A DNA stretch of 64,000 nucleotides from Ascoidea asiatica JCM 7603 (taxonomy: Eukaryota; Fungi; Ascomycota). The notes below the pieces were generated by a model. The model was not told the DNA's origin. It saw only the letters and a list, made by a program, of their open reading frames with translations, and searched no databases. The stretch is from positions 1,416,321-1,480,320 of the forward strand of contig BCKQ01000004.1 of the NCBI GenBank assembly GCA_001600695.1, in the 5' to 3' direction. Shown in pieces: positions 1 through 64,000 of this stretch; position 1 is the first letter of the stretch; every line of letters starts with the position of its first letter. Position numbers and translations under genes: made by a program.

Positions 1-251
1 TATAAATATTTGTAAGTTTTTATTTTTAAGGTAAAAAAAACTTTCATTGAAGTTGTGCATCACCCTTGCCTTTGTGTGCAGGTGGTTGAGAAAATGCGTG
101 AATATTGCGAAGAAACGAACGCATGCGCAAAATAGTTGGAAAATTTCCAAATTTCCCGATATGCAGAAAAAAGTGGGACATAAATATTAAAGTTTCGGAA
201 AAATAAAAAAAATAAAAAAAATAAAAATATAAAGAAAGTAGAAAAAAAAAC

Positions 252-325
252 TGATTTTGCCCAGGATCGAACTGGGGACGTTCTGCGTGTTAAGCAGATG
301 CCATAACCAACTAGACCACAAAACC
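252..325 (-). tRNA. tRNA-Val(AAC)
   Basis: Reverse complement GGTTTTGTGGTCTAGTTGGTTATGGCATCTGCTTAACACGCAGAACGTCCCCAGTTCGATCCTGGGCAAAATCA folds as a cloverleaf; anticodon AAC; oligo-T terminator follows. Confidence 0.97.
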
Positions 326-687
326 AATCTTTGGTTTTTCTTTTCCATTATTATTTTGAATACTTCTCTGGACAAGAAGTGTTTAAATTTTTTAAATATC
401 AAAAATGCTTTTTTTTTTTTTTTTGTTGGTTTTGATACACTTGAATTATTATTTTAATAATACTTTCAAAAAATTTAAATCATGAAAATCTTGTTTATAA
501 TAACTATTGAAACTAAATAGAGGAGTGAAATAAAAGATTGAGAAAAAGTAAATGAGTAAGTGAGTAAATGATAAATGAGAAATGAGTAAATGAGAAAGTG
601 AAATGATTAAATTCGTAAGATATAAAAAAGTTAATAAAAAAAAAGAAAGAAGAAAAGAATATTTTAAATCATTTGTTTTTCAATTAA

Positions 688-2268
688 TTAAGCAACTTCT
701 TCAATTGATTCTTTTTCATCATTCTCTTTTTCTTTTTGAATAATATTAATATCATCTTTAAGTTGAGATAAAGGTATAAATTTAGAAGAATGCCAAGCAT
801 GAGGATATTCATCATACATTTGATCAATTTCTTCTAAAGTTAAATTTTTTGTTTCATAAATCATAAAATAAGCAAAAATTGCAGCTAAAATATTACAACC
901 ACCCCAAATGAAAAAAACTTTTGTACCTAAATCTGCATTACCAGGACCAGAATCAATCATATATGGAGTTGCATAACCAATACCAAAATTCCAAATCCAA
1001 TTTGAAGCAGTTGATAAAGAAACAGATTTTGCTCTTGTTCTTAATGGAAAAAGTTCACCAACTACAACCCAACCAACAGGACCCCAAGTTGTACCAAAAA
1101 ATGCAATAAATATACAAGAAAATGCAATTAAACATTTTTTAGCAGAATCTGAATTTGCACATTCACCAATTATAGAAATTAAAAGATCAGAAATTCCCAT
1201 ACCAATTGCACCCCAAAATAATAATGGTCTTCTACCCCAAATTTCAATTAAAATTACACCTGGAATTGTCATAACAAAATTTGTAATATTTGTAATAACT
1301 TGAACAGTAAATGCATTTGTAATACCAGCATCTGCGAAAAATGTTGTACCATAATAAAATATAAAATTTATACCAGTTAATTGTTGTAAAGCTTGTACAG
1401 AAGTACCAGTAATAATTCTTTTTAATTGAGAATTACCAGTTCTAAAAACATCTAACCAAGTTGAACTACCAAAAGAACATTCATAATCATAATTTGCTTT
1501 AATTTCATTATATTCTTCTTCTAATTCTGGATGATTTATTGGTAATTTTCTTAAAAATGATAATGATTTTTTTGCTTTTTTTTCATTATTTTTAGTTATA
1601 AAAAATCTTGGAGTTTCTGGTAAAAAAATCATTCCAATACCTAAGATTAAAGCCCATAAAAATTGAATTGCAATTGGAATTCTATAAGAAGCAGAAGAAT
1701 CAATATTATGAGTACCTTGTTCAACACAAGAAGCTAAAAAAATACCTAAACTTATAGCTAATTGATAAATTGAAACAATTGCACCACGTAAACCTTTTGG
1801 TACAGTTTCAGCTTGATATAATGGAATTGTAGCAGAAACAAAACCTAAACCTAAACCTGCAATAAATCTACCAGCTAATAATAAACCAATTGTTGTTGAA
1901 GCAGTTTGTAAAACAATACCTAAATTAAAAGTAAAAAGTGAAGAAATAATTATTACCCATTTTCTACCTAAATTATCAGCAATAAATGGAGCTAATAAAG
2001 AACCTGAAAAAGTACCTAAAGATAAAATAGAAACAATAATTGAATGTTCTTTTGCAGTAAAAGCACCAGGAGTTGAAGGAAAAGTATTTAAAACATATTT
2101 CATTGCAATTATACCAGAAATTGAACCAGTATCATAACCATAAAGAATACCAGCAAAAGAAGCAAATAAACCAACTAATACAGAAGGTAAAATAGAAACT
2201 TCAGTTGGTTTTTCTGGTTTTTTATAAAATAAAGCCCAACATTTTTGTATAAATGAAACTTTTGGCAT
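688..2268 (-). CDS. MFS sugar porter (hexose/pentose transporter, Gxs1/Hgt-like), 526 aa
   Basis: Motifs GILYGYDTG, ADNLGRK, PETPRF, QQLTGINFIFYYG, GELFPLRTR, YETK; about 12 hydrophobic segments; no long Snf3/Rgt2-type sensor tail. Confidence 0.95.
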   Translation of the reverse strand: MPKVSFIQKCWALFYKKPEKPTEVSILPSVLVGLFASFAGILYGYDTGSISGIIAMKYVLNTFPSTPGAFTAKEHSIIVSILSLGTFSGSLLAPFIADNLGRKWVIIISSLFTFNLGIVLQTASTTIGLLLAGRFIAGLGLGFVSATIPLYQAETVPKGLRGAIVSIYQLAISLGIFLASCVEQGTHNIDSSASYRIPIAIQFLWALILGIGMIFLPETPRFFITKNNEKKAKKSLSFLRKLPINHPELEEEYNEIKANYDYECSFGSSTWLDVFRTGNSQLKRIITGTSVQALQQLTGINFIFYYGTTFFADAGITNAFTVQVITNITNFVMTIPGVILIEIWGRRPLLFWGAIGMGISDLLISIIGECANSDSAKKCLIAFSCIFIAFFGTTWGPVGWVVVGELFPLRTRAKSVSLSTASNWIWNFGIGYATPYMIDSGPGNADLGTKVFFIWGGCNILAAIFAYFMIYETKNLTLEEIDQMYDEYPHAWHSSKFIPLSQLKDDINIIQKEKENDEKESIEEVA

Positions 2269-3903
2269 TTTTATTTAAAAGTTTTTTTTTAAAGAATTTT
2301 ATTATTATCTAATATAATATTAGTAAATATAAAGATATATGTATATATATAAATAAATAAATAAATAAATAAAGAAAAAAAGAAAAAAAAGTAAAAAACC
2401 AATTTTGATAAGTAAAATAAAGAAGAAAATAAAAATCTATTTATACATGTATTGAATTTATTTAAAAATTTTGAAATTTATATATTGTTTAAACTTTTAC
2501 ATAATTTTGGATAGAAATGATTTGATAATTAGATAATTTAGATAAATGAGATAATTTAGAAATGAATATTGTTTTAAATTTGAAAGATTTAGAGAACTAT
2601 ATTTTTTAGTGAAAGTCATGATCAAAGTAAAGAAATAAGTAGCGAAATAAGAGAAAAAAAGAGAAAAAAAGATCATATTCAGCCATTGAAAGAGAATAAT
2701 AAAGAAAAGCAACCCCAGAAAAGGAACTGGAATTGAATAACTTTAAAAAACAAGAAAAAAGAAGAAATAACAAGAAAAGAGAAGAAGAGAAATGTGGTCA
2801 ACGGATCATTATTACCGTTAGAGCTAAGAAAAATAAGCTTAAATAACAAGCTTAAGCTAAGAGAAATAAGCTCAGGAGAATAAGAAAATAAGAAAATAAG
2901 AGAATAGTCCGAGGGTCCCCGAAGTCCCCGTGGGGCAGCGACAGCTGCAAACTCGGACGCGGCTGCATGCACGACTCCAGACCGGAAAAGCAGCGGAAAA
3001 AAAAACAAAAAGAAGCAAAAAAAGAAAGCAGCCAATCAGAGCAGCGGAACGCGACACAAACGCAGCACTCGCACCAGGGTTTTCAGGATTTTCAGGATTT
3101 TCTTCCGGGATTCCAGATGGCGGTGGAGGTGCTGGATAAATGATTGAGCACCAGCCACAAAGAGATTTATCCAGCTCTGAACTGGCGCTGAATTGGCACT
3201 TCATTTGCATTGAATTGGCGCTGAATTGGTGTTTTTTCTTCTTTCTCAGTCTTTCAACGAGCAAATTCAAAGAAATTCAAAGAAATTCAAAGAAATTCAA
3301 GGAAATAAAGCCAATTCAAGGAAATAAAGCAAATTCAAGGAGACGTGGAACAGATTGAAATAAAAATATGATTTTATTCTCTTACAAGGCTTATTCATTA
3401 CTCATTACTCATTACTCATTGCTCATTACTCAACTACTGCATGTATTCTTACTCCTGAGACTGTTCCAGATATGGCAATCTCACTCAGCTTCAATTTAAC
3501 TTACGTAACTTGTTTTCTAAATCTTATTCCTTTTAATCTGTTTTTTTTTTGTTTTTCTGATGTTTAAATATCAAATTTAAGCCATTTTTTCAAATTATAT
3601 AATCCCTATACTAAGGCGTTATAATAAATTGAAATTCAATTTAAATATAATAAGAGATATCCGATAATACGCGTTTTTAAGGATATTCAAAATTTATTTA
3701 CAATAAAATATATTAAAAAGTTCCCTTTTATTAAGCAGTCTCCTCATTTATCATTTATTTATTCGCTTAATATAATTGTTTGAATAAAATTTTTTTTTTC
3801 ATTACGTTCAATACATAAATCTACATTCATTGAAAATTTATTAAACTTCATACCTGTTTGTATTGCCGTGGTAGTTGGTTCATTATTTCTTGGACTGTGT
3901 GTT

Positions 3904-3977
3904 GGTTTTGTGGTCTAGTTGGTTATGGCATCTGCTTAACACGCAGAACGTCCCCAGTTCGATCCTGGGCAAAATCA
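3904..3977 (+). tRNA. tRNA-Val(AAC)
   Basis: Identical 74-nt inverted copy of 252..325; poly-T terminator. Confidence 0.97.
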
Positions 3978-4067
3978 GTTTTTTTTATATATGTATATAT
4001 ATATTTTTTCTATATTCAAAAAATACTCAATAATAATTAAAAAGAATTTCTTCAATGCAAAAAAGAA

Positions 4068-4150
4068 TGAAGGATGCGAGGTTCGAACTCGCGCGGGAAT
4101 CTCCCAGTAGATCTTAAGTCTACCGCCTTAGACCACTCGGCCAACCCTCC
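4068..4150 (-). tRNA. tRNA-Leu(TAA)
   Basis: GGAGGGTTGGCCGAGTGGTCTAAGGCGGTAGACTTAAGATCTAC...GTTCGAACCTCGCATCCTTCA; long variable arm; anticodon TAA. Confidence 0.97.
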
Positions 4151-4312
4151 AGAACGTTAGTACCACAATTACTTGATCTAATATCAACATATATTTTAAC
4201 AATAAAACTAGTAATGTCTATAAATCATATGATTTACCATTTCGATATTACTATTGAAGATGCGGATAATTCAAAATTGGACTTATATGTTTTTACACAT
4301 TTTTATTCTTTT

Positions 4313-4383
4313 GCGTAAGTGGTTTAGTGGTAAAATTCGACGTTGCCATCGTCGGGCCCCCGGTTCAATTCCGGGCTTACGCA
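4313..4383 (+). tRNA. tRNA-Gly(GCC)
   Basis: GCGTAAGTGGTTTAGTGGTAAAATTCGACGTTGCCATCGTCGGGCCCCCGGTTCAATTCCGGGCTTACGCA, 71-nt cloverleaf. Confidence 0.97.
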
Positions 4384-4558
4384 GTTGTTTAATATTTTTT
4401 TTTTTTTTTTTTTTTATTTTTGATGATTGTTAAATCAATATTATGGATTTTAATTATTATATTTAAATCAAATAATATTCTCTACAAAGGTTAAAACATT
4501 GAGAAATAAAAAAATAATTCAACTAGATAGTAAAACTACCTATAAAACAAAAAGTAAG

Positions 4559-4654
4559 CACCCGACGTGGGAGTCGAACCCACAATCTTCTGATGACTGA
4601 ATTGAACAAAGTTCTAATAGAAGTCAGACGCGTTAACCATTACGCTAGCCAGGC
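4559..4654 (-). tRNA. tRNA-Arg(TCT) with 23-nt intron
   Basis: GCCTGGCTAGCGTAATGGTTAACGCGTCTGACTTCTA[TTAGAACTTTGTTCAATTCAGTC]ATCAGAAGATTGTGGGTTCGACTCCCACGTCGGGTG; intron at canonical 37/38. Confidence 0.95.
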
Positions 4655-5102
4655 TTAATTATAATTTTATGTTTCTAGTTTATTTTCTCTTTTTTCTAAG
4701 TAACAGTAAGAAGTGATACATTTTATGTCATATGTTCACGTGCTCAGTTTTACCGGAATTCTTCTCCATTAAACTAAACAATATTTCCTAAAATGGCCTA
4801 TTTCAGGGTTCATTATAATATGTTATACCTTTCCCACTGCTTTACTTTCTTATATTATATTATATTATATTATATTATATTATACTATTATTACTACAAC
4901 GTTTTTTATTCAATAATAGATTTGATTAAATGTGAAATAGTGAAGTAATAAAAATAATAATAAAAAAATCAGAAAATCTCTAAAAAAATATAATAGTAAT
5001 TAAAGAAATAAAAGCAAAAAAACAAAAAAAAAAGAAGAAAAAAAAATTGGGTATTGAGAAATTTATAAAAAAAATTATATATCTATTGATTAAAAATTAT
5101 TA

Positions 5103-7094
5103 TTAAGCTCCCAGAGAAATTGGAATTTTTGGTTCTCCAGGTGTTAATTCTTTCATTGAATTATAATTTACATGTGTTTGTTCATATAAACTTGTAGGAA
5201 TTTGTTTAATTTCTTCTTTACTTTCAATTAATACACTTGACATACCTCCGGATAAATGAAGTTGAATATGACAATGAATCATCCATGCTCCTGGATTATC
5301 TGCAATAAATCTAATAATTGCATATCCACCAGTTTCAACTTCAACAATATCAACATATGGTGGATTTTTAAAATTAAATAATTCTTCTTCTCCATTATTT
5401 AAAGCTTCTTCAACTGATGAATATGAAAAATTTTTTAATTTTTCACTTTGACTAATTACATAAAATGAATGTCCATGTAAATGCATTGGATGTGCTGCAA
5501 ATTCAGAATTTTGAAAAATAATATCAATAATATTATTTGGTTCAATTCCAACATCAATTATTGCATTATTCATTTCTTCACTAATATTCATTTTTGGATC
5601 TTTAATTATATCAAATAATAATGGTGTATTTAATTCCATACCTGAATCCATTGGTATATTTTTATAGAGTGAAAATGTACTAACTGAATTTCTTTTCATA
5701 TATGTAAAAATTGTTTTATCTCCTTTACCAATTGGTGGTATTAAACTTTTATCATATGGTGAAGTTTTTAATGCATTTAATTGTTTATATTTTTTATTTA
5801 TTAATATACCTGCATTATTTTGAAATAATTCTCCATTACTTGATAAATCTGTAATATTTTGAATTAATGATGATGTATAATTATTTTCATTACCATATTT
5901 TAAATATCCATATCCATTAATTAATTGAGGATTTTCTGCTCCTGAAATTCTAATTAAAAATGGTTTAGAAATATCTTTATGTTCAAATTTATTTGTTTTA
6001 ACTAAAATTGTAAATCTTTGTCCAATTGATAAATATAATTGTTCACCTTCAATTGGTTCAACAAATGCTCCATCAACTGCAATAATTGAAATTTTATGAT
6101 CATCAATACTAATAACTTTTGAAAATTCTCCACCTGCATTTAAAATATTAAACATAATATATTCTTTATTATTTGTATAAAAAATTTCTAAATTTGAAGT
6201 TGTATTAAAACATTCTTCCATTGTTCCTGGTGATCCTAATAAAATTTCTTCTTCATTTATTGTACCAAAACTTGAACAACCATAATTATCAACAAAATAA
6301 TTTTCATAAGAAATATCTGTAAATTTGGTAATACCTTCTGAAATTATTACTTCTTTTGGTGTACAATAATGTCTACCAATTCCATTTATTAATATAGATT
6401 GAATACATGTTAAATCAACTCCATAATTAAATAATTTTGCTGCAACATCATCATAAGTTTCTTTAAACCAATCACTAATAAATAATAATTTTGGAGATTT
6501 TTCTAATTCATATAATAAACTTAATTCATTAGAATCATTAGTTATTTGATTATATGGTCTTTGAATATCATTATTTGGTTTAATATATATTGAACCTGCA
6601 ATTCCATCATTAGAATATCCTCTATAATGAGAATGATACCAATAAAATCCATATTGTTCTGCTTTCCAAACATAAGTATATGAATCTCCTGTTAATATAG
6701 GATATTGAGTAACACCTGCAGCACCATCTGCAAAATTAGTTCCCTTTTGAGTAATTCCATGAAAATGAATTGTTACTGGTACTGTCATATAATTATTTAC
6801 TTCAATAATAACCCAATAACCTTGATTAAGTTGAAGTTCAGGACCAGGTGATTGACCATTAATTAAAAATCCTCTTCTATATCTACCATCTGGATTAACA
6901 ATAGTTTCAGTTAAATTCCATTGTTCAAAATGAATATTGGCATCTTTTGGAATAAGTGAAGTTGGTTCTGTAACATATGAATTAGAATTAGAAATAAATT
7001 TAGATTTAGATATTGGATAAGTATTAATAGGTAATATATAATATATAATTATATTTAAGACTAAAAAATTGAAAAAATTATTCAAAAATATCAT
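5103..7094 (-). CDS. Secreted multicopper oxidase (laccase-like), 663 aa
   Basis: Signal peptide; all four copper motifs TIHFHG, WYHSH, HPMHLHGH, WMIHCHIQLHLSGGM; no C-terminal TM helix. Confidence 0.95.
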   Translation of the reverse strand: MIFLNNFFNFLVLNIIIYYILPINTYPISKSKFISNSNSYVTEPTSLIPKDANIHFEQWNLTETIVNPDGRYRRGFLINGQSPGPELQLNQGYWVIIEVNNYMTVPVTIHFHGITQKGTNFADGAAGVTQYPILTGDSYTYVWKAEQYGFYWYHSHYRGYSNDGIAGSIYIKPNNDIQRPYNQITNDSNELSLLYELEKSPKLLFISDWFKETYDDVAAKLFNYGVDLTCIQSILINGIGRHYCTPKEVIISEGITKFTDISYENYFVDNYGCSSFGTINEEEILLGSPGTMEECFNTTSNLEIFYTNNKEYIMFNILNAGGEFSKVISIDDHKISIIAVDGAFVEPIEGEQLYLSIGQRFTILVKTNKFEHKDISKPFLIRISGAENPQLINGYGYLKYGNENNYTSSLIQNITDLSSNGELFQNNAGILINKKYKQLNALKTSPYDKSLIPPIGKGDKTIFTYMKRNSVSTFSLYKNIPMDSGMELNTPLLFDIIKDPKMNISEEMNNAIIDVGIEPNNIIDIIFQNSEFAAHPMHLHGHSFYVISQSEKLKNFSYSSVEEALNNGEEELFNFKNPPYVDIVEVETGGYAIIRFIADNPGAWMIHCHIQLHLSGGMSSVLIESKEEIKQIPTSLYEQTHVNYNSMKELTPGEPKIPISLGA

Positions 7095-10000
7095 TTTTGA
7101 AAAGATAAGTTTGAAATATTAGTTACTTTTAAATTTAAAAAGCCAATAAAAAAAAACTGAAAAAAATTATTCATTGTAAAAAAAGAAAGAATTTTAATTA
7201 AATTTATAATCAAAAAATATTCTTTTTTCTGTTAATCCATTTGAATCTATAATTCAAGAGAAAAATTTTCAAATTAGAAATCTTGATGAAGTCTTGATAA
7301 AAAATCTTGATAAAATCTTGATTAAATCTTCATCTGGATGAAATTTTGATGAAATTGAACAATTAAAAAATCAAACTTTTAGAAAATAAAAAACTTATAA
7401 AATTTTAAAATTCTAAAATACCCTTTAATAGGAAATAAACTAAATGATAATTGAATAAAAAGTTTGTTAGCCTTGGCTTTGGTTACGCATAGCAGTCTCT
7501 AGGCAATTATTGAACAATTTTCTTTTTTTTTTTCTAGATTATTTGAAAACCTTTTGATCATAATTTTATCAGAAAAAGATAAAATTTTGATCGTAATTTG
7601 GTTGTTTTCTGAGCATTTTTTGTAATAAATTTTCTTCTCTCAGATATTCAGAAGATATTTTTAGTGAAAAATTGACCCTTTTCGATACAGATTATAAAAA
7701 TTACCAAAATACTGAAAAAGTTTTAAGGTAATGAAATTTAAAGTTTACCAATTTTAGATTATCCCTTCAAAATACGAATATATGTTTACCTGCAATATCA
7801 AGAGAATAACTAAATTTAGTTCTATTCATGTTTTTTTTCTTTAAGGACTTAACCAATAGAAAATTTATATTTATTTGCAGAAATGGGATAATACTGCATT
7901 TTCTCGGTGATTCACATGGCTTTTATGAAAAGCACTTACTCTGAAGGGGTAAAAATATTAAATATTGAAATATCAAAATATTGGTTATTAGATATTGATT
8001 ATTAAATATTGGATATATACTCTTTGATATTGGACATCAATGACCGAATATCAATGATTGGATATCAATAATTGAAAATTAATAAGTGTATATTGAATGA
8101 GAAATAGAAGTATTGAATTAGGAAGCTTTGGTTATAAAATATGTTGAAGACTGAAATAGGATTTAAAAGCGAATCTATGAAGTGAATTAGTTTAAAAAAG
8201 CGGTAAGGGTTACTTTGGATATACCGAAAATGAAAAGATTTTCATATTTAGTTTTGATCTTTGAATATGATTGCATATTATTGGATATGATTAAATATTA
8301 TTGGATATGATTATATATTATTCAGATTTATTCAGATTCATTGAATTTTATTGAATTTATTGAATTTATTGAAGTAATATGAATTTCTTTGGATTTACTA
8401 CTTTGGATTATAAAAGCTTGAATTGGGAAAGCTTGAATTTGAAAGTTGGAAAATGGCAAAAGAGAGACTTCTTTAGAGCGATAAAACTGAAATTAGATAT
8501 CTTGCAAACGAGGATAACTGGCTAGGAAACACATATCCCGAGTTGCCAGAAATTAGGAAAGGAAGTTGGCCAGAGCATACATCTCGAACTGAGAACCCAG
8601 GAGAAAAATACACATAAAGACAGTATTATGGACTATTCATTGTTAGATTATAGATTATGGATTATAGAATACAATATAGAATATAGATTATAATTTCTTT
8701 TATTTAGATGGTCCTAACTGTTATATTTCTATTGTTTCCAGCATTCTTTACCGTAGTTCCAATATTGTATGAGGGTTAATTTTCATTTTTATCACCCGAC
8801 CGTATTCGCGCGCAAAACTGTAGGATTTGCACAAAAATATTGACTATCTGCAGCTCGAAGTGCCGAACAGTTTTTACAAATTGCGTTGCGCACTTTTCCT
8901 GAAAACAAGGGATTTCTTCTTTTAAATAGATTTGTGCCATTTTCCTGATAAGAAGTGCGTTCACCGGAACCTTAACACTAAAAATCAAATTTAGGACGTC
9001 CCATCTAAAATGTGGCTGAGCTTGCCATATACCGACCAGATTCATATAACTTGAATCTTTCTTTGTTATATTGGTTATTAATGAAAACTATGACAGCATC
9101 AATATTGTTTTGCAATAAAGGATTTGAAATATATTAAGTTTTTTTCATGCAAAAGCAAAGGCTTGAGATTATGATTGGATGCTAACTGAGATTTTTGAAT
9201 TGAGACTTTTTGAACAAAAGTGACCCTTTGAACTACAGAAATTAGTATAAAAACAAATCTATAACATTCAATAAGTTTGATGAAATCTTCAATGAATATA
9301 TTGAAAAAAAGAAGATTCCAATAACTAAGCCTTATGTTTATAGTACTACTCTAATAAAATGAGTTTTTATTTTATCCAATGAACAAAGGTGCTATAATCA
9401 TATTTAAAAGCAATTTCATAAAAACTAGTGAGATTGAATATATAAACTTGAAATAAAATTTAAACAAGGATAGTTCAAAAAATTGGCACATAATTCATAT
9501 AATTCATAATTACACGAAATTAATCGTACATAAATAAGATGTACCTTGGTTTTCTTTTTCTTACAAATTATAATTAGTAAAAGTAAGCAAAAAAACATCT
9601 TAAATTTTTATATTAATTTAAAAAAATGTTCTATAAAGACTATTTCAAAATGACAGTTCTAATTGATGAAAATTTTGAGTTAAATTAAATCCGTATAAAA
9701 GAACTCTCGCAAAGCAAGATAATTTAATTTCAACTTTTTCTACTTCTTGTGCAAATACTAAATCAAAAGAAACTGGAGTATTACCTGAATTTCACGACTG
9801 CTTTCATTCTTATTTTTATTCTTGTTCCTTATTTACTTGGTAATTTTAAAATCTATATTGATGAAAAATGGTCTATTTGAAAGCAATAACAGTTGAAAAT
9901 AATTGATTAATGCTTATTTTTAAGATCAAGACTAATTTGTCAAAAAAAAGTGGTCCTGAATTATGAACCTATGAATAGATTATAATCAGGTATTTGTAAT

Positions 10001-10473
10001 GATATCTAATCAATTTAATTAGTAAATATAGTCATACTGTATATCCAAAAAAAAAGAGTATAGCCGATAGCCTGAGATTATACGACTCACCCACACTATG
10101 CATTAGTATGCTTTAGTGCATAACATAACATAAAATAAATAGTTACCCGGCGTCTTTTTTAAACTTAAAATCACACACATAAACATAAAGTCGGTTGTAA
10201 AATTAACTTTAAACCCTCAATGATAAAGTCAAAAAAAAGAACAAGAATACTGCTTATTAGAAATATTGATAATTTATATCATGTAGATAATTAATGTTAA
10301 AGAGATAAACCATTGAGAAAGGTTATTTGAAGATTAGGTATAAAAGTATATTAACGTTTTTGAATTAATTAATTACTGGCGACGTTACTCTTAAATTATT
10401 TTTAAAAAAAGGTTAATATATTAAAATAAAAAGACTATAAAACATAAAAGTGGGATTATTATTGTATATTGCT

Positions 10474-11760
10474 TTATTGAGTGTTATTTTGGTTATTGTT
10501 ATTACTACCCATGAAACTTCTTGCAAAGTTTTGAATCATTGGATTGTTTAATAAATCATCAAGACCTGGATTACCTCCATTAGCACCTGCATTGGCATTG
10601 GCATTGGAATTTGCATTAGTACTGGCATTTGAATCAGTATTTTCTGTAGAACTTGCATTTTGATTAGCAGCTTGATTAGCAGCTTGATTAGCACCTGCAC
10701 CACCAAGACCAAAACCTTGGGCCATTTGTCTAAGTGCAGGATTATTTAAAAGACCTTGTAAAGCATCCGGATTTTGCATCATTTGTTGAGCAGCTTGCAT
10801 TACTTGAGGATTTTGCATCATTGAAGATAATCCACCAGCACCACCAGCACCACCGAACATTGAAGCTAAATTACCTAAATCTGGGAATCCAGAAGGTGTT
10901 CCACTATTATTACTATTATTATTATTATTATTGTTATCATTTGAAGATTGATCTCTTGTTGACTGAGCAACATTATCATTACTATTATTATTATTTATGT
11001 CATTATTATTGTTATCAATATCAATTGAATCTTGTAAAGATTGTTCATATCTTTGTTTTGCAGTTTCATAACCTTTTAAAGTAATTTGATTAACTTTATT
11101 TTTTGCAGATTCTAAATCAAGACATTTTTTATAATTTTCCATACTTTTTTTATAATCACCTTTAGCAAAATAAGCTAAACCTAATCTTGAATAAGCTTTT
11201 GAATAATTTGAATCTAATAATAAAGCATTTGAAGCATCAATTATAGCTAAATCATGTTTTTTTAAAGAAGAATAAGCTGCAGCTCTATTTGATAAATAAA
11301 TTGGATTTGTTGAAATTAATTTAATTGCTTCAGAATAATATTTAATTGCATTTTCAAAATCTTTTGTTGCAATACATTTATTACCTTTTAATTTTAATTC
11401 TTCTGCTTTTTCTTTTAAATTGATTTCTTCAATTGGTATATTTACATTTATTTCTTTTACTTTTTCATCTTCTGATTTTTCTTTTTGTTTTTCATTGATC
11501 TTAATATTTGAATTTAAATTTGAATTATATTTTAAACCATCATTAATTAATTGAATTAAAGATTTATTACCAAATTTATTATTAATAATGTCTTTTGATT
11601 CATCTTTATTGATTTCAAAAGAATCTGCAATACAATCTAATACAACTTCATTCAAAGATTCAACATATTCTTCGTTAACTTGATTTTTTGCTATTGAATC
11701 AGATAAAAACTGAATTATTAAATGAGCAATATCTTTATTATTTACTGACATTTTCGACAC
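10474..11760 (-). CDS. SGT2: Small glutamine-rich TPR co-chaperone of the GET pathway, 428 aa
   Basis: N-terminal SGTA dimerisation segment (LIIQFL...LDCIADSF), three TPRs (AEELKLKGN, YLSNRAAAY, KAYSRLGLA), STI1-like MMQNP repeats. Confidence 0.93.
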   Translation of the reverse strand: MSKMSVNNKDIAHLIIQFLSDSIAKNQVNEEYVESLNEVVLDCIADSFEINKDESKDIINNKFGNKSLIQLINDGLKYNSNLNSNIKINEKQKEKSEDEKVKEINVNIPIEEINLKEKAEELKLKGNKCIATKDFENAIKYYSEAIKLISTNPIYLSNRAAAYSSLKKHDLAIIDASNALLLDSNYSKAYSRLGLAYFAKGDYKKSMENYKKCLDLESAKNKVNQITLKGYETAKQRYEQSLQDSIDIDNNNNDINNNNSNDNVAQSTRDQSSNDNNNNNNNSNNSGTPSGFPDLGNLASMFGGAGGAGGLSSMMQNPQVMQAAQQMMQNPDALQGLLNNPALRQMAQGFGLGGAGANQAANQAANQNASSTENTDSNASTNANSNANANAGANGGNPGLDDLLNNPMIQNFARSFMGSNNNNQNNTQ

Positions 11761-12445
11761 TGTTTATGAATTATTCTATTATTATTCTTTATAGCTTAAA
11801 CAATTAAATACTTTGGGCAATGTTTTATTAAATATACTAACTAAAACACTTTATCTATATATTTATTTTCAATCAAACAGTAGAATTATTTCCGATTTAA
11901 TAATCAATAACGATGCATGGACCTTTCTCTGTTTCTTTCTTTCTTTCTTTCTCCGGTGTCTTTCTCATTGCTCTTTCTGCTGCTTCTTCTCGAACATTCG
12001 ACGGTGCAAGTGCCATTCGCTGGATGTTGGATGCAAATAATATCCAAGCCACAAGCACCGCCCTGTTTTATAAAACCAGCCTTTTCATGGCTGAGTTATT
12101 TTTTTAAGGCTGTGCAATGTGGCTTAAACTGCTGACGTAATAAATACTATTTGCTTACCTAAGCACTATTTGGTTTTCTTTGCATTTATTCTCTTCGGCG
12201 TTTATCAAATCAAAAAAAAATAAAGGTCTAACAAAACAAAGATGATAAAAAGAAACACATGAAGATAAGAAGATACAAATAAAATATAAAGATACTTTAT
12301 CATCATATTAGTACTTGGAATCTTTTTAATCCTGTTTCAAAACATTTGAATTGAATTAAAAATAATCTCATTGATATCATTTGAAAATTTCTTAATTCAA
12401 TCTTTCAATTAAAACTAATAATAATGAACTAATCAATTAACTCAA

Positions 12446-13234
12446 ATGTCTTCTTTTAAAAATGAAAATATTCAACAATTTTATAGAAAACCTAAATCTC
12501 AATCTCAGTCTCAATCTCAGTCTCAATCTCATTCTCAATCTCAATCAACTCAATTTCAATTACCTCAGTTATTAAATCCTTTATTAAATGCCATTTTTAA
12601 TAATCCAAATAATTCAAATTCAACTTTATCAAATTTATATAATACTTTGAATAATAATCCATCTAATTTTATATTATTAATTCCTTCAACTGATATTTTA
12701 TTGAATTATTTTTATTATCAACAGCAAAATGATGATTCTTCATTTGAAAATAATCAAGATATTAATAAAAATTTAAATTCAAGTTCAAAAAAAAAATTGT
12801 ATTATAAAGATAAATCTTATGACTTGAATTTCATTCAATCTCATATAATTAAAATATACAACAACAATAATAGTAGTAGTAGTAGTAATAATAGTAATGA
12901 TATTGACATCAATTTAAATTTAAATTCAAATTCAAATTCAAATGGTGTTTTTTATAATTTAAATAATGAGAAATTACAATTTAAAAAAAATTATTTAATT
13001 TTCAATAAAAAGAAATTTAATATTATTAAAATTAATAACTTCTTAAATTTCAATAATTATTTAAATTCTTTTAAATTTAAATTTATTTTATTAAATTTAC
13101 CTTTAATTGGTATTCCAATAAAATTATACTCAAATATCATTACTAATAATAATTATAATAATAATACTACTATAAATAATAGTGACAGTAATGATATCAT
13201 TAATAGTAGTAATATAAGTAATAATAATAATAAT

Positions 13235-13300
<66 letters not shown>

Positions 13301-16300
13301 TCATTTGAAAATGATGAGATTATCTCTGATATACTTAACTACGATTCAACTAATTCGTTTGATCAATTAATAAGAAGATTTCCATTAATTTATCAATCTT
13401 TAGGTCATATTTTCACATCTAATTTTAAAAATTTTAATCAAAATTATCTTTTAATTAATAATATTAATAATAATATTTCCTTAAATGATTTATTATTACA
13501 CTTTAATAAATTAATTTCATCAATAAAGTTAAATTTCAATCAGAATTTATCAAATAATTTAATTAATGATATTTTAAAATTCAATCCAAATATAGATTTG
13601 AATAAATGTATTTATGATTATATTGAATTAAACCTATATGATAATATATTCAATAAACTAATATATTTAAATAATATTAAAAAAAATGATAATATAGTTT
13701 TTAATAATGAATTTTATGATAATATTCAATACATATCTTTAAATCAATTAAATTTAAATAAAAAATATTTTAACTCAATTAATAATTATCAGTTTTTGAA
13801 AATTTTAAGAAAAATTAATTTATCAATCATTGAATTCAAAAAAATTTCTTTATCAAATAATTATAATTCAAAATTAAAAATTTTAATTAATACTATAAAT
13901 ATTCTAACTAAAACAACTTCTTCAAATGATAATCATAGTAGTAATCATATAAATAAAGATTTAATTTCAATTGATGCTGATAACTTAATTGGCTTATTAA
14001 TTTATATAATAATTAACTCAAAAGTCATCAATTTAAATATACATTTCAATTACTTAAAAAATTTCTCATATTATAATCATATTCAAAATGGTAATTTAGG
14101 ATATATTTTATCAACTTTTGAAGCAATAATTTTTTATTTAATAGATCCGGTTAACTACAATAATTTGAAATCTTATTCATTAAAGAATCTAAATTTCATT
14201 AATTTAATTAAATCAAATGATATTAAAAATTTGAAAACTTTATTAAATATTAATTTTAATAATAACAGTAGTTTTAATAATGATTATCCTCCTTTAGACT
14301 CTTTTATATTTTATAGAAATTTAAATGGTGAATCTCCATTAATGTTATCAATATTATCAAATAATTATAAAACTTTTAAAACTTTAATAAATCTCCAGTA
14401 TTTATTTCCTTTAGAAGATATAATTTATGATATAGATATAAATAGTTCTACATTATTATCTCAGGCTTTACAATTACAAAATTTTGCAATTATTAATGAA
14501 CTCATTGATATAATTTCTTCAAGTTGTACAATTAATGAACAATTAATTTATTATAATATTCAAGATAAATTTAAAAGATCAGTTGGTCATTATTTAATTC
14601 ATTATAATGATTTAATCCCAAAAATCGGTTTATTCATAAATTGGATTTTAAAAGATATTAATTTTCAAACTCCATTCTTTACAATTTGTAGAAAATATGA
14701 TGACTCAAATTATAATAATTTGATTTTAAAAACTTTCAATTTAGTTAAATATTGGTATTCTTTGAAAAATTTACAGTTTGATTATAGGGATCATATTGAT
14801 GATAAAGGTAATACTTTATTGCATATCTTAAAATCAAATATAAAAATATTACTTGATCCCTCAATTATAATGAACTTAAATTCAGAAAATAATAAAAGAG
14901 TAACTCCATTGATTAATTCAATTAAATTAAATAGAGTTCAAAATGTTAAAGAATTAATTAATGATAATAGACTAGATCTTTTGAAAACTGACAAATTTAA
15001 TTTTTTCACTGCTTTTGATTATATCAAAATGTCTTCAAGTTTTAATAACAAAACAAAGGTGAACACTAATTTGAATGTACAAAATTCAAACAATTTACAA
15101 ATAGACTTAATTTCAAATACTTTAGAACCCAAATTACTAGATGATGAAAATGATGAGAATAATAGTTCCGCTAGTGATGATACCTGTAATTCAATTAAAC
15201 TTAAAAGAGATTCAATATTTGAAGATATAATTGATAATTTTTATTTGGATAATCATGTTCCTTTTTTCAATGATAAAAAAATATCTATAATAAGACCAAA
15301 ATTTGATTCCCAGTATAAGTTAGTTTTAAAAGGTCAAATAAAATATGCGATTTCCAAAACTGTTTATAAATTATTTAATTACTCAAATATCCATACTTTT
15401 TTAGATTTCAAAACATTATTAAATTTAATGAAAATAGAGTATCCAAATATATTTTTACCTTGTGACGAATTAATTGATTTAATCACTGTTTTCGAGCAAA
15501 ATGCAAAAAGACCAATTGTTCACTTTAATAAACTAATGCTAAATGATTTAATTTTTCAATTAAATTTGAATATTTTTACTTTTCTTTTATCTGTTAAAAG
15601 CTATAATGATTATGAATTAATTTGGGAATTTTTAGTATTACCTGTTTTCAATGAATCGCAAAATAATATGAGGAAAAGAAGTATTACTAAATTCAATAGT
15701 CATAAAGATAAATTCATTTTGAAAGAAGACCTTAGAGAAAACATGGAAGAATCTAATGATTCAGCAACCTTATTTACTAATGATTCTAACTTTTCGACTG
15801 AATCTTTAAAAATTGAAAAATTATTCAATACTATTGACAAACTTTCAACTGAAAAAATAATGGAAATATCTTCTTTTCATAAATTTTTTTATGATCAAAG
15901 TAAGAAATATTTTGATACATTTTCTAAAATTAGAAAATTATTAGTTTTCAAAGATTTGAAAACCAAAGATTTAAACTTTACTGAAAGTATTATAGTTTTT
16001 GGAGATGTTTTATCGAATAATAATCAAAAATTGAAAAATAAGTCCAATGAATCTAATGAGGTTAATTACACTCAATTACCTGAGAATCATTATCTTGATT
16101 TGCCAGAGATTATTAGTGTATTAAAAAAAGTATTGATTCAAGCTGATAATAGTTCATATATTGACAACACCCCATATTTTCTTCTAGCAGATGTTTTTCA
16201 TAGTTTTGAACAAATTATCGGTAATTTGCTAGGAAATATACAGAAGTTATTGGAAAAAATGATTCCTCGTTGGTGGGATCTTTACAACAACATAGAGGAA

Positions 16301-17029
16301 TCTAAAGATCTTTTGTGTCAATTGAAAGCTTCCGAAGAAAGATCTCTGGATAATGGAAATGATTTTAAAGCTAACAAAAGTAGCAGTAATTTACTTTTGG
16401 TTCCTCTAAGTTTGATTAACCAACCAGTTAAATTTCTAAGAAAGCAAGTATCTAAAAGATCTTTGTTGAATTCAGCAGACCGAATAAATATCAATAATAA
16501 TAACAGTCCCGTAGCTGAGCAAAGTAATATTACTTGGGATTCAGCAGAATGTGAGCCATTACTAGGGTCTCAAATAGGCGATAATGATATTGGATTCGAA
16601 TCTTCTACACCAAGTGAACTTGAAAGAAGCTTTGATAGTTCTTTATCAAATGAAGTCGACCGAAGCTTCGATAGCACTGGTTCAACTATTATAATATTAA
16701 ATGATGAAGATGAATCATCTCAAATGAAGAAAAAGCCAAATAAAAAAATTTCCTTTTTAACGAATATGATTGAAAGCAAAAGAATCAATTACGAAAATGA
16801 GTTGTTAGTTGATCTCAAAGGTCTTACTAAAGAAATAACTATTTTGGAAAGGGATATCAAATTTAAGCATGAATGCTTGGCACTAGAAATCGGAAACTTC
16901 AATGAAGTCAAAGAGTTTTTTTGGACATATTCTATGAAAAGTTTTATCGAAACAAATTTACGAAAACTTAAATATTCATCACAGATTTTAAAAAAATCTT
17001 TAGAGGACATCAAAGTGCTCAAATTATAA
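12446..17029 (+). CDS. VRL1: VPS9-ankyrin-(PX/BAR-like) endosomal Rab GEF, 1527 aa
   Basis: VPS9 motifs IDADNLIGLLIYII and GYILSTFEA; ankyrin repeats GESPLMLSI, GNTLLHIL, VTPLINSI; helical C-terminus; matches the YML002W/YML003W architecture as one ORF. Confidence 0.8.
13219..13300 (+). repeat. (AAT)n microsatellite encoding poly-Asn in VRL1
   Basis: Directly visible, nearly pure AAT run. Confidence 0.95.
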
Positions 17030-17656
17030 TATCTTATTTTTTTTAACTTTTTTTATCCAGGTTTTTCGCATTTTCGTTTTTTCAGCAATATTCAATTTCC
17101 TTCTCGCTTTTATTTATTTTTATTTTTCTTGAATAGTTTGTTATATTTGGTTGCATTTTTTTATAATTTTAAATCTGTATTTTTTATTTGTTTTTCATTG
17201 AATTCCCTTTTTTTCTTTATATTTTAGATGGAATATTTGTTAATTTTCAATATAGAATTTCATAAGATCTTTTTAGGAACTTTTGTAGTTATGATAAGGA
17301 TCTGTTATCTAATTGTTAATATTTATGTTTTTTTTTTTGTTTTATTATTCATTTCAAGACACTGATTGCAAAATAGATGAAATTTTAGTAATAGTTTTTC
17401 TAATAACTAATGAAACAAAAATATGTAAAAGTATTTATTATTATTGAATGCAGAAATTTAAATTAAATGAACAGACATGAAAACTCAGTAAAAATATGAA
17501 ATGAAAAATAATGACTAAAGAGAATAAACACAAAATGCCTTGAAGAGTGTCTATAAAGGAACAAGGAGTAAAAGATAGAAAAAAAAATGAAAAGCAAAGA
17601 GAAAAAAGATGTTAAGCAATAATAAAGAAATATGTTCCATCGAACAAAGAGTATCA

Positions 17657-20314
17657 TTAAATAATTTTTTTAATTCTGCAATAGTTGAAGAAATCTTTTC
17701 TATGCAATGTACCAACGTAATTTCCTTCATCAGTAACAGTGACACATCTGTTACCTAATTTGGTGAAAATATTTTCAAGTAAACTTATTTGAGAATTCAT
17801 ATCAATTGAAACCAAATTTTTTTCAACAATTGGTGTAAAATCAGTTAAATCATTAAGCAATTGAAATATTTGATAAGGAGGTAGATCATCGGTATGATTA
17901 ATTTTATAGGAAGCTGTAGAAACCTCAAAATTTGGATGAGAAACTAAAGATGGATCAGACAACAATTGACAAATAACATCATTTGCAATATTATTTTTTA
18001 AGCAAAATTCTTTCAAATTATCTAAACACAATTCAAGTTGAGTTACAGGAATTATACCAACTACAATACCATTTTTCAAGATTGTAATACATCCATCAAT
18101 TAATTTTTTTTTCTGTAAGTCGATTAATTGTTCAGTTAAAATTGAGGCTTCAACTGAATAATTATTTTTTAAGTCAATCGAATTTTCTTTACTTTTTTCA
18201 CATTCTTCTTTAAATTCAGTGATTGTTAAAAGTGGATCAAAAACAACAGTTCTTCTAATATCTAAGAACGGAAAGTTATTTTTTGAAATTAATAAACCAT
18301 ATAAAGATTTTGGTTCAATTAAATAAGCTATCCAATTTGAAACAGCAATTGCAATTGATACTGGTAAAACATACTCATAACTTGAAGTTAACTCAAATAT
18401 GATTGTAGCTAAAGTTACATTCATTCTAGTTACTCCAGCCATAAACGAGCCTGCGCCAATCATTGCATAAATACCAAAATCTATAATATTTTCATTATTT
18501 TTTAAAGATAAAGAAGAAATTTCTTGAAAAGATGTTGAATTTAAAAAAAGTAAATTTAAAAATTCTGGATGTTTAAAATGGATATATTGTAAAGTCATTG
18601 CAAATACTCTACCAAATAAAGCACCAATAACCATTGTTGGAACATAAATTCCTGCGGGCACTTTTAAACCAAATGTAATTGCTGTTAAAATAATTTTAAC
18701 AATTAAAGCATAAATTAAAGGAGATAAAATCTTTGGAATTTCATTAAAATCATTAGGACATAATTCATAATTTTTTTCAAGATTTTTTAAAATTGATATA
18801 TTTGAAGGATTTGAATATGAACATGGTGAAGCTAAATCTAATAATAATTCAGCTACACTTTTTTTAGTATAAGTATTTGGAAAAGTTAAAATTGCAGTTA
18901 TTGAAGCAATTAATAAAACTTCAAGTATATAATGATGATTAATAAATTTTTTTGTTCTAAACCAATTTGACCAAAAAGTTGAGAATTTACAAAATAAACC
19001 ACCAAATATACCACCGGCAATACCAATAAATATAAAGAAAAATATTTCAAAAAATCTCCAATCGGAAGTATATTTAACTTCAAAAGGTACAGTTTTTCCA
19101 GTACCATAAGGATTCAAAAATTTTAAACAAAGAATTGAAATCATTGCACAAAAGAAAGTTTGAAATAATTGATTATTTTGTAAGAAGAAATAATTAACTT
19201 CTTCCAAAGAGAATAATACACCACCTAAAGGAGAACCAAAAGCCAAAGCAACACCAGCAGAAGCGGATGCGGATAATATTAATCTTTTTTCTAATTGATT
19301 ATCCGAAAATTTAGAGAATAATCTACAAGATATATTACCAACACAAGTAGCTAAATGAACATAAGGACCTTCTTTACCTAAAGATAAGCCTGAAGCAATT
19401 GCAAATATTAAACCAATTGATTTTGAAATTAAAGTATAAGTACCTAAGAATTTTCTGATAATATAACCAGATAATATAGTTTTAACTTCAGGAACACCAG
19501 AGCCATAACCAGTATATAATTCTCTTGAAAAATTTAAATTCTTTTCATTTATAATATTTGACTCATTTGAATTATTTGAATCATTGGAAGTATTTGAAAC
19601 ATTTAAAGTCTTCGATTTGGAATTTAAATCAGAATTTTTAGTTATTGTTGGATCAGTAGTTTTAGTTGAAAGGGTGATTAATACAGAAAGATAAGAGAAA
19701 AAATTAGTTAAAAGAAAATAAATTAAGAAATCATTGATTAAAAAATGATTATAAATTCTTAAATTAGATAAAAATTCCTCAGATTTATCAATAACAAAAG
19801 CAATAATTGAAAAAACTATTGAGATTATTAAAATTATTAACCAATTTTGAAAATTATAGAAAAATTTTTTTAGAAAAATTTTTTTTTTTTTATTATTATT
19901 ATCATTATTTAAATTGAACTTTGAAGTTGATAGTTTAATTGAATACTGTAACCAATCAATTGTTGTGAAATCATCATAAAAATTTCTTTTTAATTTATAT
20001 TTTTCTTGAATTTGATGATAATTTTTAAATTGAGAATCAGATAAAGAACCATAATTTTGTTGAATTTGATTTAAAGAATTATTATCTATAAGAGAAGTAG
20101 ATTCATGATTTTCATTATTACTATTACTGTTTTTATTATGATTAATATTAAAATTAAACTGTAAATTTTGCTTGGAAGGAGTTAATAATAAAGGAGTATT
20201 AACATTAGAATGATTTTTACTTTGTATATTACTTGAAATTATATGAGATCTTATATTTGAAGTACTTGGTAAATGAATCATATGATGATGAGGAGAATTT
20301 GAATTGATATTCAT
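17657..20314 (-). CDS. ClC-family Cl-/H+ exchanger (Gef1/ClC-3-like), 885 aa
   Basis: Signatures FTTIDW, GSGVPE, GKEGP (gating Glu), LFSLEE (proton Glu), GIYVP; CBS-like C-terminus. Confidence 0.94.
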   Translation of the reverse strand: MNINSNSPHHHMIHLPSTSNIRSHIISSNIQSKNHSNVNTPLLLTPSKQNLQFNFNINHNKNSNSNNENHESTSLIDNNSLNQIQQNYGSLSDSQFKNYHQIQEKYKLKRNFYDDFTTIDWLQYSIKLSTSKFNLNNDNNNKKKKIFLKKFFYNFQNWLIILIISIVFSIIAFVIDKSEEFLSNLRIYNHFLINDFLIYFLLTNFFSYLSVLITLSTKTTDPTITKNSDLNSKSKTLNVSNTSNDSNNSNESNIINEKNLNFSRELYTGYGSGVPEVKTILSGYIIRKFLGTYTLISKSIGLIFAIASGLSLGKEGPYVHLATCVGNISCRLFSKFSDNQLEKRLILSASASAGVALAFGSPLGGVLFSLEEVNYFFLQNNQLFQTFFCAMISILCLKFLNPYGTGKTVPFEVKYTSDWRFFEIFFFIFIGIAGGIFGGLFCKFSTFWSNWFRTKKFINHHYILEVLLIASITAILTFPNTYTKKSVAELLLDLASPCSYSNPSNISILKNLEKNYELCPNDFNEIPKILSPLIYALIVKIILTAITFGLKVPAGIYVPTMVIGALFGRVFAMTLQYIHFKHPEFLNLLFLNSTSFQEISSLSLKNNENIIDFGIYAMIGAGSFMAGVTRMNVTLATIIFELTSSYEYVLPVSIAIAVSNWIAYLIEPKSLYGLLISKNNFPFLDIRRTVVFDPLLTITEFKEECEKSKENSIDLKNNYSVEASILTEQLIDLQKKKLIDGCITILKNGIVVGIIPVTQLELCLDNLKEFCLKNNIANDVICQLLSDPSLVSHPNFEVSTASYKINHTDDLPPYQIFQLLNDLTDFTPIVEKNLVSIDMNSQISLLENIFTKLGNRCVTVTDEGNYVGTLHRKDFFNYCRIKKII

Positions 20315-21306
20315 TTTGTATATTATGATTTAGATATGATATATTATACTAACAGAAAGATAAATTATTGAAAACTGGACTGTAATATATATATATCTGA
20401 TAAATCAACTATATATTTGCCAAACTTTTAATTTCTTTGGATATCTATTGACAAATGTGTATCTATTTATTTATTTACTTCTTTATTTATCCGTAAGGGT
20501 TGGTATGTGAATAAGGGTGGTATTAAGAACTGGAATTAATAATTAAGGACAGGGAATTGGGAAATGGGAAATGAGTACCTTTGAAGTTGGCATTTGGATT
20601 AGAAAATGTAAACAGTGAGCAGATAAGAAACAAAAAAGAAAGAAGAGATAATGGAAAAGGAAGAAGAAGAAAGAGGTTTTCCTTTCTGTTTTTCAGTCTT
20701 TTCTTTTCTTTATATAGTTTTGTTTTTTAACCTTTATTTTATTTGTAATTCTTATTTCCATTGTTTATAAGCAGTAACCTTTTTTTTTTTTTTATCTATT
20801 TAATAAACCTTTATTTATTTATTTTTTTTATTTACTGATGGATCTTTTTATCTACGTATTTCTGCGGTGGTGGCTCTGATTCGACAGCGATTAGATCAAT
20901 TTACCAGAAGTGTGGCGATTAATGACCTCAGCGCCCAGACACTCGCCGCTTTAGCGCTACGCATGTGATCAAAAGTAAGCAAATAAAAAAATAAGCACGC
21001 GTGCTTATATAATACAGTGCAAAAAACCAGAGGTATTCTAATGTTTTAACATGAATTATAATGTACAATAACATAATTATGAATTAGTCATTTAATATAT
21101 CCAGTTGTATGGGTGTAATGTATTAGATTGTATGAGTTTTTAAAAGTGCTTTATTGTTCATATTACTGCATTGGGCCCGTGGGTGTGGTAGCAGAATCAA
21201 CTGCTATCGATTTAATATAAGTTACGAACGTTAGCTTTACAAAAAAGGTGTATTTTCTATTTTACTAATGATAGATAACAAATAGTCAGAGAAAGAGTAA
21301 ATTTCA

Positions 21307-22935
21307 TTAATCTACTTTATGATCTGTTCTAGTGCTCACATTGTCTTTATCTTCTTTATTATTCTCATCAATCTCATTAATTTCATTGATCTCATCAACA
21401 TATTCATTATTCACATTTGATATTGGACCTTCATACCAATTCTTGGCACTTATAATCCACCATCCACCAGCTCCAATAAAAACTGCACCTAAAATTACAA
21501 CTGTATAATTCATATTTTCCTTGGTAGCAGGCATATAATTGGGAAATACAAATACAATAGAAACAAATAATGTCCAAATACATGCATATATCATTATTGG
21601 TTTTTCAAATTTACCTAATGAAAATGGTCCTTTAATAATTTTCATTTTTTTATTATTAATCAAAAAACATCCAATCACTAAAACATATGACCAATCGGTT
21701 GCAATTGCACATGCTGAAAATATTGCATTCATTGCAATTGTTGATCCTAAATTAATTAATGTTAAAAGACACATAATTAAAACTAATAACCAAAGTGAAT
21801 TTAATGGTACCCCAGTTTTTTTATTAATCTTACTCCAAGTTTTATAATATGGTATACCTTTGTCTCTTGCAAATGACCAAATACCCCTTGAAGTTGAGCA
21901 TGTTGCAACTGCCCCACAGAACCAAACAATTATAAAAGCTAATGATAAATATCCTGTTGCTGCTTTTTTACCCATTGCAATCATATAAATCTCAACAATT
22001 GGTTGTCCACTGGTTGTATTTAATATTGAATCTAAATCTGTACCCATGCACAATGTGAAAACAATAACTAAAATCCATCCTAGAACTGCTGTTGTTGTTA
22101 ATGCACTTGCTATAGCTAATGGTGTAAGATATGCTGCATTATGAGTTTCTTCAGACATTCTTGAAGTTGCATCATAACATGTCATGACCCATGAAACATT
22201 TAAAAATCCAAATAAAAAGGCCCATCCATCATCTTTCCATCCAGTTGAATTAATAACTTTGGTGAAAGTATATTCTTTGGTATTAATTTTTGGACATTTA
22301 ACTAATAAATGAATAATTAATGCAATTGTTGATCCAATATTAACAAAACAATAATATTTAGTAATTGATGATAAAACTTTTGTTGATAATGAATTTATAA
22401 GACCATGAGTAATCATAATTAAAATTGCAACTGCAGTTGTATGACCTTTTGTTGGAATATATGAATAATCAGTATTCATTGAAATTATTGCTAATAATAA
22501 GGTTGCTGCTCCAAAATCTGTACTACAAGCTCCTGTTATCATACCAGTTAAATATAACCATCCATCAATCCAGCATGCTAATGGTACCCATTTCTCAGGC
22601 ACTATTTTACTCAATGTATAATACATTCCACCTGATGTTGGAAAACATGATGTTATATGAGCTACAGACCATGCAATACAAAGACATCCAATAGCCCCAA
22701 CAAACCAACACCAAATTGCTGCTGCTGGTCCTCCTGACCAAAGTGGATATAAAAATGTAATTGAAATTGTACCCATTAAACCAGATATTGATAATGCAAA
22801 TGAAAATGTTGATAAAAAATCATAACCTCTATTGAATTCTTGCTTATAACCCATTTGAGCTAATTGAGCTGCATCCTCATCTAGAGTAATACCATTTCTT
22901 GATCTAATTGAAGTCACTTTTTCAACATCCCCCAT
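21307..22935 (-). CDS. APC-superfamily amino acid/GABA/polyamine/choline permease (Uga4/Tpo5/Hnm1 family), 542 aa
   Basis: LAQMGYKQEF, GGPAA, FPTSGGMY, MSEET, SFARDKG, NMNYT motifs; about 12 TM segments. Confidence 0.93.
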   Translation of the reverse strand: MGDVEKVTSIRSRNGITLDEDAAQLAQMGYKQEFNRGYDFLSTFSFALSISGLMGTISITFLYPLWSGGPAAAIWCWFVGAIGCLCIAWSVAHITSCFPTSGGMYYTLSKIVPEKWVPLACWIDGWLYLTGMITGACSTDFGAATLLLAIISMNTDYSYIPTKGHTTAVAILIMITHGLINSLSTKVLSSITKYYCFVNIGSTIALIIHLLVKCPKINTKEYTFTKVINSTGWKDDGWAFLFGFLNVSWVMTCYDATSRMSEETHNAAYLTPLAIASALTTTAVLGWILVIVFTLCMGTDLDSILNTTSGQPIVEIYMIAMGKKAATGYLSLAFIIVWFCGAVATCSTSRGIWSFARDKGIPYYKTWSKINKKTGVPLNSLWLLVLIMCLLTLINLGSTIAMNAIFSACAIATDWSYVLVIGCFLINNKKMKIIKGPFSLGKFEKPIMIYACIWTLFVSIVFVFPNYMPATKENMNYTVVILGAVFIGAGGWWIISAKNWYEGPISNVNNEYVDEINEINEIDENNKEDKDNVSTRTDHKVD

Positions 22936-25865
22936 TTTCAGTTACTTATATAAAAGTCTATCTTGATTCTTTCTTTTTTAATTATAGTATAATGTGTTAT
23001 GTAGATTTATTTTTTATTATCTTATTTTAAAAGGAAAAGGAGAAATTGAAAATAATCACAACTTTTAACTTATTTTATATAAAAATAAAATATATTATTG
23101 AAGTTATAAATATACGGTATTGATAATGAATAAGATAATTCTTATTAACTAATATTGTTGGGTAATATTATCTAAATATGGAAAGTTGTCGTTTCTAAAT
23201 AACTTTTGATGCCTTAGAATCTAATTTACTTATATTAGTTTTTATATTTATACTTGAATTCATAATATTTTTCACTTACAAATCTCTTTAACAAAATATT
23301 ACAACTTTAAATTCAATAATCACTCTCATTTTCATGCTTAGGATTATTTTCTTATTATTGTTATTGAAACCAGTATTTTCTATTTCAGATTCTCATATGT
23401 TTTTTTAAGCATTTTGAAAAATTTTCGCCATTTCTCTCAGATGCAGCGTTTTACTTTCGCTTCTTTTCTTTAGAAAAACTTCCCGACTCGCGATATTTTA
23501 TAGGCGACCACAAAACACAAAACAATCTCATAAAGAAAACAAAACTACAGTGAAATATAATAAAAGGGAAAAGTCAGTGAAAAATTATGGAAAGCAATTA
23601 AAGCATACTAAAAGAAACAAGACCTTCTTTATGTGTGGTATTCTTTAGATCGTAACCAAGCATTTCTATTCAGGCTAAACTTATGTGAAGCCTTCATTGT
23701 AACGGTTTTATTTTTCGATTTTAGTCTACTTTTCATTAAGACCCTCTCATTAGCCTGTTTTCATATTATAAAATAAATGCAGTTTAAAAGTTTTTTCTGA
23801 TCAAGTACCAAAAGATAATTTGGGTTAGATGAGTATAGTGTATAAAAGTAATAGATTTGTTGTATAGTATGTTATTTTACTCACTCACACATTTGTATCA
23901 CCAAAGGACCCTTTAAATAGAGGAAATATTCTAAATTTTAAATCTTTTTATCTAAATTTATCAGAATAATTTTAAATTAAGCTTAAATTTAGAATCCATT
24001 GTTTAATTCATTGGTTCATCCCTGATTTATCCTAATTTATGTCATGATATTTTAATGATTAGCAATTTTTCAATTAAAAAATTCATAAGCTCACATATTG
24101 TCAATGGCGCATGGAAAGAAGTTTCCGTTTTAGGAAATTTGTTTACACTGTGAATAATTATGAATTCTTTAATCAAATTTTATTTTATTTTATTTTGGCT
24201 TTGGTTTTGGCTTTCGATAAGGCAGACATACATAAATTTCAATTAAAAAATTTACACAAAGGAAAACATTCTTTTACAAGCTTTTGTTATTAATTAAATT
24301 CAAACTTTTGATGTACTGTAGCTGAATTTCAATGGGTTAAAAAAGAGTTTATTTAACTGTTTAATCTTTTTAAGACTATTCTTTTATAATATAATATCTT
24401 CACCTATCTAAATGTAATATTTGATAAACTGTTGTTTAAAATTCTTTTCTTTTCTAGTAAACTGACGATAAAAGAGAAAATTAAACTGAGTAAAAACTCA
24501 TAAGTTAATCATATTGCATTGTTCAAACTAATTGAATAAAATAAGAAGTTTTCCCTTGATTCCTAATCTAAAAATTTATCAATTTAAGACCACTTAATTT
24601 GACGTGAAAAAATATATAGTGAATATGTCTTGATTTGATTGATTTGATTTCCAGTTTTCTAAAATTCAATTTTTTTAAATTCAGAAACTAATACAATTGG
24701 ACCCTTAAACAATAAATATGTAAAATGGATTTGATTATTTCAAGACATACAAAATATTTAAGTAATTTGAAGCAATAAAATCAAAATTGAAAAAATTATT
24801 AATCACCAAGATTTTATTCTTACTTGATCAAGTAATAATACAGCAGAATTTTAAAATCTTTAAAGCAGAAAAGTTGATTTACTACTTTTTTAACATAAGA
24901 TTATTTGAAAAAGTGACGATATATGTTTCCTAATTAGGAATTTAGTTTACATATATAAGTAAACTCAAGCTATTTTATTCAAAGAAAAGCTTTCACCATC
25001 CCTCAAAAGCTATATTTTTTGACATTATTAATTTGGCTCTTTCTCTTAAATAATTTTGAAGCCAAAATGCTCTATCTAAATTATTTCTTCTGTGTGATCA
25101 TGAACTCCTCTTTATTTGATCTTCAATTTAACCAACAACACTTAGAAATAATAGTCTCAAAATACTTGAGTCAAATCGGAAAAATACTCGCTAAAAAGAA
25201 TATCGAATGTGATTTCTTTTTCTGGAAGGAACTTTAGCGAAGGGCACAGAGATCTGCGCTGCATGCAGCTTCCAATTTTTTAAATTAGCAAATGGCGTTA
25301 ATAAATTGATCAACCAACAACCTGGGCAACAATAAATAAGGACTTAAAAATAAGCTTTAACGCCCACAGGTTACAGCATTTTATTGGGAATGCGTTGTCA
25401 CTTTGAGTTAAACTCTAAAAAATTCTTTATTCGGGATATTATATTTCCAATTTGTCTTATCCGGATTCAATTTTTGATATTCATACACAGTTTTGAAAAC
25501 ATTCTTCCAGACAAAATTTATTTGCTAAATAGATACCAGAAGAGGGAAAAGAACACAAAATAACAAAACAATATTATACAAAACTTAAAAATAGTTAAAT
25601 AGTAAATGATTGATCTGAAATTTTTTAACGTCAGGAAAAATTCTGTAATATTTACAGTAATAACAGTGAATGAGCTTTGATATAAAATACGTCTTTAAAT
25701 TATTTTATTGATCAATAAGTATTAAGAAGAAAAGTATTAAAAAAGCAGAAATATTAAATAAATATATAATTAACAATCATAAGTAATGAAGAAGAGCTAT
25801 AATCCATAAAATCAAAAAAAATTTGTGAATGTAAGATGGTATAGATCTAAGTTATAAAACATATA

Positions 25866-27689
25866 TTAATGACTTAAGACATAATCACCTCCCCATCTTG
25901 GAGCATTAACAATGATTCCCATAAGAATACCAGAAACCAATCCTGCGCAAGGTAAAGTGATCATCCAACCAAGATAAATCCAAAGAACCATTCTCCAGTT
26001 AACAGCTTTCAAATCTTTATTACATAATCCAACAAACACAGTTGCTCCAACTGCAGATTGTGTAGTTGATACAGGAATAGCATACTGAGAAGCAAGAATA
26101 ACTGTTAAAGCAGCGCCTAACTCAATAGAAAATCCTCTTGAAGGAGATTGTAATATAAGTCTATTACCTAAATTTCTCATTATATGGTATCCATAAGTCA
26201 ATAACCCAATAACTAAAGCTGCTGCTGCATAACATAAAATCCAAACTGGTACATCTGCTTTTTTTGCTACAGTATTCGATCTCCAAACTAAATAGACTGT
26301 TGATAAAGGTCCAACTGCATTCGAAATATCATTTGATCCATGAGCAAAACTCATTGTTGTTGCAGTAATAGCTTGTAAAATTGAAAACATAAATTCAACT
26401 TTATTATCATAAGTTTTAGATTTTAAATGCATTTGTTTTAAATTTGTTGATAACACTGATTTTTCATTCATTTGATCAGAAATTATATCTTTAGTTAATC
26501 CATGAATTAAGAATAACCAGATTAATTTAGGCCATTGTTTTGGCTTTTTAAGCATACTAAACCAAAGCTTTCTTGTACTCATTTTATCTTTGTTTTCAAT
26601 TTCTTCCAATTTAGAAGGATGTCTTTCATCTGAATTTATACCTTGAACTTCAATTGAAGAAATTTTATCTTTTGAATTAGTAGTTTCATTTTCATTTTCG
26701 TTTTCATTTTCAACTCCAATTCCAGTTCCGGTTCCAGTTCCAGTTCCAATACCATTACCTTCATTTCTTTCAATATCATTAGTATGAGATTGGGTAGTTT
26801 GTTCTTGATCAGTGTCAGAATAACGTCTACCTTTATAATAATCAATGGTTAATTCATGACCTTCAGGCATTGGAGGAATATTATCAACTGACATAAACCA
26901 AAATGCAGGGCCTCTTATAACATCATAGTATTTTAGAGTCCAATCTTTATGAACTAATTTTCTTTTATAATATGGAAAAAAAAATAAGAAATAAATGAAA
27001 CAAGCAACACCACCAACCCCAAATATTGCACCACAAGTTGTTCTAGTTGATAAATCATCAAGATTTAATTTGGGAGCACCTTTATAAACAATTAACATAG
27101 TTAAAACTGAAAAAGTTAAATAAACTAAAGCACCGACATAAAATAAAGCATTTCTTAAGGAATGTTTTCTTTCTAAAACACAATATTTAGATAATAAAAA
27201 AGTAACACTTGCAAAACCACCTGCAAGGCATGGTGCAATAAACCAACTTGCAATAATTTGAGAAAATCCATTCCAACCCCAATGAATATCAGAACCGGCA
27301 GCAATACCAGCACCAATAATTCCACCAACAATTGAATGAGTTGTTGAAACAGGCATACCCATTGAAGTAGCTAAAGTTAACCATAAAGAAGAGCCAATAA
27401 TTGCACAGGTCATTGATAATAATAATACAGCAGGAGTTTCTTCAAATGAGGATATATCTAAAATTTTTGATCTAATTGTATCAGTAACTCTTGAACCAGC
27501 TAGAACTGCACCTAGAAATTCTGCCAAACTTGCTAGAAACATAGCCTGAGGATAAGTTAAAGATCTTGAAGAAACAGAAGAAGCAAAAGAATTAGCTACA
27601 TCATTTGCACCAATATTCCAAGCATCTAAGAATGCAAAGATCATTGTAATTGCAAATAGATAGTCGAAATCATGAATTGCATAAGTCAT
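25866..27689 (-). CDS. PHO89: Na+/phosphate symporter (PiT family), 607 aa
   Basis: PiT signatures GANDVANS, PVSTTHS, HGSNDISNA, PVSTTQ; N-terminus resembles yeast Pho89. Confidence 0.95.
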   Translation of the reverse strand: MTYAIHDFDYLFAITMIFAFLDAWNIGANDVANSFASSVSSRSLTYPQAMFLASLAEFLGAVLAGSRVTDTIRSKILDISSFEETPAVLLLSMTCAIIGSSLWLTLATSMGMPVSTTHSIVGGIIGAGIAAGSDIHWGWNGFSQIIASWFIAPCLAGGFASVTFLLSKYCVLERKHSLRNALFYVGALVYLTFSVLTMLIVYKGAPKLNLDDLSTRTTCGAIFGVGGVACFIYFLFFFPYYKRKLVHKDWTLKYYDVIRGPAFWFMSVDNIPPMPEGHELTIDYYKGRRYSDTDQEQTTQSHTNDIERNEGNGIGTGTGTGTGIGVENENENENETTNSKDKISSIEVQGINSDERHPSKLEEIENKDKMSTRKLWFSMLKKPKQWPKLIWLFLIHGLTKDIISDQMNEKSVLSTNLKQMHLKSKTYDNKVEFMFSILQAITATTMSFAHGSNDISNAVGPLSTVYLVWRSNTVAKKADVPVWILCYAAAALVIGLLTYGYHIMRNLGNRLILQSPSRGFSIELGAALTVILASQYAIPVSTTQSAVGATVFVGLCNKDLKAVNWRMVLWIYLGWMITLPCAGLVSGILMGIIVNAPRWGGDYVLSH

Positions 27690-27927
27690 TTTTAAAATGT
27701 GAAATTTAAAATGTTATATAATTAATGAATTTTAGATCTAAAGATCTAAATAAATAAGGAATTAGAAAATTGAAGAGTCTGAGAATTCAAGAATTGATTG
27801 CAATTAAGATTGTATTTGATAGTGAATAAACAAAATATAATATTATATTTAAAAACAAATAAAATACAAAAAGTAAAAAAAAGGTAATAGTTATAGGGAA
27901 TTTATAGCCTATTTATATTAGACAATT

Positions 27928-28851
27928 AACGTGGATTTTGAAAAGGATTGACTTTAGAAATATTAAATGGATATTTTGAATGAAAACATTTTGAAGGAGA
28001 ATTTTATTGATTAATTGATGAAAGGACTGTGAAATAAAATAATAAGTAAACTGAATTAAAAAATTGCCAAGAATTAATAACATAAGATGAATTTAGAAAT
28101 TTACTTTCTGTAAAAGATTTTTTTTTTCTTTGTATTTCTTTTTATTTTAAAAGAGAAAAAACATATCTTCATAAAAGTATTAAAGAGCTAAAATAATTGG
28201 AACATGCTTTATTACAAGTCTTCAAATATTTTTTACAACAGTTTTTCATCAAAAGTGCAAAATGGAAGTAAATTTGAGATCGGATCTCTTTAGTAATTGC
28301 TATAAAGCAGTTTAGTTATTTTTCAGATTTTTTTTGAAGGTATTTTGAAACAAACGTTACTATTTCAAATAGCAAATAATAATAGAAAACACAATGTGTT
28401 GATATTGGATAATATTGTGTAATATGCTTTAATTCAGGGTTTGACATTTAGAGGAGAATAACCCTGAAGACCCTGAAGCAAAGACTGGAATCAGAGAAAA
28501 CAGAAGTAACTGGAAATAGAACCGAAGACAACCCAAAAACCACTGACGAATGAGAGGCTGTTAATGAGCAACGTGGGCGATGATAAAAGGGTGCCAAGAA
28601 ACCAGAAACGTTGGAGAAACAAGAGCTGTAGTGCAGTAGTGAAACTGCCAGTATTAACATACTAAAAACAAGCAAAGGAAGCAGTGTCAAAAAAAGCAAA
28701 CTCAAAGGAAGCAAAACCACCATTGGAAACTGGTAAGAAACCAATATCGACTGTGATTCAGTGGCAGCTGTAACAAAAAGAGGCAAACCACCAGTGCCAA
28801 GAAGAAATTGCCCAGAACTTGAGGTGGAAACCCACTAACAATCACCACGTT
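27928..28851 (-). promoter_or_regulatory. PHO89 upstream motif set: 3x CACGTT (Pho4-type), 3x TGCCAAGAA (Rim101/PacC-type), GAGGCTG (Crz1-type)
   Basis: AACGTG at 27928 and 28570, CACGTT at 28846; GCCAAG at 28066, 28593, 28796; GAGGCTG at 28554. Factor names come from known consensus sequences. Confidence 0.6.
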
Positions 28852-29555
28852 TTCTGAAGGAGCATTGGAGAAAGAATGAGAATAAGATAGAAAAGGATGT
28901 AATATGTATATAATATATTTGTTACAAATGAAAAACCGTTATAATATTCTCAGCATGACAAAAAAAAGAATTGAATACTATGCATTGATGAATCTCAAAA
29001 GAAGCTCTCTTAAACTCTTTTATTTTGGAGATTTCTGTTTCTTTTAGAATCAGGTCTATTTCTGTTCGAAAGAGTAGTGAAGTTAACATTCGTAACGGTG
29101 TGTGTCTTAGGATTAGATTACATTGCATTAGTATGGGGAGCTGGCAAAAGAGTCGGCGCTTAAGCTCCTGTTTTCTATGCTCAGTGGCAAATAAAAATCG
29201 ATTTAGAAGAAAATGAATTTAGAAGAAAATAAATATATTTAAGAAGACTGAAATCACTAATGAGAACTATGCAAACCTGTCATATTGTTCTAAAAAAATG
29301 AATCTAAATACTAATTAGAAAATGAAGAGCTTGAGAAAATGAAGTGCTATTATATGTAGATATAAAAAAAAAAGAAGAGCAGATTATTATAAAATCAAAG
29401 TGTTCAAATCAAATAATAAAATCAAATAAAATAAAATTAAATCAATGATTGAAACTTTGAAAAGAAAAACAAAAACTATAAATAATCAGATAAATTAATA
29501 ATTAGAAAAAGCGTTTAAATATAACAAAAGAATAATACAAATTTAAAGTATTTGA

Positions 29556-31244
29556 CTATTCAGTTGCAGTATCTGTTTTCTCAGATGATCCAATATTTCT
29601 TTTAGTTAATTGAGGATTTTGAGCTAAAGCTGAAGTATTAATTGGTGAAAGACCATCAACAACTTTAACATAATCTTCATCAACATTGGAAACTGGACCT
29701 TCATACCAATTTTTAGCACTTACAAGCCACCATCCACCGGCTCCAATAAATACAAATCCTAAAATTACAACTGTATAATTCATATTTTCTTTGGTAACTG
29801 GCATATAATTTGGGAATACAAATACAATTGAAACAAATAATGTCCAAATACATGCATAACTCATAACTGGTTTTGACCATTTACCTAAATGGAATGGACC
29901 TTTTTTAATTTGTAATCTATCTGCATTTTTAACATAAAGTGCAATAACTGTAACATATGACCAATCTGTTGCAATTGCACAGGCTGAAAAGATTGCATTC
30001 ATTGCAATTGTTGAACCTAAATTAATTAAACATAAACAACAATTAATAAAAACAATTGCCCAAACAGCATTAATTGGAACTTTAGATTTTTCTGTAACTT
30101 TACACCAAATTTTATGATATGGTACACCTTTATCTCTTGCAAATGACCAAATACCTCTTGAAGTTGAACAAATTGCAACTGCACCACAAAACCATAAAAT
30201 AACAAATGCTAATGATAAATAAGCTGTTGCTGCACTTTTTCCCATTGAATCAAAATATAATTGAACAATTGGTTGTCCACTGGTTGTATTTAATAATGAA
30301 TCTAAATTGGTACCCATACATAATGTGAAAACAATAACTAAAACCCATCCTAAAACTGCAGTTGTTGTTAATGCACTTGCAATAGCTAATGGAGTTTGAG
30401 TTGAAGCATTATGAGTTTCTTCAGACATTCTTGAAGTTGCATCATAACATGTCATAACCCATGAAACATTTAAAAATCCAAATAAAAAGGCCCATCCATC
30501 ATCTTTCCATCCAGTTGAATTAATAACTTTGGTGAAAGTATATTCTTTGGTATTAATTTTTGGACATTTAACTAATAAATGAATAATTAATGCAATTGTT
30601 GATCCAATATTAACAAAACAATAATATTTAGTAATTGATGATAAAACTTTTGTTGATAATGAATTTATAAGACCATGAGTAATTAAAATTAAAATTGCAA
30701 CTGCGGTTGTATGACCTTTTGTTGGAATATATGAATAATCACTATACATTGAAACAATTGCTAATAATAATGTTGCTGCACCAAAATCTGTACTACAAGC
30801 ACCAGTTATCATACCAGTTAAATATAACCAACCATCAATCCAACAAACTATTGGAACATACTTTTTATCAACAACTTTACTTGCAATATAATACATACCA
30901 CCAGAAGTTGGAAATGCAGAAGTTAATTCAGCTACAGACCATGCAATACAAAGACAACCAATTGCTCCAACGAACCAACACCAAACACCAGCAGCTGGAC
31001 CACCAGACCATAATGGATATAAAAATGTAATTGAAATTGTACCCATTAAACCAGAAATTGATAATGCAAAAGAAAATGTTGATAAGAAATCATAACCTCT
31101 ATTGAATTCTTGTTTATAACCCATTTGAGCTAATTGAGCTGCATCTTCATCTAAAGTAATACCATTTGCAGATACTATTGAAGTAAGTCTTTCAACATCT
31201 TTTGTTGATTGAACTGGTTGAACTTTTTCATCAATTGAAGACAT
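29556..31244 (-). CDS. APC amino acid/GABA/polyamine permease, paralogue of 21307..22935, 562 aa
   Basis: Same motifs; long stretches identical in amino acid sequence to the first copy. Confidence 0.93.
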   Translation of the reverse strand: MSSIDEKVQPVQSTKDVERLTSIVSANGITLDEDAAQLAQMGYKQEFNRGYDFLSTFSFALSISGLMGTISITFLYPLWSGGPAAGVWCWFVGAIGCLCIAWSVAELTSAFPTSGGMYYIASKVVDKKYVPIVCWIDGWLYLTGMITGACSTDFGAATLLLAIVSMYSDYSYIPTKGHTTAVAILILITHGLINSLSTKVLSSITKYYCFVNIGSTIALIIHLLVKCPKINTKEYTFTKVINSTGWKDDGWAFLFGFLNVSWVMTCYDATSRMSEETHNASTQTPLAIASALTTTAVLGWVLVIVFTLCMGTNLDSLLNTTSGQPIVQLYFDSMGKSAATAYLSLAFVILWFCGAVAICSTSRGIWSFARDKGVPYHKIWCKVTEKSKVPINAVWAIVFINCCLCLINLGSTIAMNAIFSACAIATDWSYVTVIALYVKNADRLQIKKGPFHLGKWSKPVMSYACIWTLFVSIVFVFPNYMPVTKENMNYTVVILGFVFIGAGGWWLVSAKNWYEGPVSNVDEDYVKVVDGLSPINTSALAQNPQLTKRNIGSSEKTDTATE

Positions 31245-31459
31245 TTTTCAGAAAAAAAAATATTGCTTCTTTGTTATTAGATATAATATATTATATTTAA
31301 TGTATATTAAGTTATAATATGTTAAAGTATTATTATCCTTATGATGATGATTAAGATAATTTTATATTCTATTATATTATATTATATTATATTATATTAT
31401 ATTGTATTTTCAATAGTGAAAATAATACTAATGAACAATAATAAGGTAGAATGAAGATA

Positions 31460-32715
31460 GATAAGAAAGAAAGAAGAAAAGATAAGATTTAATAAATCAG
31501 AATATATAAACTTTTTTTTATAATTGAGTGAAATATTGTTCTATTTATATTTGATAGAATTTATTTTAAAGAAAGAAAGAAAAGATTTAATAGAAAAGGA
31601 ATAGAGAAAATTTCTATAAATTTTTTATTTGAAAATGTTAAAGATTTGTATTTAGTTAAGATTAAGATAATCTGGATATTCTGCAAGATAATAGGAAATC
31701 TTGTTTATAAATTTTTTTTTATTTGAATTCAACTGTATCGAAGTAAAGTGAAGTTAACTGTAACTTAAGTTTATGTGTTTAATGAGAATTACTAGTGATA
31801 ACATTAAGATAAGTTGAAATTATTTAGGCATTTATCCTTTCATGACAGTTTATGAAAGTGAAAAATTGTAATTTCTGGGAAAAAAATCAAGTATTGAAGA
31901 AATCATTGAATTGTAAGACTCCAATACAAAATGAGAAATCTGATAAGGAATCTTAAGATAAATCAGCTTTGAAAAAAAGTGAATAGAAGTGAAAAAAAAG
32001 GAAAAATAATCAAAAAAACCTAAAGTAAAAGTAAGAGAAAAAGCAAAAGCAAAAGCAAAAAAGCATAAATTTCGATTGACAGTAGGAGGAATGATAGATA
32101 GTAATCTACAGTACTGTGATAGAATTAGTTATGGGACTTTTGGAATTTTTTTTACACAACAACGATAAGTAATTAAGTGAATTCAGTAGTAAATACTTGA
32201 AATTAGTGCAATGCCTCATTAAAATATTTGATATAGCTAAAATAAATATTTTCTTAACGTTGACTATTGGCCGATGATAATAATATAATTAAATAAATGT
32301 CAATCAAAATTACATAATTGAATAATAACTGACTACGAGCCAAACATTTTTGAAAATGTATACAAAGCGACCATATTTGTTCAAATCATTCTGTTCTTTT
32401 ATTCTCTGACTGCTATTTATTTGTATTTTATTTTATATTTTTCATGATTCCAATTTGAATATTTGATTATGCAAAAAAATAATAATCGAATGAAGTGTGT
32501 GAGACTGTTTTTGAAGACAGACAGACTGCTGATGAAAAACATCGCACCGCAGCCAAAACCAACACTGGCATTTCCAAGACTCTGGAAAGTTTCTCCAGCA
32601 GGCAGATTCAGTTATTCACTGTTATTCACTTACTCACTCGTATCTGCAGCGACGTGATTGGCCAATAGCCCGCTGCTGCTCCACGCCGTCTGCAGCGGTC
32701 GCCAGATAAGATAAG
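31460..32715. promoter_or_regulatory. GATAAG cluster (Gln3/Gat1-type nitrogen control) upstream of the permease
   Basis: GATAAG at 31460, 31481, 31808, 31942, 32164, 32705, 32710. Confidence 0.5.
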
Positions 32716-33991
32716 CCCGGTAAAAGCAGTAAGCAACAAGCTCAGGTGTATCAATGCTTATTTGTCTTTTAGGGTTTAAACTTAAAAAGCAGGCAAGCTA
32801 GCGCGCCGCGTCCTGCGTAAAACACATCCCGATAGGAAAATGGGCAAGAGCGGTACGCAGAAATATTGATTTACCCGGACAACATGCTGCCTAGATCATG
32901 TTTTCTGCAGTGTCCCGATAACAAAGCCAAACGGTCAGATCGGTCGAAATCTGACACTGATTTAGATCTTTTTCTGTGGTTGCTTTTAACGTAATACAGA
33001 CGACCGTCGAAAATCATAAATCAATTTAAACACAAACAAGCCTTAATCCCAAAAAAAGATATTCCAGAAAGCAGAGCTGCACCTAAAAAAGCAGCTGTTT
33101 CCATTTTACAACTTTAAGCTCCGTTTTAGTGCAGCGGAGTTTTTGCCAACACTAGTCCACTTTAGACGGGTTTATTCTGGCTTCTATTTTATTTTTTTGT
33201 TATTTGAATTCATTCTCTTTTCAAATTTTCAGTTTTTTCTTGATCTTGAGACTTTTTCAACAGTAAATTTATAAATATAATGATTTTTTCTTTAAGCAGA
33301 TTGGTTTTATGTTCAATGGTTTCATTGGTGAAAAAAAAACTGGGAATTTGAGACTAAAAATGTCAAAAATTTTCACTAAATATTTTAGTGCGTGTGTTTG
33401 AAATTTAGTCTGCTTTTTAAAAACCCGTTTAATTTTGAGTAACAAAAAGTTCAGAAAACTTCATATAAATTTTCCCTAATTTCTAACTAATTTTATGCAT
33501 ATTCATAAATTTTGATCATTTTAACTACATTTAGTTAAATATTAGAATATCTTGGCCTATCCACTAAAATTTATTTTTAATCTTAGAAATTTATGTATTA
33601 TTTTTACTTCTTTTCAATTTAATATATTATTGTACGTACTGTACTCCACTTTATATATTATATTTTTTTTTGCAATTTCTCAACTTTCTTTGATTTAAAC
33701 TTACTATTTAAGTAACTATTTTCTCCTTCAAAAATATTTCATCAAATTTTCACTTTTTTGAATAGAAATTTCACATAAATTGATTCTTTATAAAAATTTA
33801 CATATGATATATTAAAAAAAAAATGATTTTTCAATTAAAGAACATATAATATAAAGAAAATTATGGTGTGATAAGTTATGAATAATAAAATACGATAGAA
33901 ATAATATTAAATTAGAATTAAAATTAAATTAAAGTAATTTAACCTTTTTAATTACCTATCAATATTCAAAAAAAATCAATTTGTGTGAAAG

Positions 33992-34945
33992 ATGGAAAAA
34001 TATAACTCAGCTGAAACTGAAATTCAAAAAGAAATTAAAGAAGAAATTGAAAATGAAGATGATATATTAAATTATGATAAAATTTTACTATTAGGAGATT
34101 CTTTAACTGAATTTTCCTTTAATCAATTTCCAATATCACATAATGAAAATAATTTAAATAATCAATTTACTAAGTATTCTAATTTTACTCTAGGTTCAAA
34201 CTTAGTCAATTTATATACAAGAAAATTAGATATTATTCAAAGAGGTTTTTCTGGTTATAATTCTTCTCATATTTTCCTAATTATTAAAAAAATTTTAAAT
34301 CATGAAAATACTAATACAAATACAAATACAAATACAAATACAAATATAAATATAAATAAAAATAAAAGTATTAATAAGGTTAAATTAATAATTTTAACAA
34401 TTGGTACAAATGATTCATCAAATTCAATAAATTTAAAAAATGATGAGAGTCAATTTCAATCAAATTTGAAAAAAATAATTAATTTTATAAAAATTGAAAA
34501 AAAAATTAATCTAATTATAATTGGTTTACCAAAATATTTTGAAACAATTTTTGAAAAAATTTGCTTTGATGATATTAAAAAGAATTATATATTGAATAAA
34601 GAAAAAATTGAAAAATATAATTTAATTTCATTGAATATTTGTAAAGAATTTGAAATTCCATTTATTGATTTAAATGAAATATATTATGAATTTAATAAAA
34701 AGTATAATAATAAAGATAATAATAAAGATGATAATAACAGTTTTTGTAATAATGAAAACTTAGAGGAGTACTTAACAAGTGATGGAATTCATTTATCTGG
34801 ATTAATGCAGTTTTATTTGTTTAATAAATTAATTAAAACGATTAATCTGAATTACCCAGAATTAGATTCAAATAATATTAAATTGAAATTACCAAGCTGG
34901 GAAGATATTTCAATTGAAAATCTAAAAGAAGAAATCAAAATATAG
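33992..34945 (+). CDS. IAH1: SGNH/GDSL esterase (isoamyl acetate hydrolase-like), 317 aa
   Basis: GDSLTE, RKLDIIQRGFSGYNS, GTNDS, DGIHL catalytic blocks; C-terminal YPEL...KLPSW. Confidence 0.85.
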   Translation: MEKYNSAETEIQKEIKEEIENEDDILNYDKILLLGDSLTEFSFNQFPISHNENNLNNQFTKYSNFTLGSNLVNLYTRKLDIIQRGFSGYNSSHIFLIIKKILNHENTNTNTNTNTNTNININKNKSINKVKLIILTIGTNDSSNSINLKNDESQFQSNLKKIINFIKIEKKINLIIIGLPKYFETIFEKICFDDIKKNYILNKEKIEKYNLISLNICKEFEIPFIDLNEIYYEFNKKYNNKDNNKDDNNSFCNNENLEEYLTSDGIHLSGLMQFYLFNKLIKTINLNYPELDSNNIKLKLPSWEDISIENLKEEIKI

Positions 34946-36452
34946 AAATAAATTTTAAAACTAAAATAAATAAAATAAATGATAAACCTGTAAATATTCT
35001 TCCATTTCTTGTCTGTAAGAAATATAAAACATATCCAAATAAAGTATCTGATGAATAATTTAAAAAAGAAGATAATTTTATATAATTTTGATCTAAATTT
35101 GATAATTTAAATTTATTTTTATTTTTATCTAAAATTTTATTTTGATTTCGGTTAAGTGGTCGGTTATCGGTAGTGCTGAGCAATGGATTACGTAACTCAC
35201 GATCCATAGTTCTGGTCTCGGTTCCAGTTTCAGTTTCAATGATATTTGGAGGATTGAAAGGTATTTGAATTGATAAAAAAACAGGTTTATGATCAGATAA
35301 ATTAACATTTGGTAATGAATTATATTGAATTATTTTTTCATTTTGGTTCTGATTTTGATTTTGATAATTATAATATAAAATTCTATCACACCATGAAGGT
35401 AATCTTTTTAAATTATAAGAATTATTATTTAAATTGAATTTATAAGTTGGATTAAATTTTATTAAAGGTTCATTAAAATTTTTCAAAATTTGATTTTTAA
35501 TTAATCTTGAAATTGTTAATTCATCAATTTTTTTGAAAAAATCTAGATTATATTTATTAGTAATATTTGAATCTGGTTTAATATTATGATTTGAGATAAC
35601 TCTATAATTTAAATCACCCATTATGAAGATATGAGAATTATTTGAGAATACATGAGAATAATCTTCATTAGAAAGTTTATTGATATTATTATTAATTGGA
35701 TAATATTTAAGATATTTTAATATATAATTAATATCTTTATTTCTTTTTAACCAATTTTTTTGACCTTCATTTGCAGATAAATGACAACTTAAGAAAGTAA
35801 AATTAGATAAATTATTATTTTTTAAATTTTTATAAGATAATTTTATTGAACATGAACCTTTTAAAGAAGAGAAAAAATAACCAGTTGAGAATTTAGATAA
35901 ATAAATTTTATTAATTGGAAAATTATTTATGAATGGAGTTATTAAAATTAAACCAATTGCACCAATATAATTTAATTTAATTAAATTAAAATTATATTTA
36001 TTTTTAAATTTTAAATTTAAAAAATTTATTAATAAATTTGAAAAATTTTTTAAATAATTTTCAATTTTATTTAAATCATTTAAACTTTCTAAAATTGAAG
36101 AAATTTCTTGAAATGAAAAACAATAAATTAAATATGGATTTAAGTCATTTTTAAAATAATTATTTAATTCTTTAATTAATTGATTATTTTTTAAATTAAA
36201 AATATTTGAATTTTTACCACAATTAAAAGTTAAACAAAATATTGATAAATTTTGATTTGAATTTGAATTTGAATCTGAATGAAAAATTGAATTATTATTA
36301 GTTATATTTAATTGATTTGAAGAAATTGAAGAAGATAAATTAGATAAAGAAGATTCTACATGAACATTAGAAGAGGAGGAAGAAGAGTTTGAATTTGAAT
36401 TTGAATTTGAATCCCTTTCCAATAAAGGAACTGATTGATCTATTAAGTCCAT
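34935..36452 (-). CDS. INP54: Tail-anchored inositol polyphosphate 5-phosphatase, 505 aa
   Basis: TFNCG, FQE, CHLSA, GDLNYR, PSWCDRIL, SDHKPV motifs; C-terminal hydrophobic anchor; no Sac1 domain. Confidence 0.82.
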   Translation of the reverse strand: MDLIDQSVPLLERDSNSNSNSNSSSSSSNVHVESSLSNLSSSISSNQLNITNNNSIFHSDSNSNSNQNLSIFCLTFNCGKNSNIFNLKNNQLIKELNNYFKNDLNPYLIYCFSFQEISSILESLNDLNKIENYLKNFSNLLINFLNLKFKNKYNFNLIKLNYIGAIGLILITPFINNFPINKIYLSKFSTGYFFSSLKGSCSIKLSYKNLKNNNLSNFTFLSCHLSANEGQKNWLKRNKDINYILKYLKYYPINNNINKLSNEDYSHVFSNNSHIFIMGDLNYRVISNHNIKPDSNITNKYNLDFFKKIDELTISRLIKNQILKNFNEPLIKFNPTYKFNLNNNSYNLKRLPSWCDRILYYNYQNQNQNQNEKIIQYNSLPNVNLSDHKPVFLSIQIPFNPPNIIETETGTETRTMDRELRNPLLSTTDNRPLNRNQNKILDKNKNKFKLSNLDQNYIKLSSFLNYSSDTLFGYVLYFLQTRNGRIFTGLSFILFILVLKFISIF

Positions 36453-36848
36453 TGAAGTTTTGAATTGAAAGTAGTAAGTAGTAAGTATTAAGAAGTAATA
36501 AGAAAGAATAAATATATAGACTTGAAAAAAGCAAATTGATGAATATCAATAGTTTTATTTTATTCTTTATAATAGATCAATTGATGATTCTTTTGGATTA
36601 CTTGAAATATATGAATTGATAAAATACAGTAACAGTTATCAGTTATCAGTTACCAGTTATTATTGTTATCATGATTCTCTTGTCTGGAGTAAACATGGAA
36701 CTGGAACTGGAACTGGAACTGGAACTGGAGAGCAAGGCAACAGCAACGGGAGCCAAGGAGAGGAGACCCAGAGAAGTGGCGCCACAATTAACACGTGAAA
36801 TGATAGTTTGTACTGCCAATTTCAGAAGGCGTCTTTTTTCATCAAACT

Positions 36849-36931
36849 GGAGGGTTGGCCGAGTGGTCTAAGGCGGTAGACTTAAGATCTACTGGGAAAT
36901 TCCCGCGCGAGTTCGAACCTCGCATCCTTCA
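36849..36931 (+). tRNA. tRNA-Leu(TAA)
   Basis: Same as 4068..4150 except one variable-loop base. Confidence 0.97.
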
Positions 36932-37050
36932 TTCTTTTTTGTTTACTCAATTTAAATAAATGAGTTCAATTTATCTTGCTGTTTTTACCGTAAATATCCT
37001 CTTTTGAAGTAGAGTAGGTTTAATATTGTAATTTGGGTAAATAAATTAAA

Positions 37051-37084
37051 GCGTAAGTGGTTTAGTGGTAAAATTCGACGTTGC
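37051..37084 (+). pseudogene. 5' half of tRNA-Gly(GCC), 3' half deleted
   Basis: First 34 nt identical to 4313..4346, then joins directly to the sequence that lies downstream of the intact gene. Confidence 0.92.
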
Positions 37085-37251
37085 TTAATATTTTTTTTTT
37101 GTTTTTTTATTTTTGATGATTGTTAAATCAATATTATGGATTTTAATTATTATATTTAAATCAAATAATATTCTCTACAAAGGTTAAAACATTGAGAAAT
37201 AAAAAAATAATTCAACTAGATAGTAAAACTAACTATAAAACCAAAAATAAG

Positions 37252-37347
37252 CACCCGACGTGGGAGTCGAACCCACAATCTTCTGATGACTGAATTGAAC
37301 AAAGTTCTAATAGAAGTCAGACGCGTTAACCATTACGCTAGCCAGGC
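37252..37347 (-). tRNA. tRNA-Arg(TCT) with 23-nt intron
   Basis: Identical to 4559..4654, intron included. Confidence 0.95.
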
Positions 37348-37681
37348 TAAAAATCGATGAACGTTATACTATATTACCAACCTCACACAATTATCAAATT
37401 CTGCTGATATATAGTTATAATTTTAAGTCACGTGTTGAAATTGGCCGGATCTCATTATTGTGAACTCACCGGTTCCAGCGTTTAATACCTTTTTCATTAC
37501 ATTACCTTCTTTTATTTATTGATTATTACTACGACTGTATTCTTATTTGATTTGTAAATTATTTCATTTCATATATTTACTTCTGCGATACAATAATAAC
37601 AAGAAGAAAAATAGCAATTTGAAAAAAAAACATTTGGGTATTGAAAAGATTTTGAAAACCTTACTTGATGACCATGGATTT

Positions 37682-37792
37682 CTATTCATTACTTTCCATT
37701 AACTCACTTGATATATCTCCTAATAAATGAAACTGAATAAGACAACATTGAATCATTCATGCTCTGGGATTACGTGCCAAAAATCTAGTAAT
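37682..37792 (-). pseudogene. Relic of a third multicopper oxidase gene (C-terminal copper motif region)
   Basis: Translates ITRFLARNPRA*MIQCCLIQFHLLGDISSELMESNE*, which aligns to [35 protein letters not shown] of 5103..7094. Confidence 0.85.
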
Positions 37793-38116
37793 CGTTAATT
37801 TCATTTGATTCAATTTCAAGCTCAATTATAATATTACTGACATTCAATTTGCGATCTTAAATTATATCAAGTAACAATAGTGTATTTTAATTCTTATATG
37901 TAGACCACTCTTTTATCTACTTTAACTATTCCTGGTTTTAAATTTAAATCAGATGGTAAAGTTTTTTTTAAATAAATTCAACATTACTTAAAAAATCTGT
38001 AGTTTTTTTATATAATATTAATAAACAAAAGTCTTTAAGTTTAAGACATGAAGAAAATTGACTAAAATTTATATTCAAATTTACCAAATCCTATTGGGCA
38101 ATTAAAAAAAAAAGAG

Positions 38117-38140
38117 TGCTAATTCTGTGGATCGAACACA

Positions 38141-38173
<33 letters not shown>

Positions 38174-38189
38174 GCTGAGCTAAATCAGC
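38117..38189 (-). tRNA. tRNA-Phe(GAA), intronless
   Basis: GCTGATTTAGCTCAGCTGGGAGAGCGTCAGACTGAAGATCTGAAGGTCCTGTGTTCGATCCACAGAATTAGCA. Confidence 0.96.
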
Positions 38190-38315
38190 GAACTATAAAA
38201 CCCATTGAGTATGGCCTTAGAATGATCCAAAAGAGTTTGATTTACGGGTGCAATTATTTTGGTTATGTCCCGTGACTGTCCCCAAAAATTTATGAGCGAA
38301 AAATTTATGTTATTA

Positions 38316-38387
38316 TCCGAGGTAGTGTAACGGTGATCATACCTCGCTTTCACCGAGGAGATCCGGGTTCGACTCCCGGCCCCGGAA
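38316..38387 (+). tRNA. tRNA-Glu(TTC)
   Basis: TCCGAGGTAGTGTAACGGTGATCATACCTCGCTTTCACCGAGGAGATCCGGGTTCGACTCCCGGCCCCGGAA; one A.C mismatch in the acceptor stem. Confidence 0.93.
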
Positions 38388-38740
38388 CAATTTATTATGT
38401 TGGTTTTTTTATTTTGTTTTTTGTTTGTTTTTGTTAATTTCAAGATATATGAAAAGTAGTTATCATATTCTATTAGTTTAAAGTATTAGTCTTTTTAAAT
38501 AATTTTAAAAGACTTGATAAATTTTGGCAATTCTATCAAAATTTCAATTCAAACTACAATTCCTTTATTATTTATAACCAGGTTTTTATTTTTATTTTTT
38601 TAATTATAAATTGTTATTGGAATCATTTTCCAACATGGATTTTATTGTGAACTGTTTGTAAAAAATTGTTTTCATTTATTTCTCACCTTCTTTAGTTCTT
38701 TTAACTTAAAGAATCAATAAATAAATCATTGGAAATATTT

Positions 38741-38821
38741 CGGATTATTTATTAGTAAAATCGGATAAATTTCGGAATAAATCGGATAAATCTTCTTCGG
38801 ACAATTTGTTTTCACGGAAAA
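38741..38821 (+). promoter_or_regulatory. Six tandem CGGANNA (Rgt1-type) sites upstream of the sugar porter
   Basis: CGGATTA 38741, CGGATAA 38762, CGGAATA 38773, CGGATAA 38783, CGGACAA 38798, CGGAAAA 38815. Confidence 0.7.
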
Positions 38822-39480
38822 TGCGCCACGTTCAAGACTGATTTAAATGCAAATGACATTACTATCTTTAGGAGCATAAAATACTGACAAGAAAAAGACC
38901 CAAGTCATTTTATTGTAAGCATCAATAATAAAACTAAGGATAGTCTGACAATTGATCTCTTTTACTCAATAAAACTGACATTAATTGTTCTTTTAAAGTG
39001 ATGTCAAGATAATATTTCTTGATTTTTTTTATATTTATCTATAATTTAATCAATATCTCTCAATATTGATATTCTCAGAGTATCATAAGAGTGAAAAAAA
39101 GTTTAATTACTACACCCAAATTAATTAGGTTTGACAAGTGGAACAATTTATGAAATAACAAATGGAGTAATTATGGAGTAACACTGGGGTATTATTAGTT
39201 ATGGAATAACTATTAAATTGGAAAAACATTGATGACATTAAATAATTATCAAAAATGTTTATATTTATTGAAAATAATATAAAAAGTCAAGGATTCTTCA
39301 ATAAAAGTTAATTAATTTCCTTTTATTATTCATATTATATATTTATCAATTATAATAATATTAATTATTTTACTATTTACTATTTATTATTTATTATTTA
39401 TTATTTATTATTTACAATTTACTATTACTTACAATTTACATTTTTAAATTCCATTACAATTACAAAAAATTCAATAACTA

Positions 39481-41088
39481 ATGGGAAAATTCATTAATTC
39501 CAAATTTTGGACAAAATTTTATTCTCCACCAGAAAAATCAAGTGAAGCTTCTTTAAAAGTTTCTATATTAGTTGGTTTATTTGCTTCATTTGGTGGTATT
39601 CTTTATGGTTATGATACTGGTTCAATATCAGGTGTAATGGCTATGGATTATGTTAAAAAAACATTTCCAAGTGATCATACAGATTTTTCATCATCTGAAC
39701 ATTCATTAATTGTTTCTATATTATCTGCAGGTACATTTTTTGGATCATTATTAGCACCATTATTTGCAGATACTTTAGGTCGTAGATGGACCTTAATTCT
39801 TTCATCATTTTTTATTTTTAATCTTGGTGTTATTTTACAAACTGCTTCAACATCAATTTCATTATTAGCTGCAGGTAGAGCAATTGCAGGTTTAGGTTTA
39901 GGTTTTATTTCTGCTACAATTCCATTATATCAATCAGAAACAGTTCCAAAATCAGTTCGTGGTGCAATTGTTTCATGTTATCAATTTGCTATAACTATTG
40001 GTATTTTTTTAGCTGCATGTGTTGAAAAAGGTACACAAAATAAAAATAATTCTGGATCATATAGAATTCCAATTGGTTTACAATTTTTATGGTCATTAAT
40101 TTTAGGTATTGGAATGATTTTTTTACCAGATACTCCAAGATTTTGGATTCATAAAGGTAATGAAGAAGAATCTAAAAAATCACTTTCAAGATTAAGAGAA
40201 TTACCTTTAGGTCATAAAGAAATTGAAGAAGAATATGATGAAATTAAAGCAAATTATGATTATGAATGTTCTTTTGGTAATTCAACATGGATTGATTGTT
40301 TTAAGAAATCAAATAGTCAATTAAAAAGACTTATTACAGGTACATCATTACAAATGTTTCAACAATTAACAGGTATAAATTTTATATTTTATTATGGTAC
40401 AACATTTTTTGGTAATGCAGGTATTAAAAATGCATTTACAGTTAGTGTTATTACAAATGTTGTTAATATGATTATGACAATTCCAGGTATTTATTTAATT
40501 GAAGTTGTTGGTAGAAGACCATTATTAATTTGGGGAGCAATTGGTATGTCAATTGCAGATCTTATTATTGCAATTGTTGGTGAATGTGCAAATTCAGGAC
40601 CTGCAAATAATTGTTTAATTGCATTTGCATGTATTTTTATAGCATTTTTTGCATCAACTTGGGGACCAGTATCTTGGGTTATTGTCGGAGAACTTTATCC
40701 ATTAAGAACAAGAGCAAAATCAGTTTCAATGGCAACAGCATCAAATTGGTTATGGAATTTTGGTATTGCATATGCTACACCATATATGATTGATTCTGGT
40801 AAAGGTAATGCAGATTTAGGAACAAGAGTTTATTTCATTTGGGGAGGATGTAATGTTTTATGTGTTTTATTTGCATATTTAACAATTTATGAAACTAAAA
40901 ATATGACATTAGAAGATGTTGATGTGATGTATGATGAATATAAATATGCATGGCAATCATCAAATTTTAAACCAAGTTTAGAAAAAACTCAACAAATTAA
41001 TAAAGATCATGCAGATGAATTAGCCAAATATAATTCTAATTTAAAAGTTGAAACATCAAATGATTCAAATATTGGTGATAGTTTCTAA
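39481..41088 (+). CDS. MFS sugar porter, paralogue of 688..2268, 535 aa
   Basis: Same sugar-porter motifs; colinear and highly similar to the first copy. Confidence 0.95.
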   Translation: MGKFINSKFWTKFYSPPEKSSEASLKVSILVGLFASFGGILYGYDTGSISGVMAMDYVKKTFPSDHTDFSSSEHSLIVSILSAGTFFGSLLAPLFADTLGRRWTLILSSFFIFNLGVILQTASTSISLLAAGRAIAGLGLGFISATIPLYQSETVPKSVRGAIVSCYQFAITIGIFLAACVEKGTQNKNNSGSYRIPIGLQFLWSLILGIGMIFLPDTPRFWIHKGNEEESKKSLSRLRELPLGHKEIEEEYDEIKANYDYECSFGNSTWIDCFKKSNSQLKRLITGTSLQMFQQLTGINFIFYYGTTFFGNAGIKNAFTVSVITNVVNMIMTIPGIYLIEVVGRRPLLIWGAIGMSIADLIIAIVGECANSGPANNCLIAFACIFIAFFASTWGPVSWVIVGELYPLRTRAKSVSMATASNWLWNFGIAYATPYMIDSGKGNADLGTRVYFIWGGCNVLCVLFAYLTIYETKNMTLEDVDVMYDEYKYAWQSSNFKPSLEKTQQINKDHADELAKYNSNLKVETSNDSNIGDSF

Positions 41089-41412
41089 TAATATCACTAA
41101 AGATATCAATTTACCATTCAATTCTATTATTTTTTTTTTTTTTTTTCTTTCATTATTTATATTACTTTTCATTATTTGCATTTATTTATTTAGTTCTTAA
41201 CGACTTTTTGTTTCGCTTGTTCTTTTTTTCTTCATGATGATATATTTTACATAGAATTTCAATAGATTTTTTATTTAAGTATTTAATTTTCAATTATAAA
41301 ACAGTAAAAAAGAAGCTTGAAAGCAAAATAAGATAAATATTAGACAATTATTTATTGCAAATAAAAATATATAAAGTATACCGTATAGTGTACCGTATAT
41401 ACTAAAAAGATA

Positions 41413-41483
41413 TGCGTAAGCCCGGAATTGAACCGGGGGCCCGACGATGGCAACGTCGAATTTTACCACTAAACCACTTACGC
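41413..41483 (-). tRNA. tRNA-Gly(GCC)
   Basis: Identical to 4313..4383 on the opposite strand. Confidence 0.97.
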
Positions 41484-41730
41484 TTTGCTGTACAACTGAA
41501 ATTCTTTGTTTCTCTAGGTAAAACAAGCAGTGAGTAATTCTGCTTACAGTGTGCAACACTTTGATTTACGTTACCACCCAGTTTCTTTACAAAGTGAAAA
41601 TGTAGCAAATCAGAAGATTAACTGTTTGTGAATCCATGATTACGGTTCTCTTTGTATCAGTTGTATCATTTTTCTTAGTGTAATCAATTACTATCCTCAA
41701 AATGATTGAGGATAACAAGCGCAACAAACT

Positions 41731-41813
41731 GGAGGGTTGGCCGAGTGGTCTAAGGCGGTAGACTTAAGATCTACTGGGAAATTCCTGCGCGAGTTCGAAC
41801 CTCGCATCCTTCA
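41731..41813 (+). tRNA. tRNA-Leu(TAA)
   Basis: Leu(TAA) body; variable arm variant GGGAAATTCCT. Confidence 0.96.
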
Positions 41814-43297
41814 TCTTTCTTTATTATTTTTTTGTCTTTTAAATGTATATTTTTATTTAACTTGTTGGTGATCGTTCAAAGAAGCATTAAGTTAATGGAA
41901 TCATTTTAATTGCTTTTGATATATTCAATGTTTGGTAGCCAATTCTTTGACCAATTTGGCGAAGTTAACTTCGATCAAACTAAAAAACTAAGCAGTATGA
42001 TATTGAGAAATGCTACAGTTGGAAATCTCTTGAATCCAATTCAGTGAAGTACAGATTTTTGAGATGAATCAATAATCAAATATTTATTAAACGTTATATA
42101 TAATTTCTCAAATACTTTTTCTAATAAAAACCTAAAAAGACGAATTGAAAGATAACAAAAATTGACAAAAAGAAAATAAAAATAGTAGATGATAAAAATT
42201 AGATAAAAAAAAACGTATATATAATAACTAAATAATGTTTTTAAATGAGAAAAATAGAAAAAAAAATGAACTCGAATAAAAATAGAGAAAAAAATAAATG
42301 AATAAATGATAATTGACTAATAATATATTCAATTGAAATAAGTATTTTGCCAAACTTATGTGGAATCCTTTTTTTTGTAGTTCTTCATTCACTGGAATAA
42401 TTTAATGGTTTTTGTATCTTTATCAGTTCTAATAGTTCTTTTGGAATTTATTGCAATTCAACAAAATTCGAAAAGGTGTTAGTTTTTCAGGAAAAAAATT
42501 AAAGTAAAAGATTTCTTGAATGAAATAATAATTTAATAAATTTCTAATAAAATGAAAATGTATGAAAATGTATGAAATTGTATGAAATTGTATGAAAATA
42601 TCAAAATATAACAATTTACTTTTTGTAGAAAATCGCATTTGATAAAGAAAAGTAAATAATTAAATAAATCAGTAAAGCTATTCAACTAATAAAATCAGTT
42701 AAAAATCTTGAAATTAAATAAAAATTGAATATATGAAAAACAAAACAAAAATTAACAAACATAATAAATGAAAACTTAAATTAATAATAAAACTTGAAAA
42801 TTTTTACAAAAAAGGTAAAATAAATGAAATATGAGAAAAAAAAGATGAATAAACGAAAAAAAAAAAAAAAAAATGTTTCTAACAACATAATAAATAAATG
42901 GCAAATGTTCCACTGAAATACAGAAACATTTGATACTTTTCAACCAATTTCCATGAACTTCAACAAAATTAAACTATGCAAGAAATGAACTATGAAGAAA
43001 TATTACCAGTTTAACAACAAAAAATTATGACAATAAGATTAAACTTATTTAAATGTATTATAGTCAATTTTCATTTACTCTTTTGAAATTTATTCATTTT
43101 ATCAGATCTTTTATCAATGATTAAAAAAATTCTTTAAAATAATTTCAAAAAGCAAAATAAAAACAAAGATAAATATAAATATAAAAATGCAAACAAAAAC
43201 AAATAATTGAACTCTCTGACCTTAGAATTTGTCAATTAAATTCATGTATACAAAAGCACAATCATTAGAAAAAAAATAACTCCTTTATAATTTACCT

Positions 43298-46188
43298 TTA
43301 AAAGAAAAGAGTATTACAACGAGAGCTTTCATGAATTGGCATTTCTGCTTTAACCGCATTTAATTCTTCCCTTATCTGTTGAGCTAATAGAGGAGTTAAT
43401 TGATTACATGTTGCTATTTCTGGATGTCTATCATATTCATCTCCATTATAAGTTTCATATAGAATAATCCTAGAAGAAAATTTAACACTTCCATTAGGAA
43501 ATTTTCTTCTTGAATTTAATGAGGTTCCTGAAAAAGATTGCGGCAAAAATTGTAAATTTCCTCCATATGATTTATTTGGAGGAGCAACAGGTACAAAATT
43601 TCTATATCTCTCTTCATTTGAATATGAAGATGTATTATCTGAATTTTCATAAGGATAATTATAATTTCTATTAAATGAGTCTTCAGAAGTATTACGAACA
43701 TGAAGTTGTCCTTCATTGAATGCAGGAGCCTTGAGACCTTGATATTGTGAATTGTCTCTAGACAGATTAATATCTTCTTGAGGAGGAATAAAACTTCTTG
43801 AAGGTTCATGTTCACTAGAAGAAAATTGTTGTTTATCAAGCGCTGATGATGGGGCAGTTAATGTTCCATCAGAAGCAGTACTAATGTCTGCATTAATAGG
43901 CTCGGGTCTAACATTATTTTGGGCATTATTATTAGAAATGTTCTTAATTGGAGAGCGCTGACTTGGTACGGAAGCTGAGGTACTTGATATTTGTGGAGAT
44001 GGAATTGGGGAAAACTCAAGATTTAAACTTGAATTATCAAAATCAATGTCAGGTATTTCAATTAACCCATTATTTGAATTAGTCGAACTTAAACTTTTAT
44101 TATGCTTTTTATAATCATCATTAGCAATATGTTTGTTTTGTTGTTTGGAAGGCTTTTTATCTGTTGTTTGATTATTTCCTGAAACGGTTTTATTACCATT
44201 AGTAAAAGAGGCTAATTTGTCTTCTGCAATAACATCCTTTTTCTTATTTAATGTAGATCTTCTTTCAACAGTATAATCATTCATATTCAAATGTAATTGC
44301 TGATCATCATCTTCTTCTGTTTCATGAATGGATTGATGAAATGATGAAACAGATGGTTTATTTTTCAAAATACTATTAGTTCTTCTAGGTAATACAGGAG
44401 GTTCATTAACTTCCTTTCCACCAATTTCAACTATCATTCCGCTTTCTTTTGCTTTAACTTCAAGAGATTCTCTCTTACTTTTTCTACTCATCATAGAATC
44501 ATTTCTGTGATGATTCTTAACAGATCTAACAGATCTTTTTCTTTCTATTGAAACTATAGATTCAACTTCATGAACGTCTAAAGATTTAGGGAATAAAACT
44601 TCGCCATTATCATAATCATCAACAGGACTTTGAATTTCAGATTCTGTTGAAGAAAATGAAAGTCTATCATCATCATCTTCATCCTTTTCAACAATTTGAT
44701 TGGGGTTCTTAGATCTGGATTTTTGCATTTCATGATGTTTTTGAATTTTCTTTTCACCTTTTTTATTTTTTTCCTTTTCAGATAAAGTAGGAGAAGCAGG
44801 AGAGGTAGATATTGTTGGAGGTATACCTTTATAACCAGAAACTTTTGAACGAGGAGATGATTTAGTTGAAGAAGCTTTAGATGAAGCTTTAGAGGAATCC
44901 TTTGAAGAATTTTTAGAATTTGAATTATTGTCAAGATTAGGATTTAAAGACCTAGGTGTGATAGACATATCATTATCAAGTAATTCATTTGAATAATGAA
45001 CTTCGTCTCTTAATTTTGAAGGAATTAAATGAGATTCATTTGAACTAGAAGGTTGATGATGAGTAGTAAGATTTGAATCGTTATCAAAGCTAAGATTATG
45101 AATATTAGTAGAGCTATTATTACTATTAGTATAATTATTACTATTATTACCATAATTATATAAATCAGGGGTTGAATAATTATTTGTAGAATAATAATTA
45201 TCATTATTTGTAACTTCATGTAAATTTGAAGAACTCATTTTTCTTCTAAAAGATTTAAAAAATCCCCCACCATTTGAAGAAGAATTAGTACTTGGTAAAC
45301 CGTTACTACTTGAAGAAGAATTTTTTCTAAAAAATCTATTTTGAGTGGTTTTATGTAAAATAAAAGAAATTGAAGTTCTTGTAGTCATATTTGAATGTAA
45401 AGATTCATTATCATTATCAGTACGATCATAAATATGATCTAAACTAGTTGTATTTGAACTTGCATTATCATTTAAAATTGATTCTGAATATTCATTATTG
45501 ATATTTTTTTTATGAATAAGATGTTCGATATTTGAAGAAGATGCAGATCTTCTACCTTTAAAAAAAGAAATAATTGAATTTCTATGAGATTTTTTAGTTG
45601 GATTTGAACTTAAATTAATTGAAGAAGCAGAAGATTTTAATTTTGAAGTTGTAAATAAAGATTGTGAAGAGAGTTTTCTATTTAAACCAAAATGACCTTG
45701 AGAAGAGTTATTTCTACTTGATTGAGGATATTGATTATTATTATAATTGATTGAATTAGTTTGAATTGACATATTTGTTGAAGTTGAATTTGAATTAACA
45801 TTATGTAAGTTATTATTATTATTATTATCTATATTTTCCTGTTTATTATCATAATTACTATTATTATTACTATAATTATTGATATTATTGTTTTTATTAT
45901 TGTTATTGTTATTAAAATTATTATTATTATAATTATTAACACTTTCATTGATTAAATTTTCAGTAATTTTATTACGTAATTTATCTTTTGATTTTAATTT
46001 CATTGAGTTATCTACTATATCATTATTTATATTTGAATCAGAATGTTTAGATAAAGTTTTTGGTTTATTTCTTAATTTTGATTTAGATTTAGATTTTGAT
46101 TTAGATCTAGATTTCTTTTCTTTTTCTTTTTCCTTATCTTTTTCTTTTTGATCCAAATCTTGTTTATTGTTATCTTTATCTTTAGTTA

Positions 46189-46228
<40 letters not shown>

Positions 46229-46635
46229 TGAGATTGAAATTGAAGAGAATTTTGAAGATTTTGAAAAAGCGGATAATTTAGTTGATTTAGATCTTTTAAT
46301 ATTATTATCATTTGAGAAAGAATTTAAATTGGATAAAGAAACAGATTTTGATTTAATATGATTATTCTTTTTATTAAAATTATTAATATTATTTTTACTT
46401 TTATTAATTTGAGTGGAAGTATTAATTGATTGATTTGAGATTGAATTTGAAAAAGAATTTGAATTTGATCTTGTATGAGATTTAAATTTAGAATTATTAG
46501 ATTGATTTTGAGGTATTGATTTAGATGGTAATTGATTAATATTTGTAGAAGAGTTAGTTTTTTTATAATTGAAACCTATAAATGATTTTCTATTATCTTT
46601 GTTGTCTTTATTATCATCAATATCTTTGTTATTGC

Positions 46636-46713
<78 letters not shown>

Positions 46714-47296
46714 CTTTATTCTTATTTACATGATTATTAATATTATTTGAAGATAATACTGGATTATTTGTTGTTGGAGAAGCTATAGTTGGAGTAGATA
46801 TTGAATTATTAATAATTTTTTTTTTAACTGGGGATGGAGTAACCATATTAAAATCTTCATTAAATTCTTCAAAATCTTCATCAGTATTAATATTAGATAT
46901 ATTATCATTTATGTTATTACTTATTTTATCATTTGTATTATTATTTATATTATCATTTATAGTATTATTTATCTTTTTATTTATTTTATTGTTATTTATC
47001 TTATTATTTATATCAGCGCTTGTATTAATATTTATATTTGTATTTGTATTTATATTTGTATTTGTATTTGATTTTGTATTTGTATTCAAATGAGGATCAT
47101 AATGAGGATCAATTGGAGATTGATTTATTATACTGTTAAAGTCATCATCATCATCATCGTCTTCATCATCAGAAGTAAGGTTATTGATTGTTATATTATT
47201 GATATTTTTATTTGTAATTTTATTATTTGTATTATTATTAGTGAGATTTTTATTATTTGGATTAATAATTTGAAATTGAGAAGAAATTGTAGCCAT
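43298..47296 (-). CDS. BNI4: Bud-neck PP1 (Glc7)-targeting protein, mostly Asn/Ser-rich disordered, 1332 aa
   Basis: C-terminal SVKFSSRIILYETY..EYDR...TCNQLTPLLAQQIREELN..K.EM.IHESSR is the Bni4/Phactr-type PP1-binding domain. Confidence 0.82.
46637..46712 (-). repeat. (AAT)n microsatellite encoding poly-Asn in BNI4
   Basis: Pure TTA run of about 25 units on the + strand. Confidence 0.95.
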
Positions 47297-48762
47297 TTTG
47301 ATCTAATTTTTATTTGATTTGATTTAATTTGATTTGATTTTGAGTATTAATGAATTGATATGATAAGATGAGATGAATAAAAGATACAAAGAAAGAAAAA
47401 AAGAAAGAGTTATATAATTGAATATTGTAGATAATAAATACTAGCGGAGATTGATTATATAAATCGAATAAAAGGAAGATAATGAAATTATATTGACAAT
47501 AAGAGAATATAAGACATAGATGGTAGGTATTAAAGGATAGATGAGTAAAAAGCAATGGCGATTGTGATGATTGTGTTGAAAATGAAGTATTTTGAGGATT
47601 TTGAGGAGGTTTGGAAAATAGCAGATGGATTTACAGCTCTGTTGTTATTTAGAAAAGTAACGAAAGAGAACGAAAGAGAAAAGAATGAAACATAAAACAC
47701 CGGTGGAAAATGTTCTGGTGACTGTTGGCTTTCTTATATAATTAGTATTCTATAATACTTTATGGTATATTTATTATATTGTGTTCTATTCTATTATATT
47801 ATATTCTATTCTATTCTATTCTATTTTTTTATTGTGAAATATATTGAATAGTATATTTAGTAGTATATTGGATAATATATTTGATAATGGAGCTGATATT
47901 CTTGGTTTGCTACTTGATTATATTTTGTTGTAATTCACAGCAGTACTTCAGTTGGATATTTAGTATGAGTCTGCTCTGTTTCAGCAGTTTTAGAATTCTT
48001 CACTGCTGTGTTTGTATTTTGATCTTTTCTTCCTTCTTCAGTTTTTCTCGTGAATTTTCCACTTTCCACTTTCGCTTCCACTTCCACCGTGCGTTTTCCA
48101 GAGCCAAACGGGAATCTGAACAGCACCCATCTCGAGCCGTGGCGGTGGAGTTCCCCATTCTGCCAGGTGGCACCCGGATGTGGCAGTGCAAGGTGTGGTT
48201 TAGCTCTGCGTGCCTGACGGAAGCCTCCCGGATCACCCACACACCTGCATCCGGTCCACGGCGCGACGCCCGCTGCCCAGATCTAGACTTCAAAACACGA
48301 GAACCTGATGCTTTCCACCAATCAAATGCCTTCTCTAAACTCCTTCCAGTTAGTTGACAGGACAACAAATTTCACCGGTAACCACAGAAATGGGATTTTA
48401 GACTAATTTTAAACTACTTTTAAATTAATTTTAAACTAATTTCAAACTAACTTTGATCTGAGCTGCTAATGTTAAGTCAGGAGAAGCAGAAATGTACTGC
48501 CACCGGTATACACCTTCTACTAACTATGTGCACCGTACTATTTATATTTATTTATATTTATTTATATTTATTTATTTTTATTTATATTTATTGATGTTTA
48601 TTGATGTTTATTTATTCATATTTATATTTAGTTTTCCACTTTTCTGCCTCACTTTCCTTAACTGGCACGTGAGTGAGTCTGAAGTAAATACAGGGTTCAT
48701 ACAGGGGTCTAGCATAGGGGGTCTGTCTGCGAGGTTTTCAAAGGAGGTCTACATGAACATAT

Positions 48763-49067
48763 CCCTTTAATCCCAATTTTTGTGCTTTTTGTCGTAAAGC
48801 AATTTAACAGCTAAACGAGGCACGTGAGTACCAAACACTGTAGGTATTTACAATTTGTCTACAAAAACTAAACGGGATCTTAGAAAGACCACGTGCTTTA
48901 AAGTAAACTACTTGAGTAAACAGTATTACTACATCCCTACTTAATGCGGGATTAATGTTATAACTTATTTTTAATAAATATTTCAATTTTTTCTACACAG
49001 GTTTACACGTGCTCGTAAAGCCCAAAATTGCTTTACGACAAAAAGCACAAAAATTGGGATTAAAGGG
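48763..49067. mobile_element. 305-bp non-autonomous piggyBac-type MITE; 43-bp perfect TIRs; ATAT target-site duplication
   Basis: CCCTTTAATCCCAATTTTTGTGCTTTTTGTCGTAAAGCAATTT at 48763..48805 and its exact reverse complement at 49025..49067; ATAT on both sides (48759..48762, 49068..49071); related TIR at 61863 next to a piggyBac transposase relic. Confidence 0.9.
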
Positions 49068-49167
49068 ATATACTCAACTTAAAACATTAATCATTTCAAT
49101 CATTTCTCATTTCTATTCATTCACTTATTATAAAACAATAAAACCAATCTAAATCTAATCTATTCAA

Positions 49168-50035
49168 TCAGTTATTCGAGAATATTGAACTAACTATTAT
49201 CTTTCGTTTACCTCTATTACTATTATTATTATTATTATTGTTATTACTACCATTAGTATCATTATTAGAATCATTAGTGCTATTATAATTTATTTTCTTT
49301 CCATTTTTTTCTTTAATCATATTATTATGTGAAATTTTCCTTCTTTTATCAATTGAATCTTTATAATTCCTTATCATTAATTTACTTTCTTTGCTTCTAT
49401 TTATTGTATCTTCTTTATTAACCATATTACTTTTATTATCTTTGATTCTTTTTGAATTTAAATCATTCATTTCTCGTTGTCTCTTTATTCCAGAAATCCT
49501 TTCTTTCATATTATTATTTTCATTATTAAGAAATATAGATGATGTTATAACTTTACTTTTATTTTCACATTCATTCTTTATTCTTTTTTTTCTTCTATTA
49601 TCAATAACATTATTATTTCTCACTTTATTATTTTCAACTTTCTTTAAAACTTTATCAATACAATTTTCTTTTTTTTCTAATCTATTGAAATTGCTTATAT
49701 CATTTACTTTATTATTTAAATTTCTTGAAATCTTTCTCATAATATTTGATTTATAATTACTTCCATTATTTCCATTACTTCCATTATTATAATTATAATT
49801 ATAATTAAAATACATATTTTTTGGTTGAATAATTTCAATAACTTTTAATTTTTCTTTTTCTTTGATCTCTTGAAATTTTTTCAAATTTTCTTTAGCAATT
49901 ATTCTTTTTTCATTTAATTTATTTGAATATTTTTTATAAAATTTAAAAAAAAAATCTATTTTCATTTTCTTTTTATCTAATTTAAATAATTTTATACTCT
50001 CTTGAAGTTTTAAACTAAATCTTTCATTATCATTA

Positions 50036-50091
<56 letters not shown>

Positions 50092-50400
50092 CGTTTTAGT
50101 TGTCATTAAATTTGGAAAATCTTTTTTTATTAAATTTAACCAAAGTTCATTAGAATCTTCTTTAAAAACTGAATGTTCAATTTCAATTTCTTCTAATTGT
50201 TTTGCACTCATTTTTATTAAAATTGGTTTCAAAATTAAAAAATTTGTAAAAAATCCAAAACTTTTAATTAATTTTATATTCTTATTATCATTTAATTCAT
50301 TTAAACATAATTTTGTTAATTTTGGTATCCCATTTTTTTTATAATCTAATCTATTTTTCATATCTCTCTTAATTTTATCTTCTAAAATTGTTTCATTCAT
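49168..50400 (-). CDS. ELA1: Elongin A-like protein, 410 aa
   Basis: BC-box-like IPKLTKLCLNEL, then MSAKQLEEIE...LWLNLIKKDF typical of the Elongin A domain; Lys/Asn-rich tail. Confidence 0.7.
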
Positions 50401-50789
50401 TTTTCTTTTTCTTATTTATTTATTTATTATATATAACCTTTAATCATTTATTTAATCAGATATTTAGTTATTCAGTTATTCAGTTATTCAATATTTAGAT
50501 ATATCATTAAATTATTGCTTTACTTATTTGATTAATTAACTAAAAGTTTTGATTATTTAATTATTGTATCATTCCATTAGTATTTTAAATTATAATGTTA
50601 AAGTTACTTACTTGTATTTTCAATTATTGCCCTTTTTCCAAATCATTTACGCCAAAAGATGTATGGGTGCTTACTAAGGACATCCGTACCTCAAGAAACC
50701 TCTCGATGTAAACCCACTAGACTGGCTTTAAGCTTACCTAATTGAAAAAAAAAAAATATTAAAAAGAATTTCTTCAATGCAAAAAAGAA

Positions 50790-50872
50790 TGAAGGATGCG
50801 AGGTTCGAACTCGCGCGGGAATTTCCCAGTAGATCTTAAGTCTACCGCCTTAGACCACTCGGCCAACCCTCC
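50790..50872 (-). tRNA. tRNA-Leu(TAA)
   Basis: Leu(TAA) body; shares about 32 bp of identical 3' flank with the 4068..4150 copy. Confidence 0.97.
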
Positions 50873-51214
50873 AATTTATTGTTGAAAAATGGCTTCTACA
50901 ATTGGTACTATCTTATTAATTGCGTGCTTCCTTGAGTTGAATAATTTTTGTGGCGCATTTCTTTAATATTACAAGTAAACTAGTTTTAGCTTTAGTTTTT
51001 AGGTTCTGTTACTATTTAAAACAATGATTGATAAACTTACCATGAAGACAAATAATTTTTGGTTATTTGATGTTATTTGTATTGAAAGAATGAAGAATTA
51101 ATGAAATACATAATGGATGTTTTTGAAATACTAAAAAATATTTATAGGAGAATTAAGGTATTAAGTTTTGAAGGTTGAACCCACAAAAAAAAGAAGAAAG
51201 AAAGAACAAATTAT

Positions 51215-53224
51215 TTAAATAATAGTAATATTTAATTCAGAAGGAGTTAAATCAACTTTTGAATCAAAATCTGAATGTGGTTGATCATATAAACCTAATG
51301 GAATTTGATTAATTAAATCTTTACTTTCAATAAAAACACTTGCCATTCCTGCAGCTAAATGAGTTTGAATATGACAATGAATCATCCATGCTCCTGGATT
51401 ATCTGCAACAAACCTAATGATTGCATAACCTCCAGTAATAACTGCAACATTATCAACATATGGAGGATTTTCAAAATTAAATAAATCATCTTCACCATTT
51501 TCTAAAGCTTCTTCAACTGATGAATATGGAAATGTTGATATTGAATCATTTTTAGCAATAACCCAAAATGTATGACCATGTAAATGCATTGGATGATCTG
51601 CCAATGGAGAATTTTGAAAAATTATATCAACAATATCACCAGATTCAATTCCAACATCAATTAATGAAGCACTCATACTTTCTGTGACATTCATCATTGG
51701 ATCTTCAATTAAAGAGAATAAAATTGGATAATCTAATTCCATTCCGGCATTCATTGGTGTTCCTCCATAAATTGAAAATGTTGTTTGTCCAGGTCTTGCA
51801 AGATATGTATAAATTGTTTTATCGCTTGCACCAGATTTAGGTACTAAAGTAGAATCATATGGAATTGTTTCTAAAGGATTTACTTGTTTAAAATTATCAC
51901 TTAATAATGTACCTGCAGTATTTTGATAACTTTCACCATTACTTAATAAATCTGTTTTATTTTGAATTTCTAAAGAAGTTTCATTATCATATGAGCCATA
52001 TTTTAAGTATGCATATCCATTATATAATTGTGGCATATCTGCACCAGAAATTCTAAATAAAAATGGATTTGAAATATCCTCATGCTCAGATTCTTTAGTT
52101 TTGATTAAAACTGTAAACCTTTGTCCTATTGGTAAATATAATTGTTCACCTTCAATTGGATTAACAAAAGAACCATCAATTGCAATTACAATAAATTTAT
52201 GATCATCTATACTAATACTTTTTGAAAATTCTCCTCCAATATTCATAATATTCATCATTACAAATGAATTATTATTTGTATAAATAATTTCTAAATCTGA
52301 AGTTGTATTAAAACAATCGGTCATTGTACCTGGAAATTCTAAAAGATCTTCATCATAATCAATTGAAGAAAACCCATTTAAAGCACCTAAATACATACAA
52401 CCATAAGTATCCATATAATAAGAATCTGATTCTGTAAGTGTCATAAACTTTTCATATTTAACTGAACCATCACCAGCAATAACATCTTGTGGAGTACAAT
52501 AATGACGACCTTTACCATTAATTAACATAGATTGAACACAAGTTGGATCCATACCAAATGCAAACATTTTTGAAGCTACATCATCATAAGGTTCTTTAAA
52601 CCAATCACCAATCATAAATAATTGAGGAGATTTTTCTAATTCATTTAATAAATTTAATTCATTTGAATCTTGAGTAATATTACAATATGGTTTTTCAATA
52701 TTATTTGAAGGTTGAATATAAATTGGACCAGCAATACCATCATTTGCATAACCTCTATAATGAGAATGATACCAATAAAAACCATATTGATCGGCTTTCC
52801 AAACATAAGTATAAGAATCACCAGTTAATATAGGAAATTGAGTAACACCAGCACTACCATCAGCAAAATTTGTACCTTTTTGATGAATACCATGAAAATG
52901 AATTGTTATTGGTACAGTTAAATAATTTGTAACTTCAATTACAATCCAATCACCTTGAATTGCAGAAATTTGTGGACCTGGAGATTGACCATTAATTAAA
53001 AAACCTCTTCTATATCTACCATCAGGTTTTACAGTTGTTTCTGTTAAATTCCATTCTTGATATTGTATATTTGCATTTTCAGGTATAATTGATAAGGGAT
53101 CTTCAACATATGAGTCTGAATTATGTATTAAAGTTATATTACTTAATGGAATAGCATAAGTTAAAGAACTATATTTGAAAAAATTCAAAAAAATAAGAGA
53201 AAAGAAATTGAATAAATTCCTCAT
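51215..53224 (-). CDS. Secreted multicopper oxidase (laccase-like), paralogue of 5103..7094, 669 aa
   Basis: Signal peptide; TIHFHG, WYHSH, HPMHLHGH, WMIHCHIQTHLAAGM; no TM anchor. Confidence 0.95.
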   Translation of the reverse strand: MRNLFNFFSLIFLNFFKYSSLTYAIPLSNITLIHNSDSYVEDPLSIIPENANIQYQEWNLTETTVKPDGRYRRGFLINGQSPGPQISAIQGDWIVIEVTNYLTVPITIHFHGIHQKGTNFADGSAGVTQFPILTGDSYTYVWKADQYGFYWYHSHYRGYANDGIAGPIYIQPSNNIEKPYCNITQDSNELNLLNELEKSPQLFMIGDWFKEPYDDVASKMFAFGMDPTCVQSMLINGKGRHYCTPQDVIAGDGSVKYEKFMTLTESDSYYMDTYGCMYLGALNGFSSIDYDEDLLEFPGTMTDCFNTTSDLEIIYTNNNSFVMMNIMNIGGEFSKSISIDDHKFIVIAIDGSFVNPIEGEQLYLPIGQRFTVLIKTKESEHEDISNPFLFRISGADMPQLYNGYAYLKYGSYDNETSLEIQNKTDLLSNGESYQNTAGTLLSDNFKQVNPLETIPYDSTLVPKSGASDKTIYTYLARPGQTTFSIYGGTPMNAGMELDYPILFSLIEDPMMNVTESMSASLIDVGIESGDIVDIIFQNSPLADHPMHLHGHTFWVIAKNDSISTFPYSSVEEALENGEDDLFNFENPPYVDNVAVITGGYAIIRFVADNPGAWMIHCHIQTHLAAGMASVFIESKDLINQIPLGLYDQPHSDFDSKVDLTPSELNITII

Positions 53225-54782
53225 AATGTTTTACTTTTATTTTTTTTGGCTTTTTGAAGGAACGTTAATGATATCAAAGACAATTTCTAAGAAAATAAAT
53301 TATCAATGAAATGAAAATGAGCAAATTAAACTACATTGGTTAAAAATTAAAAGAGATTTTTTCTTATTTATATTTTTTCATATAAAACAAAATGAAATAA
53401 TATCTTGCATGTTTTAAGATAAAAAAAGCATTTTAAAGAAAAGAAAAAAATTATAAACCGAAAGTGAAGAGAATTGTAGAATATTAAGTTTTTTGGTAAT
53501 AAAAACTATTTAGAGTTTTTTGTTTTGAATAATAAGTTTTATAGTTTACAAAAATATGACTAGAGAAATATTGAGATATTGAGATATTGAAATATTGAAA
53601 TATTTCAAAATTTCAATAAAAAATATTGAATGATATAATCATAGGGATATAAATCCACTTGGAAACCGGATAATTGTTAAAAAATGGGAAACAAAGTTGG
53701 AAGTTTCACTAATAGAACATGAAATTCAATCTGAAAATGAAAAATGCTGAAATGATGGTAGAAAAAGATCTAAATTAAAGCAGGTATGAGACTTTCTCGA
53801 TTTGGAACATTTCCTTTCAAAATCAAGGAAATTAGTCTCCACAAAGAATATGATTAAAATTATATTTTAGAAACTTCAGTACATAATTGTAGTATGTATT
53901 CCTCTTACAAAAGCAGAATCATTTTGCTGTCTTATAATTAATTAATTAACAGAGCTAGATAATCCAAAACAGTGGAAGACAAAAAGTAGGTACAGTATCT
54001 GTTAATAATTGTTCAATTCATAACAATATCTCTTTGATAATACTAAATTTGAGTAAACTGCTAAAGCAACATTACTGGTACAAAAAGTAGTCGTAAAATT
54101 TCCTTCCCATTTCAAAAGGAACAGATTCTGGCATTAATCCTGGGATTATTTGTGAGAATGAATTTTTCTCGGCTGTTCTTGTAATAGCCCAAGTTATTAT
54201 CAGATTGTTTTTCAAGCTTTTGCAAGGCAAATCCAATACCAGATATTGAAGTCAATGCAAACAACTTGCATTTAAACTTAAGGCAGTAAGAATTGTTCAA
54301 ACAGGAAATTTGCTGTCTCTGGTAGAAATTGAACAAGCTAGCTAGTCTATTTGGCAGTAATGTTAGTTTTTATTACTTTTCATCATCAGAGATAGAATAA
54401 ATAGTGAGAGTCGATTATTTGAATCCTCGCTTCTTCTTGTCTGTGGTTTTTCGGTTTTGAAGCTTTGAAACATAAATGGATTTAGTATCGGACTCGGCTG
54501 GCATGCTTTTGTAGTGTAGTGCAGTACAGTAGAGCTAAAGCAGAGCAGAAACGTTTGTTTGCAATTCGCCATTTCTCTGCTCTTCAACCTGGAACCAGCC
54601 ACATTTCCCAAGTATCCTTGTATTTGGTTCTCTGAACACTCTAGCATAACGCCTCGATACGGCTAGTGTTTTAGTGGCGCTATAATGAGAATGAGAACAA
54701 AAGTTGAAGTATTCTAGGCCGGTTGCACTAGATTATTTTTGACATGTCCTAGAAAGATAATAAAAAAAAAAGCCAAAAAAAG

Positions 54783-54882
54783 TCTCCTGGGGGTGAGTCT
54801 ATCACCCGATCTCAAGATAACTTTGATTCTCACAAAGTGAAACATTACAGTCTCGCGCCTTAGCCAGCTTGGCCACCAAGAG
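54783..54882 (-). tRNA. tRNA-Tyr(GTA) with 26-nt intron; aberrant T-loop (possible pseudo-tRNA)
   Basis: CTCTTGGTGGCCAAGCTGGCTAAGGCGCGAGACTGTAA[26 nt]ATCTTGAGATCGGGTG-ATAGACT-CACCCCCAGGAGA; stems intact but loop is ATAGACT, not TTCGACT. Confidence 0.88.
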
Positions 54883-55440
54883 AGCTTTATGAAATAATTG
54901 AAACAGAAGAGCTTCAGTAGTACTGTACTAATAACAGTTTGACTTGTTTTTGTATCACATGACATATCCATTTAATAAGCAATATTATCACAGAAAACAG
55001 TTAAAATATATGGAACCGGTTTCCTAATTTAGGCATGTTTTCAGTGAATATAAAAAGAAAGCTCTGAAGTAGGAAATCATCTCAGGACTTTGTTTATAAA
55101 GTACGCAAATGAAGAAGATTAATAGCTTCTAAGAATCCTTTCGTTCAACAAGAATTTTAACTAGAAAGGAGATTAAGCGTACTTTAACTTAATACTGGAA
55201 AGCAATGAACCACTTTTGCAAAAAGCAACATAATTTATTTCAACTATTTTGAAATTTAACATAGCTGAAAGTGAAAAATTCTGTACTTCAAAAATGATAA
55301 TCATTATAAATATGAAAAAGATTCTCTTTTTATATTAGATTAATTAGATAAATTCAAATCATCCAAATTGTCATTCATATAATTTAATATAAATCAATTA
55401 AAAATAACAAGCTTATATTACTTTTAAACTCCAATTCAAA

Positions 55441-55806
55441 ATGCCTATGAAATATACTCCAAGAAAAGAAGGTTTTGAAAAAAAACCACCTCAAATTCCA
55501 TCTCCTGGTAATAATTCATTCTTAGGTGATATTTTCACTTCTGAAGCTCCAAAAGAAGAACAAATTTCTTGTGGTTTTTATAAACAAGAAAAAGGTGAAC
55601 CTTTAGTTTATCATTATGATTATGATGAAATGAAAGTTATTTTAGAAGTTGAAGGTGAATATTTAATTTCTGATGAAACTGGTTATAAAGTTAGTGTTAA
55701 ACCTGGTGATGTATTTTATTTTAAAAAAGGTTGTACTATAACTTTTGAAACTACTGGTTATGGTTATGCTTTCTTCACTGGTTTACGTCCAGCTGATTGT
55801 GCTTAA
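55441..55806 (+). CDS. Small cupin (EutQ / Cupin_3-like), 121 aa
   Basis: ISCGFY...PLVYHYDYDEMKVILE...VKPGDVFYFKKGCTITF pattern; strongly biased codons. Confidence 0.8.
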   Translation: MPMKYTPRKEGFEKKPPQIPSPGNNSFLGDIFTSEAPKEEQISCGFYKQEKGEPLVYHYDYDEMKVILEVEGEYLISDETGYKVSVKPGDVFYFKKGCTITFETTGYGYAFFTGLRPADCA

Positions 55807-56408
55807 TTTTATTTTATTCTCTTTTTAAAAATCATCTCTACATATTATTTCTTTAATATTCTATAGAAAATATTCTCAAAAAATTTATCATTTATTACTA
55901 ATACTTATTAGTCATTGTTTTTTTTTTTCGCTTCATACTTTATTCTTCATCTGTATCTTTGAATAAATATTAAATTTTTCAATGAATTGTCAATTTATCT
56001 TTTTCTATTCGCAAAAAATCAAGGCTTTGAACAACACATTTATGGTGAATGTTGGATAGTCGTGTTTATTAATAGAGCCCTGACGCCTGTTGACGCATAG
56101 CCCAGAAAAATATGCAATTCTTGCAAACTTTAAAGAAATACCAAGAAATATTTGAAGAATTCAAAACTTTTATTGAAATAATAAAATTTCTTGGTTAATT
56201 ATTGTTAAAAGAATACTTGTAAAAATAGTACCAATACAGTTCTCATTTCTAAAAACAATGAATGTTGACACCTAAAGTTTAAATGCTCCAATTTTTTTCA
56301 TTGATACCCTTTTAATGATATATTATATTGTTTCAATCATATTAATTTAATCAAATTCTTTTGCAAAAAAATCTATTTTATAATTAAAATAAGTGAACAA
56401 TATTTGAA

Positions 56409-57782
56409 ATGAAATATTTAATATCTGTATTCAGTCTATTGTATTCCATAAGATGTATAACCTCTTTAACATTAGATATAACTTCAAAAACATCAATATG
56501 TAATGCTGCTGCTTTGGTTCAAGATGGTGTTTTAGATTATTATCAAGGAACAACATATGGTGGTACTGTTGGTATGTTTGTAAATCCATATTATTGGTGG
56601 GAAGCAGGTGAAGCATTTGGTAGTTTAATTGATGCTTGGTATTTTTGCGATAATGATACTTATGGAGATTTAATATATGATGCTTTAATGCATCAACGAG
56701 GTGATGATAATGATTATATTCCTTCAAATCAATCAACTACCGAAGGTAATGATGATCAAGGATTTTGGGGTTTAGCAGTATTAGAAGCTGTTGAAAAAAA
56801 TTTCACTAATCCACCAGATTCTGAACCCGGTTGGTTAGCTTTAGTTCAAGCTGTTTATAATACTATAAATTCAAGATGGGATTCTGATAATTGTGATGGA
56901 GGTTTAAGATGGCAAATTTTTACTTGGAATAATGGCTATAGTTATAAAAATACTGTTGCAAATGGTTGTTTATTCAATATTGCTGCAAGATTAGCAAGAT
57001 ATACAGAAAATGATACATATTCTGATACTGCTGAAAAAGTTTGGAATTGGTTAGTTGATGTTGAATTTATAAATATTACTAATGGTGATGCAAGCAATCC
57101 ATTATTTTATATTAATGATGGTGCTAATGTTGGTACAAATTGTACAGATTTTACAAGAACTGAATATACTTATAATTATGGTTTATTTATATCTGGTTGC
57201 GCATATCTTTATAATTATACCGAAGATGAAAAATGGTTAAATAGTTTAAATGGTTTATTAACTACAGTTGGTTCAAAATTTTTTAAAGATGATGTAATGT
57301 ATGAGGCTTCATGTCAAAATGCAGGAACTTGTAATAATGATCAAAGATCTTTTAAATCTGTATTTTCAAGATTTTTATCTCAAGCTTCAATATTAGCTCC
57401 AACTACATATGATACTGTTAGACCATGGATTGAAGCAAGTGCTTCTGGAGCTGCTTCTTCGTGTTCTGGAGGTTCAGATGGTCATACATGTGGATTAAAT
57501 TGGAATAAAGGATCATGGGATAGTAAATATGGTTTAGGGGAACAAATTTCTGCTTTAGAAATTATAGTTAATTTATTAGCTCCAGAAAAACATGCACCAT
57601 TTTCAAACTCAACAGGAGGAACTTCAACAGGAGATTCAACAGCAGGTTTAGATTCTTCTTCTAATAAATATTTTTCTCAAAATGATTTAACAATTACAAG
57701 TAAGGATAAAATTGGAGCAGGAATTTTAACAGCTGTATTATTGACAGTTATGCTAGGAATCTCCATTTGGATGATTATTTGA
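56409..57782 (+). CDS. GH76 alpha-1,6-mannanase/transglycosidase, GPI-anchored (Dfg5/Dcw1 family), 457 aa
   Basis: Signal peptide, PYYWWEAG, catalytic EGNDDQGFW, GGLRWQ, YKNT; C-terminal hydrophobic GPI signal. Cannot separate DFG5 from DCW1 by eye. Confidence 0.94.
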   Translation: MKYLISVFSLLYSIRCITSLTLDITSKTSICNAAALVQDGVLDYYQGTTYGGTVGMFVNPYYWWEAGEAFGSLIDAWYFCDNDTYGDLIYDALMHQRGDDNDYIPSNQSTTEGNDDQGFWGLAVLEAVEKNFTNPPDSEPGWLALVQAVYNTINSRWDSDNCDGGLRWQIFTWNNGYSYKNTVANGCLFNIAARLARYTENDTYSDTAEKVWNWLVDVEFINITNGDASNPLFYINDGANVGTNCTDFTRTEYTYNYGLFISGCAYLYNYTEDEKWLNSLNGLLTTVGSKFFKDDVMYEASCQNAGTCNNDQRSFKSVFSRFLSQASILAPTTYDTVRPWIEASASGAASSCSGGSDGHTCGLNWNKGSWDSKYGLGEQISALEIIVNLLAPEKHAPFSNSTGGTSTGDSTAGLDSSSNKYFSQNDLTITSKDKIGAGILTAVLLTVMLGISIWMII

Positions 57783-58138
57783 TAAAAGTATATTATATTC
57801 TATTATATTATATCAAATTCAGTAACAATAATTTCAATTGTTATATAATTTCATAATCTTGGGGTCGTACCAACCAATAAACAGGAATTTTGGATTTAAA
57901 TCCAATAGTAATTTGGCAGCTGTTGTTGGAATTTGAATATGAAGTAAATAGATTTTTGATGTGAAATAGATAACGATTTTTTAGTGATTTTATAAATTTT
58001 ATAAATTTAATAGTAGTATGATTGTATAATTGTATAATTTAAAGTAAAACTCATTTAAACAATTAAAAAGTAATAATAGTTTAAATAAAAAAAGGTATCA
58101 ACTAATTAAATCTAAAATTTAAAATATGTAAAAAGAAA

Positions 58139-58212
58139 CGACCCCGGACAGGATCGAACTGTCGATCTTGAGATTAACAGTCTCACGCCTTAGCCAGCTT
58201 GGCCACGGAGTC
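58139..58212 (-). tRNA. tRNA-Asn(GTT)
   Basis: GACTCCGTGGCCAAGCTGGCTAAGGCGTGAGACTGTTAATCTCAAGATCGACAGTTCGATCCTGTCCGGGGTCG. Confidence 0.96.
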
Positions 58213-58585
58213 TTAAGCTATAGCAGCCAAAAATATTAATAGCTGATATGCAGAAACTCAAATTTGATATAGTTGAATAGCGATTTCCTTCTTGAAATGG
58301 GACATATCAGCTAAGTCTGACCACTTAAAGTGTTATTTCAACATACAAAACAAGAAATAACATGCCGAGATATGCCTCTTGAAATTGGAATGAAAGTTGA
58401 AGGAGGTGTTGAGGTTATGAAATCTCGGGAAGATTACTAATAAAAAGCAAGAACTGATAAGACTTAAAGCTACGTCCTTAATTATTAGTTTTTTATTTTA
58501 CTTTCTAAAATACCAATCGAGTATTTATTGCAATTGATAAAGCTCATTACTTAGAAATTATTTAAATAATAAACAATATAGTAAG

Positions 58586-59659
58586 ATGTCAAAGATTGAG
58601 AATAAAAATAATATGAATAAGAATATTGAAGTACCATTTGCAAGAGTTGGGAACTCAGGATTGAAAATCTCAAGAATTATAGTTGGTTGTATGTCATATG
58701 GAAGTAAAACATGGGCAGATTGGGTAGAAGACGATGAAGAAAAAATAATGAAGATTCTAAAGAAATGTTATGAATTTGGATTAAGAACATTTGATACAGC
58801 AGATGTTTATAGTAATGGAGTTTCAGAAATTTTATTAGGGAAATTTATTAAGAAATTTAATATTAAAAGGGATACAATTGTTATTTTATCAAAATGTTTT
58901 TTTCCAGTTAATGATCCAAATCTATCAAGAAATGATCCAAATATAAAAGAATTTGATTTAATTAATTGTAAAGGATTATCAAGAAAACATATATTTGAGG
59001 CTGCAGAAAATTCAGTTAAAAGATTAGGAACATATATTGATATTTATCAAATTCATAGGTTTGATCCAGAAACTCCACAATTTGAAACAATGAAAGCTTT
59101 AAATGATATTATTGAAAAGGGATACTGCAGATATATTGGTGCTTCATCAATGAAAACTTATCAATTTATGCATTTTCAACATTTAGCAGAATTAAATAAA
59201 TGGCATAAATTCATTTCAATGCAAAATTATTATAATTTATTATATCGTGAAGAAGAAAGAGAAATGATTCCCTATTGTAATGAAAGTGAAATTGGATTGT
59301 TACCATGGTCACCAAATGCAAGAGGTATTTTAACTAGACCAGTTGAGAAGACTAAAGATTCGGTCCGTTTTAAATCAGATTTAGGAAGAATTAAAACTTT
59401 AAAAATCGATGGAGATTCAATTGAAGAATCAGATAAAGAAATTATCAATAGAGTTCAAATCCTAGCTACTAAAAAAGAAGTTTCCATGGCATCAATATCA
59501 ACAGCGTGGGTTTTATCCAAAGGGTATTCGCCAATAGTTGGTATCAGCTCAGAACAAAGAGTTGAGGATACAATAAAAGCATTTGCAGTTGAATTAAGTA
59601 AAGAAGATATTAAATATCTAGAAGAACCATATTCCCCAAAGCCTGTTTCTTACTTTTGA
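58586..59659 (+). CDS. Aldo-keto reductase (aryl-alcohol dehydrogenase / YPL088W-like), 357 aa
   Basis: GNSGLKIS, FDTADVYSNG, SK, QIHRFD, RYIGASSM, QNYYNLLYREEEREM, PWSP motifs. Confidence 0.93.
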   Translation: MSKIENKNNMNKNIEVPFARVGNSGLKISRIIVGCMSYGSKTWADWVEDDEEKIMKILKKCYEFGLRTFDTADVYSNGVSEILLGKFIKKFNIKRDTIVILSKCFFPVNDPNLSRNDPNIKEFDLINCKGLSRKHIFEAAENSVKRLGTYIDIYQIHRFDPETPQFETMKALNDIIEKGYCRYIGASSMKTYQFMHFQHLAELNKWHKFISMQNYYNLLYREEEREMIPYCNESEIGLLPWSPNARGILTRPVEKTKDSVRFKSDLGRIKTLKIDGDSIEESDKEIINRVQILATKKEVSMASISTAWVLSKGYSPIVGISSEQRVEDTIKAFAVELSKEDIKYLEEPYSPKPVSYF

Positions 59660-59697
59660 ATACTTTTGAATACTTTTGAATACTTTTGAATACTTTT
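59651..59697 (+). repeat. 10-bp tandem repeat (TACTTTTGAA)x4.7 overlapping the AKR stop codon
   Basis: Directly visible. Confidence 0.95.
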
Positions 59698-60234
59698 CTA
59701 TATGTTCTATATCTATTATATGTATTGTAGTATTTTCATTTACATACTGATATCATCTTAATCATTTTTCCTCTCTCAATAAATTTATGTGTTTAAGAAT
59801 TTAATAGAAATTCACTGCGATCGAGAAACAAGACCCGAAAGACTGGTCTCTAGCGCCTTCTGATCCTGATAATTCACTCGTGCTTTCTGCAGCCGATTAT
59901 CTTATCTTCTTATTGGGGCTCATTCTTGAAACTATATTTTGATCTCTCTCACTGAAGAATATATTTCATTGAAGAGCTTTAAAATAATGGAATACATTTC
60001 ATGCAATATTGGCTAATTTGATATATATTATACTTTATCTGATCTTTTCAGTTCTTTCAGTTCTTTCAAAATTATTTATTTACTCCTTTTGTTCCTTTTA
60101 ATAGAAACTATTGGGTGCAGATTCTAATTTCCTTATCATAAATTTCCAGTCAGATTCATATTAAATTGAATTAACTTGGAATAGTTTTATCAAATTTAAA
60201 TTCAAGTTCAGATAACTTTTTAAGTAAAAATTTC

Positions 60235-61503
60235 ATGATGACATCTAAATCTGATACTTTCATGTTAATTTTTTTTGTTGCTGGTCTTTTAATAACCGGA
60301 TGTTTGAATTCAATCTTCACAAAATATCAGGATAATCAATGTGTATCAAATTGTGATCCAGATTCACCAGGTGATAAAGAACTATTTGAACAACCTGTTT
60401 TACAAACTCTACAGATGTTTTTAGGTGAATCCTCTTGCTGGTTTATTGTTCTTTTAAATTATTATCTAAGAAAAAGAAATTATAAAACCAATGCAATATA
60501 TTCTAACTCTTCTGCACTTCAACAATCCCTTCACCAATCTTTTCAACAAGATCAATTAGCAGCGAATAATGAAGATTTGGTTTCTGCATTTCATGAAAAA
60601 AAACCTGTAAACTTTAAAAATTCAAGAATTTTATCTCTACCTGCCATTTGTGATATTTTAGGAACAACTTTGATGAATGTGGGGTTATTATATACTCCAG
60701 TTTCAATTTATCAAATGACAAGAGGATCTTTAGTCATTTTTGTTGCTATTTTTTCAATTATTTTCCTCAATAAAAAAATCAATAAAATTGAGTGGCTATC
60801 ATTGATGATTGTCTTTTTAGGTGTTGCAATTGTTGGTTTATCTGGATCATCTGGGTCGTCTGAATCTTCTGCTTCGAAAACACTTCAAAATGTTCAATCT
60901 TCTACTTCAAATGAATTCAATTTAAAAGTTATACTCGGAATTTCTTTAGTTTTATTAGGACAAATTTTTACTGCTTCTCAATTTGTAATTGAAGAACACG
61001 TATTATCCAATCTAAAAATATCTCCGGAAACAGTTGTTGGTTATGAAGGTTCTTATGGAACTATAATTACTTTTATTTCAATGATTATTTTTCATTTTTT
61101 AATTGGTAAAACTCCATTTAATTTAATTGAATCATTTTCTCAAATGTTTGAAAATTCAAAAATTTTACTATCTTCAATTGCAATAATGCTTTCAATCGCA
61201 TGTTTCAATTTTTTTGGAATCTCAATAACAAATAAATTGTCTGCAACTTCAAGATCAACAATCGATACTTGTAGAACTTTATTAGTTTGGTTTGTTTCAA
61301 TGATATTAGGATGGGAAGTTTTCAAATTTTTACAATTATTTGGCTTTATTTTATTAGTGTTTGGTACTTTAGTATTCAACAAAGTAATATTTATTGATTC
61401 TTACTTACCTAATTTTTTCAGAGATGATATTAAAAATATTGTAAATTTTGATAATGAACCGTTATTAAACTCGGTAGTAGATGAACAAATTGAAAGAATG
61501 TAA
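60235..61503 (+). CDS. SLC35F6-like nucleotide-sugar/DMT-family transporter, 422 aa
   Basis: FEQPVLQTLQMFLGE, LPAICD, SIYQMTRG, QFVIEE, VVGYEG, SATSRSTIDTCRT motifs; about 10 TM segments. Confidence 0.88.
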   Translation: MMTSKSDTFMLIFFVAGLLITGCLNSIFTKYQDNQCVSNCDPDSPGDKELFEQPVLQTLQMFLGESSCWFIVLLNYYLRKRNYKTNAIYSNSSALQQSLHQSFQQDQLAANNEDLVSAFHEKKPVNFKNSRILSLPAICDILGTTLMNVGLLYTPVSIYQMTRGSLVIFVAIFSIIFLNKKINKIEWLSLMIVFLGVAIVGLSGSSGSSESSASKTLQNVQSSTSNEFNLKVILGISLVLLGQIFTASQFVIEEHVLSNLKISPETVVGYEGSYGTIITFISMIIFHFLIGKTPFNLIESFSQMFENSKILLSSIAIMLSIACFNFFGISITNKLSATSRSTIDTCRTLLVWFVSMILGWEVFKFLQLFGFILLVFGTLVFNKVIFIDSYLPNFFRDDIKNIVNFDNEPLLNSVVDEQIERM

Positions 61504-62017
61504 TTCAGCATATAAGTTGGTAATATTATTTCGTGTATTCTTTGAATATTTACTGTATTGAACATCAAATAAATATATAAAAATAAATACAAAAAATTTA
61601 ATACTGTTTTTTATTGAGTTAATCAACCATAGTTCCAATCGTAAATAGAGTGTTTTGACGATGAGAAACAGGTCACAAACAAAGTGTTTTCAAGTCGCGG
61701 GCAAGGTTGATTTTTTCAAATAAATCACAAAATATGTTGAGAGGTATACATGCTGTTAATATCTGGAGGTGTACTATCTGTCATTGAATGATTTTTCTTC
61801 AATCACGTTTTGTTACATAATCAACATAACTTACCAATATCAAAATTTACTATTAGAAATATCCCTTTAATACAACCATTTGTGCTTTTTGTCGTACCTG
61901 TTTTATTGATTATTACCCTCCTCTAAATTAGACATTTTAAATTTGAATTTGACTAAAAATTATTTGATTTACTATACTATTGAATTGAATTTTAATAGTA
62001 ACATATACAGTAATATC

Positions 62018-62180
62018 TATTCATTATAATTAACTACTAACTTAGAATGTATATTATATAGATATGTTTCTTCGTTCCACTTTTTATTTCTTATATATTC
62101 ATTATAATTAACTACTAACTTAGAATGTATATTATATAGATATGTTTCTTTGTTCCACTTTTTATTTCTTATATATTCAT
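62018..62180. repeat. 78-bp tandem duplication (about 2.1 copies, one mismatch)
   Basis: CATTATAATTAACTACTAAC... recurs at 62022 and 62100. Confidence 0.95.
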
Positions 62181-62544
62181 AATAACACATATTCTTTTTC
62201 ATCATTTTTAACCAATTTTATTATATTGATAAATATAATATTTGAAGACTAAATTTGATATTTGCAAATTTTCGTCAAATTACCCAAAAATATTAGCTGT
62301 GTCATACAAACGGCACCCACCCACACCTCCGACAGTTGCGATGTGTTGAAAAATTTGAGCGTATTAAGAATTGTTTAGTTTTATACAACAATGCGGCATT
62401 TGATTCCTGTCTAATAAATCTTTTTGTAATCACTACAAAAGTTCTGAGCATCATGCAACATTATTAGGAACTTTGTAATTAAGTTTCCAAGATGCGGGAT
62501 CTTATTAACATTTAGTAAGAACTTTGGCAATCATGCAAAGATTA

Positions 62545-62735
62545 TAGAAAAAGTAACAAGTTTCTGGGAAATTTTACATTTTTACAAAAATGAAGAGAAT
62601 TGTACAGGATTTCATAAGAGCTGTGTAATTATTACAAAGTTCTTAGAAAAAGTAACAGGTTTCTGAGCAGTTTTACACTTTTACAAAAATGAGGAGCACC
62701 GTGCGGGATCTCATAAGAACTCTGATATGATTACA
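62545..62735. repeat. Degenerate 99-bp tandem repeat (about 2 copies, fragments upstream)
   Basis: TAGAAAAAGTAACA at 62545 and 62644; TTTTACAAAAATGA and TCATAAGA recur at the same period. Confidence 0.85.
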
Positions 62736-63439
62736 GGCTTCTCCAACATTTTAATTTTCCACTTGGAACTTTGCTACGGTAGCAAATATCCAGCAGTATT
62801 AGCCGTGATGCTGCGTACAGCTCAAGTTTGTTCTGTCAGGTGCGAGGCGGACCAATAAGTTATACTCTTACTAGATCTACTAGGTGCTAAACACGTCACA
62901 GCAGGTTGTTGGTTATTATTACCAAAACACTTAGGTTTATATTTTAGCACCCAAATAATTATTACCTTTTGAACACCGTCCATATTCAACCCTTTTTGTG
63001 TTAAAGAAGCACGTTCCAACCCGAGAGCAGAAAATCAAAAATATTTATTAAATTATTGCTATTAAAGTAATTACAAATTAAAAAGGGATAAGGTAGTACC
63101 ATTAAAATCACGAAGTTCTGCGCGCCATTTAGGTCGTGGGAACTTTAGTGCATGAGCACAGTTCGGTATCAAGATATAGGTCAAGCCAGCAATGAGGGCC
63201 AAGGTGGGCAGAGCAGCTCGGACACTCAAAGCAAGAAAACAGGACCTTCAAATGCTGCTTAGCTAAGTAGCAGTAACTATAACGGGCTTTCTACGGGAAT
63301 TGATCGCATAATGAGACGCCGGATTAAGCAGGCCTATCCGCGTCGCAGCACTAGCACCGGAGTTTTCCTGAATATGTTTTTTAGCCACAATATCAATATC
63401 ACTGAACTCAACAAAACTTAGTAACTTCTTACTGCACTT

Positions 63440-64000
63440 TTTTTTTCAAAAGCACGTGACTGTTAATAAGAGCCACATCAACCAAAAATAAAAAAGACTA
63501 CTAAAGCTATTTTTGTAAACCCTCAAATGGGATGTGTGACTTGCTCAGTATTGGTCGGCAATATCCACAAGATTCAAGTGCTGGTTGTACTGATCGATAA
63601 CCCTCGGAATAGAAACTTACGTTTGATTACCACTTTTGAAAATTTCATTAATTGAAAAATTAATTTGCCCTAAACTTTTGGTGTTTGGACGGAATTGTTT
63701 TTCACAACATTTTCATTTAGGTCATGGGCCGTACTAATCCGGAACTCAATGTTTCTGCTCATTAATGCAAAACATGCAACACCTTCATCATATTGATATC
63801 CAAGTTCGTTTCATTGTAAATCATTCTTTTTAGTTTTTATATCGGACAAGGTTTTAGCATAGGACCACTTGGATCAGTTAGTACCAGTACCCCGAATGTC
63901 AACTTTATTCTTTAACCATTGAAATAATTTAATCCAAGTAAAATGATTATCCTTATAAAAAAATGGTACCGGATTTTTAACCTCCGCCTTTAAGAAACTG
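63440..64000 (-). pseudogene. piggyBac (DDD, DDE_Tnp_1_7-type) transposase catalytic region with stops and frameshifts
   Basis: Manual minus-strand translation: FYKDNHFTWIKLFQWLKNKVDIRGTGT (DNHFT at 63937..63951), ISTAHD, IPRVIDQYNQHLNLVDIADQ (YN..DQ at 63551..63589), FLVDVALINSHVLL (63447..63488). These are the piggyBac motifs DNxFT/GT, ST.H, YN..MggVD..DQ, D.A..N.y.l in correct order. Confidence 0.88.

Follow-up and report, generated by a model that had tools for sequence, protein, structure and literature searches.

The right-hand end of the 64,000-nt stretch of DNA analyzed here (the window; C4:1416321-1480320 in the 20.3-Mb, 71-contig assembly of a budding yeast, which was the genome scanned) holds a dead copy of a cut-and-paste transposon of the piggyBac superfamily. 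Its protein and its termini are those of the superfamily, but it is not a canonical piggyBac, as it lacks TTAA at its flanks. Comparison of these flanks with those of related elements, and with sites that have no insertion, suggests that the relic belongs to a fungal piggyBac subgroup that likely inserts at (G/C)TATA(G/C) with a 2-nt stagger at T^ATA, so that AT is duplicated, and whose donor site would reseal seamlessly if the excision hairpin takes 2 nt. The first-pass annotation of this sequence had proposed an ATAT-targeting piggyBac transposon in a budding yeast, and our analyses bear out the family, the host and a target other than TTAA. With regard to the host, the neighboring GH76 gene has 69% identity to its homologue in Ascoidea rubescens and no more than 61% to those of other named yeasts, which makes the yeast a relative of Ascoidea.

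The relic is 3,823 bp in length and runs from position 61863 of the window to 1,685 bp beyond the window edge, with its transposase encoded on the minus strand. The parts beyond the window, in order from the 5' end, are a terminal inverted repeat (TIR; L031:4973-5006, at C4:1482005, window-equivalent 65685) that is followed by ATAG, the transposase N-terminus, a nested 190-bp LTR-like piece (L031:4100-4289), and the first catalytic motif with the omega loop (L031:3738-3968). These are followed by a stretch of ~230 bp that is not present in the copy on contig C29, the broken transposase core with the second and third catalytic Asp (63440-64000, minus strand), which has several stops and frameshifts, and the remnant of the C-terminal cysteine-rich domain (63129-63290, minus strand), recognized by its Cys pattern. 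A short 3' untranslated and subterminal region (62991-63128, minus strand) is contiguous with the TIR in the relative on contig C20; in the window, a 1,086-bp non-coding repeat of another family (61905-62990), missing in that relative and overlooked in the first-pass annotation, lies between them. The element closes with the 34-bp 3' TIR (61863-61896, minus strand), which starts CCCTTTAAT. The terminus beginning CCCTTT after ATAT that had been noted earlier is present at 61859-61868, and the second TIR that had been sought proved to be the one at C4:1482005, which differs from the first by 4 mismatches over 34 bp. The TIR pattern had 26 matches in the genome, versus none for a reversed control.

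The transposase motifs that had been recognized on the minus strand were all located, and in order, spread over three frames and broken by stops and frameshifts: DNHFT (63951), GTGT (63891), ISTAHD (63738), YNQH (63589), DIADQ (63565) and VDVAL (63482), with the second catalytic Asp in DNHFT and the third in DIADQ. Searched alone, the short transposase pieces of the window gave no Pfam match; against a fungal piggyBac profile, the element's own frames matched at iE 9e-12, 2e-9 and 5e-15, and sister copies passed the cut-off of PF13843 (DDE_Tnp_1_7) with 59.1 bits (C29), 42.7 bits (C15) and 30.7 bits (C32). The DDD triad is complete in the C29 and C32 copies, and the window copy has kept the second and third Asp and has His in place of the first. 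An intact equivalent of the cysteine-rich tail in the C29 copy has a weak match to zf-Tnp_2 (PF13842; E 0.06) and can be aligned to the corresponding tails in relatives. All of the hallmarks of the superfamily (a PF13843 transposase, the DDD triad, a cysteine-rich C-terminus and CC(C/T) TIRs) are therefore represented. Transposase pieces were searched separately in this work, and X read-throughs were used in scripts only.

Judged by its sequence, the yeast transposase is of the fungal type, scoring 267 bits on a fungal-type profile versus 137 on an animal-type one. There was no close protein among 1.84 billion representatives (none at E 1e-30). The best matches to the whole core were fungal-type proteins, one of which clusters with Morchella sextelata. 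A protein of an insect-like clade (P0001) was the best match of the C-terminal piece alone and proved misleading, as the whole-core scores favor the fungal proteins. In a tree, the yeast protein has a long branch that joins next to the fungal crown, its exact placement not being fixed by the faster tree method, and the branch dividing the yeast and fungal types from the animal TTAA clade has ~1.1 changes per column. Horizontal acquisition, which had been raised earlier as a possibility, is unsupported: our searches gave no close donor, and the long branch adjoins the fungal clade. Transfer is neither shown nor excluded, and old vertical retention would account for the data equally well.

We observed that a -1 frame change occurs at the same place in the window copy (~63700-63670) and in the 72%-identical C29 and C32 copies (L034 ~4960-4995), just ahead of a 21-nt stretch that is identical in both subfamilies. 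This could be a coincidence, which is plausible, or a programmed shift. An intron or a programmed frameshift was considered at this place and is unsupported, and no fitting 5' splice site was found.

At least seven transposase relics are present in the genome, and every one examined was broken. An intact source transposase, which the first-pass annotation had suggested looking for, was not found in the assembly, where PF13843 and protein hits carried stops or had open frames of at most 262 aa. The window copy and the C29 copy have 72% DNA identity and a dN/dS of 0.29-0.45, which indicates that the two subfamilies diverged as working elements under purifying selection and that the window copy would have decayed only after the split. 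Two families of MITEs, of ~202 bp and ~305 bp, were also found in the genome, and their derivation from the piggyBac element is the best explanation of both. Most copies of the ~305-bp family are 94-99% identical, and these near-identical MITEs may have been moved recently by a transposase of which no intact copy was found in the assembly. One member lies within the window (48763-49067; 305 bp, with 43-bp perfect inverted ends), and its closest sister copies are 94-99% identical to it. Contigs from public runs of two samples, one of which may be the source of the assembly, also contain the element. In a run of the second sample (X3), diverged sequence was observed over L031:1660-4730 (e.g., 22 differences in 300 bases at partial depth), which suggests that the insertion is old and its alleles have diverged, or that there is an additional copy.

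The flanks of the window element are ATAT (61859-61862) ahead of CCCTTT and, at the far end, ATAG after GGGG, from which we infer a pre-insertion site of A-TATA-G; the left copy of the inferred 2-bp AT duplication is at 61861-61862, within the flank A-TAT. Up to nine independent two-ended copies were available in the yeast (C5a, C5b and C46 were counted separately on the strength of their differing BLAST end points). Their flanks are ATAT/ATAG (the window element), ATAT/ATAT, ATAT/GTAG, GTAT/ATAG (twice), CTAT/ATAC (twice), ATGT/ATAA and TTAT/ATAA, those of the copies on C1, C2, C5, C8, C10, C15, C18, C28, C46 and at C13:390k coming only from pattern searches by which the ATAT and TATA hypotheses were tested. 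The ends of the elements start with CCC (or CTCC), and what is constant around them is TAT at one side and ATA at the other, with AT adjoining both ends in 7/9 copies and GT at one side in the other two; two single ends have TCT and TTT. The outermost base may be A, C, G or T, and it is G or C at 10 of 18 ends, against a GC content of 26% (p 0.007).

These flanks bear directly on the earlier proposal of an ATAT-targeting lineage, in which a 4-bp ATAT duplication would be the rule and the other flanks would have arisen by later mutation or mismatch repair. ATAT is indeed present at the 3' end of the window element, at an end of the C29/C32 copies, and at both ends of the window MITE. That MITE is, however, the only two-ended copy with ATAT at both sides; a 4-bp direct repeat was seen at 1/9 yeast sites and at 1/39 related sites (below), the outer base is biased toward G/C rather than A, and young, near-identical copies differ at it. 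Variable outer bases had been named in the first-pass annotation itself as grounds for giving up the proposal. Along with the empty sites described below, where the net gain is 2 bp and not 4, these observations make a 4-bp ATAT duplication so improbable as to be almost negligible.

Empty sites were available for a MITE found on contigs C41 and C32. In six paralogues of its host gene, the BLAST matches to the two flanks overlap by exactly 2 bp, and five of the paralogues read TCTT-TATA-AGAA, versus TCTT-TAT[CCC..GGG]ATA-AGAA at the filled site. The empty sites thus have TATA, and the gain on insertion amounts to the CCC..GGG element and a further 2 bp. Two other empty sites, independent of this one and at related loci with paralogues that are 91% and ~77% identical, likewise have TATA and a net gain of 2 bp, so that only one of the three comes from this yeast; a search for empty sites of the window MITE and of a MITE on C13 gave none. 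A 4-bp ATAT duplication is excluded at the C41/C32 site, since it predicts an empty site 2 bp shorter than the TATA observed. The same result weighs against a TA duplication with TCCC termini and an empty site of N-TA-N, the parsing given by Belfiori et al. 2013 for the truffle element Ti_tr1. This published reading is compatible with every filled junction (PMC3864998), but its empty sites should be 2 bp shorter, and that is excluded at the C41/C32 site; as all three independent empty sites keep TATA, we regard it as very improbable. The gene in which the C41/C32 MITE sits (L038:3563-4171) is a member of an uncharacterized multi-copy family, with paralogues on C2, C3, C4, C6, C26 and C29.

The same signature was observed well outside this yeast. 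We examined 80 metagenome loci, whose fungal origin was deduced from relatives and neighboring genes, and an unbiased search for inverted repeats placed the boundary at TAT in nearly every element. Among 39 distinct two-ended related sites, the junctions were N-TAT|..|ATA-N in 39/39, the columns at -1 and -2 being partly imposed by our terminus rule, and the T at -3 (78/78 ends) and the inverted-repeat boundaries being free of it. The base at -4 was G or C at 60 of the 78 ends, against 47% GC (p 5e-8). TTAA, the duplication of canonical piggyBac, occurred at none of the sites (0/9 in the yeast and 0/39 among the relatives). Two Morchella copies of 2,393 bp that are 98.9% identical have the flanks CTAT/ATAC and CTAT/ATAG, three of the four ends of two Histoplasma elements fit the pattern (the remaining end has GAT), and further metagenome elements share it; an element from Photinus has TTAA|CCC. 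These comparisons indicate that the altered target marks the whole of a widespread fungal clade and is not peculiar to this yeast. The earlier idea of a transposase with altered target specificity thus holds in that the target is TATA rather than TTAA, and fails in that it is neither ATAT nor specific to the yeast.

The clade was not found in viral contigs, a TIR pattern search of the metagenomes gave no matches, and prokaryotic genomes yielded one short match that is probably contamination. A 2.2-kb contig in a Thioglobus MAG (L146) encodes a relative of the transposase and is probably eukaryotic contamination. Members of the clade cluster locally: two related elements in Histoplasma are 40 bp apart (L059, 1380-5922), and at another locus an intact element is bracketed by two MITE copies (L060, 1822-5361).

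The closest proteins to the yeast transposase are those of piggyBac-like elements of the Pezizomycotina (Morchella sextelata, Histoplasma), which have the same terminal signature; the yeast protein, on its long branch, is ~25-35% identical to them. Ti_tr1 of Tuber indicum almost certainly belongs to the same clade. It has a PF13843 transposase, by eye the same first-Asp and omega-loop motif (Fig. S10 of that report), and printed junctions that read C-TAT|CCC..GGG|ATA-G (PMC3864998). The yeast element shares with it both the N-TAT|C..G|ATA-N junctions and the placement among fungal-type transposases. The authors, who parsed a TA duplication and TCCC ends, left its classification unclear, and the report covers a single element, without a clade-wide rule or a TATA empty site (PMC3864998). 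A similar ambiguity as to whether AT is duplicated attends the ATon MITEs of Aedes aegypti, which are TIR elements that insert at AT and for which no transposase is known (PMC3422177). A review of the superfamily treats non-TTAA flanks as rare mutations (PMC5381638), and in a survey of DNA transposons across fungi, piggyBac is recorded for Mucoromycota, Microsporidia and Pezizomycotina but not for Saccharomycotina (PMC5751038).

Our literature search on piggyBac elements targeting ATAT, TATA or AT returned only the truffle paper, and no paper stating the TATA/AT rule was found; Repbase lay outside that search and may hold it. Two piggyBac groups with non-TTAA targets, piggyBacA and piggyBacX, are in Repbase/Dfam, and the search found no paper describing either. 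A broader claim, to which we would give somewhat less than an even chance, is that a piggyBac subgroup spanning the Ascomycota has so far escaped correct description, in Repbase as elsewhere, and that its transposases would cut (G/C)TATA(G/C) either bluntly or with a 2-nt stagger and leave no footprint on excision.

The profile of the clade matches the Trichoplusia ni (T. ni) piggyBac (PDB 6X67/6X68) and Myotis piggyBat (PDB 9C0F) at E 4e-46 and 4e-52, respectively. The clade has in common with them the DDD core (PF13843), the cysteine-rich tail, a single ORF, CCC..GGG ends and a sequence-specific palindromic 4-mer as target. It differs in having TATA with a 2-bp gain in place of TTAA with a 4-bp duplication, and in its longer TIRs (34 bp in the window element, ~30-60 bp in relatives). 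There is also a difference in the omega loop. The T. ni enzyme nicks at the 3' G, holds a 4-nt TTAA hairpin with this loop (R275, Y283, K290), and makes insertions that are staggered by 4 nt (PMC7351741). At the position of Y283, Tyr is present in 84/85 animal-type proteins, whereas Lys or Arg is present in 45/49 fungal-type proteins and Val in the yeast. The Tyr that contacts the TTAA hairpin is thus replaced in the yeast and fungal clade, whose omega loop has an H-T motif.

By analogy with T. ni piggyBac (PMC7351741), we propose that the enzymes of the clade nick at the GGG 3' ends, which would then be joined to each strand of the target at T^ATA; the resulting 2-nt 5' stagger would duplicate AT. 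If the hairpin formed on excision carries 2 nt of flank, the donor would be left with complementary AT overhangs, and TATA would be restored with no footprint. An alternative for the same clade and target is that the true ends are T-CCC..GGG-A and that insertion at TA^TA is blunt, with no duplication. The filled and empty sequences are identical under the two models, so that sequence cannot separate them, and the nearly invariant T at -1 would suit blunt insertion. We nevertheless consider blunt insertion unlikely, because piggyBac ends start with a conserved C (PMC5381638) and the solved T. ni enzyme integrates in staggered fashion (PMC7351741). The reciprocal GT|AT and AT|GT junctions of copies on C13 and C1 lean weakly the same way, as they would fit a TGTA target whose 2-nt overhang was mismatched and then repaired. 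A 2-nt stagger with duplication of AT is the reading we prefer.

The targeting of TTAA and the 4-nt hairpin are treated as the hallmark of piggyBac and as the explanation, in structural terms, of why its excision leaves no footprint (PMC7351741). Should the subgroup be as we propose, it would represent a natural change of target and cleavage geometry inside the piggyBac fold. A large natural clade that shares this fold, uses TATA and gains 2 bp makes the setting of stagger length and target choice directly testable, and the omega-loop difference offers a concrete site for such tests. Candidate vectors whose insertion spectrum would differ are the intact ORFs of the clade, among them the 625-aa ORF of P0332, and the 98.9%-identical Morchella copies. 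With this element, piggyBac joins the DNA transposons recorded for Saccharomycotina. The yeast copy is dead, and its own interest is modest.

During these analyses, we noted several other features. The 1,086-bp repeat nested in the 3' end of the element has internal direct repeats of ~94 and ~99 bp, and about ten copies of it occur elsewhere at 69-96% identity. It belongs to an unclassified, non-coding repeat family of ~1.1 kb (61905-62990; L042-L049), the members of which end near ATTGA(T)TATT and ..TCAAC and have imperfect flanking repeats of 7-9 bp; the copy on C39 also adjoins a degenerate piggyBac TIR. The 190-bp repeat within the transposase gene, bounded by TG..CA and accompanied by an adjacent purine tract (L031:4100-4310), has more than 20 genomic matches at 72-84% and is likely the 3' end of an LTR retrotransposon. 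Elsewhere in the window, 13 clustered tRNA calls were observed (251-4654, 36848-41815, 50789 and 58139), four of them tRNA-Leu(TAA); two others, 97 bp long and given as Asn(ATT), may be mis-called intron-containing genes.
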